DNA from: Nakamurella sp.
Lineage (GTDB): Bacteria > Actinomycetota > Actinomycetes > Mycobacteriales > Nakamurellaceae
Reading direction: 5' to 3'
Length of the DNA: 64,000 nucleotides
Assembly (NCBI GenBank): GCA_039916325.1
Contig: JBDSLP010000168.1
Span: forward strand, 1,100 to 65,099
Below the pieces are notes generated by a model. That model worked only from the letters and a program-made list of their open reading frames with translations. It had not been told where the DNA came from and did not search any database. Below are positions 1 to 64,000 of the stretch, piece by piece. A program made the position numbers and the translations under genes. Position 1 is the stretch's first letter; each line of letters starts with the position of its first letter.

Positions 1-133
1 CCCGAGGGGTTCCGTCGGCCGCCTCGAAGAGCAGGTTCCCGCTGTTGAGAAACGTCCGCACGGCGGTGAACCCGGCGGCGGTGCCGATCGCCCGGAGGTC
101 GGCCATCGCCACCGTCGCCCCACCCACGTTCAC
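1..133 (-). CDS. DUF1697-like protein, N-terminal part (gene runs off the left edge of the window)
   Basis: Minus-strand reading from GTG at 133 gives VNVGGATVAMADLRAIGTAAGFTAVRTFLNSGNLLFEAADGTPR, which matches the (R)G(V/I)NVGG...SGN..F N-terminal signature of DUF1697 proteins. The upstream ATG at 161 is out of frame (see findings). Confidence 0.4.
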   Translation of the reverse strand, partial: MNVGGATVAMADLRAIGTAAGFTAVRTFLNSGNLLFEAADGTPR

Positions 134-170
134 CGCGCACCATCGCCACCGAAGCCGTCATGGCACCCGA

Positions 171-1010
171 TCATGCTCCGCCGGGGTCGCGAGCGAGCAA
201 CCTGCGGGCCCGCTCGACAACCGGTCGGTCGACCATCCGGCCGTCGACCTGGGTCGCCGACTCCCCCGCGGTGACGACCGATCGGGCCCAGGTGAGCTCC
301 GCAACCGACGGCGTGAACCCGGCCCGGACGGCAGCGAGCTGGCGCGGGTGAATACAGAAGGCACCGGCGAAGCCGATCCCGCGAGAGGCCCGCGCGGACG
401 CGAGAACCGCTTCACTGTTTGTGATCTCGACCGACGGCGAGTCCAGCGGAGCGGCGATCCCGGCGGCCCGGGAGGCCAGCACGATCTGGGCCCGGGCATA
501 CCCGAGGAGCGGTCCGGGGTCCCCGGTGGCGTCCACGTCCGCGGCCAGGTCCAGCGCGCCGAACGCCAGCCTGACGACGCCGGGGACGCCGGCCAGCGCC
601 TGGGCGGCCAGGACCCCACGGGCCGTCTCGAGCAACGCGACCACCGGCACCGGCCCGTCGAACGCGGCGTGCAGCAGGGTCGCCAGCTCGGCGAGCGCCG
701 TCGGGTCGTCGGCCTTCGGGGCCACCACCCCCTGCAGCGACACCCCGGGATGACGGGTGAGGTCCTGCAGCAGCTGGCGGTCGGCATCACTCTCCGGACC
801 ACCGAGGGGGTTGACCCTGACCAGGAACCGGTGCTCCCCGGTGCGCAGGGCCGTCCGGACGTGATCCCGGGCGGCGGCCTTGGCCGACGGTGCCACCGCG
901 TCCTCGAGATCGATGATCACCACGTCGGCGCCGGACGCGGCGGCCTTGCCGAACCGGTCCGGGCGATCGCCCGGGACGAAAAGCGCGGTGACCGCGTCCG
1001 CGACCCTCAT
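171..1010 (-). CDS. HpcH/HpaI aldolase / citrate lyase beta subunit (CitE)-like acyl-CoA lyase
   Basis: 279-aa ORF with ALFVPGDRPDRF, VIIDLEDAV, PKADD and CIHPRQ, the characteristic CitE-like family pattern. Confidence 0.8.
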   Translation of the reverse strand: MRVADAVTALFVPGDRPDRFGKAAASGADVVIIDLEDAVAPSAKAAARDHVRTALRTGEHRFLVRVNPLGGPESDADRQLLQDLTRHPGVSLQGVVAPKADDPTALAELATLLHAAFDGPVPVVALLETARGVLAAQALAGVPGVVRLAFGALDLAADVDATGDPGPLLGYARAQIVLASRAAGIAAPLDSPSVEITNSEAVLASARASRGIGFAGAFCIHPRQLAAVRAGFTPSVAELTWARSVVTAGESATQVDGRMVDRPVVERARRLLARDPGGA

Positions 1011-1045
1011 CGCGACACCCGGAACCCACTGGTGGGGGTGGCCCG

Positions 1046-1621
1046 GTGCGGGGCATGCTGACCGGCATGACCGAGACCCCGCAGCGCCGGAGCCCCGACA
1101 GGTGGCTCGATCCCGACGACGATCCGCGGGACGGCGGCGCCGACTTCGGCGAACCTGCGGTGCTCGCCGGTTATCTGCGGCACTACCGACAGACGCTGGA
1201 ATTGAAGTGTTCCGGGCTGACCGCTCAACAGCTCGCCTGCCGCTCGGTGCCGCCGTCCACCCTGTCGTTGCTCGGTCTGCTGCGGCACATGGCCCGGGTC
1301 GAGCACACCTGGGCGGTACGGGTGATCGAGGGTCGGTCGGACCTGCCCAAGCTGTACTGGACGGCGGCGAACAACGACCTGGACTTCGACGGGGCCATCG
1401 CCGACGACGCGGTGGTCGATGACGGCTGGGCCACCTGGCGTCGGGAGGTGGCCCACGCGGAGCAGGTCTACGCGACGAAGCGACTTGACGATGTGGTACT
1501 CCGCCACGGAGAGCGCTCCGAAATTCGGGACATCGTCGTGCACATGATCGAGGAGTACGCCCGGCACTGCGGACACGCCGATCTGCTGCGCGAATGCGTG
1601 GACGGTCGCACCGGCCAGTGA
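1046..1621 (+). CDS. DinB-superfamily / DUF664 (mycothiol-transferase-like) protein
   Basis: 191-aa ORF with LLRHMARVEH and HMIEEYARHCGHADLL, the DinB/DUF664 His-rich helix-bundle motifs. Start is ambiguous (GTG 1046, ATG 1055 or ATG 1067). Confidence 0.7.
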   Translation: MRGMLTGMTETPQRRSPDRWLDPDDDPRDGGADFGEPAVLAGYLRHYRQTLELKCSGLTAQQLACRSVPPSTLSLLGLLRHMARVEHTWAVRVIEGRSDLPKLYWTAANNDLDFDGAIADDAVVDDGWATWRREVAHAEQVYATKRLDDVVLRHGERSEIRDIVVHMIEEYARHCGHADLLRECVDGRTGQ

Positions 1622-1626
1622 GTCGA

Positions 1627-2136
1627 TCATGACGTGGACCCGGTCGCGGCCGGCAGGTGGCCGCGCCGGTAGACCATGAACGTCCGACGGAACCGGATCA
1701 CCACCGTGCCTTCCTGATTGACCCCCTCCGACGACACCGTGACGATTCCGAGGTCCGGCCGGGAGGCCGACGGCCGCAGCTCGAGCACCGTCGACCGGGA
1801 GTGGATGGTGTCGTCCTCGAACACCGGGTGCGGCATCCGGACCTCGTCCCAGCCGAGGTTGGCGAAGACGTTCATCGACAGGTCGATCGTCGACTGGCCG
1901 GTGACCAGCGCCAACGTCAGCGTGGAGTTGACCAGCGGGCGCCCGTACGCCGTTCCCGCCGCGAACTCCCTGTCCAGGTGGATCTTGGCCACGTTCTGCG
2001 TCAGCAGGGTGAACCACTGGTTGTCGGTCGCGGTCACCGTCCGGCCGAACGGGTGGTGATACACGTCGCCGACGGCGAAGTCCTCGAACAACCGCCCGGT
2101 CCAGCCGGGCACGTCACGGGTGGGCGACTCGATCAT
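1627..2136 (-). CDS. MaoC-family (R)-specific enoyl-CoA hydratase/dehydratase
   Basis: 169-aa ORF, hot-dog fold pattern (FAVGDVYHHP...TVTATDNQWFTLLTQN...STVLELRPS). Confidence 0.75.
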   Translation of the reverse strand: MIESPTRDVPGWTGRLFEDFAVGDVYHHPFGRTVTATDNQWFTLLTQNVAKIHLDREFAAGTAYGRPLVNSTLTLALVTGQSTIDLSMNVFANLGWDEVRMPHPVFEDDTIHSRSTVLELRPSASRPDLGIVTVSSEGVNQEGTVVIRFRRTFMVYRRGHLPAATGSTS

Positions 2137-2254
2137 GGGATCCTCCGGCGACGGTGGCGGCTTCGCCCCCAGCCTGACACCGTTCAGCCGTTTGCACCCG
2201 GTGGCCGGGTTGCCGACCCTGGGCAGGCGTCCCGGTCCGACCTATCCTGACCAG

Positions 2255-3085
2255 GTGGAACGCCGGCTCGCGGGGATGGTGCTGCTGCTCGTCGCGCTGA
2301 CCGTGATCGTCGCGGTTCCACGGCTGCTGGCACCGCAACTGGTCGCCCGGCCGTTGGCGCTACCGCTGCCGGAGCCGCCGGCCGTCGGCGCCTGCCTCGA
2401 GCTGGATCCGACCGTCGCCGAGGTGCCGTGCAGCGACGTGCATGCCGCCGAGGTCACCGCCCACTGGCCGGCGGACAGCCCCGGCCGGCCGACGGGGACC
2501 GGTGAGTCCCGCTGTCGGGCGGCCGCCTTCGAGTACGTCGGTCTCGGGCTGGTCGGATCGGCTCAGGTGTGGCGGCCTGCGTTCGGCGCCCACAGCCGGC
2601 TGCTGTCAGCACCGCCGGCGCAGCGGGCCGGCGACCGCGGCTGGTCGGCGTGTGTGATCCGACCAGCCCGCACGATGTCGTCGGTCGGCTCGGTCCGGGA
2701 TCAGGGCGTGGCCCCCAGCACCCGCCCGGCGGCGTTCGGCCTGTGCGTGACCGGCGGCGGGGTGGTGGTCTCCTGCGACCAGCCACACCGGATCGAGTAC
2801 CTCACCGAAGCGGTCGGCTTCGCGGGGTCGCTGGTCGGGGGGGCTTCCGCGACCCGATGGCGGACCGGCTGCTCCGACCTCGCGACGGAGCTGCTGGGCA
2901 ACCCCGATCCCACCCTCGGCGGCAAACTGGCCGTCGAGTTCATGACGCTGGCGGCTGATCCGCAGACCGGATTCGATCCCCCGTCGTCGATCGTCTTCGC
3001 GCTGTGCGCAGTGGCGGTCACCGGCGACCGGGACCTCCGCGGTTCGCTGTTCGGGCTGGGTGACGCCGACCTGCCGCTGGTCTGA
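2255..3085 (+). CDS. Membrane-anchored Cys-rich secreted protein (septum-formation-domain-like), function unknown
   Basis: RR-flanked N-terminal TM segment (MVLLLVALTVIVAV) followed by repeated C....C/DxPH-type motifs (CSDVHAAEV, SCDQPHRIEY). I prefer GTG 2255 as start because the ORF-track start at 2120 overlaps the MaoC start. Confidence 0.5.
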   Translation: MERRLAGMVLLLVALTVIVAVPRLLAPQLVARPLALPLPEPPAVGACLELDPTVAEVPCSDVHAAEVTAHWPADSPGRPTGTGESRCRAAAFEYVGLGLVGSAQVWRPAFGAHSRLLSAPPAQRAGDRGWSACVIRPARTMSSVGSVRDQGVAPSTRPAAFGLCVTGGGVVVSCDQPHRIEYLTEAVGFAGSLVGGASATRWRTGCSDLATELLGNPDPTLGGKLAVEFMTLAADPQTGFDPPSSIVFALCAVAVTGDRDLRGSLFGLGDADLPLV

Positions 3086-3164
3086 CGCCGTCCACCGTTC
3101 GGTGGACGGCGGAGCCCCTCACCCGGTGGTGCCGCCCGGGCGGACCGCAGCGCACGCTGGGTCC

Positions 3165-4121
3165 ATGACCGAATCAGCGCTCACCGCCGCCCGGCCGACC
3201 ACCTCACCGGCCGCCGTCGCCATCCGTATCCGTGGCCTGGTCAAGACCTACGACGGGGTGCGCGTCGTCGACGGGCTCGACCTGGACGTCATGACCGGGG
3301 AGTGTTTCGCCCTGTTGGGTCCCAACGGCGCCGGGAAGACGACCGCCATCGAGATCCTGGAGGGTTTCCGGGTCCGCGACAGCGGCGAGGCCAGCGTCCT
3401 CGGCAGCGATCCGGCGCACGGCAGCCGCGCCTGGCGGGCCCGCATCGGCGTCGTCGCGCAGTCCACCGGCGACAGCCTGGACCTGTCCGTCCGGGAGATC
3501 CTGGATCACTTCGCGGTGTACCACGCCAACCCACGGCCCACCGGCGAGCTGATCGCTGCGGTCGGTCTGGAGTCGAAGGCCAAGACCCGGATCAACGGGC
3601 TGTCCGGCGGGCAACGCCGGCGGCTGGACGTAGCCCTGGGGGTCCAGGGGCAACCCGACCTGCTCTTCCTGGACGAACCCACGACCGGCCTCGACCCCCA
3701 GGCCCGACGGCAGTTCTGGACGCTGGTCGAGCAGCTCAAGGCAGCGGGCACCACCATCGTCCTGACCACCCACTACCTGGACGAGGCCGCGCACCTGGCC
3801 GACCGGGTCGGCGTCATCAACGGCGGGCGGATCGTCGAGATCGCTCCACCCGAAGAGCTGGGCGGCCGACTACGCGGTACCGCGACCGTCAGCTGGCTCA
3901 CCGATGGTCACCGCGAGGAGATCACCACCACCACCCCGACTGCGGTGCTGCGGGACGTTCTGACCCGCCATTCCGACGGCGAGCTCAGCGAACTCTCGAT
4001 CTACCGGCCCACCCTCGAGGACATCTATCTGTCGCTGATCGACAACACCGCTACCCACACCGCAGCGACCCACGCCGCAGCGACCCACGGCACGACACCC
4101 ACTGCGGAGGACCCGTCATGA
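3165..4121 (+). CDS. ABC transporter ATP-binding protein (DrrA/ABC-2 type)
   Basis: Walker A GPNGAGKTT, signature LSGGQRRRL, Walker B LLFLDEPTTGLD. I chose ATG 3165 rather than the 3060 ORF start. Confidence 0.9.
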   Translation: MTESALTAARPTTSPAAVAIRIRGLVKTYDGVRVVDGLDLDVMTGECFALLGPNGAGKTTAIEILEGFRVRDSGEASVLGSDPAHGSRAWRARIGVVAQSTGDSLDLSVREILDHFAVYHANPRPTGELIAAVGLESKAKTRINGLSGGQRRRLDVALGVQGQPDLLFLDEPTTGLDPQARRQFWTLVEQLKAAGTTIVLTTHYLDEAAHLADRVGVINGGRIVEIAPPEELGGRLRGTATVSWLTDGHREEITTTTPTAVLRDVLTRHSDGELSELSIYRPTLEDIYLSLIDNTATHTAATHAAATHGTTPTAEDPS

Positions 4122-4957
4122 CCACCAGCGCTCCGATCGGCCCGTCCCGCACCGCCACCCTGACCCCGCCCGGCTGGCCCCCGGTCGCGCTGGCCCGGGT
4201 GAAGCTGGAGACCAAGCTGTTCTTCCGCCAACGCGACCAGCTGGTGTTCTCGTTTCTCTATCCGCTGGCCATGCTGCTGATCTTCGGCTCCGTGTTCGGG
4301 GGCGAGGAGGCCTCACCGGGGGTGTCGTTCAGTCAGTACTTCGTGGCCGGCATCGCCGCGACCGGCATCATGCTGACCAGCTTCCAGTCCCTCGGTATCA
4401 GCATCGCGGTCGAGCGCGACCAGGGTGACCTGGCTCGGCTGCGCACCACTCCGATGCCGACGGTGGCCTACTTCATCGGCAAGGCCGGCATGGTGCTGGT
4501 GTCGACCGCGCTGCAGCTGGCGCTGCTGCTGATCCTCGCGAGGGTCGCCTTCGACGTGCCGTTCCCGGTCGACGCCGCGCATTGGGTGACCTTCGCCTGG
4601 ATCGCGCTGCTCGGCTCGGTGTCCGGTTCGATCCTGGGCTTCCTGGTGTCGTCGCTGCCGCGTAGCGGCAAATCCGCCAGCTCGGTGATCGCCCCGATCG
4701 CGCTGGTCCTGCAGTTCTTCTCGGGAGTCTTCTTCGTCTATGCGAGTCTTCCTGGATGGATGCAGCAGGTGGCGGCGCTGTTCCCGCTGAAGTGGTTGAC
4801 CCAGGGCATGCGGTCGGTGTTCCTGCCGGCGGACGCCGCGGCCGCGGAGGTGACGGGCGGCTGGGAGCACGGCAGGACCGCGCTGGTGCTGATCGCCTGG
4901 ACGGTAATCGGCCTGGTGTTGGCGAGCCGGACGTTCCGGTGGCGTCGCGCCCAGTGA
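4118..4957 (+). CDS. ABC-2 type transporter permease
   Basis: ATGA start/stop overlap with the ATPase gene. About 6 hydrophobic segments in the 3' part of ORF 3302..4957 (FSFLYPLAMLLIFGSVFGG...). Confidence 0.85.
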   Translation: MTTSAPIGPSRTATLTPPGWPPVALARVKLETKLFFRQRDQLVFSFLYPLAMLLIFGSVFGGEEASPGVSFSQYFVAGIAATGIMLTSFQSLGISIAVERDQGDLARLRTTPMPTVAYFIGKAGMVLVSTALQLALLLILARVAFDVPFPVDAAHWVTFAWIALLGSVSGSILGFLVSSLPRSGKSASSVIAPIALVLQFFSGVFFVYASLPGWMQQVAALFPLKWLTQGMRSVFLPADAAAAEVTGGWEHGRTALVLIAWTVIGLVLASRTFRWRRAQ

Positions 4958-6279
4958 CCGCCCCGAGTCCGGTGACCGCTCCGACAGACCCGACCGCCCC
5001 GACCGGCGAGCCCGGGGACACCCGGTGGGGCCGGGCCGCCCGGGCGATGATGCCGGCCCGCGGGGGCGGCGACGGCATCACGGACGGTGGCGCCCCACTC
5101 ACCGAGCACGGTTGGCGGGCCAGCGTGATCGGGCTGCATCTGGCGATGGGGGTGGTCCTCGGGTTGGCGCTGGTGACCGTGCTGCTCGAATCGCCGCCGG
5201 GCAACCGCAGTTGGCTCGCGCTCGGCGCTCTCGCCGTGCTCGGAGCGGCGTACCTGATCCGCGGTGCCCGGGCCATCTCCGGCGACGATCCGAACGGTGC
5301 GCTCATCTACCTGAGCGTGCTGATCGTGATCACCGGGGTCGTCGCGTGGACGGCGCCGGGCGCCCTGTTCCTGCTGTTCCTGGCCTATCCGCAGATCTGG
5401 TTCCTGGTCGAGAGCTCCAAGCCCGGGGTGATCTGGACCTGCCTGCTCGCCGCGTCCAGCGGGATCGGGCTGACCGTGGCGGCGGTGCAGCAGGATGTGA
5501 CGCCCTGGTCGGCGGTGACATCGTCCGGGATCGGACTGGTGTTCAGCGTGCTGATGGGTACCTGGATCGCCCGGGTCCTCGCGCAGAGCCGGCAGCGGGC
5601 CGAGCTGATCGCCGAGTTGGAGGCCAGCCGGGCGGAGGTTGCCCGGCTGCACCACGACCAGGGCGTCGCCCAGGAACGTGAACGGATGGCCCGCGAGATC
5701 CACGACACCCTGGCCCAGGGATACACCAGCATCGTGATGCTCGCCCAGACCGCGCTGGGTCAGCTCGACGATCGCCCCGACGTGGCTCGCGAAAGGATCG
5801 AGCTCGTCGAGGAGGTGGCCCGGGAGAACCTGGCCGAGGCCCGCCGGGTGGTGGCCGCCTTCACGCCGCCGTCGCTGGACGGCTCGACCCTGATCGAGGC
5901 GCTGGCCGGGCTGGCCGCCCGGTTCGAACGCGAGACCGGCATCGCCGTGACCGCTGATCTGCCGCCGGCCGCCGTGGTCGACCGGGACCGCGAGGTGGTG
6001 CTGCTGCGGGCCGCCCAGGAGGCACTCACCAACGTCCGCCGACACGCCGCGGCCACCACCGTGAAGCTCAGCCTGACGGATGGGCAGGACGTGTCGTTGG
6101 CGGTGACGGACGATGGCGTGGGGTTCGATGCGACCACCGCCGGGACCGGCCTGGCCGGGTTGCGCAGCCGGGTGGTCCAAGGCGACGGCACGGTCCAGGT
6201 CCACAGTCGCCCCGGCGCAGGCACCACGGTGATCGTGACCGTACCGGCCGCGCAGCCGACGTCCACGCCGTGCCGATGA
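4954..6279 (+). CDS. Sensor histidine kinase, HisKA_3/NarX-LiaS type, multi-TM with no large extracytoplasmic domain
   Basis: GTGA overlap with the permease stop. TM-rich N-terminus, H-box MAREIHDTLAQ, and HATPase_c motifs (EALTNVRRHA, DDGVGF, GTGLAGL). The exact start is uncertain. Confidence 0.85.
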   Translation: MTAPSPVTAPTDPTAPTGEPGDTRWGRAARAMMPARGGGDGITDGGAPLTEHGWRASVIGLHLAMGVVLGLALVTVLLESPPGNRSWLALGALAVLGAAYLIRGARAISGDDPNGALIYLSVLIVITGVVAWTAPGALFLLFLAYPQIWFLVESSKPGVIWTCLLAASSGIGLTVAAVQQDVTPWSAVTSSGIGLVFSVLMGTWIARVLAQSRQRAELIAELEASRAEVARLHHDQGVAQERERMAREIHDTLAQGYTSIVMLAQTALGQLDDRPDVARERIELVEEVARENLAEARRVVAAFTPPSLDGSTLIEALAGLAARFERETGIAVTADLPPAAVVDRDREVVLLRAAQEALTNVRRHAAATTVKLSLTDGQDVSLAVTDDGVGFDATTAGTGLAGLRSRVVQGDGTVQVHSRPGAGTTVIVTVPAAQPTSTPCR

Positions 6280-6908
6280 TCCGGGTGCTGGTGGTGGACG
6301 ATCATCCCGTGGTCCGCGGCGGCCTGGTCGCGATGCTGGACGGGCAGGCCGACATCGTGGTCGTCGGTACCGCTGAGGACGGTCAGCAGGCCGTCGCCGC
6401 GGTCACCGCCGACCCGCCGGACGTCGTGCTGATGGATCTGCGAATGCCCCGCCTGGACGGCGCCGGCGCGACCGAGCAGATCGCGGTGAGTCACCCTGAA
6501 GTCCGGGTGCTGGTGCTGACCACGTACGACACCGACGCCGACATCGTGCGCGCGGTCGGCGCCGGCGCCTCGGGTTATCTGCTCAAGGACGCGCCGCTGT
6601 CCACCCTGATGGAGGCCATCCGGGCCGCTGTCCGCGGCGAGACGGTCCTCGCCCCACCGGTCGCGGCGAGGTTGATGTCCCGGATGCGTACGCCGCCGGC
6701 GGAGGCGCTGACCCCGCGGGAGGTCGAGGTCCTGGCCGCGGTGGCCCGGGGGCTCCCGAACCGCGAGATCGCACTCGCCCTGTTCATCGGGGAGGCCACG
6801 GTCAAGACCCACCTGCTGAGGATCTTCGCCAAGTTGGGGGTGGACGACCGTACCCGGGCCGTCACGGTCGCGATGGAACGCGGGATCCTCGCGGTGCCTG
6901 GCCGCTGA
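6276..6908 (+). CDS. NarL/LuxR-family response regulator
   Basis: ATGA overlap with the kinase stop. MIRVLVVDDHPVVR...VVLMDLRMP receiver domain and C-terminal LTPREVEVL...EATVKTHL HTH. Confidence 0.9.
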   Translation: MIRVLVVDDHPVVRGGLVAMLDGQADIVVVGTAEDGQQAVAAVTADPPDVVLMDLRMPRLDGAGATEQIAVSHPEVRVLVLTTYDTDADIVRAVGAGASGYLLKDAPLSTLMEAIRAAVRGETVLAPPVAARLMSRMRTPPAEALTPREVEVLAAVARGLPNREIALALFIGEATVKTHLLRIFAKLGVDDRTRAVTVAMERGILAVPGR

Positions 6909-6970
6909 CCACCGGACCTGCAGCTACCGGCCCTGCAGCTACCGGACCTGCGGTAGCTGGGCCGGAAACG

Positions 6971-7012
6971 CCGCAAGGGCGGTCACCCCGGATGGGATGA
7001 CCGCCCTTGCGG
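6971..7012. terminator. Strong hairpin between the convergent regulator and cspA genes (candidate bidirectional terminator)
   Basis: Perfect inverted repeat ccgcaagggcggtca / tgaccgcccttgcgg with a 12-nt loop, 17 nt past the cspA stop. Confidence 0.6.
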
Positions 7013-7028
7013 ACCTGCTGACTTCGTC

Positions 7029-7232
7029 TCAGACGACGGTGACGCCGGTCGCCTGCGGGCCCTTGGGGCCCTGGGTGACGGTGTAGCTCACGCGCTGGTT
7101 CTCGTCCAGGCTGCGGTAGCCACCCGAGTTGATCTCGGAGTAGTGCACGAAGACATCAGCACCCGAATCCTCGGGGGTGATGAAGCCGAAGCCCTTTTCC
7201 GCGTTGAACCACTTCACAGTTCCGGTAGCCAT
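7029..7232 (-). CDS. cspA: Cold-shock protein, CspA family
   Basis: 67 aa, [18 protein letters not shown]...DVFVHYSEI (RNP1/RNP2 motifs). Preceded by a roughly 240-nt relatively AT-rich leader (7233-7474). Confidence 0.97.
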
Positions 7233-7474
7233 TGAGTTCTCCTCTGACTGGTATCCGTCGGCCGTCCGCGGATGCGAACGACCGGGTCTGTCTGGAAATC
7301 CGACATCTCTGGATACGACGATCGAGAGGATTCTCAGGCCGAAGCCGTCGAATGGTTATGCGAAAAACAAGATCTGTTGACCACGAATATTCAAGCACGC
7401 CTGCCGCGGATCACCAAACTCCGGGTCACATCGACCCACCCGCGCCACGCCGGGCCGCCACGGGTCCGGTCCGG

Positions 7475-8371
7475 TCAGATCTCCAGGACGAGCTTCCCGC
7501 GGACGTGTCCGGTCTGCGACAACCGTTGTGCTGCAGCCGCTTCCGACAACTGGAAGACCTCCTGAACGGCCACCCGGTAACGGCCCTGCACGTACAGGCG
7601 GGCTGCGACTCCGAGAGCGTCCCAGCAGCGCCCCTCGCCACCGCCGCTGACCTTGGCACCGAGACTCGGTGCGCTGAAGTCGGCCACGCTGACCACCGCG
7701 GCGGGGTCCCCAGTGAGCTCGATGAGTTCGGGGAGCACGCCGGAGCCCGCGACGTCCAGGGCGATGTCGACCCCGGATGGGGCAACCTCCCGCACCCGCT
7801 CCACGAGGCCGGGGCCGTAGGCGACCGGGACCGCCCCCAGCTCGACGAGGTAGGCGTGGTTCGACGGGCCGGCCACCCCTATCACCGTCATCCCCCTGGC
7901 CACCCCGAGCTGCACCGCGGCGCTACCGACGCCGCCGGAGGCGCCGTTGATCACCACGGTGGTGCCGTCCCGGGCGTCCACCGCCGCGTACGCCCGGACC
8001 GCGGTCTCCGCGGCCAGCGGCAGCCCAGCGGCTTCGGCCCAACTCATCGCGGCCGGTTTGGCCGTCCACGCCCGCAGCACTGCGAACTCGGCGTAGCCGC
8101 CCTTGACTGCGGAGCCGAGGACCTCGTCGCCGACGGCCACCCCGGCCACTCCCTCACCGAGCTCGTCCACCACTCCCGCCACGTCGACGCCGGGGATGTA
8201 GGGCAGGGTCTTCACCGGGATCGACCCGGAGCGGTACTTGGAGTCGATCGCGTTGACCGCGGCCGCCCGGACCGCGACCCGGATGCGCCCCGGGCCGGGC
8301 CGGGGCGCATCGACCTCGACCATCGCCAGCACCTCGGGTCCGCCGTACCCGGCGAACTGGACTGCCCTCAT
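7475..8371 (-). CDS. NADPH:quinone oxidoreductase / zinc-type MDR alcohol dehydrogenase family
   Basis: Last 298 codons of the 1137-aa ORF 7475..10888, starting at ATG 8371: MRAVQFAGYGGPEVL...INGASGGVGSAAVQL. Confidence 0.85.
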   Translation of the reverse strand: MRAVQFAGYGGPEVLAMVEVDAPRPGPGRIRVAVRAAAVNAIDSKYRSGSIPVKTLPYIPGVDVAGVVDELGEGVAGVAVGDEVLGSAVKGGYAEFAVLRAWTAKPAAMSWAEAAGLPLAAETAVRAYAAVDARDGTTVVINGASGGVGSAAVQLGVARGMTVIGVAGPSNHAYLVELGAVPVAYGPGLVERVREVAPSGVDIALDVAGSGVLPELIELTGDPAAVVSVADFSAPSLGAKVSGGGEGRCWDALGVAARLYVQGRYRVAVQEVFQLSEAAAAQRLSQTGHVRGKLVLEI

Positions 8372-8569
8372 GTGATCCTCCCTCGTCGTGGTCGACAGCC
8401 GCTGCCGTCCGGCGACGCCGACCACCCACCTCGCGCCGGTCCCGCGGCCCCGCCACAGGTGCGGGATACTCGAGGAGGCGACCACCGTTCGAGGCGAGGA
8501 TCGTCGAGCAGTCGCAACGACGAGCCACCGTGCGGGACATCGCACGGGTCTGACGATACGGACGTACGA

Positions 8570-9712
8570 GTGGATGACCGGGAGACACCGCTGACGGAAC
8601 GACCGTCGCTGCTGTCCCGCCTGGGGGGTCGGCCGGACTACACCCGCAACCTGACCGTCGCCGAGGCCGCGTCGCTTCTCACACCCATGCGCAGGGGCAT
8701 TGCCGTGTCGTGCTGGGCCTACGGCGTCGGCGTGCTGCTGATGATGTTGTCGCCGTCCGGTCCGGCCACCGGGTTCGCGACCGGCTACCTGGCCGGCGTC
8801 GGCGTGGTCAGTCTGATCCTGGGCCTGCTCTGGTGGCGGGGGGGCTGGCCACCGGCCTCCGTGTCGCTGGCGTTCCTGCTGTACAGCGAGTTCTCCCACA
8901 CCGGGGTGCTGCTGTTGACCCACAGCCCGATGCTGGCGCTCATCGCCACCCTCTGGTTCGCCCTGATCGGCGAGCACATCACCATCGCGCACGGTCGGCG
9001 GGCGGTGGGCCTGCACGCGCTGTGGGCACTGGCCAACATCGCATTCTTCGCGACCCTGGCGTCGCAGCGGAGCAACGCCACGGTCACGCTCATCGTCTAC
9101 GTTGCGCTGGCCCTGGTCGGGCTGATCGTGGCGATCCCGATCTTCCGGCAGTTGACCGCGGACGCTCTTCGCGACGACTCGCGGCGGACGGCCGCACTGG
9201 CCGAGCGGGACTCCCTGACCGCCCTGCTGAATCACCGCGGAATGTACGCGGCGCTGCCGACCCTGCTCGCGGCCGGCCGCCGGCAGGACGAGCAGCTGGC
9301 CATCGTGGTGATCGACCTCGATCGCTTCAAGGACGTCAACGACCGGTACGGGCACCACCGCGGCGACCAGGTGCTCACGTTGGTCGCCGCCCGGCTGGCC
9401 GGCGGCGTCCGACGTGGCGCGATCGTCGCCCGGACCGGCGGTGAGGAGTTCATCGTCATCGACACCGTCGCCCCCTACGGGGCCACGGCGCTGGCCCACC
9501 GCCTCCTCGACGCGATCCACCAACCGGACGACGACGTCCCGGTCACCGCCAGCGTCGGGGTGTCCAGCGTGCCGTTGCGCGAGGTCGCGGTGGAGCGGTT
9601 GACGGAGAACGTCCAAGAGCTCATCCGGCTCTCGGACCTGACCATGTACGACGCCAAACGCGACGGCGGCAACCGGGTCCGGGTGTCCGACCCGACCGGC
9701 TCCGGGAGCTGA
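8570..9712 (+). CDS. Membrane-bound diguanylate cyclase (GGDEF), paralog 1
   Basis: Multi-TM N-terminal half, then RDSLTALLNHRG...DLDRFKDVNDRYGH..GD...ARTGGEEF. Start is GTG 8570 or ATG 8687. Confidence 0.8.
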   Translation: MDDRETPLTERPSLLSRLGGRPDYTRNLTVAEAASLLTPMRRGIAVSCWAYGVGVLLMMLSPSGPATGFATGYLAGVGVVSLILGLLWWRGGWPPASVSLAFLLYSEFSHTGVLLLTHSPMLALIATLWFALIGEHITIAHGRRAVGLHALWALANIAFFATLASQRSNATVTLIVYVALALVGLIVAIPIFRQLTADALRDDSRRTAALAERDSLTALLNHRGMYAALPTLLAAGRRQDEQLAIVVIDLDRFKDVNDRYGHHRGDQVLTLVAARLAGGVRRGAIVARTGGEEFIVIDTVAPYGATALAHRLLDAIHQPDDDVPVTASVGVSSVPLREVAVERLTENVQELIRLSDLTMYDAKRDGGNRVRVSDPTGSGS

Positions 9713-9844
9713 CGTGCGACCCGCGGCGGTCCGGGTGACCAGGTGCCATCGCCGCGACGGGCTCACTCTGCGATCATCAACGACCAGTCGGTGTGCCTGG
9801 TCGCGCACTTCCGCGGTGTCGACGCGCCGGGTGCGCCCGCGGCT

Positions 9845-9880
9845 ACCGAGAACACCGAGAACGCCGAGAACACCGAGAAC
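9845..9880. repeat. Tandem 9-bp repeat (A/G)CCGAGAAC x4
   Basis: accgagaac accgagaac gccgagaac accgagaac read directly, in the gap between the two GGDEF genes, about 30 nt upstream of the second start. Confidence 0.9.
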
Positions 9881-9913
9881 TGACCAGTCCGAGGATGCCT
9901 GACGGGAGCGGTG

Positions 9914-11194
9914 ATGAGTGAGACCGCCCGGTCCGGTGCCGGACCCGACGGGGCGGAGGGACGCCCCGGCCGCTCCGGGCGTCTTCGCGGGTGGCGTTCG
10001 TCGACGTACCGACACCACCTCGCCGTCGCCGACGCCCAGCACATCCTGCGGGCCATCGGCCGCTTCGTGGCGTTGAGTTGCCTGCTGCTCAGCGCAGGTT
10101 CGGTGCTGCTGATCTTCGTCCCCGGCGGTCCGGCCTCGACCCCGGAACGGGTGGCCACCGTTCTGGTGGCCACCGCCGCCGCCGTCGCGGCCGGGCTCTG
10201 GTGGGTCCGCGGCTGGCCGCGTGAGCGCACCTCGATCGGCTTTGTGCTGGCCGCCGAGGTGGGCCACGGCATCGTCCTGTTCAGCTGTGCCGACCCCGTC
10301 GTGTCGCTGCTCGCCGCCACCTGGTTCTTCCTGCTCGGCGACTACCTGACCTTCGCCCACGGCCGCCGCGCGCTGGTCGCGCACTGCGTCTGGGTGAAGG
10401 TCAACCTGCTGTTCTACGGCACGCTGGCCCTCCTCGAACCCGACGCCGATGTCGGATTCGTGCTGTTCTTGGTGGTGGGGCTGACCGCGACGCTGATCGT
10501 CACCCGACTGTTCGGTCAGGTCTTCTCCGACGCGTTGCGGTCCGACAGCGCCCGCAGCGCCGAACTGGCCCATCGCGACCCGATGACCCAGCTGCTGAAC
10601 CGCCGCGGGCTCGAGGTGGCCGCGCCTCGGCTGTTCGCCCAGGCCCGCGTGGACAATGCGGTGACCGCGGTCTTCCTCATCGACGTGGACCGATTCAAGT
10701 TGGTCAACGACCGGCACGGGCATCTGACGGGTGACACCGTGCTCACGTTGCTCGCCGACCGGCTGGGGAACTCGGTGCGCAAGGACGGTCTGGTGGCGCG
10801 GACCGGCGGCGAGGAGTTCGTCGTGCTCGACCGGGTGCACGCCGACGGAATCGCCTCGATGGCCGAGCGGCTGCGCGCCACCTGCCACCGGGCCGACGAC
10901 GAGGTTCCGGTGACGGTGTCACTGGGGGCGGTGGGGGTGGCCGGTGACGACTTCTCCGTCACCGACCCGGCAGCGCTGCTGGCCGACCTGATCAGTCGCG
11001 CCGACACGGCGATGTACGCCGCCAAGAAACGCGGCGGCGACCAGGTCGAGCTGGATGTCCCGCGCCCCGACGCGCCGGCGCACCCCGTCGGCGGCGCGGG
11101 AAGCGGGCCCACCCCGGACCAGATCTTCGACACCGTGATGGCCGCCCGCAACGGCGTCGGCCGCCACGTCGCCGAGGACCCCGAGCCGAAGTGA
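9914..11194 (+). CDS. Membrane-bound diguanylate cyclase (GGDEF), paralog 2
   Basis: Same architecture as 8570..9712 (LWWVRGWP / FAHGRRAL TM-domain motifs shared). DVDRFKLVNDRHGH..GD...ARTGGEEF. gggag lies upstream of ATG 9914. Confidence 0.85.
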   Translation: MSETARSGAGPDGAEGRPGRSGRLRGWRSSTYRHHLAVADAQHILRAIGRFVALSCLLLSAGSVLLIFVPGGPASTPERVATVLVATAAAVAAGLWWVRGWPRERTSIGFVLAAEVGHGIVLFSCADPVVSLLAATWFFLLGDYLTFAHGRRALVAHCVWVKVNLLFYGTLALLEPDADVGFVLFLVVGLTATLIVTRLFGQVFSDALRSDSARSAELAHRDPMTQLLNRRGLEVAAPRLFAQARVDNAVTAVFLIDVDRFKLVNDRHGHLTGDTVLTLLADRLGNSVRKDGLVARTGGEEFVVLDRVHADGIASMAERLRATCHRADDEVPVTVSLGAVGVAGDDFSVTDPAALLADLISRADTAMYAAKKRGGDQVELDVPRPDAPAHPVGGAGSGPTPDQIFDTVMAARNGVGRHVAEDPEPK

Positions 11195-11304
11195 CCGGCG
11201 GGCAGTCGGTGGTCCCGGCGCTCCCGTCGGCGGTCGGCGGTCGGCGGGCGCACAGTAGGCTCGCCCCGCCGAGTCCCCGGGGACCGCGGCGGCGAGGGAG
11301 ATCG

Positions 11305-12491
11305 ATGACGAACAACGCGGACCGCCGGTCCGACGGGCCCCTCGGCGACATCGTGGTCGTCGACCTGACCCGCGCGCTGGCCGGACCGCACGCGGCCATG
11401 ATGCTGGGTGACCTGGGCGCCCGGGTGATCAAGATCGAGACGCCCGGCAGCGGCGACGACACCCGCGGCTGGGGACCGCCGTTCGTCGGACCCGAGCACG
11501 ACATCTCCACGTACTTCCTGTCCTGCAACCGCAACAAGGAGTCCATCGCACTGGACCTGAAGTCGGCGACCGGTCAGGCCGCGCTGACCGAATTGGTGCG
11601 GCGCAGTGACGTCCTGCTGGAGAACTTCCGCCCCGGCGTGCTGGCCCGGCTCGGCTTCTCCACCGAACGGCTGGCCGAGCTCAATCCGCGGCTGGTGGTC
11701 CTGTCGATCTCCGGTTTCGGGGCCGACGGCCCCGAGGGTGGCCGCCCCGGATACGACCAGATCGCCCAGGGTGAGGCCGGCTTGATGTCCATGACCGGGC
11801 CGGACTCCGACACCCCGACCAAGGTGGGCGTCCCGATCGGCGACCTGCTGGCCGGGATGTACGGCGCCTACGGGGTGCTGGCCAAGCTGCACGAACGAAC
11901 CTCCACCGGACGCGGCGGGTTGGTCAGCACATCGCTGCTGGCGTCCATCGTCGGGGTGCACGCCTTCCAGGGCACGCGGTGGACGGTGGCCGGCGAGATC
12001 CCGGTCGGCGAGGGCCCGCACCATCCATCGATCTGCCCGTACGGCCTGTTCCACTCCAGCGACGGCATCGTGCAGATCTCGGTGGGCTCGCCGGGGCTGT
12101 GGACGAAGTTCGCGGCGGCGTTCGGGCTGCCCCTCGACTCTCCCGGGTTCGCCACGAACGGGGACCGGGTGCGCAACTCCACCGCGGTCAAGGCGGCGGT
12201 CGAGCAGTCTTTCGCGGCGTACACCACGGTCGAGCTGCTGGCCTCGCTGGCCGCCATGGGGGTGCCGAGCGGCCAGGTGAAGAACCTGCAGCAGGTCTAC
12301 GAGTGGGACCAGACCCGCTCGCAGGGACTGTTGATCGAGGTCGACCACGCCGAGCTCGGGCCGGTCGAGTTACCCGGTCCGCCGCTGCGGTTCTTCGACT
12401 CCGACGGGGACGAGTGGCACCGCGCCCACACCGCACCACCCACGTTGGGTCAACACACCACCGAGGTCCTGGAGTGGTTGGGGGTACAGCC

Positions 12492-12495
<4 letters not shown>
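11305..12495 (+). CDS. Family III CoA-transferase (CaiB/BaiF family)
   Basis: PLGDIVVVDLTRALAGPHAAMMLGDLGARVIKIE...GDDTRGWGPP is the typical N-terminus. gggag RBS before ATG 11305. Confidence 0.85.
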
Positions 12496-14272
<1,777 letters not shown>

Positions 14273-14324
14273 TGCTTGCTCTGAGCCCGGTTCTGACTCG
14301 GGTCGGGACGACCAGAGTTCGGGA

Positions 14325-15407
14325 TCAGACCGGGTGCGGCGCCGCGTGGGCTGCCGGAACGACCTCGGACGGGATCGGCGGACCGGGCGGAGTGCCGTCG
14401 CCGAACGGCCGACCGCGTAGCTCCGCGCGGTGGTGTGGCTGCCACCAGTTCGTCAGGTCCGGCACGGCCGGCACGATCCCGGTGGGATTGATGTCGGTGT
14501 GGACGATGTAGTAGTGCTGCTTGATCTGTACGAAGTCGGTGGTGTCTCCGAACCCGGGAGTCTGGAACAGGTCCCGCGCGTAGGCCCACAGCACCGGCAT
14601 TTCCGACAGCTTGGAGCGGTTGGCCTTGAAGTGACCGTGGTACACCGGGTCGAAACGCGCCAGGGTGGTGAACAGGAAGACGTCGGCCTGGGTGATCGTG
14701 TCACCGACCAGGAACCGCTGCTTCGACAACCGTTCGGTGAGCCAGTCGAGCCGGGCGAACAACCGGTCGTAGGCGCTGTCGTAGCTGGCCTGGGAGCCGG
14801 CGAAACCGCACCGGTAGACACCGTTGTTCACTTCGGTGTAGTTGCGGTGGGCGACCTCGTCGATCTCGTCGCGCAGGCGCTCCGGGTAGAGGTCGGGGGC
14901 GCCCTCGCGGTGATACTGCGTCCACTCGGTGGAGAAGTCCAGGGTCATCTGTCGGTAGTCGTTGGTGACGACCTTCCCGGAGCTGACCTCGACCATGGCC
15001 GGCACCGTGATGCCACGCGGATACTCGGGGTCCCTGGCGAAGTAGGCCTGCTGCAGTCGCTCGATCCCCAGCACCGGGTCGACGCCACCGGGGTCGAGAT
15101 CGAACGTCCAGCTGCGCTTGTCGTGGGTCGGCCCGGTCAGACCCATCGAGATCACCGGCTCCAGCCCGAGCAGTCGACGGACGATGATCGACCGGTTCGC
15201 CCAGGGGCAGGCCCGCGCCACGATCAGCCGGTACCGGTCCGCTTCGACGGGGAAGCCGTCGCGTCCGTCGGCGGTGATGCGCGTGGTGATGTAGTTCGTG
15301 TCGCGGGAGAACTCGGTGCCCCCGGTGACGTAGGCACCCTTGGTGGAATTGCCGTTCGCCGCGGTGGATTTGTCGCTCGCCGCGGTGTCCGTCCTGGTGT
15401 CGCTCAT
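14325..15407 (-). CDS. Xi-class glutathionyl-hydroquinone reductase-like GST (YqjG/ECM4 family)
   Basis: 360 aa with GRYRLIVARACPWANR (CPWA active site) and a C-terminal GST fold. Confidence 0.8.
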   Translation of the reverse strand: MSDTRTDTAASDKSTAANGNSTKGAYVTGGTEFSRDTNYITTRITADGRDGFPVEADRYRLIVARACPWANRSIIVRRLLGLEPVISMGLTGPTHDKRSWTFDLDPGGVDPVLGIERLQQAYFARDPEYPRGITVPAMVEVSSGKVVTNDYRQMTLDFSTEWTQYHREGAPDLYPERLRDEIDEVAHRNYTEVNNGVYRCGFAGSQASYDSAYDRLFARLDWLTERLSKQRFLVGDTITQADVFLFTTLARFDPVYHGHFKANRSKLSEMPVLWAYARDLFQTPGFGDTTDFVQIKQHYYIVHTDINPTGIVPAVPDLTNWWQPHHRAELRGRPFGDGTPPGPPIPSEVVPAAHAAPHPV

Positions 15408-15472
15408 CAGCCTGCTCCGTCTCGTGGGTACACCCGACGGTAGTCGCCATCGGCGGCATTGGATGCGGATGC

Positions 15473-16099
15473 ATGGACATTACCGGGCAGGCCGCCACGC
15501 TGCAGATCATCTCGAGGGCAGCGTCATCCTTGGCCTGTATCGGGAGAGAACGTCGACGAACACATCTCGCTGGTGGCTGGCCCGGTGCCCACGTACGTCA
15601 GGCCCATGTGGCCGAGGCGGCCGAGACGGCCGGGATCAACAACGCGCTCGTCGACGGCGGATACGTCGACCGCGAGAACACCCATTTCCACGTCAACTCC
15701 GCCAGCCTGTGGGACCTGCCGGACGTGTGGGTGCCGATCGGCATCGCCGTCCCGGGCCGGCAGTCGCGCGAACTCGTCGGGCCGCTGGGCGACGGGATGA
15801 TGGCCATCGAGCCGGACCGGGACCTGGGGACGTGGTGGGACGCAGCCACCCGGCCGAACGCCCCGAGCCGTGAGGTCGCGCAGCTGCCGATCAGTGGGAC
15901 CGCGACGTGGACGCCGCGACCCGGCGGGCTCAGGAGCTGTTCCGTTGGAGCATGAGTGGGTGGAAGGTGAGCGCGGAGGTGCCCGGCGCCGCCGGGTTCA
16001 CCGATCTCGCCCTGGTCCAGATCCACCGGACCACCAGGACAGCTCTTCGCCGCAGCGACGGCGGAGATCCTTCCGGAGCTGAAAAAGCTGTGGAGCTGA
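15473..16099 (+). pseudogene. Decayed LLM-class F420-dependent oxidoreductase (fgd-like) remnant: 5'-truncated with multiple frameshifts
   Basis: Family-typical segments are spread over all three + frames: GQAATLQIIS / SVILGL / SGENVDEHIS / GGWPGAH...DGGYVDRENTHFHVNSASLWDLPDVWVPIGIAVPGRQSRELVGPLGDGMMAIEPDRDL / AQELFRWSMSGWKVSAEVPGAAGFTDLALVQI / AEILPELKKLWS-stop (TGA 16097-16099). They are collinear with Fgd (LGVGTGEALNE...AWPE...VPVYIAAGGP...AGDGFI). Confidence 0.65.
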
Positions 16100-16116
16100 G
16101 GCCTCCCTCATCGGCC

Positions 16117-17997
16117 TCAGCGGGGTCCGAAGCGGAGCTCGCCCGCCAGGAAGGCGCTGGCCATCCGCTGCTCCACCGAGCCCGGCTGTTGATAGTCACC
16201 ATGGGCGCCGACCGCGTCGAGGACGCCGTCCACCGCGCCCGTGATCCCGGTCAGGTCCCAGCGCCACAGCCCGTCGTCGGCGTCGCCGTAGGAACCGGTG
16301 ACGATGACCCTGGCCCCGAAGGCAGAGTCGTACGGGACCCCCGGGTGGGCCACGGTACTGGCCTGGATCGCGTCGTTGCGGTGCAGCATCGAGAGGACGC
16401 GGTCGCCCACCTCTTCGGGCGGGACACCGTCGAGGTGCAGATCGGTCACCGAACCCACCTCGAGGCCGACCGGCGCGATCAGCAGCAACCCGTCGGCAGC
16501 CAGCACGTTGCCCCCGGTGCTGGCTGCGGCGACGGTGAGGGCGCCGTAGCTGTGTCCGATCACCACGTTGCGTGACGGAGCTCCCTGATGCGCCACGCGC
16601 AGCCCCTGCTGGAACGCGACCAGCGCCGGCGCCCCGGCATCGGCGTAGGCGTCGTGAGCAGCCTCGATGACGTCGCGGGGCGAGTCGTATCCGAGCCAGA
16701 CGACACCGGCCGTCGATCGCGCGGTGAATTCCGCAGTCCCGTCGGCCCACGCCTGTACCCGGTCCAGTTCACCCCCGAGACCGCCCACGTCGCTGGCGGC
16801 ACCCGGCACGTAGGTGGCGACGTGGTCGGCGGTGTCAGGGTTACCGATCGACACCACCGCCCGCCCGCGGCCGGTCAGATCGGCGTCGAGTAGGTACAGC
16901 GGCTGCGACCGCGGCGACTCGAGCTCGCTCCGCACCAGGCCGATGGTGTCCTTCTCCCGATGCAGGGCACCGAGTGCCACCCCCCGCGCCAGTGCCGCGC
17001 CCCCGAGGAACACACCGGGATCCAGTGGGTCGATCTCGACACCGGCCAGCGCCGGATCGCCCGCGTCCAGCGCCGCCTGGATCTGCCCTTCGCGTCCGTC
17101 CAGGGCCAGCCGGTTGGCCTGGTCGCGGGCGGTGACCGGCAGGCCGTCCGTCGAACCGATCGCCCTGGGGTCCGCGTGCAGGACGGCCTGCTGCTCGGTC
17201 CAACTCCGGGACGTCCACCAGGCCGCCAGTGGTGCGGGGCCGCCCACCGGCGGCGGGAACGCGCCGGCCGTCGCGAGGGCGAAGGCCCGGGCGCTCTCCC
17301 CCAGGGCGGCCCAGCGGGTCTCGTCGGCGTCCGGCCCGGCGAAGCCCGAACGGAAATGGTCGTTGCCGACGAGGGTCCCGGTACCCAACACAGTGCCGAG
17401 ATCGGCGGGTACGACGCCTCGACCGGGCACGAAGACCAGCGCCCCACTGACGGTCGCCGTCAACGCCGACCGGCAGCTCAGAGTCAGGTCGTCGGCCCGG
17501 GTGAGCGAGGCTTGCCCACCGCGGACCGTCAGCCCGCGGCGGACGTCGGCGGCCCGTCGATGATCGGCCAGCACCGCATGCTGGGCCGGATCCGTCGTCA
17601 CCGAGAGCGCGTGATCCAGCGCGCGGACCGAACCTTCGTCCCGCCGCCAGTCGTATCGCAGCTGATCGACCATGACGCGGACGCCGCGGAGCCCGTCGGC
17701 ACCGCCGAACAGTGCGCTCCGGGCGCGGTAGAGCCTCTCGATCCCGTCGCCCAGCGCACGCCGGACTCGCTCCACCTCGGCGGAGCCGGCCCGGGCCGCG
17801 GTGCCGAGCCAGGCGTGCGGGAGTGCGGTCCGCACGCCGTCCATCACGTCGACGAGGGTGGCCAGCAGCAGGATCGCGGCGGTGATGCGGTCTGCGACGG
17901 CATCGACCGCGTCGGGTTCCTCTCCCGGGTAGGGGAGGGCGGCCACGGCTTCGGCGGCCGACACCGGGGACGCTGGCACGACGAGCCCAGCCGTCAC
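16117..17997 (-). CDS. DUF1023-type alpha/beta hydrolase with a long helical N-terminal region carrying a W-x-G motif
   Basis: C-terminal ...VATYVPGA...VVWLGYDSP...VIGHSYGAL (GxSxG nucleophile elbow). N-terminal ...DGVRTALPHAWLGTAARAG.... I chose GTG 17997, which forms a GTGA overlap with the upstream small gene. Confidence 0.75.
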   Translation of the reverse strand: MTAGLVVPASPVSAAEAVAALPYPGEEPDAVDAVADRITAAILLLATLVDVMDGVRTALPHAWLGTAARAGSAEVERVRRALGDGIERLYRARSALFGGADGLRGVRVMVDQLRYDWRRDEGSVRALDHALSVTTDPAQHAVLADHRRAADVRRGLTVRGGQASLTRADDLTLSCRSALTATVSGALVFVPGRGVVPADLGTVLGTGTLVGNDHFRSGFAGPDADETRWAALGESARAFALATAGAFPPPVGGPAPLAAWWTSRSWTEQQAVLHADPRAIGSTDGLPVTARDQANRLALDGREGQIQAALDAGDPALAGVEIDPLDPGVFLGGAALARGVALGALHREKDTIGLVRSELESPRSQPLYLLDADLTGRGRAVVSIGNPDTADHVATYVPGAASDVGGLGGELDRVQAWADGTAEFTARSTAGVVWLGYDSPRDVIEAAHDAYADAGAPALVAFQQGLRVAHQGAPSRNVVIGHSYGALTVAAASTGGNVLAADGLLLIAPVGLEVGSVTDLHLDGVPPEEVGDRVLSMLHRNDAIQASTVAHPGVPYDSAFGARVIVTGSYGDADDGLWRWDLTGITGAVDGVLDAVGAHGDYQQPGSVEQRMASAFLAGELRFGPR

Positions 17998-18296
17998 CGT
18001 GGGACACCCCGGAAGACCTGCCCAGCGGTGCTGTCGGCGGCGACGGTCGCCGTCACGGCATCGTCCATCCAGGTCGCGAGTTGGGCGAGATCGGCGACCA
18101 CGTCGGCCAGGACGTTCGCCCAACTCGCCGACAGGGCCTCGAGTGCGACGGTCAGCCGGAGCCCGACGGGCGGCGGCGGCAACCCGGCCGCCAGGTCGAC
18201 CAGCGCGACCCCGGCCTGCGCCGCCAGCTCGGATCCTTCCCGTATCGACGCCGCGACCCCCCGGACGCCGTCACCGAACATCTCGAAACCTGCCAT
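17994..18296 (-). CDS. Small (100-aa) helical protein, EspC/DUF2580- or WXG100-partner-like
   Basis: ATG 18296 is preceded by ggggga. MAGFEMFGDGVRGVAASIREGSELAAQAG...LSASWANVLADVVADLAQLATWMDDA. Its stop overlaps the start of the hydrolase gene. Confidence 0.55.
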   Translation of the reverse strand: MAGFEMFGDGVRGVAASIREGSELAAQAGVALVDLAAGLPPPPVGLRLTVALEALSASWANVLADVVADLAQLATWMDDAVTATVAADSTAGQVFRGVPR

Positions 18297-18415
18297 CTGT
18301 CCCCCTGCACCCCGACCGCCGATGACGCACACGGTAGGGGGAGGCGGCGGCTCGACCGCCAGTTGTCCACAGCCGACGGCCGAACCGGCCCTTGTGGACG
18401 GCTCAACCCGAAACC

Positions 18416-18452
18416 CGAGAACGGGAACGGCGTGTGGCCGTTCCCGTTCTCG
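18416..18452 (-). terminator. Intrinsic terminator after the NlpC/P60 gene
   Basis: Perfect 16-bp stem cgagaacgggaacggc / gccgttcccgttctcg with a 5-nt loop, 24 nt past the stop at 18476, followed on the minus strand by GGTTTCGGGTT. Confidence 0.7.
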
Positions 18453-18475
18453 CATGTCGTTGTCCGAAGAGGCGA

Positions 18476-21130
18476 TCAACCCCAGTAGCGGTGCAGCATC
18501 CCGTCGGCCGAAGATCCGCTACTACGTCCGTAGACCGCACGGATCTGGACGAATTTGTTGACGTCCGGCGCCTCGAGGAGGTAGTCGACCCCGTTGATCT
18601 TCCCGAGGTAGACCGCGACGTGTCCGCTGTACCCGATGAGGTCGCCCGGCTGCCCGGCCGACCACGGGACGCTGAGTCCGCCGGCGCGCTGGGAACCGGA
18701 GTTGGTACCGACAGCGAAGCCGGCCGTGGTCAGGACGTAGGCGGTGAGACCCGAGCAGTCGAACCCGACGGTGCCGCCACAGGAGTTCTTCGCCGTGCCC
18801 CCCCGGGAACAACCCTGGTCGGCCTGACCGCCGTTCGTGCCGCCGCCCCAGACGTAGGGCAGGCCCACCGAGGCGAACCCGACCGCCAGGCCGCGAGCCA
18901 CCGACTCGTTCGGTGCCGTGATGACGGCGCCGCGCACCTCCGGCGCCACGGACGGGCTGTCCGGGATGGTGACCTGGACGCCGTTGACCGCGACCGTGGC
19001 GCTGATGCCGCCGCCGGTGACCCCGAAGTACTTCTGGAACAGGAAGAAGAAGTTGCGGTTGCCGTACGCGCTGCACCCGTCACCGACGCTGGGGTACGAC
19101 GCCAGCGCGGCCGCGTTGGGCTGGTACGGCGTGTAGTTGTACAGCGACGCCGTTGCGGTGTTTCGGATAGTGACATCAGTTCCACCACAGCCGGTCTCGG
19201 CGACGTTCCACAGAATGTTGGTGGTCTCCCCGGCCCGGTAGTGGTACTTGTCCGGGTCGACCCGGTAGCGCGCCCACTGCTTGGCCATGCCGAACATCTG
19301 GTTGAAGAAGCCCGCGTACGCGGGGTCGCAGTTGGCGGCGCCACCCGGACCGCTGTCGGGACAGTGCCAGCCCCACGCCGCGGTGTAGGAGGCGGGGCTG
19401 ACCGATGATCTGGTCAGCAGCGCGGACTCTTTCTGCAGCGTCACCAGCATCACCTGCGGATTGATGCCACAGGCCACGGACGCTCGGGCCAGCACCGCTG
19501 ACGCCAGCTCGTCGGCGCCGCCGGTGTAGGCCGAGCAGTACTGGTCGGCCGGGACGTCCGGGGTGGTGACGCGGAGGTTCTTGACGCAGGAAGCGCCTTC
19601 GCAGGCCGCGCCCTGGGCGTCCAGGAATGCCTGGACCTGCTCCGGAGCCATCGCCCGCGAGTTGTAGAAGACCTCGTCGGAGACGATGAAGCCCGGGTCG
19701 AAAGCGGTGGACCCACCGTTGTTGTTCGGACCGCAGTCGATGACCGCGACGCGACCTGTCGGCTGACCCATGTCACTGCTGCGGACCGGCTCGGGCGCGA
19801 TGTCCGGTTCCACCGGTACGTCGACGACGGGGGGAGCGACCAGCATCGGCGTGCCCAGGGGCGGCTCCACCGCGGCCGGCGTGGTCGGCTCGGTGGTCAC
19901 CGGGGCCGTGGTGGTCGGATCGACGATCGGCGCGCTGCTCGTGGGCTCGACACCCGGAGCGGTGGTCGTGGACTCGACACTCGGAGCGGTGGTCGTGGGC
20001 TCGACACTCGGGCCTGTACTGCTCGGGTCTGTGCTGCTCGGGTCTGCGCTGCTCGGTTCTGTGGTGACCGGTGCTGTTGTCGTCGGGTCCGTGGTCGTCG
20101 GGTCCGTGGTCGTCGACCCGGTGGTCACCGCGGCGCTGGTGGTTGACTCCGTCGCGGACCCCGTCGTGGACCCGGTCGCGGTCGACCCGGTGGTCACCGC
20201 GGCGCTGGTGGTTGACTCCGTCGTGGACCCCGTCGCGGACCCTGTCGTGGTCGACCCTGCGGCCGTGGCCGTCGTGGTCAAGGGTGTGTTGACGGCCGGC
20301 GGCTCGGACGGCGCGGGGTCGGCCGTGGCGGTGGGGGCGGCGGCGAGCGCGCCGCCCGCGGAGCGCAGGGCAAAGGAGACCGGCTCACCGCGCCGACCGA
20401 ACCGGTCCGCGCGGACTTCGACCGTCGCCGGCGTGACGACCGGCGCTTCGAGGACCGCGGCGGGCGCCTCGACCGGGATGAAGTGATCAACCAGGCCGTC
20501 GGCGAGGGCCGACCACGCTGCCAGCCCCGCGACGTCACCGGACTCCTGGACGGCGTCGCCGAGGTCGGAGTTGCTGCGGGCGTCGGTGTCGTAGCCGGGG
20601 ACACGGGAGGTGAGCTCGGCGAAGAACATCTGGGTCGCGGCGACGGCGTCGCCGCGGTCCTTGGTCGTATAGAGCCCGGACGAGGCGTCGGCGTGCTGTT
20701 GGAACAGCCCGACGTGGGAGGCGTTGAGCGCCTGCGGGTTCAACGAGGAGGCCGCCATGGCGGCAGCCACCGCCACAGCGATACCGCGACGACTGATCCC
20801 GGCGTCGAGTCCGGCGTTGACGATGGTGGCGGCCGCGTCAACCTGCCGTCCAGTGAGCAACACGCCGCCGTACACACCGGGAACGCTGCCACGGGCGGCG
20901 ACCACGCCGGGGGGGACCGCGGGGGTGGTTGCACAGACCGTGGTCACCGTGGGCTGCGCGGTGGGTGCCGCGAAGGCGGGCGTCTGACCGGCAATGACGA
21001 TCGTGACCGCCAGCGCCGAGGCCCAGAGCGCGCGCCTTCCCCCGGCGGTCCACGGTCGGAACAACCGACGGAGACGTGCACGGGGCTGATGCCCACGACC
21101 GTCGTGGCGCGACCTCGTCGTCTCGCTCAC
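18476..21130 (-). CDS. Large secreted multi-domain peptidoglycan hydrolase with a C-terminal NlpC/P60 domain
   Basis: Signal peptide RRALWASALAVTIVIAGQTPAFA/AP; SLT-like segment; Thr/Pro/Ser-rich repeat linker; central Cys-containing domain (...QVMLVTLQKESALL...); C-terminal GLPYVWGGG...FDCSGL...GHVAVY (NlpC/P60 Cys-His). Start GTG 21130 is chosen to precede the signal peptide. Confidence 0.85.
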   Translation of the reverse strand: MSETTRSRHDGRGHQPRARLRRLFRPWTAGGRRALWASALAVTIVIAGQTPAFAAPTAQPTVTTVCATTPAVPPGVVAARGSVPGVYGGVLLTGRQVDAAATIVNAGLDAGISRRGIAVAVAAAMAASSLNPQALNASHVGLFQQHADASSGLYTTKDRGDAVAATQMFFAELTSRVPGYDTDARSNSDLGDAVQESGDVAGLAAWSALADGLVDHFIPVEAPAAVLEAPVVTPATVEVRADRFGRRGEPVSFALRSAGGALAAAPTATADPAPSEPPAVNTPLTTTATAAGSTTTGSATGSTTESTTSAAVTTGSTATGSTTGSATESTTSAAVTTGSTTTDPTTTDPTTTAPVTTEPSSADPSSTDPSSTGPSVEPTTTAPSVESTTTAPGVEPTSSAPIVDPTTTAPVTTEPTTPAAVEPPLGTPMLVAPPVVDVPVEPDIAPEPVRSSDMGQPTGRVAVIDCGPNNNGGSTAFDPGFIVSDEVFYNSRAMAPEQVQAFLDAQGAACEGASCVKNLRVTTPDVPADQYCSAYTGGADELASAVLARASVACGINPQVMLVTLQKESALLTRSSVSPASYTAAWGWHCPDSGPGGAANCDPAYAGFFNQMFGMAKQWARYRVDPDKYHYRAGETTNILWNVAETGCGGTDVTIRNTATASLYNYTPYQPNAAALASYPSVGDGCSAYGNRNFFFLFQKYFGVTGGGISATVAVNGVQVTIPDSPSVAPEVRGAVITAPNESVARGLAVGFASVGLPYVWGGGTNGGQADQGCSRGGTAKNSCGGTVGFDCSGLTAYVLTTAGFAVGTNSGSQRAGGLSVPWSAGQPGDLIGYSGHVAVYLGKINGVDYLLEAPDVNKFVQIRAVYGRSSGSSADGMLHRYWG
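19941..20249. repeat. Nested imperfect tandem repeats encoding the Thr/Ser/Pro-rich linker of the wall hydrolase
   Basis: A 69-nt duplication (20112-20180 / 20181-20249, gtcgacccggtggtcaccgcggcgctggtggttgactccgtcg...), plus 27-nt units (about 19941-20020) and 15-nt units (about 20026-20120) read directly. Confidence 0.85.
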
Positions 21131-21273
21131 CGGAACTTCGACCGCCACTACCGGACCCCCTGTATGAACCACGCTGCACTCATCACCGACGGCACTCACC
21201 ACGGAACAGCTCTCATCACCAGCACGGCCGTGACCGACCGTTCCAGGGATCGAGACGATGTCTTGCGATGCGA

Positions 21274-21416
21274 GGACGCGTCGTCGACGTAGCGTAGGCC
21301 GATCGGGTGAGAAGTGTCCAGACCCTTTCGGGAATTTCTTCGTCCGTTCCGGGCGAATATCACCTCGAGCCATCAGAGCATCATGTCGAATTCGCCGTCC
21401 AGAGATTGCGCCGTCC
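21274..21416 (-). promoter_or_regulatory. Candidate structured 5' leader element (possible ydaO-type c-di-AMP riboswitch) upstream of the NlpC/P60 gene. Weak call.
   Basis: On the minus strand, GGACG(21416..)...CGUCC(..21274) can close a 143-nt domain containing GCGCAAUC, GGACGGCGAA, GAGGUGAUAUUC and CACCCGAUCGG. These only partly resemble the ydaO consensus blocks (..AAUC.., ACGGGG, GGGGUGAAUC, CCCGA.CAGCUAACC). Not validated. Confidence 0.25.
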
Positions 21417-22109
21417 GTTATCGAGTTGATATCCGGCCAACCGGGCACGTCCCCAGCGCCGAGTCGTCGACTGCCACGCCCAGCACGGGTGGTGCGCGAG
21501 TCCGTGTCGTCACCAACTCGGGACGGCGCCACTACCCCACTGAACGCGCCGGCCAGGCGCCGGCCACCCATGGGCGCCCGAACCCCGTCGCCGCCCGCGG
21601 GTCGACGAGAAAGCAATGCCGCCAACTGCTGTCGATTTCAACCTGGATCGTCACCGCCCGCCTCGAGCAGGGATCTCGACGTCGGCAAACGGGCCCGGCA
21701 CAACCCGACGAGCACGCCGGGCTCGCGTCCGGTCACCCTCCGTCGACCGCCTGACGGGGCGCCGGCACAAATGGAGCATCAAATGCACGACCTCGAATCC
21801 CCAGAATTGGGGATAGCCGCCGCCGAGTGCCGGGGATACGGTGAAAAAACAGTCCGCGGACCACCGTTCCGGATATCGACGGCGCATTCCTCTGACGGCC
21901 TCCGCGGGCGGCGTACAGCGTCACAGACAGTTGCCCGGACGGGACCGGCCGTATCGTCTACGACCATCGATACACCCGTACGGTTCACGCAGACGGGTAT
22001 TATTCCCCCGCTGCGCGGCGGTCGTCGGCATTCGTGCAGCGGACGGGCCGGCCGGTGCATGCGGGATCATGACGACACCGACCGGAAGATGCGGGGAGGC
22101 GACCTCACC

Positions 22110-24092
22110 TCACCAGATGCGGACCCGCTCTGCCGGATCCAGCCACAGCCCGTCGCCGGGCTGCACGTCGAACGCCGTGTAGAACTCGTCCAGGTTCCGG
22201 ACGACCTGATTGCATCGGAACTCCGGCGGCGCATGCGGGTCCAGCGCCAGCCGACGCAGGACCTCCTCGTCACGACCCTTCGCCCGCCACGCCATCGCCC
22301 ACGACAGGAACAGCCGTTGACGGGCGGGGATTCCGTCGACGTCCGGGGTCGGGCGGTTCTCCTGGGCCATCAGCCAGGCCTGGTAGGCGATCCCGAGACC
22401 ACCCAGGTCGCCGATGTTCTCCCCGACGGTGAGGGCGCCGTTGACCCTGTTGCCGGGCACCTGGGCCGGCTCGAGCTCCGAGTACTGCGCGATCAGCCGC
22501 TGGGTCAACCCGTCGAACGCGGCCCGGTCGTCCTCGGTCCACCAGTCCTTCTTCGCGCCGGTGCCGTCGTACTTGGAGCCCTGGTCGTCGAAGCCGTGGC
22601 CTATCTCGTGACCGATGACGGCGCCGATCGCGCCGAAGTTGGTGGCGTCGTCGGCGTCGGCGTCGAAGAAGGGCGGCTGCAGGATCGCGGCGGGGAAGAC
22701 GATCTCGTTCATCCCGGGGTTGTAGTAGGCATTCACCGTCTGCGGCGTCATGAACCACTCGTCGCGGTCCACCGGGCTGCCGATCTTGGCCAGCTCGCGG
22801 TCAAGCTCGAACGAGGCCGCCCGACGGGCGTTCCCGGCCAGGTCGTCGGGCCGGACCACGAGCGTGCTGTAGTCCCGCCATTGCGCCGGGTAGCCGATCT
22901 TCGGGTTGAACGCGGCGAGCTTCTCCAACGCCCGGGCCTTGGTGGTCTCGCTCATCCATCCCAGTCGGTCGATCTCCTGTCGGTAGGCCGCGATCAGGTG
23001 GCGGACCAGCTCGTCCATCCGGGATTTCGACGACGCCGGGAAGTATCGCTGGACGTAGATGCGGCCCAGCGCCTCACCCACGGCCCCCTCGACCAGCCCG
23101 ACACCGCGCTTCCACCGTTCGCGCAGCTCGGGGGTGCCGGACAGCGTGCGCCCGTAGAAGTCGAAGTTTTCCTCGACCACCGCCTGCGGACCCATGGGTG
23201 CGGCGGAGTGGACGACTCGCCAGGCCAGCCAGACCTTCCACTCGGTCAGCCGCTCGACGGTGAGCAAGGGCGCCACCGCGGTGAAGAAACTCGGCTGGCG
23301 GACGATGGTGTGCTCGAACACCGCTGGGTCGGCCCCGACGCCCGCGAGCCAGGCGTCCCACCACGCCGCCGGCCACAGGATGTCCAACTCGGCCCGCTCG
23401 GTCGGATTGAACGTCTGGTCGCTGTCCCGGGTGCGAACCCGGTCCCAGTGACCTGCCGCGATGTCCTCGTCCAGCGCGTAGACGGTCGCCGCGGCGTCCG
23501 CGCCGGCCTGCGCCGGTGACGCCAGCTCCGACATCCGGGCCAGGTGCACCCGGTAGGCGTCCCGGATGGCGGCGTACTGATCATCGCGGTAGAACGACTC
23601 GTCGGGCAGGCCGAGACCGCCCTGCAGCAGGTTCACCGTGTACCGGTCGGGCCGACCCGGATCGGTGTCGACGTAGAACCGGAACAGCCCGGAGACGCCG
23701 TCGCGTTCGAGCCGACCGAGGACCTCGAAGAAATCCGGGAGATCCTGGATGGCCGACACCTGGGCCAGCTGGTCGGCGATCGCGTCGGCGCCGACCTTCT
23801 CGACGCGCTCGACGTCCATGAAGCTGCGGTACAGGTCGCCGATCAGCTGGGTGGGGGTGCCCGGGGCAGCGTCGGCGATCGCCGCGGCCTCCTCGACGAG
23901 GCCGCGCGAGGCTTCCTCGGCCTCGTCGCGGAGCCGGACGAAGGCACCCGTCATCGACTGATCGGACGGGATGTCAGTCGCGTCCAGCCAGGCGCCGTTG
24001 ACGAAGCGGAAGAGGTCGTCCTGCGGACGGACCGGCCCCTCGCGGTCATGGTCGCGGTCATGGTCGTCGGTACTCACTGCCGTGCTCGTCAC
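22110..24092 (-). CDS. M13-family zinc metallopeptidase (PepO / endothelin-converting-enzyme-like)
   Basis: 660 aa with VIGHEIGHGFDDQG (HExxH), GENIGDLGG and NAYY motifs. Confidence 0.9.
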   Translation of the reverse strand: MTSTAVSTDDHDRDHDREGPVRPQDDLFRFVNGAWLDATDIPSDQSMTGAFVRLRDEAEEASRGLVEEAAAIADAAPGTPTQLIGDLYRSFMDVERVEKVGADAIADQLAQVSAIQDLPDFFEVLGRLERDGVSGLFRFYVDTDPGRPDRYTVNLLQGGLGLPDESFYRDDQYAAIRDAYRVHLARMSELASPAQAGADAAATVYALDEDIAAGHWDRVRTRDSDQTFNPTERAELDILWPAAWWDAWLAGVGADPAVFEHTIVRQPSFFTAVAPLLTVERLTEWKVWLAWRVVHSAAPMGPQAVVEENFDFYGRTLSGTPELRERWKRGVGLVEGAVGEALGRIYVQRYFPASSKSRMDELVRHLIAAYRQEIDRLGWMSETTKARALEKLAAFNPKIGYPAQWRDYSTLVVRPDDLAGNARRAASFELDRELAKIGSPVDRDEWFMTPQTVNAYYNPGMNEIVFPAAILQPPFFDADADDATNFGAIGAVIGHEIGHGFDDQGSKYDGTGAKKDWWTEDDRAAFDGLTQRLIAQYSELEPAQVPGNRVNGALTVGENIGDLGGLGIAYQAWLMAQENRPTPDVDGIPARQRLFLSWAMAWRAKGRDEEVLRRLALDPHAPPEFRCNQVVRNLDEFYTAFDVQPGDGLWLDPAERVRIW

Positions 24093-24425
24093 TGGTTTCC
24101 CCCGCTCCCGCGCCCGGTGGCGCGGTGTTTCCGTGGTCGGCGTCGCCGTCCATACCTACCACCCGCGAGCGTGTCACCCAGGACCGACAGTCCTCCCGGC
24201 CGGTCGCTCCGCGGCGCCCTACCGGCGCCGGAGATCGACCGACGCCGGAGTCGCCCGCGTGGCCGGAGCGACGATCGCGACGATCGGCGACCTCGCCGGG
24301 GTTGCCCAACGGCTGGCTGACGGGTCGAGAGGGCGCGGAACGTGGCGAGGTCGACAAGGCGGGCGCCACCGGCGATGTCGAGCCGGCCGTCGCCATGAGC
24401 CGGACCGGCTCCTATGCTCATCCGG

Positions 24426-24875
24426 ATGACTCTGACCCCCGCCGACGCCCGCAGCGTCGCCTTCCCCACCGCGTCCCGACTCCGCAGGGGCTACGACGCC
24501 GACGAGGTGGACGCCTTTCTGGAGCGGATCGCGGTGCGGTTGGAGACGGGCGCGGGCGTCAGCTCCAACGACGTCTACCACGTGTCCTTTCCCCGCTCCG
24601 GCATCGGCGGGCGCGGTTACGTCGAGGCGGACGTCGACGCCTTCCTCGAGCAGGCACACGCGGAACTCGCCCGCCTCGAGGATGCGTGGGGTCACAGGGG
24701 CGGGCCGACGCCGGGCGACACCGACGGCGACCCCACCCCGTCGGCCGACAGCACCGACACCCACACCGACCTTCTGACCCAGCCGGCCCGGCTACCGGCC
24801 GACGGCGGGGCCGTCGCCGAGATCGCGGTCGACGACGACGCAGCGGGCGGCCGCAGTCAACCAGCCGTCCGCTGA
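24426..24875 (+). CDS. DivIVA-domain protein with a duplicated N-terminal DivIVA motif
   Basis: MTLTPADARSVAFPTASRLRRGYDADEVDAFLERI, then a second GRGYVEADVDAFLEQAHAELARLE; acidic low-complexity tail. Confidence 0.75.
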   Translation: MTLTPADARSVAFPTASRLRRGYDADEVDAFLERIAVRLETGAGVSSNDVYHVSFPRSGIGGRGYVEADVDAFLEQAHAELARLEDAWGHRGGPTPGDTDGDPTPSADSTDTHTDLLTQPARLPADGGAVAEIAVDDDAAGGRSQPAVR

Positions 24876-24918
24876 GGCGATCGGGAGGGGGTCAGGAGCC
24901 TGCGCCTACCCTGGCGTC

Positions 24919-25914
24919 ATGATCGCGGACGGGGCTCGGCACCCTCGTTCCGCGCCGACTCCCCCGATCGCGTCGGCCGTCCCGGCCGGCGGGCCGATAG
25001 CGCACCGGACCACCGCCTGGCGGCCCGATTTCGCGGTCGACCTGCACCGGATGCTCGGCTCGCTGAGCCGGGGACGTTTCGACCCCAGCCACCACCGGGC
25101 CGCCGACGGAACGCTCTGGCGGGCGAGCCGAATGGCTACCGGGCCGACCACCTACCGGCTCCGGCAGGTCTCGATGCGTGAGGTCTGCGCCGACGCCTGG
25201 GGACCTGGGGCCGAGGAGTTCATCGCCCAACTGCCCCGGATGCTGGGGGCCGACGACGACCTGGACGGGTTCGACCCCCGCCTTCCGTGGCTGATCGAGG
25301 TGGTGCGTCAGAACCCCGGGATCCGGGTGCCGCGGACGCACCGGGTGCTGGAGGCGCTGGTGCCGGCGATCCTGGAGCAGAAGGTGACCAGCAAGGAGGC
25401 CTTCGGCGAATGGTCGTGGCTGGTCCGGCGCTACGGCGAGCCGGCACCGGGACCGACCCCGGTGCCGATGTGGGTACCGCCGGACGCGGCGACCTGGCTG
25501 AAGGTGCCGTCCTGGGAGTGGCACCGCTCGGGCACCGACCCGGCCCGATCAGCGACGATCATGCGTGCGCTGCGGGTGATCGGTCGCCTCGAGGAATGCG
25601 CGCACCTGGACCATGCGAGCGCGCAGAAACGCCTCACCGCGGTACCCGGCATCGGACTCTGGACCGCCGCCGAGATCGCGCAACGGGCTCTGGGCGACCC
25701 CGACGCCGTCTCGGTCGGTGACTATCACCTGGCCGGCTTCGTCGGCTACTCGCTCATCGGTGAGAAGGTCGACGACGAACGAATGCTGGAACTCCTCGAG
25801 CCGTGGAAGGGCCACCGGTACCGGGTCATCCGGCTGCTCGAAGTCAGCCCGGCCGGGCAGCGGGCGCCCCGCCGGGGGGCCCGGATGAGCATCGAGCGGC
25901 ACTGGGACAGGTGA
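24919..25914 (+). CDS. HhH-GPD base-excision DNA glycosylase (AlkA-like 3-methyladenine glycosylase II)
   Basis: LTAVPGIGLWTAAEIAQRALGDPDAVSVGDYHL (helix-hairpin-helix plus catalytic Asp region). Confidence 0.75.
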   Translation: MIADGARHPRSAPTPPIASAVPAGGPIAHRTTAWRPDFAVDLHRMLGSLSRGRFDPSHHRAADGTLWRASRMATGPTTYRLRQVSMREVCADAWGPGAEEFIAQLPRMLGADDDLDGFDPRLPWLIEVVRQNPGIRVPRTHRVLEALVPAILEQKVTSKEAFGEWSWLVRRYGEPAPGPTPVPMWVPPDAATWLKVPSWEWHRSGTDPARSATIMRALRVIGRLEECAHLDHASAQKRLTAVPGIGLWTAAEIAQRALGDPDAVSVGDYHLAGFVGYSLIGEKVDDERMLELLEPWKGHRYRVIRLLEVSPAGQRAPRRGARMSIERHWDR

Positions 25915-25930
25915 TCAGCCTGCCGGGATC

Positions 25931-26701
25931 TCAGGTCGGGACCAGGTACTCCTGGAGATAACGCATGTCCTCAGCGGTGCCGTCCACCCCGCCCGGCGTC
26001 TCCACGATGACGTCACTCCGGGCCGCCGCGCACACCGCGGCGATCAGCTGCGGGTCGATGGTGCCGCTGTCGAAGTTGGCGTGCCGGTCGGCGCCGGAGT
26101 CGAAGGTGTCGCGACTGTTATTGGCGTGCACCAGGTCGATCCGGCCGGTGATGGCCATCACCCGGTCGACCACGTCGTCCAGCGGCTCACCACCGCAATA
26201 GGCGTGACAGGTGTCGAGACAGAACCCGACCCCGAACTCCCCGACCGCGTCCCAGAGCCGGGCCAACCGATCGAAGCGCCGGGCGATGGCGTTGTCGCCG
26301 CCGGCGGTGTTCTCGATGAGGATCGGCAGGCCGAACTCCTCCCGCTGGAACACCTTGCGCCAGTTCGCGAAGCCCTCGGCGGGATCGTCACCGTCGTTGA
26401 GGTGCCCACCGTGCACGATCAGGCCCTTGGCGCCGAGGTCGGCGGCGGCCGCGGCGTGCTGGGTAAGGATCTTGCGGCTCGGGATCCGGATCTTGTTGTT
26501 CCGGGTGGCCACGTTGACCAGATAGGGGGCGTGTACGTAGAGGGGGATCTCGGTGGCCCGCAGTTCCGCCGCGAACGGATGTTCTGGCGGCTTCTTCCAG
26601 CCCTGCGGATCGCCGAGGAAGAACTGGACGGCCTGCGCGCCGGACTCGCGTGCCTCCGCCAACGGATCATCCGAACGCACATGTGCACCGATCGCCACCA
26701 T
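25931..26701 (-). CDS. nfo: Endonuclease IV (deoxyribonuclease IV)
   Basis: From MVAIGAHV...: IPLYVHAPYLVNVATRNNKIRIPSRKIL...IVHGGH...LIENTAGG...GFCLDTCH...IDLVHANNSRD...DRHAN, collinear with mycobacterial End/Nfo as I recall it. Confidence 0.9.
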   Translation of the reverse strand: MVAIGAHVRSDDPLAEARESGAQAVQFFLGDPQGWKKPPEHPFAAELRATEIPLYVHAPYLVNVATRNNKIRIPSRKILTQHAAAAADLGAKGLIVHGGHLNDGDDPAEGFANWRKVFQREEFGLPILIENTAGGDNAIARRFDRLARLWDAVGEFGVGFCLDTCHAYCGGEPLDDVVDRVMAITGRIDLVHANNSRDTFDSGADRHANFDSGTIDPQLIAAVCAAARSDVIVETPGGVDGTAEDMRYLQEYLVPT

Positions 26702-26775
26702 GATCCGAGGGTAATCGGCACCGCCGACAGTGACCCCGGCCGGACGCCCGACCACGGCCGGACAGGCAACTGTCG

Positions 26776-27363
26776 GTGGCCCCGCCTACCCTCACCGACG
26801 TGCGCACCACGGCCTTCCGTCCCTCGCTGCTCGTGCGGCTGGTGATGCTGGCGGCCGCCTACAGCCCGCTGCTGCTGCTGCTCGCGGTACTGAACTCGTT
26901 CCGCCTCGAGTGGCTCCGCTGGGTGCTGGTCGGGCTCAGCGCGGCCGGCGTCGTGGGCACACTGCTGTTCCTGTTCCTCGCCATCCCCCGCCGCAACGCC
27001 ACTCCGGAGCTGCTGAGCAGGGTCAAGCCCCGCGACGCCGAGGCGCTGAAGTTCTTCGCGTCCTACGTGGTGCCGTTCTTCGTGACCACCTCGGCGCCGA
27101 CCGCGGCCCGCTGGGGGCTGCTGATCTACCTGCTGATGATCGCAGTGCTCTACGTCCAGTCCGATCTCTACTACTCCAACCCGCTCCTCGCGCTGTGGGG
27201 CTACCGCGTCTTCGAGGCCGACCGGCCGGACGGCGGCTACCTGCTGTTGATCACCCGGTCCTGGTACCTCGCACCCGGCCAGAGCCGCGACCTCATCCCG
27301 CTGGGCGGCTACGTCCACTTCGACCGCACCACCCGCCGCCAACGCCGGACAGGACTCCGATGA
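26776..27363 (+). CDS. Small 4-TM membrane protein, KwaA-like (putative Kiwa defence component A)
   Basis: 195 aa with hydrophobic segments SLLVRLVMLAAAYSPLLLLLAVL, LRWVLVGLSAAGVVGTLLFLFLAI, FFASYVVPFFV and WGLLIYLLMIAVLYV, then a roughly 60-aa soluble tail. Its stop overlaps the next gene's start (ATGA). Confidence 0.5.
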   Translation: MAPPTLTDVRTTAFRPSLLVRLVMLAAAYSPLLLLLAVLNSFRLEWLRWVLVGLSAAGVVGTLLFLFLAIPRRNATPELLSRVKPRDAEALKFFASYVVPFFVTTSAPTAARWGLLIYLLMIAVLYVQSDLYYSNPLLALWGYRVFEADRPDGGYLLLITRSWYLAPGQSRDLIPLGGYVHFDRTTRRQRRTGLR

Positions 27364-28343
27364 CGACCGACACCGACACCGCGGCGGACGAGCTGCGTCG
27401 CCTGCTCATCGGTCTCACCCCCACCCTGCTGCTGCGGCTGTCGATGCTGATGGTCACCGAGGTGCAGACCGACCCGGTCGCCTACGAGGTACCGGTCAGC
27501 GCGGGGTTGGCCGCAGAGCTGTTGGCCCAGTGCTCGGAGTCGGCCGGCGCCGCCGCGGATGCGGAGCTGCGGCCGGCCGACCCCGGGCTGAGCCCCAGTG
27601 CCCAGCAGTGGCTGTACTCGCCGGTCCTGTCGGACAGCACGCTGGCTGCGGTCGACGCGCTGGTCACCCGGCCGTCGCACCCGCAGTACGACCGGACGGT
27701 CGAGTTCGGCCGGAAGAGCCTGCTGGTCCTGCGGGTCCGCGACGCCGATGGCCGGGATCTCGGCCGGCTCTACCAGGCGTTCTCGCCGGAGCGAGCCCTG
27801 CAGCGGCGCAAGGTGTGGGCCTTGTGGAGCGGCGAGCAGTTCGTCTCGTTGACCGAAGAACCGCTGGTCATCGACCGCGGGCTACGACTGATCGTGCTCG
27901 GTGGGCCCCCCGCACAGACGGTGGTCATGCAGTCCGCGGCCGCCTACCAGGCGATGTTCGGCGCATTGCCGGAGTTGCGGAAACAAGCGGAGCGGACCTA
28001 TCAGGCGTCGATCGGCAAGCTCGACATCGTCGACGGCGACAAGCTGGCCCAGGCCTGCCGGTCCGACCTGAACATGATGCGCAAGCTCGCCAGTATCCAG
28101 GCCAAGCTCGACCGCCCGGGGTACGCCGACGCGGTGACGATGCCTGCTCTGATGACGTTCCTCCAGGCCCATCCGGAGATCGACGTGCCGGTCCAGGACG
28201 CCGACGGGCCGCGCCCCCGGTTGGTGTTCAGCTCGGATGCGCAACACCGATGGGTGATCCTCAAGCTGCTCGATGACGACTTCCTGCACTCCGAACTCAC
28301 CGACATCACCTACGAGGCGAACTCCAAGACCCAGCTCACCTGA
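27360..28343 (+). CDS. Soluble 327-aa protein, KwaB/DUF4868-like (putative Kiwa defence component B)
   Basis: ATG 27360 lies within ORF 26730..28343. No enzymatic motif recognised. Size, coupling to the 4-TM gene and the C-terminal ...RWVILKLLDDDFLHSELTDITYEANSKTQL fit my recollection of DUF4868 proteins. Needs an HMM check. Confidence 0.5.
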   Translation: MTTDTDTAADELRRLLIGLTPTLLLRLSMLMVTEVQTDPVAYEVPVSAGLAAELLAQCSESAGAAADAELRPADPGLSPSAQQWLYSPVLSDSTLAAVDALVTRPSHPQYDRTVEFGRKSLLVLRVRDADGRDLGRLYQAFSPERALQRRKVWALWSGEQFVSLTEEPLVIDRGLRLIVLGGPPAQTVVMQSAAAYQAMFGALPELRKQAERTYQASIGKLDIVDGDKLAQACRSDLNMMRKLASIQAKLDRPGYADAVTMPALMTFLQAHPEIDVPVQDADGPRPRLVFSSDAQHRWVILKLLDDDFLHSELTDITYEANSKTQLT

Positions 28344-29589
28344 GGACTTCCAGGCCGGCCCGCTCCGCTCGCCAGGCCGGCAGGTACAGCGGGGCCGCGA
28401 CCGCGATGACGATCCCGGCCACCACGAACGCCACCCCGATCCCGCTGCCGCCGGCCAGCGCGGTCAGCACCAGGATGCCGACGGAGGCGGCGGGCTGGGA
28501 CACCATCGAGTTGATCGACACCACGGTCGCCCGGTGCTCCGGTCCGACCTGACGGTGCAGCAGCGTGCTGTGCAGCGCGTTGGACGCGCCGTGCACCAGG
28601 TAACACGCCAGGAACGCGGTCAACAGGCCGACCACCCCGCCGACCAGGCCCATCGTCACCACGGTGGCGCCCTGGACGAGTCGGAGCAGCGCCGCGCTGC
28701 GCGCGACCCCCCACCGGCGGGCCAGCAGCAGCGCGACCGCAGACCCGGCCGCCGACGCCGCCCAGGCGGCCGAGCCGGCCGGCCCGATGACCGCCGCCGC
28801 GGTGTCGGGACTACCCAGCAGGTCGGCCAGCCGGACCGGGGTCAGTGATTCGAACGCCGGCATCCCGAAGCTCCAGAAGAGCTCCACCGACACCAGCGCG
28901 AGCAACACCTTCGACGTCCGCAACAGCGCGACACCGCCGCCGATCACCTTCGGGACTCCACGGACGCCGGCGAGGAGACCACCCTCGTCGCCGCCGCGAC
29001 GGGGTTCCGACATCAGGGCCAGGGTGAGCGGCACCAGCACGACCTGGATCACCACGGCGGCCGCCACCGGCAACGCCAGCCGTTCGATCCCGTCGAACGG
29101 CTGCCAGCTGACCAATGGCAGAGCCAGCGCCGAACCGGCCGCGATGGCGATGCTCAGCGTGGCATTGCCGGCCGACAGTCCACGCTCGATCGGGTAATCC
29201 GGCGCCGTCCGGTGGGTCGCATCGACGTACCAGGCCTCCAAAGGACCGGAATCCAGCGCCCGGAACACCCCCATCAGTGCGCTGGACACCGCAAACGCTG
29301 CCATGCTGTGGGACAGAAAATACAGCGTGGTCGCCACGATCCCGATGACCCCGGCCAGCACCAGGACCGGGCGGCGGCCCCACGAGTCGGTCAGGCCGCC
29401 GGTCGGAAGCTCCAGTACCAGCACCACCAGCCCCTGGATGGACATCACGACACCCAGCTGAGCCAGCGTCAACCCCCGTGACAGCGGGAGCAGCGCCTGC
29501 ACCGGGATCGTCAGGCCGACAGCCAGCCAGCGCAGCGACATCAGGAGCAGATACCGGCCGCGGACCTGGACAACGGAAAGGGTCTCCAC
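28336..29589 (-). CDS. MFS transporter (12-TM)
   Basis: 417 aa, hydrophobic throughout, with a GGLTDSWGRRP loop 2-3 motif. Confidence 0.85.
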   Translation of the reverse strand: METLSVVQVRGRYLLLMSLRWLAVGLTIPVQALLPLSRGLTLAQLGVVMSIQGLVVLVLELPTGGLTDSWGRRPVLVLAGVIGIVATTLYFLSHSMAAFAVSSALMGVFRALDSGPLEAWYVDATHRTAPDYPIERGLSAGNATLSIAIAAGSALALPLVSWQPFDGIERLALPVAAAVVIQVVLVPLTLALMSEPRRGGDEGGLLAGVRGVPKVIGGGVALLRTSKVLLALVSVELFWSFGMPAFESLTPVRLADLLGSPDTAAAVIGPAGSAAWAASAAGSAVALLLARRWGVARSAALLRLVQGATVVTMGLVGGVVGLLTAFLACYLVHGASNALHSTLLHRQVGPEHRATVVSINSMVSQPAASVGILVLTALAGGSGIGVAFVVAGIVIAVAAPLYLPAWRAERAGLEVLR

Positions 29590-29814
29590 TCAGGCGACCA
29601 CGACGTTCGGCGAGACAGGCTCGTGGGCGGGTGTCGTTCGCGTGGTCATCCGCCGCCTCCCTGTCGTGATGACGCACGGTGCACCGGGCGCTCGACGTGC
29701 TCTGCCCGATCGTGGATCACCGCGTCTCTGACATCTTCTCATCGCGCGGTAGTGAACACGTAGCACGGAGTGATTTTCGTCGAGCAGCACCGGTTTCGTT
29801 CCGATGACGGGCGC

Positions 29815-30246
29815 TCAGCTGGTGGTCGCGGCGATCGCGGCAAGCCCCGTCGATCGGTTGACGTAAGCGAACTGATGCGAGCGCACCCCTGGCCACCGGC
29901 GACGCAGTACATCCAACTGGTCGTCGGGGAGCCCACACACCGCGAAGGCGATCCGCCGCCCCTGAGCCCGGGTCGAGGTGAGTACCGCGATCTCGAGTCC
30001 GCGGCGGGACCAGCACGTCACCCCGGCAGCATCGACGACGATGCCTCGGACCCCGGCGTCGAAGAGGGTGTCGATGGCAGACAGCAGCGGATCGAGGGTG
30101 TCGGGGACAGCCGCACCGCGCAGGGTGAGACACCCGATACCGTCCGTCGTTCCGGAGCTGACGGTCAGCGTGCGGTCAGTGCTGGGGGGAGGCGTCCGCA
30201 TCAGCGGGATCGTGCGATGAGCGGACATGTGGGCGGCCACTGCCAA
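29815..30246 (-). CDS. STAS-domain protein (anti-sigma-factor antagonist-like)
   Basis: ...LTLRGAAVPDTLDPLLSAIDTLFDAGVRGIVVDAAGVTCWSRRGLEI... is a typical SpoIIAA/STAS layout. Start is uncertain. Confidence 0.6.
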   Translation of the reverse strand: MAVAAHMSAHRTIPLMRTPPPSTDRTLTVSSGTTDGIGCLTLRGAAVPDTLDPLLSAIDTLFDAGVRGIVVDAAGVTCWSRRGLEIAVLTSTRAQGRRIAFAVCGLPDDQLDVLRRRWPGVRSHQFAYVNRSTGLAAIAATTS

Positions 30247-30400
30247 CCTCCATCCGGCCCCCGTCCATGAGGGTCTTCGCCATACGACCGAAACTACCGC
30301 TCTGGTCGGCGTCCTTCATGGTACGAATGGGCGACGACGCGGAGGGTATTGACACGGCGAACGAGTAGACTCCCACCGATCGGCCGCTGGACCGCGAACG

Positions 30401-31786
30401 TCAGCGGAACAGGTTCACGACCCTGGACCGGGTGGCGTCCAGCTGATGGGCGAGCATCGCCGCGTTGTACCGGCCGGCGTCGCGGATGGCGCTGGCATGG
30501 CTGCCGCCGGGGATGTCGATCACCCTGAGGTCGAGATCATCGGCCGTCGCGAGCCTGGTCAGGACCGTCTCGACCTGGTCCACGTTGACCGTGTTGTCGT
30601 CGGCGCCGACTTCAGGACGCAGATACACCAGGTCGGTGCCCGCCGGGAGTTGAGCCAGCACCCGCGCCGCGTCGAACCGCCGGATCACGCCGTACTGGTC
30701 CCGCACCAAGGCAGTGGAGACCCCGGTCGGGTTCAACTTCTCGCGCCAGACCTCACTCCATTTGTAGGCGAATCGATGGCCGTCCACCCGGAGGAACGGG
30801 TACGGGCCCGTCGACCACTGCTTGCGTTGCACGAGCAGCTCGCCGGCCAGGCGGGTCACGGCTCCGCCGTCGGTGCCGACCGTCTCGCTGAGCCCGGTGA
30901 GAAAGTCGGCGCGGGCCCGCGCGGCCGACCGGACGTCAGCGACGCCCATTGGAGTGCAATCCAGGTAGATGGTGTCGATCTGGGGCATCAGGTGTCCCGG
31001 TGGGTACTGCCGGGGATCTGCGAATCGCCGCTGGAAGTGCCCGGCGATGTTGAGGAGGACATCCCCACCCATGCTGTTGCCGTAGAGCACCAGTCGCCGG
31101 GGTTGATAGCGCTGGAACAGAGCATCGAACTTGGCTTCGACGTCCTCGTCGTAGATCCCGCTCCCGTAGACCAGGCTGAACACCCGGGTGTCCGGGCCGG
31201 ACAGTGAGGGCGAGAGGGCAGCCGCCACCAGATTGCCGCTCTTCCGGTTGAGCCCGGCGGCCACGATGGTCATCGTCGAGCGGTAGTCCGAGTCGTCCAC
31301 CGATTCGCCCCACTCGACGAATTGCGAGCCGGCGGTCGGCCACACCACGATCGCGGACACCTGCTGGTCGGTCCGCAGGACCACGTATCCCGAGGCGGCC
31401 ACGGCGGTCAGCAGAACGAAGACGAACCACCACCGGGATCGACCGCCGGCCCGACGGCGCGCCGCCGCAGCGCATCGGTCCCGACGGATCTCCGACGTCC
31501 CCGCGGCGGCGGCGGGGACGGCGCTCAGGTTGCCCACTGTGGCGACCACTCGGTCGAAGCTGTGCCGTTGCTCGACCGCCGGTTCCAGAATCGACCCGGT
31601 GGCCGGATGCGGGGCCCGGTGCTGCTGCGCGTCGACCGGACCCGCATCGACCACCGGATCGGTCCGGGCCGCCGGACGGCAACCTGCGGGGCGCTCCGGC
31701 ACCACCTCGCCGTCACCCCGCACGGGGGTCTGAGTCAGTCCGGCCATCGAAGCCACCGGGGCATCGGATACCAGGACATCGTCCAA
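30401..31786 (-). CDS. Membrane-anchored alpha/beta-hydrolase-like protein, function unknown
   Basis: Single TM (RWWFVFVLLTAVAASGYVVL), then LVLYGNSMGGDVLL (GxSxG). The low-complexity N-terminus makes the start uncertain. Confidence 0.55.
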   Translation of the reverse strand: MDDVLVSDAPVASMAGLTQTPVRGDGEVVPERPAGCRPAARTDPVVDAGPVDAQQHRAPHPATGSILEPAVEQRHSFDRVVATVGNLSAVPAAAAGTSEIRRDRCAAAARRRAGGRSRWWFVFVLLTAVAASGYVVLRTDQQVSAIVVWPTAGSQFVEWGESVDDSDYRSTMTIVAAGLNRKSGNLVAAALSPSLSGPDTRVFSLVYGSGIYDEDVEAKFDALFQRYQPRRLVLYGNSMGGDVLLNIAGHFQRRFADPRQYPPGHLMPQIDTIYLDCTPMGVADVRSAARARADFLTGLSETVGTDGGAVTRLAGELLVQRKQWSTGPYPFLRVDGHRFAYKWSEVWREKLNPTGVSTALVRDQYGVIRRFDAARVLAQLPAGTDLVYLRPEVGADDNTVNVDQVETVLTRLATADDLDLRVIDIPGGSHASAIRDAGRYNAAMLAHQLDATRSRVVNLFR

Positions 31787-31871
31787 CGGTACGTCCCGGC
31801 GATGGGCCGAACGGGGCGATCAGGTCACAACGGGGTGGGGCGCACGCCCGTCCGCGGGTTCACCGGTGGGT

Positions 31872-32309
31872 TCAGTCGGTGCGGGTGACCGGCGACTCGG
31901 CCAGCGCAGCGTCGATGACCAGGCCGTAGCCGATCGCGGCCAGCCACACGTCCTTGGCCAAGCCGATGCCGTCCGGCGTCGGTCGCAGGTACTTGTCGTG
32001 CATCGCCGGCGAACGGACGTACAGCCCGACCAGCCCGGTCGCGAACGCGCTCAGACCCAGACCCACGAGACCGGCCGGTGCAACCGGCAGCAGCAGGGCG
32101 GCACCGAGGACGACCTCGCCGGCCCCGAGTGCCTTCAGGAAGGTGGTCGGCTCGACCTTCTTCAGGAACGGGTACGCCCCTACCGCCGTTCCGTGTATCC
32201 AAGCCGCCTCGTCGGGGCCGCCCTTGATCTTGCCCAGCCCGCTGTTCAGGATGTATGCGCCGGCAGCAGCCCGGACGGGTGCGCGGCGCAGTTTGGCGGC
32301 GAGTGACAT
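31872..32309 (-). CDS. Small DoxX-like integral membrane protein
   Basis: 145 aa from ATG 32309, which is the 3' end of the spurious 629-aa ORF. 3-4 hydrophobic helices (GAGEVVLGAALLLPVAPAGLVGLGLSAFATGLVGLY). Confidence 0.6.
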   Translation of the reverse strand: MSLAAKLRRAPVRAAAGAYILNSGLGKIKGGPDEAAWIHGTAVGAYPFLKKVEPTTFLKALGAGEVVLGAALLLPVAPAGLVGLGLSAFATGLVGLYVRSPAMHDKYLRPTPDGIGLAKDVWLAAIGYGLVIDAALAESPVTRTD

Positions 32310-32588
32310 GGCGTTCCTCGATCTGTCCGTGGTGGCTCGGATAGTGGATGCCGGTGACCGGCCCGCTGATTCTGTACCCAGGTCGCCGAGGGATCGACGT
32401 CGACCCAGGGAAACCGACGGATTCGGCCCAACAGCCCCGACCGCCAGCCATACTGGTAAGACCTTATGCGTCGAAACGTCATCGTATTTCACTCGGTCGA
32501 GGTGGCACGGTCCCAACGCCGACATCGAGATGGCACCAAACGGCGTGTTCACCGGTAGTCGCTCGGACCCGATCAACCGAAGGACGCC

Positions 32589-34907
32589 GTGACCACCTCG
32601 CTGACATCGCGGACACCGACACGGTGGCTGCCCGGTGTCGCAGCCGTGATCATCGTGGTGATCGGTATCGTTTTCGGCACGTCGACCCCGGGCAGTCCGG
32701 GAATCACCGCCTTCGGTGACGCGACCCAGTTGGCGCTCTCGGCAGCGGCCGGCATCTCCGCTCTGTTCACGGTCCGCCGATCCACCGGGCGGCTTCGTGC
32801 ATCGTGGACCTGGATCGCGGCCGGCGTGCTCGGTTGGTCGGTCGGCCAACTGATCTGGACCTGGTCCGAGCTGGTGCTCCACGCCGATCCGTTCCCGTCG
32901 GCGGCCGACGTCGGCTACCTGGCGTTCCCGGTCTGCGTCGCGATCGGCCTGTGGATGTTCCCCACCTCGCAGCCGCCCGGGATCCGGCTGCGCAACGTGC
33001 TGGACGGACTGGTGGTGGTCAGCGCCCTGCTGGCCATCTCGTGGTCGACGGTGCTCGCGACGACCTTCGCGGTCAACAGCGGCGAGACCGTGGGACCGTT
33101 GCTGGTGTCCATCGCCTACCCCATCGGCGACGTGCTGTTCATCGGCATGACGATCTACTCGCTGACCCGCCCGAGCCCGCACCGCCGGACGCAGGTGCTG
33201 TTGGCGGCGGCGATGGTGGCGATGGCCGCGTCCGACACCCCGTTCACCTACCTCAGCGCCATCGGCACCTACGAGACCGGCAGCCTGCTCGACCTGGGCT
33301 GGGTGGCGGCATTCGGGTTGATCGCCGTGACGGCCATCCGGTCCCGCGACGTCGAGACCGCCGCCGACGACGAGAAGCTTGCGACCCACGACGCGCCCTT
33401 CATCGTCCCGTACGTGCCGCTGCTCGTGGCAGCCGTCGTGGTGGTCGGGGTGAACATCACCACCGGCCGGACGCTCGGACCCGTCGAGCTGACCTGTTTC
33501 GCGGTCGCGACCGTCGCAGTCATCGGCCGGCAGTACCTCACCACGGTGGAAAACCGTCGACTGATCGCGGAAGTGGCCGCACGGGAGGACCAGCTCCGCC
33601 GACAGGCCACGATGGATCTGCTGACCGGGCTGACCAACCGTGCGCTGTTCAACGACCGGGTGGGTCATGCACTGGAGCTGCACCGGCGGGACATGCGGCC
33701 GTTGGCGATCATGTTCTGCGACCTGGATGATTTCAAGGCGGTCAACGACACCTTCGGCCACGCCGCGGGTGACGAACTGCTGATTCGCGTCAGCGACCGG
33801 CTCCGCGGTGCCCTACGCACCGGGGACACCCTGGCCCGGTTCGGCGGCGACGAGTTCGCCATCCTCATCGAGGACGGCGGTGAATCCACCGCCGTCGGCG
33901 CCCGCATCATCGAGTCGCTGCGGCCGCCGTTCGCCATCGTCGGCAGCATGATCACGGTCCGGATGAGCGTGGGCATGATCGAGGTCGGACCGGACGATCC
34001 GTGCCCGACGCTGGAATCATTGTTGGCCAACGCCGACCACGCGATGTACTCGGCGAAACGGTCCGGCAAGGGCAAGCTCGCGCTCTACGACCCGACCATG
34101 ATGGCGCCGAATGTCCTGGACCTGCCGTTGCAGCGGCCGCTGGCGGCGGCGATCCTGGCCGGCGGCATCGGCGCGGAGTATCAGCCGGTCGTTTCGTTGT
34201 CCGACGGTCTGGTGGTCGGCCTGGAGGCACTGGCCCGCTGGCAGCACGAGGACATCGACATCCCACCCAGCCAGTTCGTCCCGCTCGCCCTGCGATCAGG
34301 CCTGATCGGCGGCCTCACGACGAACACGCTGCGCACCGCCTGCGCGGACCTGGCCGCCTGGTCGGCCCGGCTCGGGCACCGCGACCTGCGGGTAGCGGTC
34401 AACGTGCCACCGGCGTTGATCACCGATCCCGGCTTCCCGGACGTACTGGCCGAGGTGCTGTCCCAGCACGCGATCAACGCCGACCAGGTGGTCCTGGAGA
34501 TCACCGAGGAGGCCCTGCTCGGAGACGTGTCCACCGCTAAGTCGGTGACCCGGGCGTTGGCCGGTCTCGGGATACCGCTGGCCCTGGACGACTTCGGCAA
34601 AGGCTACTCGTCGCTGGTGCACCTACAGCACATCCCGCTGCGGATCCTCAAGATCGACATGGCGTTCGTGGCCGAGATCGACCGTGACCGGCGGGCCGAG
34701 CGGCTGGTCCGGGCCCTGCTCGGGCTCGGTCGGGACCTCGGCCTTGACGTGGTCGCCGAGGGCGTCGAACGCGTGTCACAGGCCGACGTCCTACGCGAAC
34801 TCGGCTGTCCCTTCGCCCAGGGCACGCTGTTCGCGAGCCCACGGTCGGCGGTGGATGCCTTCGACCTGCTCGGTCGCCCGCTGGGCGTGGACATCCCGGC
34901 CGCCTGA
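32589..34907 (+). CDS. Multi-TM sensor protein with GGDEF and EAL domains (c-di-GMP cyclase/phosphodiesterase)
   Basis: About 8-9 TM segments, RTGD (RxxD I-site) five residues before ARFGGDEF, then EYQPVV...EALARW...DDFGKGYSS...KIDMAFV...AEGVE...QG EAL motifs. Confidence 0.9.
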   Translation: MTTSLTSRTPTRWLPGVAAVIIVVIGIVFGTSTPGSPGITAFGDATQLALSAAAGISALFTVRRSTGRLRASWTWIAAGVLGWSVGQLIWTWSELVLHADPFPSAADVGYLAFPVCVAIGLWMFPTSQPPGIRLRNVLDGLVVVSALLAISWSTVLATTFAVNSGETVGPLLVSIAYPIGDVLFIGMTIYSLTRPSPHRRTQVLLAAAMVAMAASDTPFTYLSAIGTYETGSLLDLGWVAAFGLIAVTAIRSRDVETAADDEKLATHDAPFIVPYVPLLVAAVVVVGVNITTGRTLGPVELTCFAVATVAVIGRQYLTTVENRRLIAEVAAREDQLRRQATMDLLTGLTNRALFNDRVGHALELHRRDMRPLAIMFCDLDDFKAVNDTFGHAAGDELLIRVSDRLRGALRTGDTLARFGGDEFAILIEDGGESTAVGARIIESLRPPFAIVGSMITVRMSVGMIEVGPDDPCPTLESLLANADHAMYSAKRSGKGKLALYDPTMMAPNVLDLPLQRPLAAAILAGGIGAEYQPVVSLSDGLVVGLEALARWQHEDIDIPPSQFVPLALRSGLIGGLTTNTLRTACADLAAWSARLGHRDLRVAVNVPPALITDPGFPDVLAEVLSQHAINADQVVLEITEEALLGDVSTAKSVTRALAGLGIPLALDDFGKGYSSLVHLQHIPLRILKIDMAFVAEIDRDRRAERLVRALLGLGRDLGLDVVAEGVERVSQADVLRELGCPFAQGTLFASPRSAVDAFDLLGRPLGVDIPAA

Positions 34908-34914
34908 CGGTCGG

Positions 34915-35643
34915 TCAGGAGACGAAGGCGAGCAGCTCCCGTTCGAGTGCCCCGCCCGGTTCGGCGGCACCCTTCTCGTCGGACAGGTCCAGCAGTTTCG
35001 CCGACGACAGGGCCGCCGCGAGCTGGTGCAGCCGGGAGCGGGTGTCGGCACGCGAGCCGCCCAGGTCGAGCAACAACACGTCGGCCTCGATCGCGGACAG
35101 CCCGTCCCACCAAGCCTGGTCACTCTTGGCCAGGCTCTCCAACAGATGCCGGGCGCGGCCGAAGCCACCCACGTTCTGCAGGATCCGGCCCCGGCGGACG
35201 GTGGTGTAGGCCCCGCTGAGCGCCATCGCAGCCCCCATCCGGGCGGTGGCCCGACCACCCGCGGCCGGCGGCGTCATCGGATCCTGCAGCACGATCCGGC
35301 GAAATCGCTCCGGCCGCTGCGCGGCGAGGCCGAGCGCCAGGTACCCGCCGAAGCCGTGACCGACGACGTCGACCGGGTCCTCGATGGTCCGGTCGACGAA
35401 TTCCTGCAGGTGGTCCAGGAGCTCCGGCATCTCCCCGGCGATCGGGTCGCTCTGCGCGAAGCCCGGCAGGTCGGGAGCGACGGCTTCTCGCCCGATGTCC
35501 ACGATGGCGCTGGTCAGGCCCGCGAAGGAGGCGCCGCAGCCGCCGATGTCATGCAGCAACAGCAACGGGCGGCCGGTGCCGGCACACCGAATCCGGACCA
35601 TGTGGTCACCGATGTACACGTCGTGCGCCAAACTGAAAGCCAC
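34915..35643 (-). CDS. Alpha/beta-fold hydrolase
   Basis: 242 aa with PLLLLHDIGG and VVGHGFGGYLAL (GxGxG variant of the nucleophile elbow). Confidence 0.7.
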   Translation of the reverse strand: MAFSLAHDVYIGDHMVRIRCAGTGRPLLLLHDIGGCGASFAGLTSAIVDIGREAVAPDLPGFAQSDPIAGEMPELLDHLQEFVDRTIEDPVDVVGHGFGGYLALGLAAQRPERFRRIVLQDPMTPPAAGGRATARMGAAMALSGAYTTVRRGRILQNVGGFGRARHLLESLAKSDQAWWDGLSAIEADVLLLDLGGSRADTRSRLHQLAAALSSAKLLDLSDEKGAAEPGGALERELLAFVS

Positions 35644-35813
35644 GGTGGGACCATCCTCGTCGATGGGTGCGGCGCGGGCCCGTCACGGACCCGGAGAACA
35701 ACGCACCGCCGCCCACCCGGATCGTTCCGGCGGCGGCAGTGGATGGATCACCCTACCGCGCAGGCCCCCCACCGCGTCCGGACGGAAGATCAACGCCGTT
35801 CTACCCTTGGCGG

Positions 35814-36092
35814 ATGTGCCGCAACATCACCGAGCTGCGCGGGCTCGTCCCCGCCGCCACCCCCGTCGAGGTCGAAGCCGCCGCGCGGCAGTACGTCCGC
35901 AAGATCAGCGGTATCCAGAAGGTGACCGACCAGACCCGCGCACCGTTCGAGACCGCGGTCGCCGAGATCGCCGCCATCACCGGTCGCTTGCTCGGCCAAC
36001 TCCCGGATCGACGCCAGCCCCCCGCGACGGTGCCGCCACTGCGCCGACCCGAGGTGCTGGCCCGGATGGCCGCCCGCGCGACGGGCACCTGA
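35814..36092 (+). CDS. DUF2277-domain protein
   Basis: MCRNITELRGLVPAATPVEVEAAARQYVRKISG... is the characteristic MCRNI start of the DUF2277 family. Confidence 0.7.
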   Translation: MCRNITELRGLVPAATPVEVEAAARQYVRKISGIQKVTDQTRAPFETAVAEIAAITGRLLGQLPDRRQPPATVPPLRRPEVLARMAARATGT

Positions 36093-36093
36093 G

Positions 36094-36936
36094 GTGCCCC
36101 GGGCGGCGCAGCTGACGGGACCGGACGCGCACCACGGTGAGGGTCCGGTGTGGTCGCCGTCCTGGGGCGGACTGCGCTGGGTGGATGTGCTCCGTGGGGC
36201 GATCCTGCACCTTGAGTCCGACGGCTCGGTCTCGCGCTGGCCGGTCGGGGAGGTGGCGGCGGCGTTTCGTCCGCGCGCCGGCGGCGGGGTCGTGATCGCC
36301 ACCGAGCGGGAATTCGTGGTCGCCGACGTCGCCGACGGTCCGCTGCGGTCGCTGGTCACCGCCTTCGACGATCCGCGGATCCGATTCAACGACGGCAGCT
36401 GCGACCCGGCCGGGAACTTCCTCTGCGGGACGATGGCCTACGAGGAAACGCCCGAAGCCGGCACGCTCTACCGGTTGTCGCCCACCGGCGGGCTGGGCGT
36501 GGTGTTGCGCGGGGTGACGATCTCCAACGGTCTGGCCTGGACCGCCGACGGCTCCCGTGCCTACTACAACGACACCCCGACGGGGCAGGTCGACGTCTTC
36601 GACTCAGATGCCTCCGGGGCGTTGACCGGCCGTCGCCGCTTCGTCGCGATCGACGGCGGTTCGCCGGACGGACTCACCGTGGATGCCGAGGGCGGTGTCT
36701 GGGTCGCTCTCTGGGGCGGGGGTGCCGTGCACCACTACACCCCGGACGGCCGGCTCGCCGACGTCATCGAATTGGCGGCGAGCAGAGTCACCGCCTGCAC
36801 CTTCGGCGGCGACGACCTGGACGAGCTGTTCATCACCACGTCTGCCGAAGGCGACGAGGACAACCCGGTGGCGGGAGCGGTGTTCTGCCACCCGGCCGGG
36901 GTGCGCGGACTGCCGGCGGCGACCTTCGCGGGGTGA
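36094..36936 (+). CDS. SMP-30/gluconolactonase/LRE-family protein
   Basis: GEGPVWSP...RFNDG.CDP.G...SNGLAW..DG...Y..DT...PDG...D..G..WVA beta-propeller motifs. Confidence 0.85.
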   Translation: MPRAAQLTGPDAHHGEGPVWSPSWGGLRWVDVLRGAILHLESDGSVSRWPVGEVAAAFRPRAGGGVVIATEREFVVADVADGPLRSLVTAFDDPRIRFNDGSCDPAGNFLCGTMAYEETPEAGTLYRLSPTGGLGVVLRGVTISNGLAWTADGSRAYYNDTPTGQVDVFDSDASGALTGRRRFVAIDGGSPDGLTVDAEGGVWVALWGGGAVHHYTPDGRLADVIELAASRVTACTFGGDDLDELFITTSAEGDEDNPVAGAVFCHPAGVRGLPAATFAG

Positions 36937-36982
36937 GTCGGCTGACTGGGCTGAGTCAGCTCCTCACGACTGCGCAGAGACG

Positions 36983-38167
36983 TCAGGCCGGGGTGAGCGC
37001 GACGCGCAAAATTCGGTCGTCCCCGTCGTGCGGGTCTCCGCGGCCATCCGTGTTATTGGTGAGGATCCACAGCGTGCCGTCGGGGGCGACGACGACGTCG
37101 CGAAGACGGCCGTACCTTCCGTCGTAGTACTCGGTCGATCCGGACGGGTCGTCGACGGGCACTGCGCGGAGGCGGGCGCCCCGCAGATTGGCGATGAAGA
37201 TGGTGTCCCCGGCGATGGTGATGCCACTCGGGCTGGCCTCGTCGGTGGGCCACTGCTGGACCGGATCGACGAAGCGGGAATCTCCGGCGATCCCCTCGAC
37301 CGTCGGCCAGCCGTAATTCGCGCCGGGCTGGATCCGGTTCAGCTCGTCCCAGGTGTCCTGACCGAACTCGGCCGCCCAGAGCTGTCCGGCGGAGTCCCAC
37401 GCCAGTCCCTGCGGATTGCGGTGCCCCAACGAGTACATCGGGTTCCCGGCGATCGGATTGTCGGCCGGCACCGCGCCGGCCGGGGTCAGCCGGAGGATCT
37501 TGCCGTTCAGCGAGTTCGGGTCCTGCGGGGTGTCCCGCTGCTGAGCGTCGCCGGTGGTCACGTAGAGCATCCCGTCCGGACCGAAGGCGATGCGGCCGCC
37601 GTTGTGGGTGCTGTTCTTGGTGATCCCGCCGAACACGTCCTCGACAGGCCCGAGTCCGTAGCCGCCGGCGCTGCCGGTGAGCGGGTAGCGCACGATCCGG
37701 TTGTCGTCGGCGGCGGTGACGTAGGCGTACAGGTAGGTCGGCGTCCCGGCCGGATAGGTGGCCAGCCCCAGCAGACCGCCCTCGCCCCCGGGTTGGACAC
37801 CGTCGACGACCCCGACCTCACGGGTGCCATCCGGGGTGAGCTCACGGATCGTCGCGGTGTCCCGCTCGGACACGAGTGCGGTATCTCCCACGAACACCAC
37901 CGACCACGGTGCGGCCAGGCCCGTCTGCACGTCGAGAGGGTCGCCGGACGGCTGTTGGGGGCCGGTCATCAGCTGCGTCGAGGGCGTGGTCGGCACATCC
38001 GAACCGGTCGGATCGGCCGTGCCCACCACCGAGCCCGTCACGGTCCGGGTAGCCGGGCCCGCCGCGGACGGCGACGGAGCGGCGGTGGGGGTCGAGCAGG
38101 CCACCATCCCGACCAGTGCGCCGACCACCAGCAGGGGGACGGTCCGTCGCGCCCGGGTCGCAGTCAT
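36983..38167 (-). CDS. PQQ-dependent soluble sugar (glucose/sorbosone) dehydrogenase-like lipoprotein
   Basis: Lipobox LVGMVAC after ATG 38167. GLLGLA, HNGGRIAFGPDG, GHRNPQGLAWD, NYGWP and PSG beta-propeller motifs. Confidence 0.8.
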   Translation of the reverse strand: MTATRARRTVPLLVVGALVGMVACSTPTAAPSPSAAGPATRTVTGSVVGTADPTGSDVPTTPSTQLMTGPQQPSGDPLDVQTGLAAPWSVVFVGDTALVSERDTATIRELTPDGTREVGVVDGVQPGGEGGLLGLATYPAGTPTYLYAYVTAADDNRIVRYPLTGSAGGYGLGPVEDVFGGITKNSTHNGGRIAFGPDGMLYVTTGDAQQRDTPQDPNSLNGKILRLTPAGAVPADNPIAGNPMYSLGHRNPQGLAWDSAGQLWAAEFGQDTWDELNRIQPGANYGWPTVEGIAGDSRFVDPVQQWPTDEASPSGITIAGDTIFIANLRGARLRAVPVDDPSGSTEYYDGRYGRLRDVVVAPDGTLWILTNNTDGRGDPHDGDDRILRVALTPA

Positions 38168-38304
38168 GACTCCACCGTGCCGACGGTGAGCGGAACTGTC
38201 AAAGGCCCGGTCGGGGCCGGGAATGGGAATCGACGTCCCGAGGTTGAGAGCGTGGGCGGGGTCCGACGCGGGCACTACCCGATGGACACGTCACGAGGAG
38301 GCCC

Positions 38305-39723
38305 ATGACCACCACATCCACCACCCACGGCGAGGTGCGCGGGGTCGGCTTCCGTTCCGACCGCGGGCCGATCCTCATCGCACTGATGCTGAGCACCTCG
38401 CTGGTCGCGCTGGACTCGACGATCATCGCCACCGCGGTGCCGTCGGTGGTGGCCAGCCTCGGCGGCTTCACCTCGTTCCCCTGGTTGTTCTCGATCTACC
38501 TTCTGGCCCAGGCGGTCTCGGTACCGATCTACGGGCGCTGCGCGGATCTGTTCGGCCGCAAGCCGGTCATCTTCCTGGGCATCGGGCTGTTCCTGCTCGG
38601 CTCGATCCTGTGTGGCGTCGCCTGGAGCATGCCCGCCCTGATCGCGTTCCGGGCGCTCCAGGGTCTCGGCGCCGGCGCCGTCCAGCCCATCGCCATGACC
38701 ATCGCCGGTGACATCTACACCGTCGCCGAGCGGGCCCGGGTGCAGGGTTATCTGGCCAGCGTCTGGGCCATCTCGGCGGTCGTCGGTCCGACCCTGGGTG
38801 GCGTGTTCTCCGAGTGGATCTCGTGGCGCTGGATCTTCTTCGTCAACATCCCGTTCTGCCTGCTGGCCGCTCTGCTGCTGGCCCGCAACTTCCGCGAGAC
38901 GGTGACCCGGACCCCACACACTCTCGACATCCTCGGGGCCGTCCTGCTCACCGTCGGATGTGCGCTGCTGATCCTCGGACTGCTCGAGGGTGGTCAGGCC
39001 TGGGCCTGGAACTCGGCGCCCAGCCTGCTGGCGCTCATCGTCGGACCGCTGCTGCTGGTCGGGTTCGTGCTCGTGGAGCGGGTCGCGGCCGAGCCGATCC
39101 TGCCGCTCTGGGTGCTGCGACGACGCCTGCTGGTGGCGACCAGTGCCGGCACCTTCCTGGTCGGGGCGGTGCTGCTCGGCTTGACGTCCTACGTGCCCAC
39201 CTACGTTCAGACGTCGCTCGGCACGGGTCCACTGACGGCGGGCTTCGCACTGGCCACGCTGACCCTGGGCTGGCCGATCGCGGCCAGCCTGAGCGGGCGG
39301 CTGTACTTACGGATCGGTTTCCGCGACACCGGCCTGATCGGCGTGGTGGTGATCATCGGCGGGGCCTTCGGCACCACCACGCTGGGAACGTCGTCCGCGG
39401 TGTGGCAGGTCGGCGTCTACTGCTTCCTGGTCGGCCTGGGAATGGGGCTGGTCGCGAGCCCGTCCCTCATCGCCGCCCAGTCCAGCGTCGGCTGGACCGA
39501 CCGTGGAGTGGTCACCGGTACCAACATGTTCGCGCGTTCGGTGGGCAGTGCGGTCGGCGTGGCGCTGTTCGGTGCGATCGCCAACGCGAGCCTCGGCGGC
39601 GGCGAGCCGACGGCCGTGACCATCAGCACCGCGTCCCATCAGGTCTTCCTCGTAGGTGCCGGACTCGCGGTCCTGATGGCGGTGGCGGTGGCGTTCATCC
39701 CGCGCAAGGTCGCCATCGCGTGA
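38305..39723 (+). CDS. MFS transporter, DHA2-like (14-TM drug:H+ antiporter type)
   Basis: 472 aa with LDSTIIATAVPS, GRCADLFGRKP and ALQGLGAG motifs. Confidence 0.85.
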   Translation: MTTTSTTHGEVRGVGFRSDRGPILIALMLSTSLVALDSTIIATAVPSVVASLGGFTSFPWLFSIYLLAQAVSVPIYGRCADLFGRKPVIFLGIGLFLLGSILCGVAWSMPALIAFRALQGLGAGAVQPIAMTIAGDIYTVAERARVQGYLASVWAISAVVGPTLGGVFSEWISWRWIFFVNIPFCLLAALLLARNFRETVTRTPHTLDILGAVLLTVGCALLILGLLEGGQAWAWNSAPSLLALIVGPLLLVGFVLVERVAAEPILPLWVLRRRLLVATSAGTFLVGAVLLGLTSYVPTYVQTSLGTGPLTAGFALATLTLGWPIAASLSGRLYLRIGFRDTGLIGVVVIIGGAFGTTTLGTSSAVWQVGVYCFLVGLGMGLVASPSLIAAQSSVGWTDRGVVTGTNMFARSVGSAVGVALFGAIANASLGGGEPTAVTISTASHQVFLVGAGLAVLMAVAVAFIPRKVAIA

Positions 39724-39727
39724 CCCG

Positions 39728-42133
39728 TCAGGCCCGCGCGGTGAGCAGCTCCCCGATCGCGGCCTGAAGTGGGGCCGGCACCCCCCGCGCCGCGAGCTCG
39801 GTCAGCACCGACGCCGGGGTGCCCTCCTCGAGACGCCGCCAGAGGTCGGCCTTCTCGTCCAGACCGTAGTGAGCCCGCATCAACAGGTCGAACAGCCGCC
39901 CGGCGACGTCGGTGGTGACGGGAAACAAGCCGGGTCCGAAGACCACCTCGACGGTTGCTCCGACAGGGACGTCGGTGATCTCCACGGTGCTGCGACCGGC
40001 CTCGATCGCGACCCTTGCCGGGGCGTCACCCACCCGCACCTCGCCGACATCGGCCACGCCGACCAGCGTCACCGACCAGGTCCGGGTGGCCGGCACGACG
40101 TCGATGGAACCGGCGGCCGGGTGCACGGTCAGCGTTCCGGTCGCCTGGTTCCAGTCGATCCGGGTGGTCGCCGTGGGGATGTCGGCCGGCTCGGCGCCGG
40201 TGCCATCATCCTCGATGAGGATGAAGGTGCCGTCCGCGCCGGGCGCGACCATGATCTCCAGCCCGGCGGGGTTGACGGTGGCGTCGGTCTGGTCCGGCGC
40301 GGCCAGCGGCACGATACCGCCGGCTCGAATCAGCACCGGGACCGAGGTGCCGTCGCGGTGCAGCAGGGCCTCGCGTCCGCCGTCGTAGGCCACCCCGGTG
40401 AGCAGGTCGATCCACACCCCGGCGGGCAGCCAAGCCCGGACCGATCCGAGTTGGGTCACCGAATCGGTGGGGGTGGTGATCGGTGCGACGACCAGCTCGG
40501 TGCCGAAGCCGAACTCGTTGGGCACGTTGTAGGCCTCGTCCTCGCCCGGGTACAGGTGGTACATCGGCCGGACGAGCGGAGATCCGTCGGTGGCCGCGAG
40601 GTGGTTCATCGAGTGCAGGTAGGGCACCAGGCGGTGCCGCAGCCGGAGCGCGTCCCCGAGGGCGGCGCGCACTTCGGGGCCATAGCACCACGGCTCCTTC
40701 ACGACGAACGGGTTGCTCGCCGAGTGCAGCCGCAGGATCGGCGAGAACACCCCGAGCTGGACCCAGCGCAGCAGCAGCTCAGGATCGTAGGTGCCCTTGA
40801 AGTGACCGCCGACGTCGTGGCTCCACCAGCCGTAACCGATGTTGGACGCCGTCGCGGTGAACTCCGGCTGGAAGTGCAGCGACGCCCACGAGATGATCGT
40901 GTCGCCGGAGAAGCCGACCGGGTAACGGTGGCTGCCGGGGCCGGCATACCGGGAGAACGTGAGTGGTCGCCGTCCCGACTTCGCCGAGTCCAGATAGTGG
41001 AAGTGGTTGAGCATCCACAGCGGGTCGATGCCGGGCACCCTGGAGTGCGGGCCCGACTGCCAGTCCAACCACCAGAAGTCGACCCCCTCGTCCTCCAGAC
41101 GGCGGTGCACGACCTCGAAGTAGGCGGCGAGGAAGTCCCGGTCGGTGACGTCGAACGAGATGGGCGCCTCGTCTGCGGTGTCCCGGCCCAGCGCCTGCGC
41201 CAACGCCGGATAGGCGTCCTCGAAGGCCCGGATCCCGTCGGCGGGGTGCACGTTCAACGTGGTGCGCAGTCCCCGGCGGTGCAGATCGGCCAGGAACGCA
41301 GCCGGGTCCGGGAACAGCTTCCGGTTCCAGGTGTAGCCGGTCCAACCGCTGCCGAAGCGGTCGGGCACGTCATCGACGAGATGCCAGTCCATGTCGATGA
41401 CGGCGACCGAGAACGGCAGTGCCTCGGCCTCGAAGCGGTCGTGTAGGGCCAGATACCCGTCCGCGGTGTAGGCGTGGTAGCGGCTCCACCAGTTGCCCAG
41501 CGCCCACCGGGGCAACACCGGCTGCGGACCGGACAGCGCGTAGAACGCACGGAGGGCATCGGTGTGGTCCAGCCCGTAGGCGAAGACGTACAGGTCGACG
41601 TTGCCGCCGGGTCGCGGCTCGACCCAGCCGTCCTCGGTGAAGAGGAACGACTCCGAGTCGTCGAGGGCGGCGAACCCTCGGCGGGACACCACGCCGGGTT
41701 CCAACGGCGTGCGGCCGTCGACGAAGTCCAGGGTGCGCGCGGTGCCGCGCAGGTCCGGCACCGGCTCGCCGTAGCGCCAGACCGAGTGGTAACTGGTCAG
41801 GTTGCCGCGGACCTGCAGAGACAGGCCGGCGGCGCTGAACGGCCCCCGGTCGTAGGTCAGGTGGAAGCGATCGGTGACGACCTCGAGCGCGGTGTCGGTC
41901 TCGGTGACGGTGAAGCGCGGGACGGTGAGGTCCCGGTGCTGGGCCAGGGTCGAGGCCCGGTCCACGAAAGTGCCGCTCGGTGCCCACTCCAGCCGGACCA
42001 GACCCGCGGTCAGCACCGTGATCCGGTACTGATCGCCGACGATCATCGCCGACGGATCGGCGCGTGGGGTCGGGGCGGCGTGACCGGTGGGCCGGAAGTC
42101 GTAACTCTCGGACGGGCGGGGACCTGACGACAC
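39728..42133 (-). CDS. Glycoside hydrolase family 31 (alpha-glucosidase/alpha-xylosidase-like)
   Basis: 801 aa with VIDMDWH, GVDFWWLDWQ and WSHDVGGH, the GH31 catalytic-region motifs. Confidence 0.85.
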   Translation of the reverse strand: MSSGPRPSESYDFRPTGHAAPTPRADPSAMIVGDQYRITVLTAGLVRLEWAPSGTFVDRASTLAQHRDLTVPRFTVTETDTALEVVTDRFHLTYDRGPFSAAGLSLQVRGNLTSYHSVWRYGEPVPDLRGTARTLDFVDGRTPLEPGVVSRRGFAALDDSESFLFTEDGWVEPRPGGNVDLYVFAYGLDHTDALRAFYALSGPQPVLPRWALGNWWSRYHAYTADGYLALHDRFEAEALPFSVAVIDMDWHLVDDVPDRFGSGWTGYTWNRKLFPDPAAFLADLHRRGLRTTLNVHPADGIRAFEDAYPALAQALGRDTADEAPISFDVTDRDFLAAYFEVVHRRLEDEGVDFWWLDWQSGPHSRVPGIDPLWMLNHFHYLDSAKSGRRPLTFSRYAGPGSHRYPVGFSGDTIISWASLHFQPEFTATASNIGYGWWSHDVGGHFKGTYDPELLLRWVQLGVFSPILRLHSASNPFVVKEPWCYGPEVRAALGDALRLRHRLVPYLHSMNHLAATDGSPLVRPMYHLYPGEDEAYNVPNEFGFGTELVVAPITTPTDSVTQLGSVRAWLPAGVWIDLLTGVAYDGGREALLHRDGTSVPVLIRAGGIVPLAAPDQTDATVNPAGLEIMVAPGADGTFILIEDDGTGAEPADIPTATTRIDWNQATGTLTVHPAAGSIDVVPATRTWSVTLVGVADVGEVRVGDAPARVAIEAGRSTVEITDVPVGATVEVVFGPGLFPVTTDVAGRLFDLLMRAHYGLDEKADLWRRLEEGTPASVLTELAARGVPAPLQAAIGELLTARA

Positions 42134-42243
42134 GTCGGGATCCTTCCTGCTGCTGGCGCGACGTACGGTGTGCGCGGTCAGATCCGCGGACGGCGTCGAA
42201 CCTACCCGGGGATCGGTGGATTCCCCGGATGGGTTCGGTGCGG

Positions 42244-43161
42244 TCAGCTGACCTGGATGACGACCTTGCCTTTGGCGTGGCCGATCTCGACCGCGGCCAG
42301 CGCCTCGGCCGCCTTGCCCAACGGCAGGATGTCCTCGACCTTGGCGTCGAGCTTTCCGTCGGCGACCATCGCCGCGACGATATCGAGCACCCGGCTGGAG
42401 CCGTCGCGCTGCATCGGGTGGCCGCCGAGCTCGCCGGCGGTGGCCGGATCACCGGCGGTGATGAGCTTCGTGCGGTCGGCGAGCAGGGGAGCGACCGCAC
42501 GGAGACCGGCGCCACCGGCGAGGTCGAAGATGGCGTCGACGGCCGGCATGATGGCCGCCACCCGTTCGGCGACCCCGTCGCCGTAGGCGACGAAGATGGC
42601 ACCGAACGATTCGACGAGGGCCTGCTTGTCCGCGCCGGCGATGCCGATCACGGTGAGGCCCTGATCGCGCGCGATCTGGGCGGCCGCCACTCCGACGCCG
42701 CCGCTGGCCCCGTTGACGAGCAGGGTCTGGCCTGCGGTGAGGCCCAGCTGGACGACACCGTCGTAGCCGGTCGCCGCAGCCACGGTCAGGGTGGCCGCGT
42801 CGGTGAACGAGACGTGGACCGGCTTCTTCGCACTCCCGGTGGCGGTCAGCAGGGTCATCTCGGTGTAGCCGCCGGACCCTGGGGCGACCGCGCCGAACAC
42901 CTCGTCGCCGACGCTGAATCCCTCGACGTCACCACCGACCTCGCGAACGACACCGCTGACCTCCGAGCCCAGGACCAGCGGGAAGTGCACCGGCTCCGGG
43001 GCCGGGAACAGACCGGAGCGGATCTTCCAGTCGGCGGGGTTGACGCCGGCCGCGCGGACCTCCACCAACATTTCGCCGGGCAAGGGCGAAGGGGTGTCGA
43101 GTTCGACGAACTCGCCCACCTCGGGACCGCCGAAGGACTGGAATCCGAATGCTGTGACCAT
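42244..43161 (-). CDS. NADP-dependent MDR-family oxidoreductase (quinone-oxidoreductase-like)
   Basis: 305 aa with AAGVNPADWKIRSG and VNGASGGVGVAAAQIA. Confidence 0.85.
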   Translation of the reverse strand: MVTAFGFQSFGGPEVGEFVELDTPSPLPGEMLVEVRAAGVNPADWKIRSGLFPAPEPVHFPLVLGSEVSGVVREVGGDVEGFSVGDEVFGAVAPGSGGYTEMTLLTATGSAKKPVHVSFTDAATLTVAAATGYDGVVQLGLTAGQTLLVNGASGGVGVAAAQIARDQGLTVIGIAGADKQALVESFGAIFVAYGDGVAERVAAIMPAVDAIFDLAGGAGLRAVAPLLADRTKLITAGDPATAGELGGHPMQRDGSSRVLDIVAAMVADGKLDAKVEDILPLGKAAEALAAVEIGHAKGKVVIQVS

Positions 43162-43210
43162 GATTTCCTCTCGTGGGGCGGCCGCGCCGTGACGCGGGAG
43201 CCTGATGCCG

Positions 43211-43274
43211 GGTGCTCGGTGACGCAGGTGCTCGGTGACGCAGGTGCTGGGTGACGCGGGTGCTCGGTGATGCC
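43211..43274. repeat. Tandem 16-bp repeat GGTGCTCGGTGACGCA x4 (two perfect, two degenerate)
   Basis: Read directly: ggtgctcggtgacgca ggtgctcggtgacgca ggtgctgggtgacgcg ggtgctcggtgatgcc. Lies between the recD stop and the oxidoreductase start. Confidence 0.9.
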
Positions 43275-43288
43275 GGGACGACGGGACT

Positions 43289-45151
43289 TCAGCGCCCGGC
43301 GGCCAGCCGTTCCCGAAGCCCGGACGCCCGCGCCGCCCGCCGGTCGATGGCTTCCCGGAACGCGTCCTCGGTGCCGAGGAGGCGGACGTGTCCCCGGGCC
43401 CGGGTGAGCGCGGTGTAGAGCATCTCGCGGGTCAGCAGTGGCGAGTCCGGTTCGGGCAGCACCAGCGTGACGTGGTCGAACTGGCTGCCCTGGCTGCGGT
43501 GCACGGTCATCGCGTGCACGGTCTGCAGTCCGGCCAGCCGGCTCGGGGCGAACGTCACGACCTGACCGTGGCGCCGGAACGCGACCCGCAGGTCAGCGCC
43601 GGTGGTACCGCCGGGCCCACCGGCCGCGACGACCACCCCGGTGTCACCGTTGTACAGGCCGAGCAGGTAGTCGTTCGCGGTGACCAGGACGGGGCGCCCG
43701 AGGTACCACTCCGCCTGGTGCGTGGCGCTGCGGGACGCGGCGAGCCAGCGCTCGATGCGCCGGCTCCACTCCTCGACCCCGTACGGTCCGGTCCGGTGCG
43801 CGCAGAGCACCCGGTGCCGGTCCAGTGCGTGCAGCGCGGCCACCGCGTCGCCGGCAGAGGCGGCGTCCCGGAGGCCGGTCGCCGACGTGACGACGTCGGT
43901 CCGCACGTCGTGGAGATCATCGCCGGCATCGGGATCGACGAAGGACACGTCGTCGAGGTCGCTCAGCAGGATGTCCAGGGCTTCGTCGGCGTCACCGTCC
44001 CGGACGGCGTGGGCGAGTTGGGCGATCCCGCCCTCGAAGCGGTGGATCCGGGTCAGCAGCACGACCCCACTGCCCTGCTGCCCGTCCGAGGTGGCGGTCG
44101 GGGTCCGTTGTTCGCGCTCGGCCAGCCCGGCGACCAGGTCGGCCAGTACCGCACCCGCCTCGACGGACGCCAGCTGGTCAGGATCGCCGACCAGGATGAG
44201 CCGGGCCTGCGGCCGGACCGCGTCAAGCAGCCGGGCCATCATCGTCAGCGACACCATCGAGGTCTCGTCGACCACGATGATGTCGAAGGGCAGCCGGTTG
44301 TCGTGGTGGTGGGTGAAACGCGTGCCGAAGCCGCCGCGGGAGCCCAGCAGCCGGTGGAGGGTCGATGCGGTCAGGGTGCCGAGGCGATCCCGTTCGACGG
44401 CGGGGAACTGCTGCTGGACCTCCTGGACGGCCTCCTGCATCCGAGCGGCGGCCTTGCCGGTCGGTGCGGCCAGCGCAACCCGCAGCGGGGGGCCGGGCTG
44501 GTCGAGCAGCACGGCCAACAGGCGGGCGATCGTGGTGGTCTTGCCGGTCCCCGGGCCGCCGCCCAGAACCGTCGTCCAGCGTTGGGCCGCGACGTCGGCC
44601 GCCTGCCGTTGTTCACCGGGTCCCGGGAAGTGCCGGTCCAGGGCGGCGGTGAGACGAGCGGGGTCGACGGGCGGTGGCGGCTGGGTGGCCCGCGCGAGCA
44701 GGTCGAAACAGACCTGAATCTCCTGCCGCCAGTAGCGGTCGAGGTAGAGCAGGTCCAGATCCCACCGCAGCGGCCCGTTGCCGGTGGTCAGGACGCTGGC
44801 CTGGACCACCTCGTACCAGTCGTCCAGGTCCGGCCAGGGCAGCTCGGGGTCGATCCGGAGTTGTTCGCCGAGGTCGATACAGACCGACCCCTGCCGCAAC
44901 CCGCGGACCGCGAGAGCTACGGCCAGCAGCACGGTCTCGCCCGTTTCGCCACCCAGGCGCCCGACGCTGGTGGCGACGTGGACGTCGGCGGCGGTGATCA
45001 CCCCGGCCTCGTTGAACGTTGCCATCAGGCCGGTGGCCCCCAGCGCGCGCGACGAGTCCCACGGGTCGATCGGCCGATCGTCAGCGGTCGCACGTGCCCC
45101 GGTCACCGCTCCGTCGGCCCTCCCGGTCCGGGCCACCTCCGGCCCGGTCAT
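43289..45151 (-). CDS. recD: Exodeoxyribonuclease V alpha subunit RecD
   Basis: GGPGTGKTTT Walker A, IIVVDETSMV, C-terminal AMTVHRSQGSQF. ATGA overlap with the recB stop. Confidence 0.9.
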   Translation of the reverse strand: MTGPEVARTGRADGAVTGARATADDRPIDPWDSSRALGATGLMATFNEAGVITAADVHVATSVGRLGGETGETVLLAVALAVRGLRQGSVCIDLGEQLRIDPELPWPDLDDWYEVVQASVLTTGNGPLRWDLDLLYLDRYWRQEIQVCFDLLARATQPPPPVDPARLTAALDRHFPGPGEQRQAADVAAQRWTTVLGGGPGTGKTTTIARLLAVLLDQPGPPLRVALAAPTGKAAARMQEAVQEVQQQFPAVERDRLGTLTASTLHRLLGSRGGFGTRFTHHHDNRLPFDIIVVDETSMVSLTMMARLLDAVRPQARLILVGDPDQLASVEAGAVLADLVAGLAEREQRTPTATSDGQQGSGVVLLTRIHRFEGGIAQLAHAVRDGDADEALDILLSDLDDVSFVDPDAGDDLHDVRTDVVTSATGLRDAASAGDAVAALHALDRHRVLCAHRTGPYGVEEWSRRIERWLAASRSATHQAEWYLGRPVLVTANDYLLGLYNGDTGVVVAAGGPGGTTGADLRVAFRRHGQVVTFAPSRLAGLQTVHAMTVHRSQGSQFDHVTLVLPEPDSPLLTREMLYTALTRARGHVRLLGTEDAFREAIDRRAARASGLRERLAAGR

Positions 45152-48100
45152 CGGTTCGCCCCCGCGGCGGTGCCGACGGCGTTCCCGTCGAGCAGGTCGG
45201 ACAACGCGACCACCAGCTCGGCCGGTGGCCGCCACCCGAAGACACCGCTGACCCGGCCGTCGACCACCGGGGTGTCCGGGCCGCACATGCCCCGCACGTA
45301 GAGATAGAGCACGCCACCCAGATGCTCCTCCGGTCGGTAGTCGGGCTGGCGCCACCGCAGGTAGCGGTGCAGCGCGACGCAGTAGAGCATGGCCTGCAGC
45401 GGATAGTCCGACTGCGCCATCACCCGGTCCAGCGCGTCCGGACGGTAGTGCCAGGCGGTCAGCGGGGTGTCCGGGCCCTCGCCCAGCCAGTTCGTCTTGT
45501 AGTCCGCCACCAGGTATCGGGGTCCGGGGAGGCGGACGACCAGGTCGAGGCTGCCGGTGAGGTAGCCGCGGAGGGGCTGCCCACCGAGTTCGGGGGTCTC
45601 CAGCCGATCGGCGTAGCCCAGCAAAGGATCGTCCGCGGGCAGGTACCGGCGGAGTAACGGCGCCATCTCCACGAGCCGTACCTCCGCATCGATCCGGTCG
45701 CCACCGGCGAGCGGGAGCTCGAAGTCCAGCTCGGCGAGCCGGTCGCCGACCGGGATGTCGGCCAGCGTCCGGCCGTCGACCAGCGGCCCCATCGGCGTCC
45801 GCAGCACCGGTACCAGCGCGGCGGCCAGTTCGTCGGCGACGACGAGACCGGGGTGTCGGCTGACCTCGTCCTGACACCGCATCAGCAGCTCGGCGTCGAG
45901 GTCGGACGCCATCGGATCGACGTGTTCCAGGACGGCGTGCACGAGGGTACCGAACCCGGTGCCCTTGGGAAGTGCCGCCATCGGCGAGGGCAGGTCGTCG
46001 TCGGCATGATCGTCGGCGAGCACCAGCACGGGCAGGCTCTCGTCCTCCCGTTCCCCGGTCTCCGGTTCGCTCGTCACCTCGGGGCTGGTCACCGTGGCAC
46101 CGGGGACGTGATCGGCGGCGGCCGACAACGCGCTGTACGAGGTGCGCCGCCAGACGACGTCGAGCTCCCGGCGGAAGCGGCCGACCGACATCGCCGGCAG
46201 CGCCGCGGGCGGCGGCGTCTCGGGCGGGACATCGACGAACAGCGCCGGCTCCACGGTCGGTCCGCCGGCCGCGGCGAGAGTGACGAACCGCTGGTGCGCC
46301 TCGACGTCCCCGACCGCCGGCGCGACGTCGGGCACCGCCGCCTGACCCGGAGTACGCCCGAAGATCAGCCGGTGCAGAGCTGACGACCAGGTGGTGGCCG
46401 TCGGTGCCCACCACAACACGACCTGGCTCTGGGCTCGGGTTACTCCGACGTAGAACAGGCGCAGCGACTCCCCCGCCGCCTCGGCCGCGGCCCGCCGTTC
46501 CCGCTCGGGCCGGCCGGTCGAGCCGGTGCCACCGACGTCGAGGATCCGGTCACCGTGGGCGTCGTGCAACAGCAGGATGCCGGGCTCGCCGACCCAACGG
46601 TCGAACGCGAAAGGCAGGTAGACGACCGGGTATTCCAGCCCCTTGCTGGCGTGCAGGGTCAGCACCTGCACCGCGGCGGCGTCACTCTCCAAGCGCCGGG
46701 TCCGTTCGGCGGCGGTGTCCTTGGCCGCCTCGAGACGACGACCGCGCAGCCACTCGACCAGGGCGGCAAGCCCGAGCCCGCCATCGACGGCCGCGGCGTG
46801 CAGCGACTGCCCGACGTGCCGCAGGTCGGTCAGCCGGCGCTCCCCGTTGCGACGTCGGAGAACCCGCTCGCCGAGGCCGAGCTCCGACACCGTCTCCAAC
46901 AGCGCCGCGACGCCGCGACGGGTGACGAGATCGGCCCATTGCCGCAGTTGCCCGCCATCGGCGTCGGTGAGCTCCTCACCGCCGGTGGCCAGCTCGGCGG
47001 CAGAGCGGCCGATGAACGGGGTGAGCGCGGCGGCCCGGACCCGGTCCGAACGGTGCGGTTGTTCCAGCGCCTCCAACAGCACCAGCCACTCGTCGGCGGC
47101 CGGGGTGGCGAAGACGCTGCCACTACCGGCGACGACAGCGGGAACGCCCCGCGCGAGCAGCGCTTTCTGCACCATGGCCGCCTGGGCGTGGGTGGCGACG
47201 AGAACGGCGACCTGGCCCGCGACCAGCGGCCTGCCGTCGAAGGTCGCCCCGGAGGTCAGCAGGGCCGCGACGTCGATGGCGAGGTCCTTGGCGACGAAGG
47301 GCCTCACCTTGGCGATCGGTATCCGGGTGGAGCCGGCCTCCCCGAACTGCTCGCGGCGGATGACCCGCAGCCGGCACGGCGCCGGTCTGGGTGCCCCGGC
47401 CAACCGTGACCCGGGATGCTGCGCGACGACCGGCCGCACCACGATTCGTTCGTCGCCGAGCGCGGCCTCGCCCAGGAGGACCTGGAGACTGTCGATCAGC
47501 GGGGCGTCGCTGCGGAAATTACGCCTCAGCGTCGACTGCCCGGCGGCTCCGGCGGCCGCCGCAAGGTAGGTCGCGACGTCCCCGCCGCGGAAGGCGTAGA
47601 TGGCTTGCTTCGGGTCACCGATCAGGATCAGCGTCGACGCACCCGAGAAGGCCAGGCTGAGCACCTGCCACTGGACCGGATCGGTGTCCTGGAACTCGTC
47701 GACCAGCACGAACTTCCAGCGGGCGCGCATCCGCTCCCGGGCGGCGCGGTGCTGCGGACCGAGGACCGCGGCGAGTCGGCTGAGCAGATCGTCGTAACCG
47801 AGGATGCCGCGGTCCTGTTTGCGCCGGTCGACCTCTTTACGGACGCCGATGGCGAACCGCCGTCGCAAGCCGGCCGGGCTCGCCGGGTCGGCGTCGGCGG
47901 GCTCGAGCCGGGTCGCCGGATCACCGATGGCCGCTCGGCCGAGGGTCAACGCCTCGGCGTAGTCGAACAAGGGCGCGTCGGCCCGGGCGTGCCCGAAGCC
48001 GCGGATGTACAGATCCTCGACCACCTCGACCACGAGCTCGTCCAGGTCCTCGACGAGTTGGGCGCTCGCGTCGGTGTCCCCGGCGACCCCGAGTCCGGTG

Positions 48101-48489
48101 AGGACCTGCTGACAGAACTGGTGCGTGGTCGCGATGGTCGCACTGTCGAAGTCGGCCAACGCGCTGGCCAACCGCCGCCGCCGGACCGCGACCTCGACGT
48201 CGTCGCCGGTGGCGAGCAGGCAGAGCAGCTCGTCGTCACCGGTCCGGGCCAGCGCCGGCCGGGCCAGACCCCGCTCGGCCTTGACGAGCTGTGCCCGGAC
48301 GCGTTCGCGCAATTCCTGGCTGGCGGCGCGGCCGAAGGTGACGACCAGCAGTTCGTGCAGGCGCGCATGCCCCTCGGCGACGTACCGCGCGACCAACGCG
48401 CCGACCGTGTGGGTCTTGCCGGTGCCCGCGCTGGCCTCCAGGACGGTCGTTCCGGTGGGGAGGTCGCCGCAGAGATCGAAGGGGTTCAC
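45148..48489 (-). CDS. recB: Exodeoxyribonuclease V beta subunit RecB (UvrD-type helicase + PD-(D/E)XK nuclease)
   Basis: VNPFDLCGDLPTGTTVLEASAGTGKTHT, VDEFQDTDPVQW, and C-terminal LTGSLDLVV...LVADYKTN nuclease motif. GTGA overlap with the recC stop. Confidence 0.9.
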   Translation of the reverse strand: MNPFDLCGDLPTGTTVLEASAGTGKTHTVGALVARYVAEGHARLHELLVVTFGRAASQELRERVRAQLVKAERGLARPALARTGDDELLCLLATGDDVEVAVRRRRLASALADFDSATIATTHQFCQQVLTGLGVAGDTDASAQLVEDLDELVVEVVEDLYIRGFGHARADAPLFDYAEALTLGRAAIGDPATRLEPADADPASPAGLRRRFAIGVRKEVDRRKQDRGILGYDDLLSRLAAVLGPQHRAARERMRARWKFVLVDEFQDTDPVQWQVLSLAFSGASTLILIGDPKQAIYAFRGGDVATYLAAAAGAAGQSTLRRNFRSDAPLIDSLQVLLGEAALGDERIVVRPVVAQHPGSRLAGAPRPAPCRLRVIRREQFGEAGSTRIPIAKVRPFVAKDLAIDVAALLTSGATFDGRPLVAGQVAVLVATHAQAAMVQKALLARGVPAVVAGSGSVFATPAADEWLVLLEALEQPHRSDRVRAAALTPFIGRSAAELATGGEELTDADGGQLRQWADLVTRRGVAALLETVSELGLGERVLRRRNGERRLTDLRHVGQSLHAAAVDGGLGLAALVEWLRGRRLEAAKDTAAERTRRLESDAAAVQVLTLHASKGLEYPVVYLPFAFDRWVGEPGILLLHDAHGDRILDVGGTGSTGRPERERRAAAEAAGESLRLFYVGVTRAQSQVVLWWAPTATTWSSALHRLIFGRTPGQAAVPDVAPAVGDVEAHQRFVTLAAAGGPTVEPALFVDVPPETPPPAALPAMSVGRFRRELDVVWRRTSYSALSAAADHVPGATVTSPEVTSEPETGEREDESLPVLVLADDHADDDLPSPMAALPKGTGFGTLVHAVLEHVDPMASDLDAELLMRCQDEVSRHPGLVVADELAAALVPVLRTPMGPLVDGRTLADIPVGDRLAELDFELPLAGGDRIDAEVRLVEMAPLLRRYLPADDPLLGYADRLETPELGGQPLRGYLTGSLDLVVRLPGPRYLVADYKTNWLGEGPDTPLTAWHYRPDALDRVMAQSDYPLQAMLYCVALHRYLRWRQPDYRPEEHLGGVLYLYVRGMCGPDTPVVDGRVSGVFGWRPPAELVVALSDLLDGNAVGTAAGANR

Positions 48490-51400
48490 AGCGATTCCCG
48501 CCGTTCCGCGGTCAACATCGGCAGCCAGAGCCGGAGAGCCAGTTCGGTGAACCGGGACGGTTCGCGCATCCAGTGCTCGTCCGGGCGGGACAGCTCCCGG
48601 TTCAGGGCGGCGAACGGCGCGGCGGGGCCCCAGATCCGGGCGAAAGCGGGGTCGGCGTCCTCGCCCGGGAACTTGTCGGACACCCAGCGCTGACGGGCGG
48701 CGGTGAGGGAGTCCTCCGGGCTCCGCCGGCGGTGGCGCCCCTCGGCGTAAGCCAGGCCGGTCTTGAGGGGCAGCGGCAACGGCGCCCGCATCGCCCGGTC
48801 GTAGAGGTCCACGAGCTGCTCGAGCACCTGCCCGGCGAGCTCGGGCGGCACGGGCCCGAGCGTCGACTGCTCCGGCGCTCCCGCGCCACGACCGACGCTG
48901 ACCGCGGACCAGCCGACCGACGGATGGGTGACCGTCAGCGCCAACAGTTGGATCCAGGCCTGCAGGCGGGCCTTGGCCCCGAGCCGGCTGTAACCGATCG
49001 CAACGACGGTGGTGTCGTGGACACCGCTGACGGTGCCGGTCAACCACCGGTCCCCCAGCGTCACCCGGACGTCGGCGGACGTCTGCTCCCCGGAACGTAG
49101 CGCGCTGGTGGCGTTGACCAGGGGGTCCACGTCGGCCATCACGGTGCCCAGGATGCGCTGGCCGAGGGGACCCGGCGGCAGCGTCCCGCGTCGCCATTCG
49201 GCCTGGCGGGTGGTGTCGGGGTCCTGCCCACCGAGTCGGTCGCGCAGCAACCGGTCCCCGATCGCCCACTGTTGGAGGGCGTCGAGTTCCACCGGCAGTG
49301 CGTCCACGGGGTCGTCGGCCTCGAATCGGACCGCGACGTCCAGCCGCTGCCGGAGAAAGCCCCGCGCGGGGTTGTGCAGCATCGAGATCAGCCGGTCGAG
49401 ATCGAGATCGATCGGCGGCAGGTCGGGCAACGGCTGACTGAGAAAGGCGGGCGCCGACTCGCGAGGGCCGGCCGCGGCCCGAGCCGACGCGAGGACCGCG
49501 GGATCGAAGCTGAACGGTCCGGGCACACCGAGCTCCCCGGGCACCACGTTGCGGGCGTCGAACGGCTGCAGCGGATGCCTGACCAGCACCTGCCCGCGGG
49601 CCGGGGTCGTGGGGTCGATCTTGGCCATGTCGTCCAGCGTGTCGAGCAGCTCACCGATCGGAACGGACGCCGGTCGGGGCGCCCCGGTGCGCTCGTCGGC
49701 GCCGGTGTAGGTGATGACGACAGCCTCGGTTGCAGCGAGCAGCGCGTCCAGGAGCAACTGGCGGTCCTCGCCCCGGCGATCCCGCTCCCCGACGACCGGG
49801 TCGCGGGCGAGCACGTCGTCACCGTCCGGGTGGGCTGCCCGCGGGAACACCCCGTCGTCCAGGCCGACCAGGCAGACGATCCGGTGTGGCACCGAGCGCA
49901 TCGGCACCATCGTGCAGACCGTCAGGTTTCCGGTGCGGAAGTTCGCCCGGGTCGGGCGGCCACCGAGCCGGCCGGTCAGCAGGGCCCGCACGTCGGGCAG
50001 CCGCATCGGTGCGGTCGCGTCCGGCCCGGCGCCCGCGGCGATGTCGGCGAACTCGCGGTCGAGTTCACCCTGCTGCCAGGAGTCGTCACTGCTGACGCTG
50101 GTCAGGCCGGCGACCGCCGACGCCAGCGTCGTGAGCCAGTGGCCGACCGGCTGCGGACCGGTGAGCAGGTCCACCGACCGGTGCAGGCGGTTGACCAGTT
50201 CGGCCAGCCGACCGGCCAGGTCGACGTCGCCGCTACCGACATCGTCGACGGGAAGGGCCAGGCCGAGCCAGTTGCCGCCGTCCTGGGCCATCGTGGCGCC
50301 GAGCAGGATGCGGTCGAGACCGGCCCGCCAGGTGCCCTGGGGGAATTGACTCAGGCCGAACGGCAGCCGGTGGGCAGCGTCCAGGCCCCACCGGACCCCG
50401 GAGTCGGCGGTCCAGCGGGTGATCGTTTCGAGATCGTCGTCGGTGAAGCCGAACCGTCGACGCACCGGTGGCCAGGCGGCCAGATCCAGGAGCTGGGATG
50501 CCGTCACCCGGGCGTCGGCCAGGTCGAGCAGCTTCGTCACGGTCGCCAGCAGCGGGTTGGTCTGGATCAGCGCGCGGTCGGCCAACCGGACCCGCAGCTG
50601 GTGGGCCGGATGCCATTCTCGACGACGTCGGCCAAGCCGAAGGCCGCCGCGACGAGTGGTGCATAGACCTCGATGTCGGGACACATCACCAGGATGTCGC
50701 GCGGTTCCAGCGTCGGGTCGGCGGCGAGTAGGCCGACGAGAACCTCACGCAGCACGTCGATCTGGCGGCTCGGCCCGTGGCAGGCATGGACCTGGACACT
50801 GCGGTCGTCAGGCGCCAGCGGAAGCTTGACGTCAGGCCGGCGGTCGTCGCGCAGGTCCGCCTGCAGCCGGCCGAGCAGGGTGGGCGGCGGTTCGGCACCC
50901 GGATGATGGCGGTCGACCGAAGGCCGGGTCGACAACGCCAGCTGCAGCTCCCGGGAGTCCCGACCGAGGGAGGACAGCAGCGGGTGCTCCGGAGTCAGCA
51001 GGGTCGGATCGGCGTCGCGCCGGATGACCGCCGGAACCTCGACGACGGCGATCCGCTGCCAGAGCACCGGTGACGGGTGTGGCAGCCAGAGGTGGACGTC
51101 GCGGTGCTCGGCGAGGGCATCGACGAGGTCGAGGTGGGCGGCCGGCAACCGGGTCGGCCCGAACAGCGAGATCCGCTCCGGGAGGTCCGCGGTGCCGGTG
51201 TCGACGGCGGCGCGGATCCGGTCGACCGGGTCGAGGCCGTCGATGCGGGCCCGCGTGCGTCGCCACAGCTCGGGCTGCCAATTCAGGTCGGAGGCGAGTG
51301 GTCCATCGAAGCCGTCGGTGTCGCGGCCGGCCGCCCAATCGGCCAGCACACCGGGACGTTGCGTCGCATAGTCGTGGAACAGCCCCGCGAGGCGGCGGGC

Positions 51401-51811
51401 CACCGCGTAGCGGCGACCCCGCCGGTGGACCAGCTCGGACTCGGGGGCGCCGACCCCCAGGTGGATGCTCAGGACGTCGCACCACGGCTCACCGGCTGCG
51501 GCGTCGATGACGTCCAGCAGCGGCCAGACGAGGCTGTCCGGCGCCCACGGGTCGCGGTCGCCGACGTCGAGCAGCTCGGTGAACAACCGGGTGGGTGAGG
51601 GGAACCGGACGCCCGCGCAGATGCCGTCGGCCCGCCCGTCGCGACGCCCGAGGCGCCGGGCCAACTGCTGGGTGAGCCACCGCTCGATGCCCTTGGCCGG
51701 GACGGCAACGACCTCCACCGCGAACGGGTCGGCCAGCGGCTGCGCCATCAGCTCACCGAGCGCGTCGACCAGTCGGTCGGCCCGTTCGGCCCGATGAACG
51801 AACAACGTCAC
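48486..51811 (-). pseudogene. recC: Exodeoxyribonuclease V gamma subunit RecC, interrupted by a single-nucleotide frameshift near 50613
   Basis: The N-terminal frame (stops at 50567) reads ...DILVMCPDIEVYAPLVAAAFGLADVVENG. The C-terminal frame (ORF 48486..50684) continues HPAHQLRVRLADRALIQTNPLL.... Adding one base would give a continuous protein of about 1108 aa. Likely start is GTG 51811, after ggaaggggg. Confidence 0.75.
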
Positions 51812-51934
51812 GAGGCCCCCTTCCGACTGCACACTTCCCGGTTCCCCCGCCGGTCAGCCCAGAGTAGACAAGGGGTCCGACAGTGACCGACCCACACCGG
51901 ACCTTCGACCCGCGCGCCGCCGGGCGGGCCCGCC

Positions 51935-53470
51935 TCAGCTCCGCCCGCGCGCCTGCGCGTCCAGAAAGCTGAGCACGTCGGTGTCGTCGACCCCGGGGAA
52001 GACCCCGGGCGGCATCGCGGCCAGCAGGTGCGAGTGCACCCGGGCGCTGGGCCACGCCATCCCTTCCCACCGGGACGCGAGGTCGGCCGGCGGCAGTTCA
52101 CAGCACGCCGGGTCCGGACACTTGGACCGCGACCGTTCCACCGTCTCCCGACCGCGCATCCACTTGACGTCCGCGTAGGGCACCCCGACGCTGACCGAGA
52201 ACAGTCCGGCCGGGGTCCGGTCGACGACCGCGGTGCACCAGTACGTGCCGCGTCCGGTGTCGGTGTACTGCTTGTAGGAGGCCGACAGGTCGGGCTGCTC
52301 GAACACCACCCGGGCGGTCCAGTACTTGCAGACCCGTTGCCCCTCGATGGCTCCGGTCGCGTCCATCGGGAAATGCACCCCGTCGTTTTCGTAGGCCTTG
52401 TAGATCAGCCCGGACGACGAGATCCGCATGAAGTGAACCGGCAGATCCAGGTGCTTGGTCGCCAGGTTGGTGAACCGGTGCGCCGCCGTCTCGTACGACA
52501 CCGCGTATGCGTCACGCAAATCCTCGATGGCGATGTCCCTGGCTGCCTTGGCCTTTCGGAGCAGCGCCAGCGCGCCCTTCTCCGGGATCAGCAACGCTGC
52601 GGCGAAGTAGTTGACCTCGACCCGCTGCTCCAGGAACTCCCCGTAACCGGCGGGCACCTGGTGCCCGAGCATCACGTGACCCAGTGCGGCCAGCGCCAGT
52701 GACCGCGAGTCGTGCTGGCCGGCGTCCGGTTGCGGTAGGTAGATCGTCCGGTTGGCCAGGTCGGTCACCGTCCGCGTCGATTGCGGCAGGTGGGAGGTGT
52801 GCACGAGCGAGAACCCGAGGTGCCCGGCCATCCGGTCCACCGCGGTCCGGGTGATCGGGCCCTCGCGGTACCCGATGGCCTGCAACAATCCCGCCGCAAT
52901 CTTCTCGATGTCACCGAAGTAGTTGTCCTGCTGGCGCATCCGCTGCCGCAGCTTTGCGTTCGCCCGCCGGGCGTGCTCGGGGGTCGCCGCCCGCTCCTCC
53001 TGCACCGTGGCCAGGGCCCGGTGCAGACCGACCAGGGCCTCCAATGCCTCCGTCGGCAGCCGCGGGCCGGTCCGTACCGCCGGAATCCGCAGCGCGCTGA
53101 ATGTGTCGGCCCGCTGCGCCTTCTCGAGTTCGATCTCCAGTGCCGCCCGCCGGCTCGGCGCTGCGATCGCCAGCAGATCGGCCAATCCGGTGCCCAGCGC
53201 CCCGGCGATTGCCGTCAACACCGACAGCTTCGCCTCCCGCTTGCCGTTCTCGATCAGCGACAACGCCGACGCCGAGATCCCCGCGGCCGCAGCGACCTCG
53301 TCGAGCGTGCTGCTGTGCTGTTGACGCAGGTGCCGGATCCGGCGACCCACCGTCAGCAGGTCTGGGCCGGCCGCCTCGGTGACCGTCGTCACCGCCGTCG
53401 ACAGACCACGGGACCGGGTGGCAGGTAACGCGCCAGTCGCTCCGACCGGGGAGCTCACCGATTCCGTCAT
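51935..53470 (-). CDS. XRE-family HTH regulator with ImmA/IrrE-like and Cys-rich C-terminal domains (RamB/PrpR short-chain-fatty-acyl-CoA regulator family)
   Basis: HTH LRQQHSSTLDEVAAAAGISASALSLIENGKRE, large C-terminal domain with CKYW...YWC...CPDPACC. Divergent from isocitrate lyase, like ramB-icl1 in mycobacteria. ATG 53470 preferred over 53497. Confidence 0.8.
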   Translation of the reverse strand: MTESVSSPVGATGALPATRSRGLSTAVTTVTEAAGPDLLTVGRRIRHLRQQHSSTLDEVAAAAGISASALSLIENGKREAKLSVLTAIAGALGTGLADLLAIAAPSRRAALEIELEKAQRADTFSALRIPAVRTGPRLPTEALEALVGLHRALATVQEERAATPEHARRANAKLRQRMRQQDNYFGDIEKIAAGLLQAIGYREGPITRTAVDRMAGHLGFSLVHTSHLPQSTRTVTDLANRTIYLPQPDAGQHDSRSLALAALGHVMLGHQVPAGYGEFLEQRVEVNYFAAALLIPEKGALALLRKAKAARDIAIEDLRDAYAVSYETAAHRFTNLATKHLDLPVHFMRISSSGLIYKAYENDGVHFPMDATGAIEGQRVCKYWTARVVFEQPDLSASYKQYTDTGRGTYWCTAVVDRTPAGLFSVSVGVPYADVKWMRGRETVERSRSKCPDPACCELPPADLASRWEGMAWPSARVHSHLLAAMPPGVFPGVDDTDVLSFLDAQARGRS

Positions 53471-53486
53471 TGCTGCACGATAACGC

Positions 53487-53502
53487 AAGAAACGCATTTC
53501 TT
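53487..53502. promoter_or_regulatory. AT-rich inverted repeat AAGAAA-CGCA-TTTCTT in the regulator/aceA divergent promoter region (candidate operator)
   Basis: Perfect 6-bp arms read directly. It sits in the only AT-rich patch of the 117-bp intergenic region, next to a direct AACGCA repeat. Confidence 0.4.
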
Positions 53503-53587
53503 CACATCACATTGCCATTGTGAACCCCGGATCTTGACGCCATGTTGAGGGAGCACCCGTTCCCACGGGACACCGAAAGGACTGCTC

Positions 53588-54922
53588 ATGACCGCCACAC
53601 TGTCGTCGCCGATCTCCGAGACCTCCGCTGTCGCAGCCGAACCGGCAGGTTCGATCGTGACCTCTGCCGAGGCGCTCCGGACGGAGTGGTCGGTGGACAC
53701 GCGGTGGTCCGGGATCGAGCGCACCTACAGCGCCGAAGACGTGGTCCGGCTCCGCGGCACCGTCACCGAGGAGCACACGCTGGCCCGCCGCGGCGCGCAG
53801 CGCTTCTGGGACCAGCTGCAGGACAAGACGTTCACCCGCGCACTGGGCGCTCTCACCGGCAACCAAGCCGTCCAGATGGTCCGCGGCGGGCTGGACGCCG
53901 TCTACCTGTCGGGTTGGCAGGTCGCCGCCGACGCCAACCTGTCCGGCCAGACCTACCCCGACCAGAGCCTGTACCCGGCGAACTCGGTTCCGGCCGTGGT
54001 CCGTCGCATCAACAACGCACTGCTGCGCGCCGACCAGATCGATCACAGCACCGGCACGACCGGGACCGACTACCTGGTCCCGATCATCGCCGACGCCGAG
54101 GCCGGCTTCGGCGGACCATTGAACGCCTTCGAACTGATGAAATCGATGATCGCCGCCGGCGCCGCCGGTGTGCACTGGGAGGACCAGCTCGCGTCGGAGA
54201 AGAAGTGCGGCCACCTCGGCGGCAAGGTCCTGGTCCCCACGAGCCAGCACGTGAGGACGCTGAACGCGGCCCGGCTGGCCGCCGACATCGAGAACGTCCC
54301 GACGTTCGTCATCGCCCGCACCGACGCGCTCGCCGCCGACCTGCTGACCAGCGACGTCGACCCGATCGACGAGCCGTTCATCACCGGCGAGCGCACCAGC
54401 GAAGGGTTCTACCGGGTACGCAACGGCATCGAGCCGGTGCTCGCCCGGGCCAAGGCCTACGCGCCGTACTCCGACCTCATCTGGGTCGAGACCGGCACGC
54501 CTGACCTGGGTCTCGCGCGGGAGTTCGCGACCGAGATGCGCAAGGACTTCCCGGACCAGATGTTCGCCTACAACTGCTCGCCGTCGTTCAACTGGCGGGC
54601 GGCGCTGTCCGACGACGAGATCGCCACCTTCCAGAACGAGCTGGGTGAGCTGGGCTACAAGTTCCAGTTCATCACCCTGGCCGGCTTCCACGCGCTGAAC
54701 CACTCGATGTTCCACCTGGCCCAGGGCTACGCCCGGTCCGGGATGAGCGCCTACGTGGAGCTGCAGGAGGCCGAGTTCGCCGACGAGGGAAACGGCTACA
54801 CCGCGGTGAAGCACCAGGCCGAGGTGGGCACCGGCTACTTCGACAAGGTGTCGACCGCGCTCAACCCGAACTCCGCGTCGTTGGCGATGACCGGCTCCAC
54901 CGAGGAGCAGCAGTTCCACTGA
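53588..54922 (+). CDS. aceA: Isocitrate lyase
   Basis: Collinear with mycobacterial Icl1 as I recall it: [47 protein letters not shown], and the [11 protein letters not shown] catalytic loop. Confidence 0.97.
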
Positions 54923-55041
54923 GCCGTTCCCTGTGCCGTCCTAGCGCTGAGGTCGCGAACTCGACGTCGCGACTCCCGCCATACAGCCGAATTCAACTGA
55001 CATCCCTGACTCAGCAACATTTCTGAAGAGACGAGATTCCC

Positions 55042-56721
<1,680 letters not shown>

Positions 56722-56735
56722 GTTCGCGCCGCACC

Positions 56736-56765
56736 ACGCCCCGTCCGGTCGTCCGGGCGGGGCGT
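56736..56765 (+). terminator. GC-rich hairpin after aceB
   Basis: acgccccgtccgg tcgt ccgggcggggcgt (13-bp stem with one G-U pair), 15 nt past the stop. Weak U-tract. Confidence 0.55.
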
Positions 56766-56891
56766 CGTGCTGTGTCAATGCCGGCGCGCACCGATCGACC
56801 ATGTGCACCCGAAACGGAGGTACAGCAGGACCCGCGGTGACCCGGGTTCACCGGCTGGCGCACCATCGGCAGCGACGGAAGGGAGGTCGGC

Positions 56892-58037
56892 ATGACGTTC
56901 ACCGTGTTGGCGATCATCCTGGTCGCGAGCCTGCTGGGCCCACTGCTGGCGCTGCCCCGTCGCTGGCGGCTGCCGGTGGTCCTCGGCGAGCTGATCGCCG
57001 GGCTGATCCTGGGGCGGTCCGGCTTCGGTGTCCTGGACGCCACCGACCCGCAGTTCACCGCGCTGGCCGACATCGGCTTCGGGCTGGTGATGTTCGTGGC
57101 GGGCACTCACGTACCGGTGCGGGACGCCCGGTTGCGGGCCGATCTGGGGCCGGGTGCGCTGCGGGCCGGTGCCGTCGGACTGGTCGGCGTCCCCCTCGGG
57201 CTGGCGCTCGCGGCCCTGTCCGGCACCGGCCACGGCGCGCTCTATGCGGTGCTGATCGCCTCGTCGTCGGCCGCGCTGATCCTGCCCGCGGTGGAGTCGC
57301 TGAAACTCGAGGGCCCGCCGGTGCTGGCCCTGCTGCCGCAGATCGCGATCGCCGATACCGCGTGCATCGTCGCCCTCCCACTGGTCATCAACCCGGCGCA
57401 CGCCGGCCGGGCCGCCGTCGGTGCCGCCCTGGTGATCGGCACCGGCGGCCTGCTGTACCTCGTGCTGGCGACCCTGGACCGACGAGGGGTCCGGCGACGC
57501 CTGCATCGGCTCTCCGCGCAACGCCGATATGCCCTGGAGTTACGGATCAACTTGATCCTGTTGTGCGGGTTGGCCGCGCTCGCTCTGTGGGGCCACGTGT
57601 CGATCATGCTGGCCGGTTTCGTACTGGGGCTCGCGATCGCTGCAGTCGGTGAGCCGCATCGACTCGCCCGACAGATGTTCGGCATCACGCAGGGATTGTT
57701 CGGACCGGTCTTCTTCGTCTGGCTGGGCAGTTCACTCGCCCTGGGCGACCTGGTCGATCATCCGAAGCTGGCCCTGCTGGGTCTGGCGCTGGGACTGGCA
57801 GCGGTCGCTGCGCACCTGCTGCCATCGCTGTGGGGTCAGCCTGGCCCCTACGGCCTGCTGGCCGCCGCTCAACTCGGGGTGCCGGTGGCCGCAGCGACTG
57901 TCGGCGATCAGCTCGGGGTGCTCGTCCCGGGTGAGTCGTCCGCCCTGATCCTCGGCTCGCTCATCACGCTGGCCGCGACGACCCTCGGCGGCTCGCGGGC
58001 CGCCCGCACCCAGGAACGGGACGCCCAGCCGGCCTGA
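56892..58037 (+). CDS. Cation:proton antiporter (Na+/H+ exchanger family, CPA1/2)
   Basis: 381 aa, about 11 TM segments, N-terminal LPVVLGELIAGLILGRSGFGVLD is typical of the family. Confidence 0.8.
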   Translation: MTFTVLAIILVASLLGPLLALPRRWRLPVVLGELIAGLILGRSGFGVLDATDPQFTALADIGFGLVMFVAGTHVPVRDARLRADLGPGALRAGAVGLVGVPLGLALAALSGTGHGALYAVLIASSSAALILPAVESLKLEGPPVLALLPQIAIADTACIVALPLVINPAHAGRAAVGAALVIGTGGLLYLVLATLDRRGVRRRLHRLSAQRRYALELRINLILLCGLAALALWGHVSIMLAGFVLGLAIAAVGEPHRLARQMFGITQGLFGPVFFVWLGSSLALGDLVDHPKLALLGLALGLAAVAAHLLPSLWGQPGPYGLLAAAQLGVPVAAATVGDQLGVLVPGESSALILGSLITLAATTLGGSRAARTQERDAQPA

Positions 58038-58148
58038 GCTGCGGAACGAGAGTCCTCCAGCCGGCCCGATCCCGAGGGTAGCGGCCGAGGCGCGGCCGAC
58101 GGTCGACACCGGCGCTCCCCCGGCCTCCGAGCGCAGGCCACGACCCGC

Positions 58149-58349
58149 TCAGGCGCGCGGGGCCCTGCCCGGCCGGCGGATCCCGATGACGAGCACCACC
58201 GCGCCGACCACGGCGATGATCGGCCCGAGCACCGCCCACAGTGTCTTGCCGGTCATCACGGAGCCGCCGAGGTAGCCCAGTCCCTGGAACATGAAGACCA
58301 GTCCGAGGACGACCATCACCGCACCGACGACGATCGCTGTCTTGTTCAT
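58149..58349 (-). CDS. Small (66-aa) two-TM membrane protein
   Basis: ATG 58349 is preceded by ggaggaga. MNKTAIVVGAVMVVLGLVFMFQGLGYLGGSVMTGKTLWAVLGPIIAVVGAVVLVIGI. Confidence 0.6.
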   Translation of the reverse strand: MNKTAIVVGAVMVVLGLVFMFQGLGYLGGSVMTGKTLWAVLGPIIAVVGAVVLVIGIRRPGRAPRA

Positions 58350-58490
58350 GCCGTCTCCTCCATGTCGAGCTCCCGCCTGCCGTTTGACCTCGACCGTACG
58401 CAGACCGGGCATCCGACGCCGCCCCGCCGCCCCGCACCAGGATCGATCGCCAGGCAATTCACCTCGCACTGCGTCCCCACCAACGACACA

Positions 58491-58528
58491 AGCCCCCGAC
58501 CGGGCGGGATCACCGCCGGTCAGGGGCT
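58491..58528 (-). terminator. Long imperfect hairpin downstream of tRNA-Leu
   Basis: Minus strand AGCCCCTGACCGGCGG-TGATC-CCGCCCGGTCGGGGGCT, 22 nt after the tRNA 3' end. Confidence 0.5.
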
Positions 58529-58550
58529 TGGTCGTCTGTCTCAACCAGAG

Positions 58551-58633
58551 TGCGCGAGGGGGGAGTTGAACCCCCACGTCCTTACGGACACACGGACCTG
58601 AACCGTGCGCGTCTGCCATTTCGCCACTCGCGC
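58551..58633 (-). tRNA. tRNA-Leu (anticodon CAG), class II with long variable arm, no encoded CCA
   Basis: Folded by hand. Acceptor GCGCGAG/CTCGCGC + discriminator A; 3-bp D stem GCG/CGC with a GG loop; anticodon stem CACGG/CCGTG with loop TTCAGGT; variable arm GTCC-GTAA-GGAC; T arm GGGGG-TTCAACT-CCCCC. Confidence 0.97.
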
Positions 58634-58973
58634 GAGCAACCAAAAGAGATTATCACCGGCCTTCGTGCCAGCCCAAATCGCGCGGCACGGCCGGATCTGC
58701 CCAGTCCGCTCCACCAGCACGCTGTCCCAGCCGCACCCAGCGCCGCCCCACGCGACCCCTGCACCGCCCGTTCCGGCGGCGGATCGACAGCTACCGGCGC
58801 AACTCCCGACCTCCTCAGACGTCCACCATGGGAACCGGAGCCGCGGGTCACAACTGCCGCACGCCGCACCGGCAACCGGCCCAGCGTGCAGTCGGACCGT
58901 TAACCTCACACTCAGACCGCACACGCTTCACGACAGACCCGCGCGCACGCACACCGGACGAGGGAGGTGACCG

Positions 58974-59885
58974 ATGGGCATCATCCAGAGTTTCGAACGC
59001 CGACTGCAAGGCGCCGTCGGCAACACCTTCGCCCGGCTGTTCGGCGGCAGCGTGCACCCGTCCGAGGTGATCACCGCCCTGCAGGACGAGGCCAACAACC
59101 GGCTCACGCAGGACCACGGTCGTACGGTTGCCCCGAACCACTTCAAGGTCCGCCTCGGCCCGACCGACCGCAAAGGTATCGGCGAGGACGAGAAGCGGGT
59201 CGCGACCGCACTCTCGGACACCATCCGCGAGTACCTCGCCGAGCAGGGATACGACACCTTCGGCGACGTCGAGGTCGAGCTCGAGGAAGCACCCTCGCTG
59301 CACACCGGCCAGTTCCGGGTCAGTTCGCTGGTCGATCCCGACGCCGGGCCGCGGCGTCCGTCCCCGCCTTCCGGAGGCCGTCCCGTGACCTCGCCGTCCG
59401 ACCCACGCCCGGACCAGCCGTATCAGCCCGGCCCGTACGCGCCCCCGGCACGCCAGCCCTACGCCGAGCCGCAGCAGCAGGGCTATCAGCACGGATACGA
59501 CCCGCAGGCCCCGGCCCCGCAGGCCTACGACCCGCACCGGGACGCCCGGTACAGCGACGCCCAGCAGTACGGGTACGGCCGCCAGGGCTACCCCGACGTC
59601 GTCGCGACCCTGCACGCCGACGACGGTTCGGGCCGCAGCCACCAGCTGCAGCCGGGCTCCAACATCGTCGGCCGTGGCCAGGACGCGTCATTTCGGCTCC
59701 CGGACACCTCGGTCTCCCGCCGCCACCTCGACATCTACTTCGACGGCCACATCGCCGTGATGCACGACCTGGGTTCGACGAACGGCACCACCGTCAATTC
59801 GACGATCGTGCAGACCTGGCAGCTCGCCGACGGGGATGTCGTGCGTCTCGGCCACTCCACGATCATCTTCAGTCAGCGAGGGTAG
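58974..59885 (+). CDS. fhaA: FHA-domain protein FhaA (DUF3662 + FHA)
   Basis: MGIIQSFERRLQGAVGNTFARLFGGSVHPSEV N-terminus, Pro/Gln/Tyr-rich linker, C-terminal FHA (GRGQDASFRLPDTSVSRRHL...DLGSTNGT). Confidence 0.95.
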   Translation: MGIIQSFERRLQGAVGNTFARLFGGSVHPSEVITALQDEANNRLTQDHGRTVAPNHFKVRLGPTDRKGIGEDEKRVATALSDTIREYLAEQGYDTFGDVEVELEEAPSLHTGQFRVSSLVDPDAGPRRPSPPSGGRPVTSPSDPRPDQPYQPGPYAPPARQPYAEPQQQGYQHGYDPQAPAPQAYDPHRDARYSDAQQYGYGRQGYPDVVATLHADDGSGRSHQLQPGSNIVGRGQDASFRLPDTSVSRRHLDIYFDGHIAVMHDLGSTNGTTVNSTIVQTWQLADGDVVRLGHSTIIFSQRG

Positions 59886-59890
59886 GACCG

Positions 59891-60361
59891 GTGCCGGCGT
59901 TCGTCCTGCAGCTCACCCGGGTCGGGTTCCTGATCCTGTTGTGGTTCTTCATCTTCGCCGCGATCCGGACCATCCGGGCCGACATCCGGGTGCTCGCGAC
60001 CAACGAACCCCGTGACACCAAGCGGGCCCGCCGCGAGCGCGCGGTCGCCGCCCAGCCGATGCAGTCCGGTCCCCCACGGTTGTTGACGGTGACCGCAGGC
60101 CACCTGTCCGGCACCCGGATCGAGCTCACCGGCGCGCCGATCCTGATCGGCCGGGCGGACGATTCGACGCTGATGCTGGACGACGACTACGCCTCGACCC
60201 GACACGCCCGGCTCACTCTCCAGGGCAACAGTTACTGGCTCGAGGACCTCGGGTCGACCAACGGCACCTACCTGGACCGGACGAGGGTGAGTACCCCCGT
60301 GCCCATCCCGGCCCTCACCCCGATCCGTATCGGACGTACGGTCTTCGAGCTGCGGCCGTGA
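59891..60361 (+). CDS. fhaB: FHA-domain membrane protein FhaB/FipA
   Basis: GTG 59891. N-terminal TM LTRVGFLILLWFFIFAAI, C-terminal FHA (IGRADDSTLMLDDDYASTRHARL...DLGSTNGTY). Confidence 0.9.
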   Translation: MPAFVLQLTRVGFLILLWFFIFAAIRTIRADIRVLATNEPRDTKRARRERAVAAQPMQSGPPRLLTVTAGHLSGTRIELTGAPILIGRADDSTLMLDDDYASTRHARLTLQGNSYWLEDLGSTNGTYLDRTRVSTPVPIPALTPIRIGRTVFELRP

Positions 60362-60377
60362 GCGGCGAGGCCCACGG

Positions 60378-62024
60378 ATGACCCACACCCTGCGCTACGC
60401 GGCGCGGACCGATCGTGGTCTGCTGCGCGCCAACAACCAGGACTCGGTCTTCGCCGGCAACCGCATCCTCGTGGTCGCCGACGGAATGGGCGGTCACGTT
60501 GCCGGCGACACCGCCTCCCGGCTCGCCGTCGCCGCGTTCGCACCGCTGGACCGGTACGAGCCCAACGGCCGTGACCTGCTGTCGCCGCTCGAGCACGCCA
60601 CCGAAGACGGCAACGAGGCCATCGCGGGCATGGTCGTCGACAATCCCGAGCTCGACGGCATGGGCACCACGGTGACGGCGCTGATGTTCGACGGCCCCCG
60701 TCTCGGCGTCGCCCACGTAGGCGACTCCCGCGCCTACCTGTGGCGCGGCGGGGTGCTCTCGCAGATCACCCACGACGACACCTTCGTCCAATCACTCATC
60801 GACGAGGGCCGCATCACCGAGACCGAGGCCGCCCAGCATCCGCAGCGCTCGCTGCTGCTGCGCGCGCTGAACGGCACCGACGTCGAGCCGAAGCTGTCGA
60901 TGCGTGAAGCCCGGGTCGGTGACCGCTACCTGATCTGCTCCGACGGGCTTTCCGGGGTGATCTCCGCCGAGGCCATCGCCGACACCCTGGCCAGCTACGA
61001 GACCTCCGAGGCGGCCGACCGGTTGATCGAACTGGCCCTGCGAGGGGGCGGCCCGGACAACGTGACGGTTGTCGTCGCCGACGTCGTCGACGTCGGACAC
61101 ACGCCGACCCTGGAGTCCGAGCCCGCCACCCCGCTGGACGTCGACGCCACCGGCCCACTGGAACAGATGCGGTTCACCAAGCGGATGCCGCGGGTGGCGT
61201 TGCCCCGCGAACCCGACGTGGCCGGCCTCGCTGCCCGGGCCGCCGCGGCCGAGGCCGCCGGCCGCAGCTTCACCGAGCCCATCACCAGCCCGAACCGCCT
61301 GGGACCTGACGCCCCGGCCACCGACCCGCGCCCCGCCGACCTCGACGACGAGGACGACGACCTCGACCTCGACGACCTCGACGACTTCGAGCTGGGCGAC
61401 GATCACGACGAGGCCGATCCAGGCCGCAGACGCACGACCCGCACCGTCGCGCCACCCAGCCGGGCCCGCCGCTGGATCCGCCGGCTCGGCTTCGCTGTCG
61501 CCGTGGTGGCGCTGCTGATGATCGGGGGGGTCCTGGGCGTGAACTGGGTCGGCAACCAGTACTACGTCGGCGACAACAACGGCCAGGTCGCGGTGTTCCG
61601 CGGTGTCGACGGCTCGGTGCTCGGTATCGATCTGTCCAGCGCCCAGGAGGGTTCCTGCTGGAGCCCCACCCCGGGCTGCGTGCCGCTGCACACGACCGAT
61701 CTGGTACCGGCCGCCCGCAATCAGGTCATCGCCGGCATCCCGGCCGGCGACCTGCAGAGCGCCCGGGAGATCCTGCTGCGCCTGGACGCTCGCAAACTGC
61801 CGCTGTGCTCGACGTTCACGGCCACGACACCGACCGGCCCGGCCACATCGAACCCCGCACCGACGACGGCACCGACCACCGACCCGGCGGCCGCCACCGA
61901 CCCCGCCGCCACGGGAGAGCAGCCGCCCGTGGTCTCCGAGGCGCTGCCCACCACTCCCGCCCTGTCGGCCACTACGCTGTCGGCCCAGACCGCCCAGCCC
62001 GACATCAACTGCCGGGTCGGCTGA
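60378..62024 (+). CDS. pstP: PP2C-family Ser/Thr phosphatase PstP
   Basis: RTDRGLLRANNQDS, VADGMGGH, GTTVTAL, CSDGLS and GGPDNVT PP2C motifs, then a TM segment and Pro/Thr-rich extracellular tail. Confidence 0.93.
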   Translation: MTHTLRYAARTDRGLLRANNQDSVFAGNRILVVADGMGGHVAGDTASRLAVAAFAPLDRYEPNGRDLLSPLEHATEDGNEAIAGMVVDNPELDGMGTTVTALMFDGPRLGVAHVGDSRAYLWRGGVLSQITHDDTFVQSLIDEGRITETEAAQHPQRSLLLRALNGTDVEPKLSMREARVGDRYLICSDGLSGVISAEAIADTLASYETSEAADRLIELALRGGGPDNVTVVVADVVDVGHTPTLESEPATPLDVDATGPLEQMRFTKRMPRVALPREPDVAGLAARAAAAEAAGRSFTEPITSPNRLGPDAPATDPRPADLDDEDDDLDLDDLDDFELGDDHDEADPGRRRTTRTVAPPSRARRWIRRLGFAVAVVALLMIGGVLGVNWVGNQYYVGDNNGQVAVFRGVDGSVLGIDLSSAQEGSCWSPTPGCVPLHTTDLVPAARNQVIAGIPAGDLQSAREILLRLDARKLPLCSTFTATTPTGPATSNPAPTTAPTTDPAAATDPAATGEQPPVVSEALPTTPALSATTLSAQTAQPDINCRVG

Positions 62025-63550
62025 TGACCACCCGCAGCAGCACCGGTGCACGCATCCGGGTCCCGGTCGACGGCCCGCACACCAGCCACCGCCCGCCGAC
62101 CGGACGGGCCGCCGAGCTCGGCCTGCTCGTTCTCGTGGCGATCATCGTGACCAGTGCCTTCACCCTGGTGGAACTCAACCAGAGCCGCGCGGTGTCCTGG
62201 GACCTCGCCTGGTACGGCGGGGCGTTCCTGGCCGTCTTCGCCATCGCGCACTTCATCGTGCGGGTGCTGGCCCCGTTCGCCGATCCGCTGCTGCTGCCGC
62301 TGGTGGCGCTGCTCAACGGGGTCGGTCTGGTGATGATCCACCGGCTCGACCTGGCCGCCGCGGTCAAGGCGACGCTCCGCGGTGACGAGGCGCCCCGGCC
62401 GGAAGCGGTCGCCCAGCTGGTCTGGACCGGCGTCGGGCTCGTGTTCTTCCTGATCGTGCTGATGGTGATCAAGCATCACTCCGTGCTTCGGCAGTACGCC
62501 TACACGCTGGCGCTGGTGGGCCTGGTGTTCCTGGCCACCCCCGCGGTGCTCGGTCTGTTCAGCCGCAGCCTGGCGCCGACCATCAACGGCGCGAACATCT
62601 GGATCCGGGTACCCGGGTTGTTCTCCATCCAGCCCGCCGAATTCACCAAGATCGCGCTGATCGTCTTCGCCGCCTCCTACCTGGCCAGCAAACGGACGGT
62701 GCTGTCCACTGCCGGCCGAAAGGTGCTGGGGCTGGTGCTGCCCCGGGCGCGCGACCTCGGCCCGCTGATGATCGCCGTCGTCGTCGCGCTGGGGGTGATG
62801 TTCTACAGCAAGGATCTCGGCACCGCGCTGCTGCTCTTCGGTGTCTTCCTGGCGATGATCTACTTCGCCACCGGCCGGGCCTCGTGGCTGGTCATCGGCC
62901 TCATCGCGTTCTCCGGCGGAGCCTACGTCGCGTACCTGAACTTCGGCCACGTGCAGGCCCGGGTGAACATCTGGCTGGATCCGTTCGCGGACCCGTACAA
63001 CGACGGTTACCAGCTCGTGCAATCGCTGCTCTCGATGGGCACCGGCGGCATCTTCGGCACCGGGCTCGGGGCCGGCCGTCCGGATTTCGTGCCGTTCGCC
63101 TCCACCGACTTCATCACCGCCGCCCTCGGCGAGGAACTCGGCCTGGTCGGGCTCTCCGCTGTCCTGATGTGCTATCTGATCCTGGCCAGCCGCGGGATGC
63201 GGATCGGGATGGCGGTCCGGGACGATTTCGGCAAGCTGCTGGCCGCCGGGCTCGGCTTCTCGCTGGCGTTCCAGGTCTTCGTGGTCATCGGCGGCGTCAC
63301 CGCGCTGATTCCCCTGACCGGCCTGACCAGCCCGTTCCTGTCCTACGGTGGCTCCAGCCTGCTGGCCAACTACATCTCGCTGGCGCTGCTCCTCCGTATC
63401 TCTGACGCCTCCCGGCGGCCCCGACCCAAGCCCAGGCCGGCCACCCCGTTGGCCGAGGCGATGACTGAGGCGGTTCCGATCAGTGCCCTGAAGAACGCCT
63501 CCGAATCGGCGGCGACCGGCCCGAAGACCCCGCCGGAAGGCAACGGATGA
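62024..63550 (+). CDS. rodA: FtsW/RodA/SpoVE-family peptidoglycan polymerase
   Basis: The ATG shares one base with the pstP stop (TGATG). LLPLVALLNGVGLVMIHRLD, QPAEFTKIALIVF, SDFI-like STDFITAALGEELG, GLTSPFLSYGGSS. Confidence 0.92.
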   Translation: MTTRSSTGARIRVPVDGPHTSHRPPTGRAAELGLLVLVAIIVTSAFTLVELNQSRAVSWDLAWYGGAFLAVFAIAHFIVRVLAPFADPLLLPLVALLNGVGLVMIHRLDLAAAVKATLRGDEAPRPEAVAQLVWTGVGLVFFLIVLMVIKHHSVLRQYAYTLALVGLVFLATPAVLGLFSRSLAPTINGANIWIRVPGLFSIQPAEFTKIALIVFAASYLASKRTVLSTAGRKVLGLVLPRARDLGPLMIAVVVALGVMFYSKDLGTALLLFGVFLAMIYFATGRASWLVIGLIAFSGGAYVAYLNFGHVQARVNIWLDPFADPYNDGYQLVQSLLSMGTGGIFGTGLGAGRPDFVPFASTDFITAALGEELGLVGLSAVLMCYLILASRGMRIGMAVRDDFGKLLAAGLGFSLAFQVFVVIGGVTALIPLTGLTSPFLSYGGSSLLANYISLALLLRISDASRRPRPKPRPATPLAEAMTEAVPISALKNASESAATGPKTPPEGNG

Positions 63551-64000
63551 ACCGCTCCATCCGCCGCGGTTCGACGGCGATCATCGTGCTGGTGGTGGCC
63601 CTGCTGGTCAACATCACCTACATCCAGGTCGTGAAGTCCGCGAGCTACCGCAACGACCCGAACAACAAGCGGATCCTCTACGAGGAAGCCAGCCGGCAAC
63701 GCGGCCAGATCACCGCGGCCGGCGGTGTGGTGCTGGCCCAGTCGCTGGGCTCCGACGACTCCTACCGCTACCAACGGACCTACCCGACCGACCCGGCCGC
63801 GTACGCCGGCCTGACCGGCTATTACTCGCTCATCTACGGCCCGACCCGGATGGAGGCCGCCCAGGACGACCTGCTCTCCGGCAACTCCTCGGACCTCATC
63901 GTCGGTCGCGTCGGTGACTTCCTGACCGGGCGCGATCCCCGCGGCGGCAACGTCGAGCTGACTGTCGTCCCCCGCGTGCAGACGGCCGCCTACCAGGCCC
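63547..64000 (+). CDS. pbpA: Class B penicillin-binding protein PbpA, N-terminal part (runs off the window)
   Basis: ATGA overlap with the rodA stop. MNRSIRRGSTAIIVLVVALLVNITYIQVV...RGQITAAGGVVLA...YRYQRTYP. Position after rodA matches the conserved cluster. Confidence 0.88.
   Translation, partial: MNRSIRRGSTAIIVLVVALLVNITYIQVVKSASYRNDPNNKRILYEEASRQRGQITAAGGVVLAQSLGSDDSYRYQRTYPTDPAAYAGLTGYYSLIYGPTRMEAAQDDLLSGNSSDLIVGRVGDFLTGRDPRGGNVELTVVPRVQTAAYQA

What the first reader, a model, noticed from the sequence alone, without database searches (positions are those of the whole stretch)
26776..28343. Two-gene Kiwa-like (KwaA 4-TM + KwaB/DUF4868-like) module between base-excision-repair genes and an MFS gene
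Seen in sequence:
- A 195-aa protein has four hydrophobic helices and a short soluble tail.
- Its stop overlaps (ATGA, 27360-27363) the start of a 327-aa soluble protein in which I recognise no catalytic motif.
- That second protein ends ...RWVILKLLDDDFLHSELTDITYEANSKTQLT.
- The pair is transcribed divergently from nfo and converges on (and overlaps by 8 nt) an MFS gene.
- No neighbour looks functionally linked.

Established knowledge: the Kiwa anti-phage system (Doron et al. 2018) is exactly a small 4-TM KwaA plus a roughly 300-aa DUF4868 protein, KwaB.

Inference: the assignment rests on architecture, sizes and my recollection of the family, not on a search. If it is not Kiwa, it is still an uncharacterised membrane-sensor + effector pair with defence-system-like organisation. 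As I recall the literature, Kiwa and RecBCD are connected through Gam-type phage inhibitors, so the interrupted recC in this same window (separate finding) makes the pair more interesting.
Basis: partly seen in the sequence, partly recalled or inferred. Interest (0 to 1): 0.78.

Follow-up and report, generated by a model that had tools for sequence, protein, structure and literature searches.

The report
Actinobacterial Kiwa pair with DNA-damage promoter
The two genes are a divergent member of the known Kiwa anti-phage system in a Nakamurella genome, and, unexpectedly, this whole actinobacterial Kiwa lineage carries a conserved promoter of the type used by the PafBC DNA-damage response, which suggests the defence is switched on by DNA-damage signals.

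Summary
The kwaA product (most likely 26800-27363, 187 aa) hits 14 PADLOC KwaA models. A family profile hits solved E. coli KwaA at E 2e-13. Its AF2 model matches only KwaA chains in the PDB (TM 0.52-0.63) and shows 4 TM helices plus a 6-strand barrel. KwaB (27360-28343) passes Pfam PF16162. A broad profile hits solved KwaB at E 2e-20, and its model matches only KwaB chains (TM 0.41-0.47).

Both proteins fall below the NCBIfam equivalog cut-offs. GenBank already labels KwaB "KwaB-like"; KwaA is "hypothetical". dN/dS is 0.14-0.16, so both genes are maintained. There is no defence island or mobile element nearby, yet the pair sits at three or more unrelated loci within Nakamurella.

New here: an exact match to the published PafBC promoter consensus tGTCgg(N10)tA(N3)T ends 7 nt before the kwaA start, a leaderless arrangement. 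The window's only other two strict matches precede nfo and recC. The motif precedes kwaA in 28 of 30 distinct actinobacterial loci (22 strict; about 0.005 expected per region). No paper in the searchable library links Kiwa with PafBC. This regulation is predicted from sequence, not shown.

The parts
26771..26792 (+). PafBC-type (RecA-NDp) promoter of kwaAB: TGTCGG-TGGCCCCGCC-TACCCT. The -26 element is TGTCGG and the -10 is TACCCT. It ends 7 nt before GTG 26800, which implies a leaderless mRNA.
   Evidence: It is an exact match to the published consensus tGTCgg(N10)tA(N3)T (PMC8635444). It is one of only 3 strict matches in 64 kb. For the closely related pattern TGTCRGTG-N8-TANNNT, the shuffles gave 0.00 matches. 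It is conserved in the orthologous loci while the spacer and flanks vary. The motif is present upstream of kwaA in 28 of 30 distinct loci.
26800..27363 (+). kwaA: membrane protein of 187 aa (195 aa if the alternative GTG 26776 is used). It has four TM helices plus a cytosolic beta-barrel.
   Evidence: PADLOC: 14 KwaA models, best 3.4e-17. NCBIfam KwaA: 60.5 bits, below the cut-off of 100. phmmer against PDB 9mrg_A: 2.4e-8. Profile against PDB KwaA: 2.3e-13. AF2 model: pLDDT 83.9. Foldseek: the top 7 hits are all KwaA chains, TM 0.52-0.63, and the next hit has E 0.36. Homologs carry PF28043 KwaA. GenBank MEO5833947.1 is 'hypothetical protein', 187 aa.
27360..28343 (+). kwaB: soluble protein of 327 aa with an N-terminal alpha/beta domain and a C-terminal DUF4868 domain. 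Its start overlaps the kwaA stop (ATGA).
   Evidence: Pfam PF16162: 46.2 bits against a gathering score of 26.3. PADLOC: 4 KwaB models. NCBIfam KwaB: 47.2 bits, below the cut-off of 200. Profile A1 against PDB KwaB: 5e-7. Broad profile A3: 2e-20 over chain residues 88-313. AF2 model: pLDDT 85.9, pTM 0.82. Foldseek: the only significant hits are KwaB chains, E 2e-7 to 3e-5, TM 0.41-0.47, aligned over the full length. GenBank names it 'Kiwa anti-phage protein KwaB-like domain-containing protein'.
26708..26729 (-). PafBC-type promoter of the divergent nfo gene: TGTCGG-CGGTGCCGAT-TACCCT. It ends 6 nt before ATG 26701. It is context, sharing the 98-bp intergenic region with the kwaA promoter.
   Evidence: Strict consensus match. 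It is conserved in L001, L002, L005 and L006. 14 of 82 nfo loci carry the motif.
25931..26701 (-). nfo-type AP endonuclease gene (256 aa). It is a divergent neighbour, not part of Kiwa, but is predicted to be co-regulated.
   Evidence: PF01261, 1.7e-34. The ortholog in N. deserti is 256 aa.
28344..28358 (.). Junction of a deletion of about 1.46 kb relative to N. deserti. An SDR gene, a 96-aa ORF and the native MFS C-terminus are missing. This creates the 8-nt kwaB/MFS overlap.
   Evidence: blastn homology to L001 ends at 28343 and resumes at 28359, skipping L001 8015-9479. The MFS C-termini differ. The SDR gene is present in L001, L002 and L006. The same junction is present in the independent assembly L120.

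Best explanation
This is a chromosomal, divergent actinobacterial member of the Kiwa anti-phage system. It is predicted to be transcribed from a PafBC-type DNA-damage-response promoter.

Shown here:
- kwaA encodes a KwaA-fold membrane protein with 4 TM helices and a 6-strand cytosolic barrel.
- kwaB, translationally coupled to it by an ATGA overlap, encodes a KwaB-fold protein with an alpha/beta N-domain and a DUF4868 domain.
- Both genes are under purifying selection.
- The two genes plus their promoter occupy at least three unrelated loci in one genus.
- An exact PafBC consensus ends 7 nt before the start codon and is conserved across the lineage.

Inferred by homology to E. coli Kiwa (PMC11785009): KwaA tetramers and KwaB dimers form a membrane supercomplex. 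The complex senses membrane perturbation at phage attachment or DNA-entry sites. KwaB then binds the incoming DNA through DUF4868 and stalls replication, and so late gene expression, without killing the cell.

Inferred from the promoter and the PafBC literature (PMC8635444, PMC11804915): ssDNA arising from DNA damage, prophage induction or phage replication activates PafBC. PafBC adapts RNAP-SigA to the -26 element and raises kwaAB transcription as a leaderless mRNA, together with nfo and recCBD. Kiwa levels would therefore rise when phage threat or DNA injury is signalled.
For: Kiwa identity:
- HMM hits for both proteins.
- Direct and profile matches to the solved structures: KwaA 2.3e-13, KwaB 2e-20.
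- Confident AF2 models whose only significant PDB neighbours are KwaA and KwaB.
- The KwaA secondary-structure order matches the published protomer (one search compared).
- The low-confidence KwaB loop 149-165 aligns with the E. coli DE loop that contacts KwaA.
- The barrel-capping loop Pro and Tyr are kept: P100 to P105 and Y105 to Y110.
- The pair is always adjacent, and overlapping or abutting, in all related loci.

Maintained function: dN/dS is 0.14-0.16, similar to the neighbours at 0.11-0.19.

Mobility: there are three unrelated loci within Nakamurella, plus others in M. abscessus and Jatrophihabitans.

Promoter:
- The consensus comes from PMC8635444.
- There are 3 strict hits in 64 kb. 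All lie just upstream of correctly oriented genes, and two of those are DNA-repair genes.
- RecB levels depend on PafBC in M. smegmatis.
- 22 strict and 6 relaxed matches occur in 30 distinct kwaA upstream regions, against 0.016 hits per kb per strand in the background.
- G2, T3, C4, T17, A18 and T22 are invariant in 27 of 27 motifs, while the spacer varies.
- 17 regions are leaderless and in frame with kwaA.
Against: - There are no functional data for any actinobacterial Kiwa.
- Both proteins score below the NCBIfam equivalog cut-offs.
- Identity to the E. coli proteins is only 13-19%, and the KwaB global TM-score is below 0.5.
- Only 2 of the 6 AF3-predicted DNA-contact residues of E. coli KwaB are identical (D172, R241). 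R142, R167, K187 and N134 are not kept.
- KwaB is acidic overall, with pI 5.0.
- There is no defence island, no compositional anomaly, and no phage or plasmid carriage of this clade.
- The pair is fixed in all five closest genomes. That pattern is also what a housekeeping gene would show.
- The promoter is a sequence prediction. pafBC itself was not looked for, because the window is only 64 kb. I noticed the motif in this locus before testing it elsewhere.
- The binomial P value is not corrected for shared ancestry.
- Two loci (L104, L108) lack the motif.
Confidence: 0.6

Rival explanations
1. The pair is a Kiwa homolog that, in this lineage, has been recruited as an effector of the DNA-damage response itself rather than serving mainly as an anti-phage system. 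An example would be a membrane-tethered DNA-binding complex that restrains replication or holds DNA after damage.
For: - The DNA-damage promoter is conserved lineage-wide and is shared with nfo and recC.
- The location is chromosomal, away from any defence island or mobile element.
- The pair is present in all five closest genomes.
- Purifying selection is at housekeeping level.
- E. coli KwaB binds DNA non-specifically and stalls forks.
Against: - The pair sits at different loci in different Nakamurella species, and its carriage is patchy: among mycobacteria it was found only in some Mycobacteroides. That is typical of accessory defence genes.
- All five tested Kiwa variants from three clusters were anti-phage.
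- Other defence systems are also controlled by WYL-type, damage-sensing regulators (stated in the abstract of PMC10693628).
Confidence: 0.15
2. The pair is an ordinary Kiwa system that is expressed constitutively. On this reading, the TGTCGG-N10-TAnnnT element is read by another factor, such as a different WYL regulator or sigma factor, or is only a generic promoter, and it has no link to DNA damage.
For: - PafBC binding has been shown only in mycobacteria, and pafBC was not located in this genome.
- The 3' half of the motif is the ordinary SigA -10.
- The general sigma-70 scan cannot see this promoter class and found nothing.
Against: - The 5' element TGTCGG(TG) lies at exactly the published distance and is invariant where the published motif is invariant, at the GTC triplet.
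- The only other strict matches in the window precede two DNA-repair genes. One of them belongs to an operon whose product depends on PafBC in M. smegmatis.
- The recA-promoter GTC triplet and the PafB DNA-contact residues are reported as conserved across Actinobacteria.
Confidence: 0.15
3. The pair is a decaying or non-functional remnant of a Kiwa system.
For: - The deletion of about 1.46 kb ends exactly at the kwaB stop codon.
- KwaB is split by a frameshift in L006, and in L002 the match begins only at residue 29.
- recC is frameshifted in the same window.
Against: - Both ORFs are intact and are identical in an independent assembly.
- dN/dS is 0.14-0.16.
- The C-terminal hallmark motif is intact.
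- The models are confident.
- L002 and L006 are metagenome-assembled genomes. I suspect, but did not verify, that they are long-read assemblies, in which single-base indel errors are common.
Confidence: 0.03

Closest known systems
Kiwa anti-phage system of E. coli O55:H7 / ECOR strains (KwaA + KwaB; Doron et al. 2018; Zhang, Todeschini et al. 2025, PMC11785009; PDB 9mrg, 9mrr, 9mrx, 9mtn)
   Same: - Two-gene kwaA-kwaB operon.
- KwaA of about 190 aa with 4 TM helices and a six-strand cytosolic barrel built from ICL1 and the C-terminus.
- KwaB of about 320 aa with an alpha/beta N-domain and a DUF4868 domain.
- A conserved C-terminal motif: KLLDDDFLHSELTDITYEA here, KLMSDDYLQSDLTKIIYMS in E. coli.
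- A flexible loop at the position of the DE loop that contacts KwaA.
- The predicted folds retrieve only these structures from the PDB.
   Different: - Sequence identity is 13-19%.
- Both proteins score below the NCBIfam equivalog cut-offs.
- The KwaB global TM-score is only 0.41-0.47.
- Four of the six predicted DNA-contact residues are not kept.
- The host is an actinobacterium with about 70% G+C.
- There is no mobile-element or defence-island context, whereas about 53% of Kiwa genes in the published survey co-localise with mobile elements.
- The mRNA is predicted to be leaderless, driven by a PafBC-type DNA-damage promoter. PafBC is described in the papers read here only for Actinobacteria.
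PafBC / RecA-NDp regulon of mycobacteria (Mueller et al. 2018, 2021; Schilling et al. 2025)
   Same: - The promoter architecture tGTCgg(N10)tA(N3)T, with a -26 element and no -35.
- In the same window it also precedes DNA-repair genes (nfo, recC).
- Leaderless layout, which is common in Actinobacteria.
   Different: - The gene behind the promoter here is a phage-defence module, not a repair gene.
- The regulon was mapped in M. smegmatis and M. tuberculosis, and neither appeared among the named homologs of this Kiwa clade.
- No paper in the searchable library connects the two.
Defence systems controlled by WYL-domain regulators (BrxR-BREX and CapW-CBASS recalled from my own knowledge; the general theme is stated in the abstract of PMC10693628)
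   Same: A WYL-domain, nucleic-acid-sensing transcription factor couples expression of a defence system to a DNA-damage or ssDNA signal.
   Different: In those cases a dedicated regulator gene sits next to the system and usually acts as a repressor. Here no regulator is adjacent. The system appears to be plugged into the global, activating PafBC regulon through its promoter alone.

Membership tests
Kiwa (KwaA/KwaB) | Two adjacent, co-oriented genes, kwaA followed by kwaB | tested here: met
   The ATGA overlap lies at 27360-27363. The same pairing is seen in all related loci.
Kiwa (KwaA/KwaB) | KwaA: sequence membership (KwaA HMMs / PF28043) | tested here: met
   14 PADLOC KwaA models, best 3.4e-17 with near full-length coverage. 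All homologs carry PF28043 KwaA. Profile against the solved KwaA: 2.3e-13. The local Pfam copy lacks PF28043.
Kiwa (KwaA/KwaB) | KwaA: four TM helices plus a six-strand cytosolic beta-barrel formed by ICL1 and the C-terminus | tested here: met
   The AF2 model has H18-38, H45-69, E76-79, E82-85, H87-106, H109-128 and four C-terminal strands. Foldseek: the top 7 hits are KwaA chains, TM 0.52-0.63. This is a predicted structure, not an experimental one.
Kiwa (KwaA/KwaB) | KwaB: DUF4868 domain (PF16162) above the Pfam gathering score | tested here: met
   46.2 bits against 26.3. Profile against the solved KwaB: 2e-20.
Kiwa (KwaA/KwaB) | KwaB: N-terminal Rossmann-like alpha/beta domain | tested here: inconclusive
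   No single-sequence match covers residues 1-136. The broad profile reaches back to E. coli residue 88. The Foldseek alignment covers the full length, but the global TM-score is 0.41-0.47 and the rmsd is 9-10 A. A per-domain superposition was not possible with these tools.
Kiwa (KwaA/KwaB) | NCBIfam equivalog scores (NF041622 KwaA at least 100 bits; NF041623 KwaB at least 200 bits) | tested here: not met
   60.5 and 47.2 bits. This is a divergent subfamily rather than an equivalog of the characterised proteins.
Kiwa (KwaA/KwaB) | Residues probed experimentally in E. coli: the KwaB DNA contacts N134, R142, R167, D169, K187 and R233, and the interface loop P100/N101/Q103 | tested here: inconclusive
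   D169 to D172, R233 to R241 and P100 to P105 are kept, and Y105 to Y110 is invariant in the clade. R142 to Q, R167 to V, K187 to A and N134 to A are not kept. These columns vary across the wider family, so they do not define it.
Kiwa (KwaA/KwaB) | KwaA4-KwaB2 membrane supercomplex; DNA binding by KwaB; protection against phage or conjugation | not testable with these tools
   This needs biochemistry and phage challenge. No multimer prediction was available.
PafBC (RecA-NDp) regulon | Promoter motif tGTCgg(N10)tA(N3)T with a strictly conserved GTC and a SigA-type -10 | tested here: met
   26771-26792 reads TGTCGGTGGCCCCGCCTACCCT. The consensus comes from PMC8635444.
PafBC (RecA-NDp) regulon | The motif is placed so that the 5' element lies at -23 to -28 and the -10 lies just upstream of the transcription start | tested here: inconclusive
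   The -10 ends 7 nt before GTG 26800, which fits a leaderless transcript. 17 of 28 loci show the same in-frame layout. No TSS data exist.
PafBC (RecA-NDp) regulon | Evolutionary conservation of the motif upstream of orthologs and at independent loci | tested here: met
   28 of 30 distinct kwaA upstream regions have it (22 strict), against about 0.005 expected per region. The core positions are invariant while the spacer varies.
PafBC (RecA-NDp) regulon | pafB and pafC present in the genome; transcription induced by DNA damage in a PafBC-dependent way | not tested
   pafBC was not searched for in the window, and the rest of the genome is not available. Indirect support comes from the only other strict motifs in the window, which precede nfo and recC. 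RecB levels depend on PafBC in M. smegmatis.

The most novel reading that the evidence does not exclude
Across Actinobacteria (Nakamurella, Mycobacteroides abscessus and M. franklinii, Jatrophihabitans and many soil metagenome lineages), a distinct Kiwa clade travels as a three-part cassette: a PafBC promoter, kwaA and kwaB. It is a genuine member of the ssDNA-activated PafBC DNA-damage regulon and is co-induced with RecBCD, the other target of Gam-type inhibitors. On this reading, an actinobacterial cell raises a membrane-based, non-abortive phage defence whenever DNA damage, prophage induction in the population or phage replication produces ssDNA. That would be a direct transcriptional link between the global DNA-damage response and an innate immune system. 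It would also offer a candidate mechanism for the reported effect of PafBC on mycobacteriophage resistance.
Probability: 0.55. Interest if true: 0.65.

Novelty: new variant of a known kind. Interest (0 to 1): 0.5.

Why it matters
The Kiwa assignment on its own is routine: GenBank and Pfam already flag KwaB.

What adds value is the regulatory wiring. Little is known about how Kiwa expression is controlled. Kiwa has not been studied in Actinobacteria, and it is not mentioned in the text or the held supplements of a 2023 survey of actinobacterial defence systems. The PafBC regulon has been treated as a DNA-repair programme.

A promoter conserved across the lineage would tie the two together. That gives a directly testable hypothesis in a clinically relevant species, M. 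abscessus, where phage therapy is in use and Kiwa carriage varies between strains. It would also predict that DNA-damaging antibiotics change phage susceptibility.

The result also corrects the start codons of kwaA genes in M. abscessus and in other genomes.

Tried and rejected
- Local Pfam scan of KwaA: no hit, because the copy predates PF28043.
- Single-sequence PDB search for KwaB: only E 0.19. Profiles solved this.
- 'Empty-site' synteny test. I anchored on nfo in 80 genomes. The whole synteny block dissolves below about 80% nfo identity, so no clean site with nfo and the MFS gene adjacent but without Kiwa exists. The test was replaced by showing that the pair sits at other loci.
- Defence-island test. 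Ten neighbouring proteins against PADLOC gave no hits.
- Compositional-island test. G+C is flat at 0.67-0.72. The only tRNA is 30 kb away.
- Generic sigma-70 promoter and terminator scan: no promoter, and one terminator-like site inside kwaA that is within the chance expectation.
- LexA SOS box search: nothing near the pair, and the count is within the chance expectation.
- Phage and plasmid carriage: no phage hit, and only three distant plasmid KwaB hits at 22-26% identity.
- Search for prior reports: Kiwa+PafBC found one paper with no link drawn, DUF4868+PafBC found none, and DUF4868+mycobacter found one irrelevant paper.
- The original PafBC regulon paper (Cell Rep 2018) is not held.
- Exact-product look-up of the truncated RecC: not on record.
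- Pseudogene reading: rejected on dN/dS and on the identical independent assembly.
Full report
OBSERVATION

The two ORFs are present as described. The first is 26776-27363 (+, GTG, 195 aa). The second is 27360-28343 (+, ATG, 327 aa, ending ...YEANSKTQLT). The stop and start overlap as ATGA. Upstream on the opposite strand lies an AP-endonuclease (nfo-type) gene (PF01261, 1.7e-34). Downstream, an MFS gene (PF07690) converges on the pair, and its stop lies 8 nt inside kwaB.

In a genome of about 70% G+C, long ORFs occur in every frame. The evidence that these two are genes is therefore homology plus purifying selection. Against N. deserti, dN/dS is 0.16 for kwaA and 0.14 for kwaB, compared with 0.11 for nfo, 0.19 for the MFS gene and 0.18 for the M13 peptidase.

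IDENTITY

The second protein passes the Pfam gathering score for PF16162 'KwaB' (46.2 vs 26.3 bits, residues 137-314). It also hits four PADLOC KwaB models. The first protein hits 14 PADLOC KwaA models; the best scores 3.4e-17 and covers residues 18-183. Both fall below the NCBIfam equivalog cut-offs: KwaA scores 60.5 against 100, and KwaB 47.2 against 200. So this is a divergent subfamily.

Against solved structures, KwaA matches E. coli KwaA (9mrg) directly at 2.4e-8, and a 39-sequence profile matches at 2.3e-13. KwaB alone reaches only E 0.19, at the C-terminus. A 25-sequence profile gives 5e-7. A 100-sequence profile built from an exhaustive search gives 2e-20 over chain residues 88-313, which extends well into the N-terminal domain. 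That exhaustive search found 863 cluster representatives at E <= 1e-3.

The AF2 models are confident: KwaB has pLDDT 85.9 and pTM 0.82, and KwaA has pLDDT 83.9. The KwaA model has four long helices, two strands in the TM2-TM3 loop and four C-terminal strands. That is the same inventory as the published protomer, which has 4 TM helices and a six-strand barrel formed by ICL1 and the C-terminus.

By Foldseek, the only significant PDB neighbours of the KwaA model are seven KwaA chains (E 7e-7 to 1.6e-5, TM 0.52-0.63); the next hit has E 0.36. For the KwaB model they are four KwaB chains (E 2e-7 to 3e-5, aligned over the full length, TM 0.41-0.47); the next hit has E 0.14. The low KwaB TM-score is a real caveat. 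The fold is recognisably KwaB, but it is geometrically divergent or the two domains are oriented differently.

I mapped the experimentally probed E. coli residues through the profile. D169 to D172, R233 to R241 and P100 to P105 are kept, and Y105 to Y110 is invariant in the clade. R142, R167, K187 and N134 are not kept. These columns vary across the family and do not define it. The low-confidence loop 149-165 aligns with the E. coli DE loop that contacts KwaA.

GenBank already names the exact KwaB protein 'Kiwa anti-phage protein KwaB-like domain-containing protein [Nakamurella sp.]' (a MAG). It calls KwaA 'hypothetical protein', 187 aa.

CONTEXT AND MOBILITY

The block M13 peptidase, DivIVA-like, AlkA-like, nfo, [kwaA-kwaB], MFS, STAS, hypothetical, GGDEF/EAL is kept in N. 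deserti and in the other four genomes with at least 84% nfo identity. All five carry the pair. Beyond that the synteny dissolves.

Elsewhere the intact pair sits at unrelated loci:
- N. flavida: between iron-ABC genes and a GGDEF/EAL gene followed by cyd genes.
- N. panacisegetis and another Nakamurella MAG: next to Rpf/LysM and cobalamin genes.
- M. abscessus: in a region with variable flanks, one variant carrying a TnsA-like gene.
- Jatrophihabitans: among sugar-metabolism genes.

There are no defence genes nearby, no G+C anomaly, and no close relatives on sequenced phages or plasmids.

Relative to N. deserti the window lacks about 1.46 kb immediately after the kwaB stop. The missing stretch held an SDR gene, a 96-aa ORF and the native MFS tail, and its loss explains the 8-nt convergent overlap. 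An independent assembly that is 99.9% identical has the same junction.

THE UNEXPECTED PART: THE PROMOTER

I aligned the nfo-kwaA intergenic region across the syntenic genomes. Two invariant blocks appeared, and they are reverse complements of each other. Each is followed by a TAnnnT hexamer just before a start codon. The published in vivo consensus for the mycobacterial DNA-damage activator PafBC is tGTCgg(N10)tA(N3)T. Its 5' element lies at -23 to -28, and its 3' part is the SigA -10 (PMC8635444).

The window contains exactly three strict matches on both strands of 64 kb. A closely related pattern gave 0.00 matches in the shuffles. The three matches are:
- 26771-26792 (+), ending 7 nt before kwaA GTG 26800.
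- 26729-26708 (-), ending 6 nt before nfo ATG 26701.
- 51882-51861 (-), ending 28 nt before the first start codon of recC.

Two of the three are therefore DNA-repair genes, which makes them internal positive controls. RecB levels fall in M. smegmatis lacking pafBC (PMC5656591).

The motif also precedes kwaA at every other locus type examined. I fetched 29 more kwaA loci from metagenomes and de-duplicated the upstream regions. Of 30 distinct regions, 22 carry the strict motif. Six more carry variants that keep the invariant GTC and the spacing. Two have none.

The background is 57 strict hits in 1.74 Mb, or 0.016 per kb per strand. That is about 0.005 expected per 320-nt region. The nominal binomial P is 4e-44, not corrected for shared ancestry. 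By my own grouping of the loci, roughly fifteen distinct sequence groups are represented.

Across 27 aligned 22-nt motifs, G2, T3, C4, T17, A18 and T22 are invariant while the spacer varies. That pattern indicates selection on the element itself. In 17 regions a start codon in frame with kwaA lies 6-8 nt after the -10, which is a leaderless layout. In 11 regions there is a short Shine-Dalgarno leader. This supports GTG 26800 as the kwaA start. It also implies that the annotated starts in M. abscessus and L090 lie about 50 nt too far downstream.

For comparison, only 14 of 82 nfo loci carry the motif. No LexA box is present.

MECHANISM

By homology to E. coli Kiwa (PMC11785009), KwaA tetramers and KwaB dimers form a membrane supercomplex. 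It is triggered by phage-induced membrane perturbation. KwaB then binds the entering DNA through DUF4868 and stalls replication and late transcription without abortive infection.

From the promoter and the PafBC literature, ssDNA-activated PafBC (PMC11804915) would adapt RNAP-SigA to the -26 element and raise kwaAB expression together with nfo and recCBD.

All of the regulation is inferred from sequence. pafBC itself lies outside what I could examine.

In the library, Kiwa and PafBC are mentioned together in only one paper, and no link is drawn there. That paper cites a 2025 report that PafBC affects mycobacteriophage resistance. The model species in which the regulon was mapped did not appear among the named homologs of this clade.

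THE RecBCD/Gam IDEA

In E. coli, Gam inhibits both KwaB and RecBCD, and each acts as a sink that protects the other. Here recC-recB-recD lies about 15 kb away. recC has a single frameshift near 50.6 kb, and I cannot tell whether it is real or an assembly error. The only new fact is that both loci carry the same promoter type. The rest is speculation.

VERDICT

The finding is real and the Kiwa interpretation is supported, but the protein assignment alone is routine and partly already annotated. The pair is a divergent actinobacterial Kiwa lineage. Its lineage-wide PafBC-type promoter is, as far as the searchable literature shows, unreported, and it is directly testable.

Noticed in passing
window 28344-28358 (junction); L001 8015-9479: Relative to N. 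deserti the window lacks about 1.46 kb: an SDR gene, a 96-aa ORF and the last ~15 codons of the MFS gene. The deletion ends exactly at the kwaB stop and gives the MFS protein a new C-terminus (...RAERAGLEVLR). The same junction is present in an independent assembly that is 99.9% identical (L120).
   Followed up: yes
window 48486-51832 (-), frameshift near 50600; motif 51861-51882 (-): recC is split into two overlapping ORFs by a single frameshift (...VVENG | HPAHQLRVRLADR...). recB and recD follow. A strict PafBC-type promoter motif ends 28 nt upstream of the first recC start codon. In a MAG I could not tell whether the frameshift is real or an assembly error.
   Followed up: partly
window 26708-26729 (-) and nfo 25931-26701 (-): nfo has its own exact PafBC-type promoter ending 6 nt before its ATG, back to back with the kwaA promoter in a 98-bp intergenic region. 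The likely nfo start is ATG 26701 (256 aa), not the upstream GTG 26755. 14 of 82 actinobacterial nfo loci carry the motif.
   Followed up: yes
L085-L087 (M. abscessus) about 6950-7001; L090 about 5949-6001: The annotated kwaA starts appear to lie about 50 nt too far downstream. An in-frame GTG or ATG 7 nt after the -10 hexamer gives N-termini (VITGDYRPSILVR..., MRTSAFRPSLPVR...) that match the conserved AFRPS region of the family.
   Followed up: partly
L006 8316-9279; L002 6895-7001: In two MAGs of close relatives kwaB looks disrupted. L006 has a frameshift at about residue 210. In L002 the match begins only at residue 29, and there is a gap after kwaA. L006 also has an N11 instead of an N10 promoter spacer. 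These could be sequencing indels or real decay.
   Followed up: no
L007 8776-10000 and 10760-14958: In this more distant syntenic relative, about 1.2 kb is inserted between nfo and kwaA and about 4 kb between nfo and the AlkA-like gene. About 3.6 kb separates kwaB from the MFS gene. The contents were not examined. The kwaA promoter motif is still directly upstream of kwaA.
   Followed up: no
It has no Pfam hit at E <= 1e-5 and no PADLOC hit. Its identity was not established here.
   Followed up: no
literature (PMC10482375): A 2023 genomic survey of actinobacterial antiviral systems does not contain the word Kiwa or Nakamurella in its text or in the supplementary files held. This suggests the clade was not detected by the models used then. 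Not all of the supplements may be held.
   Followed up: partly
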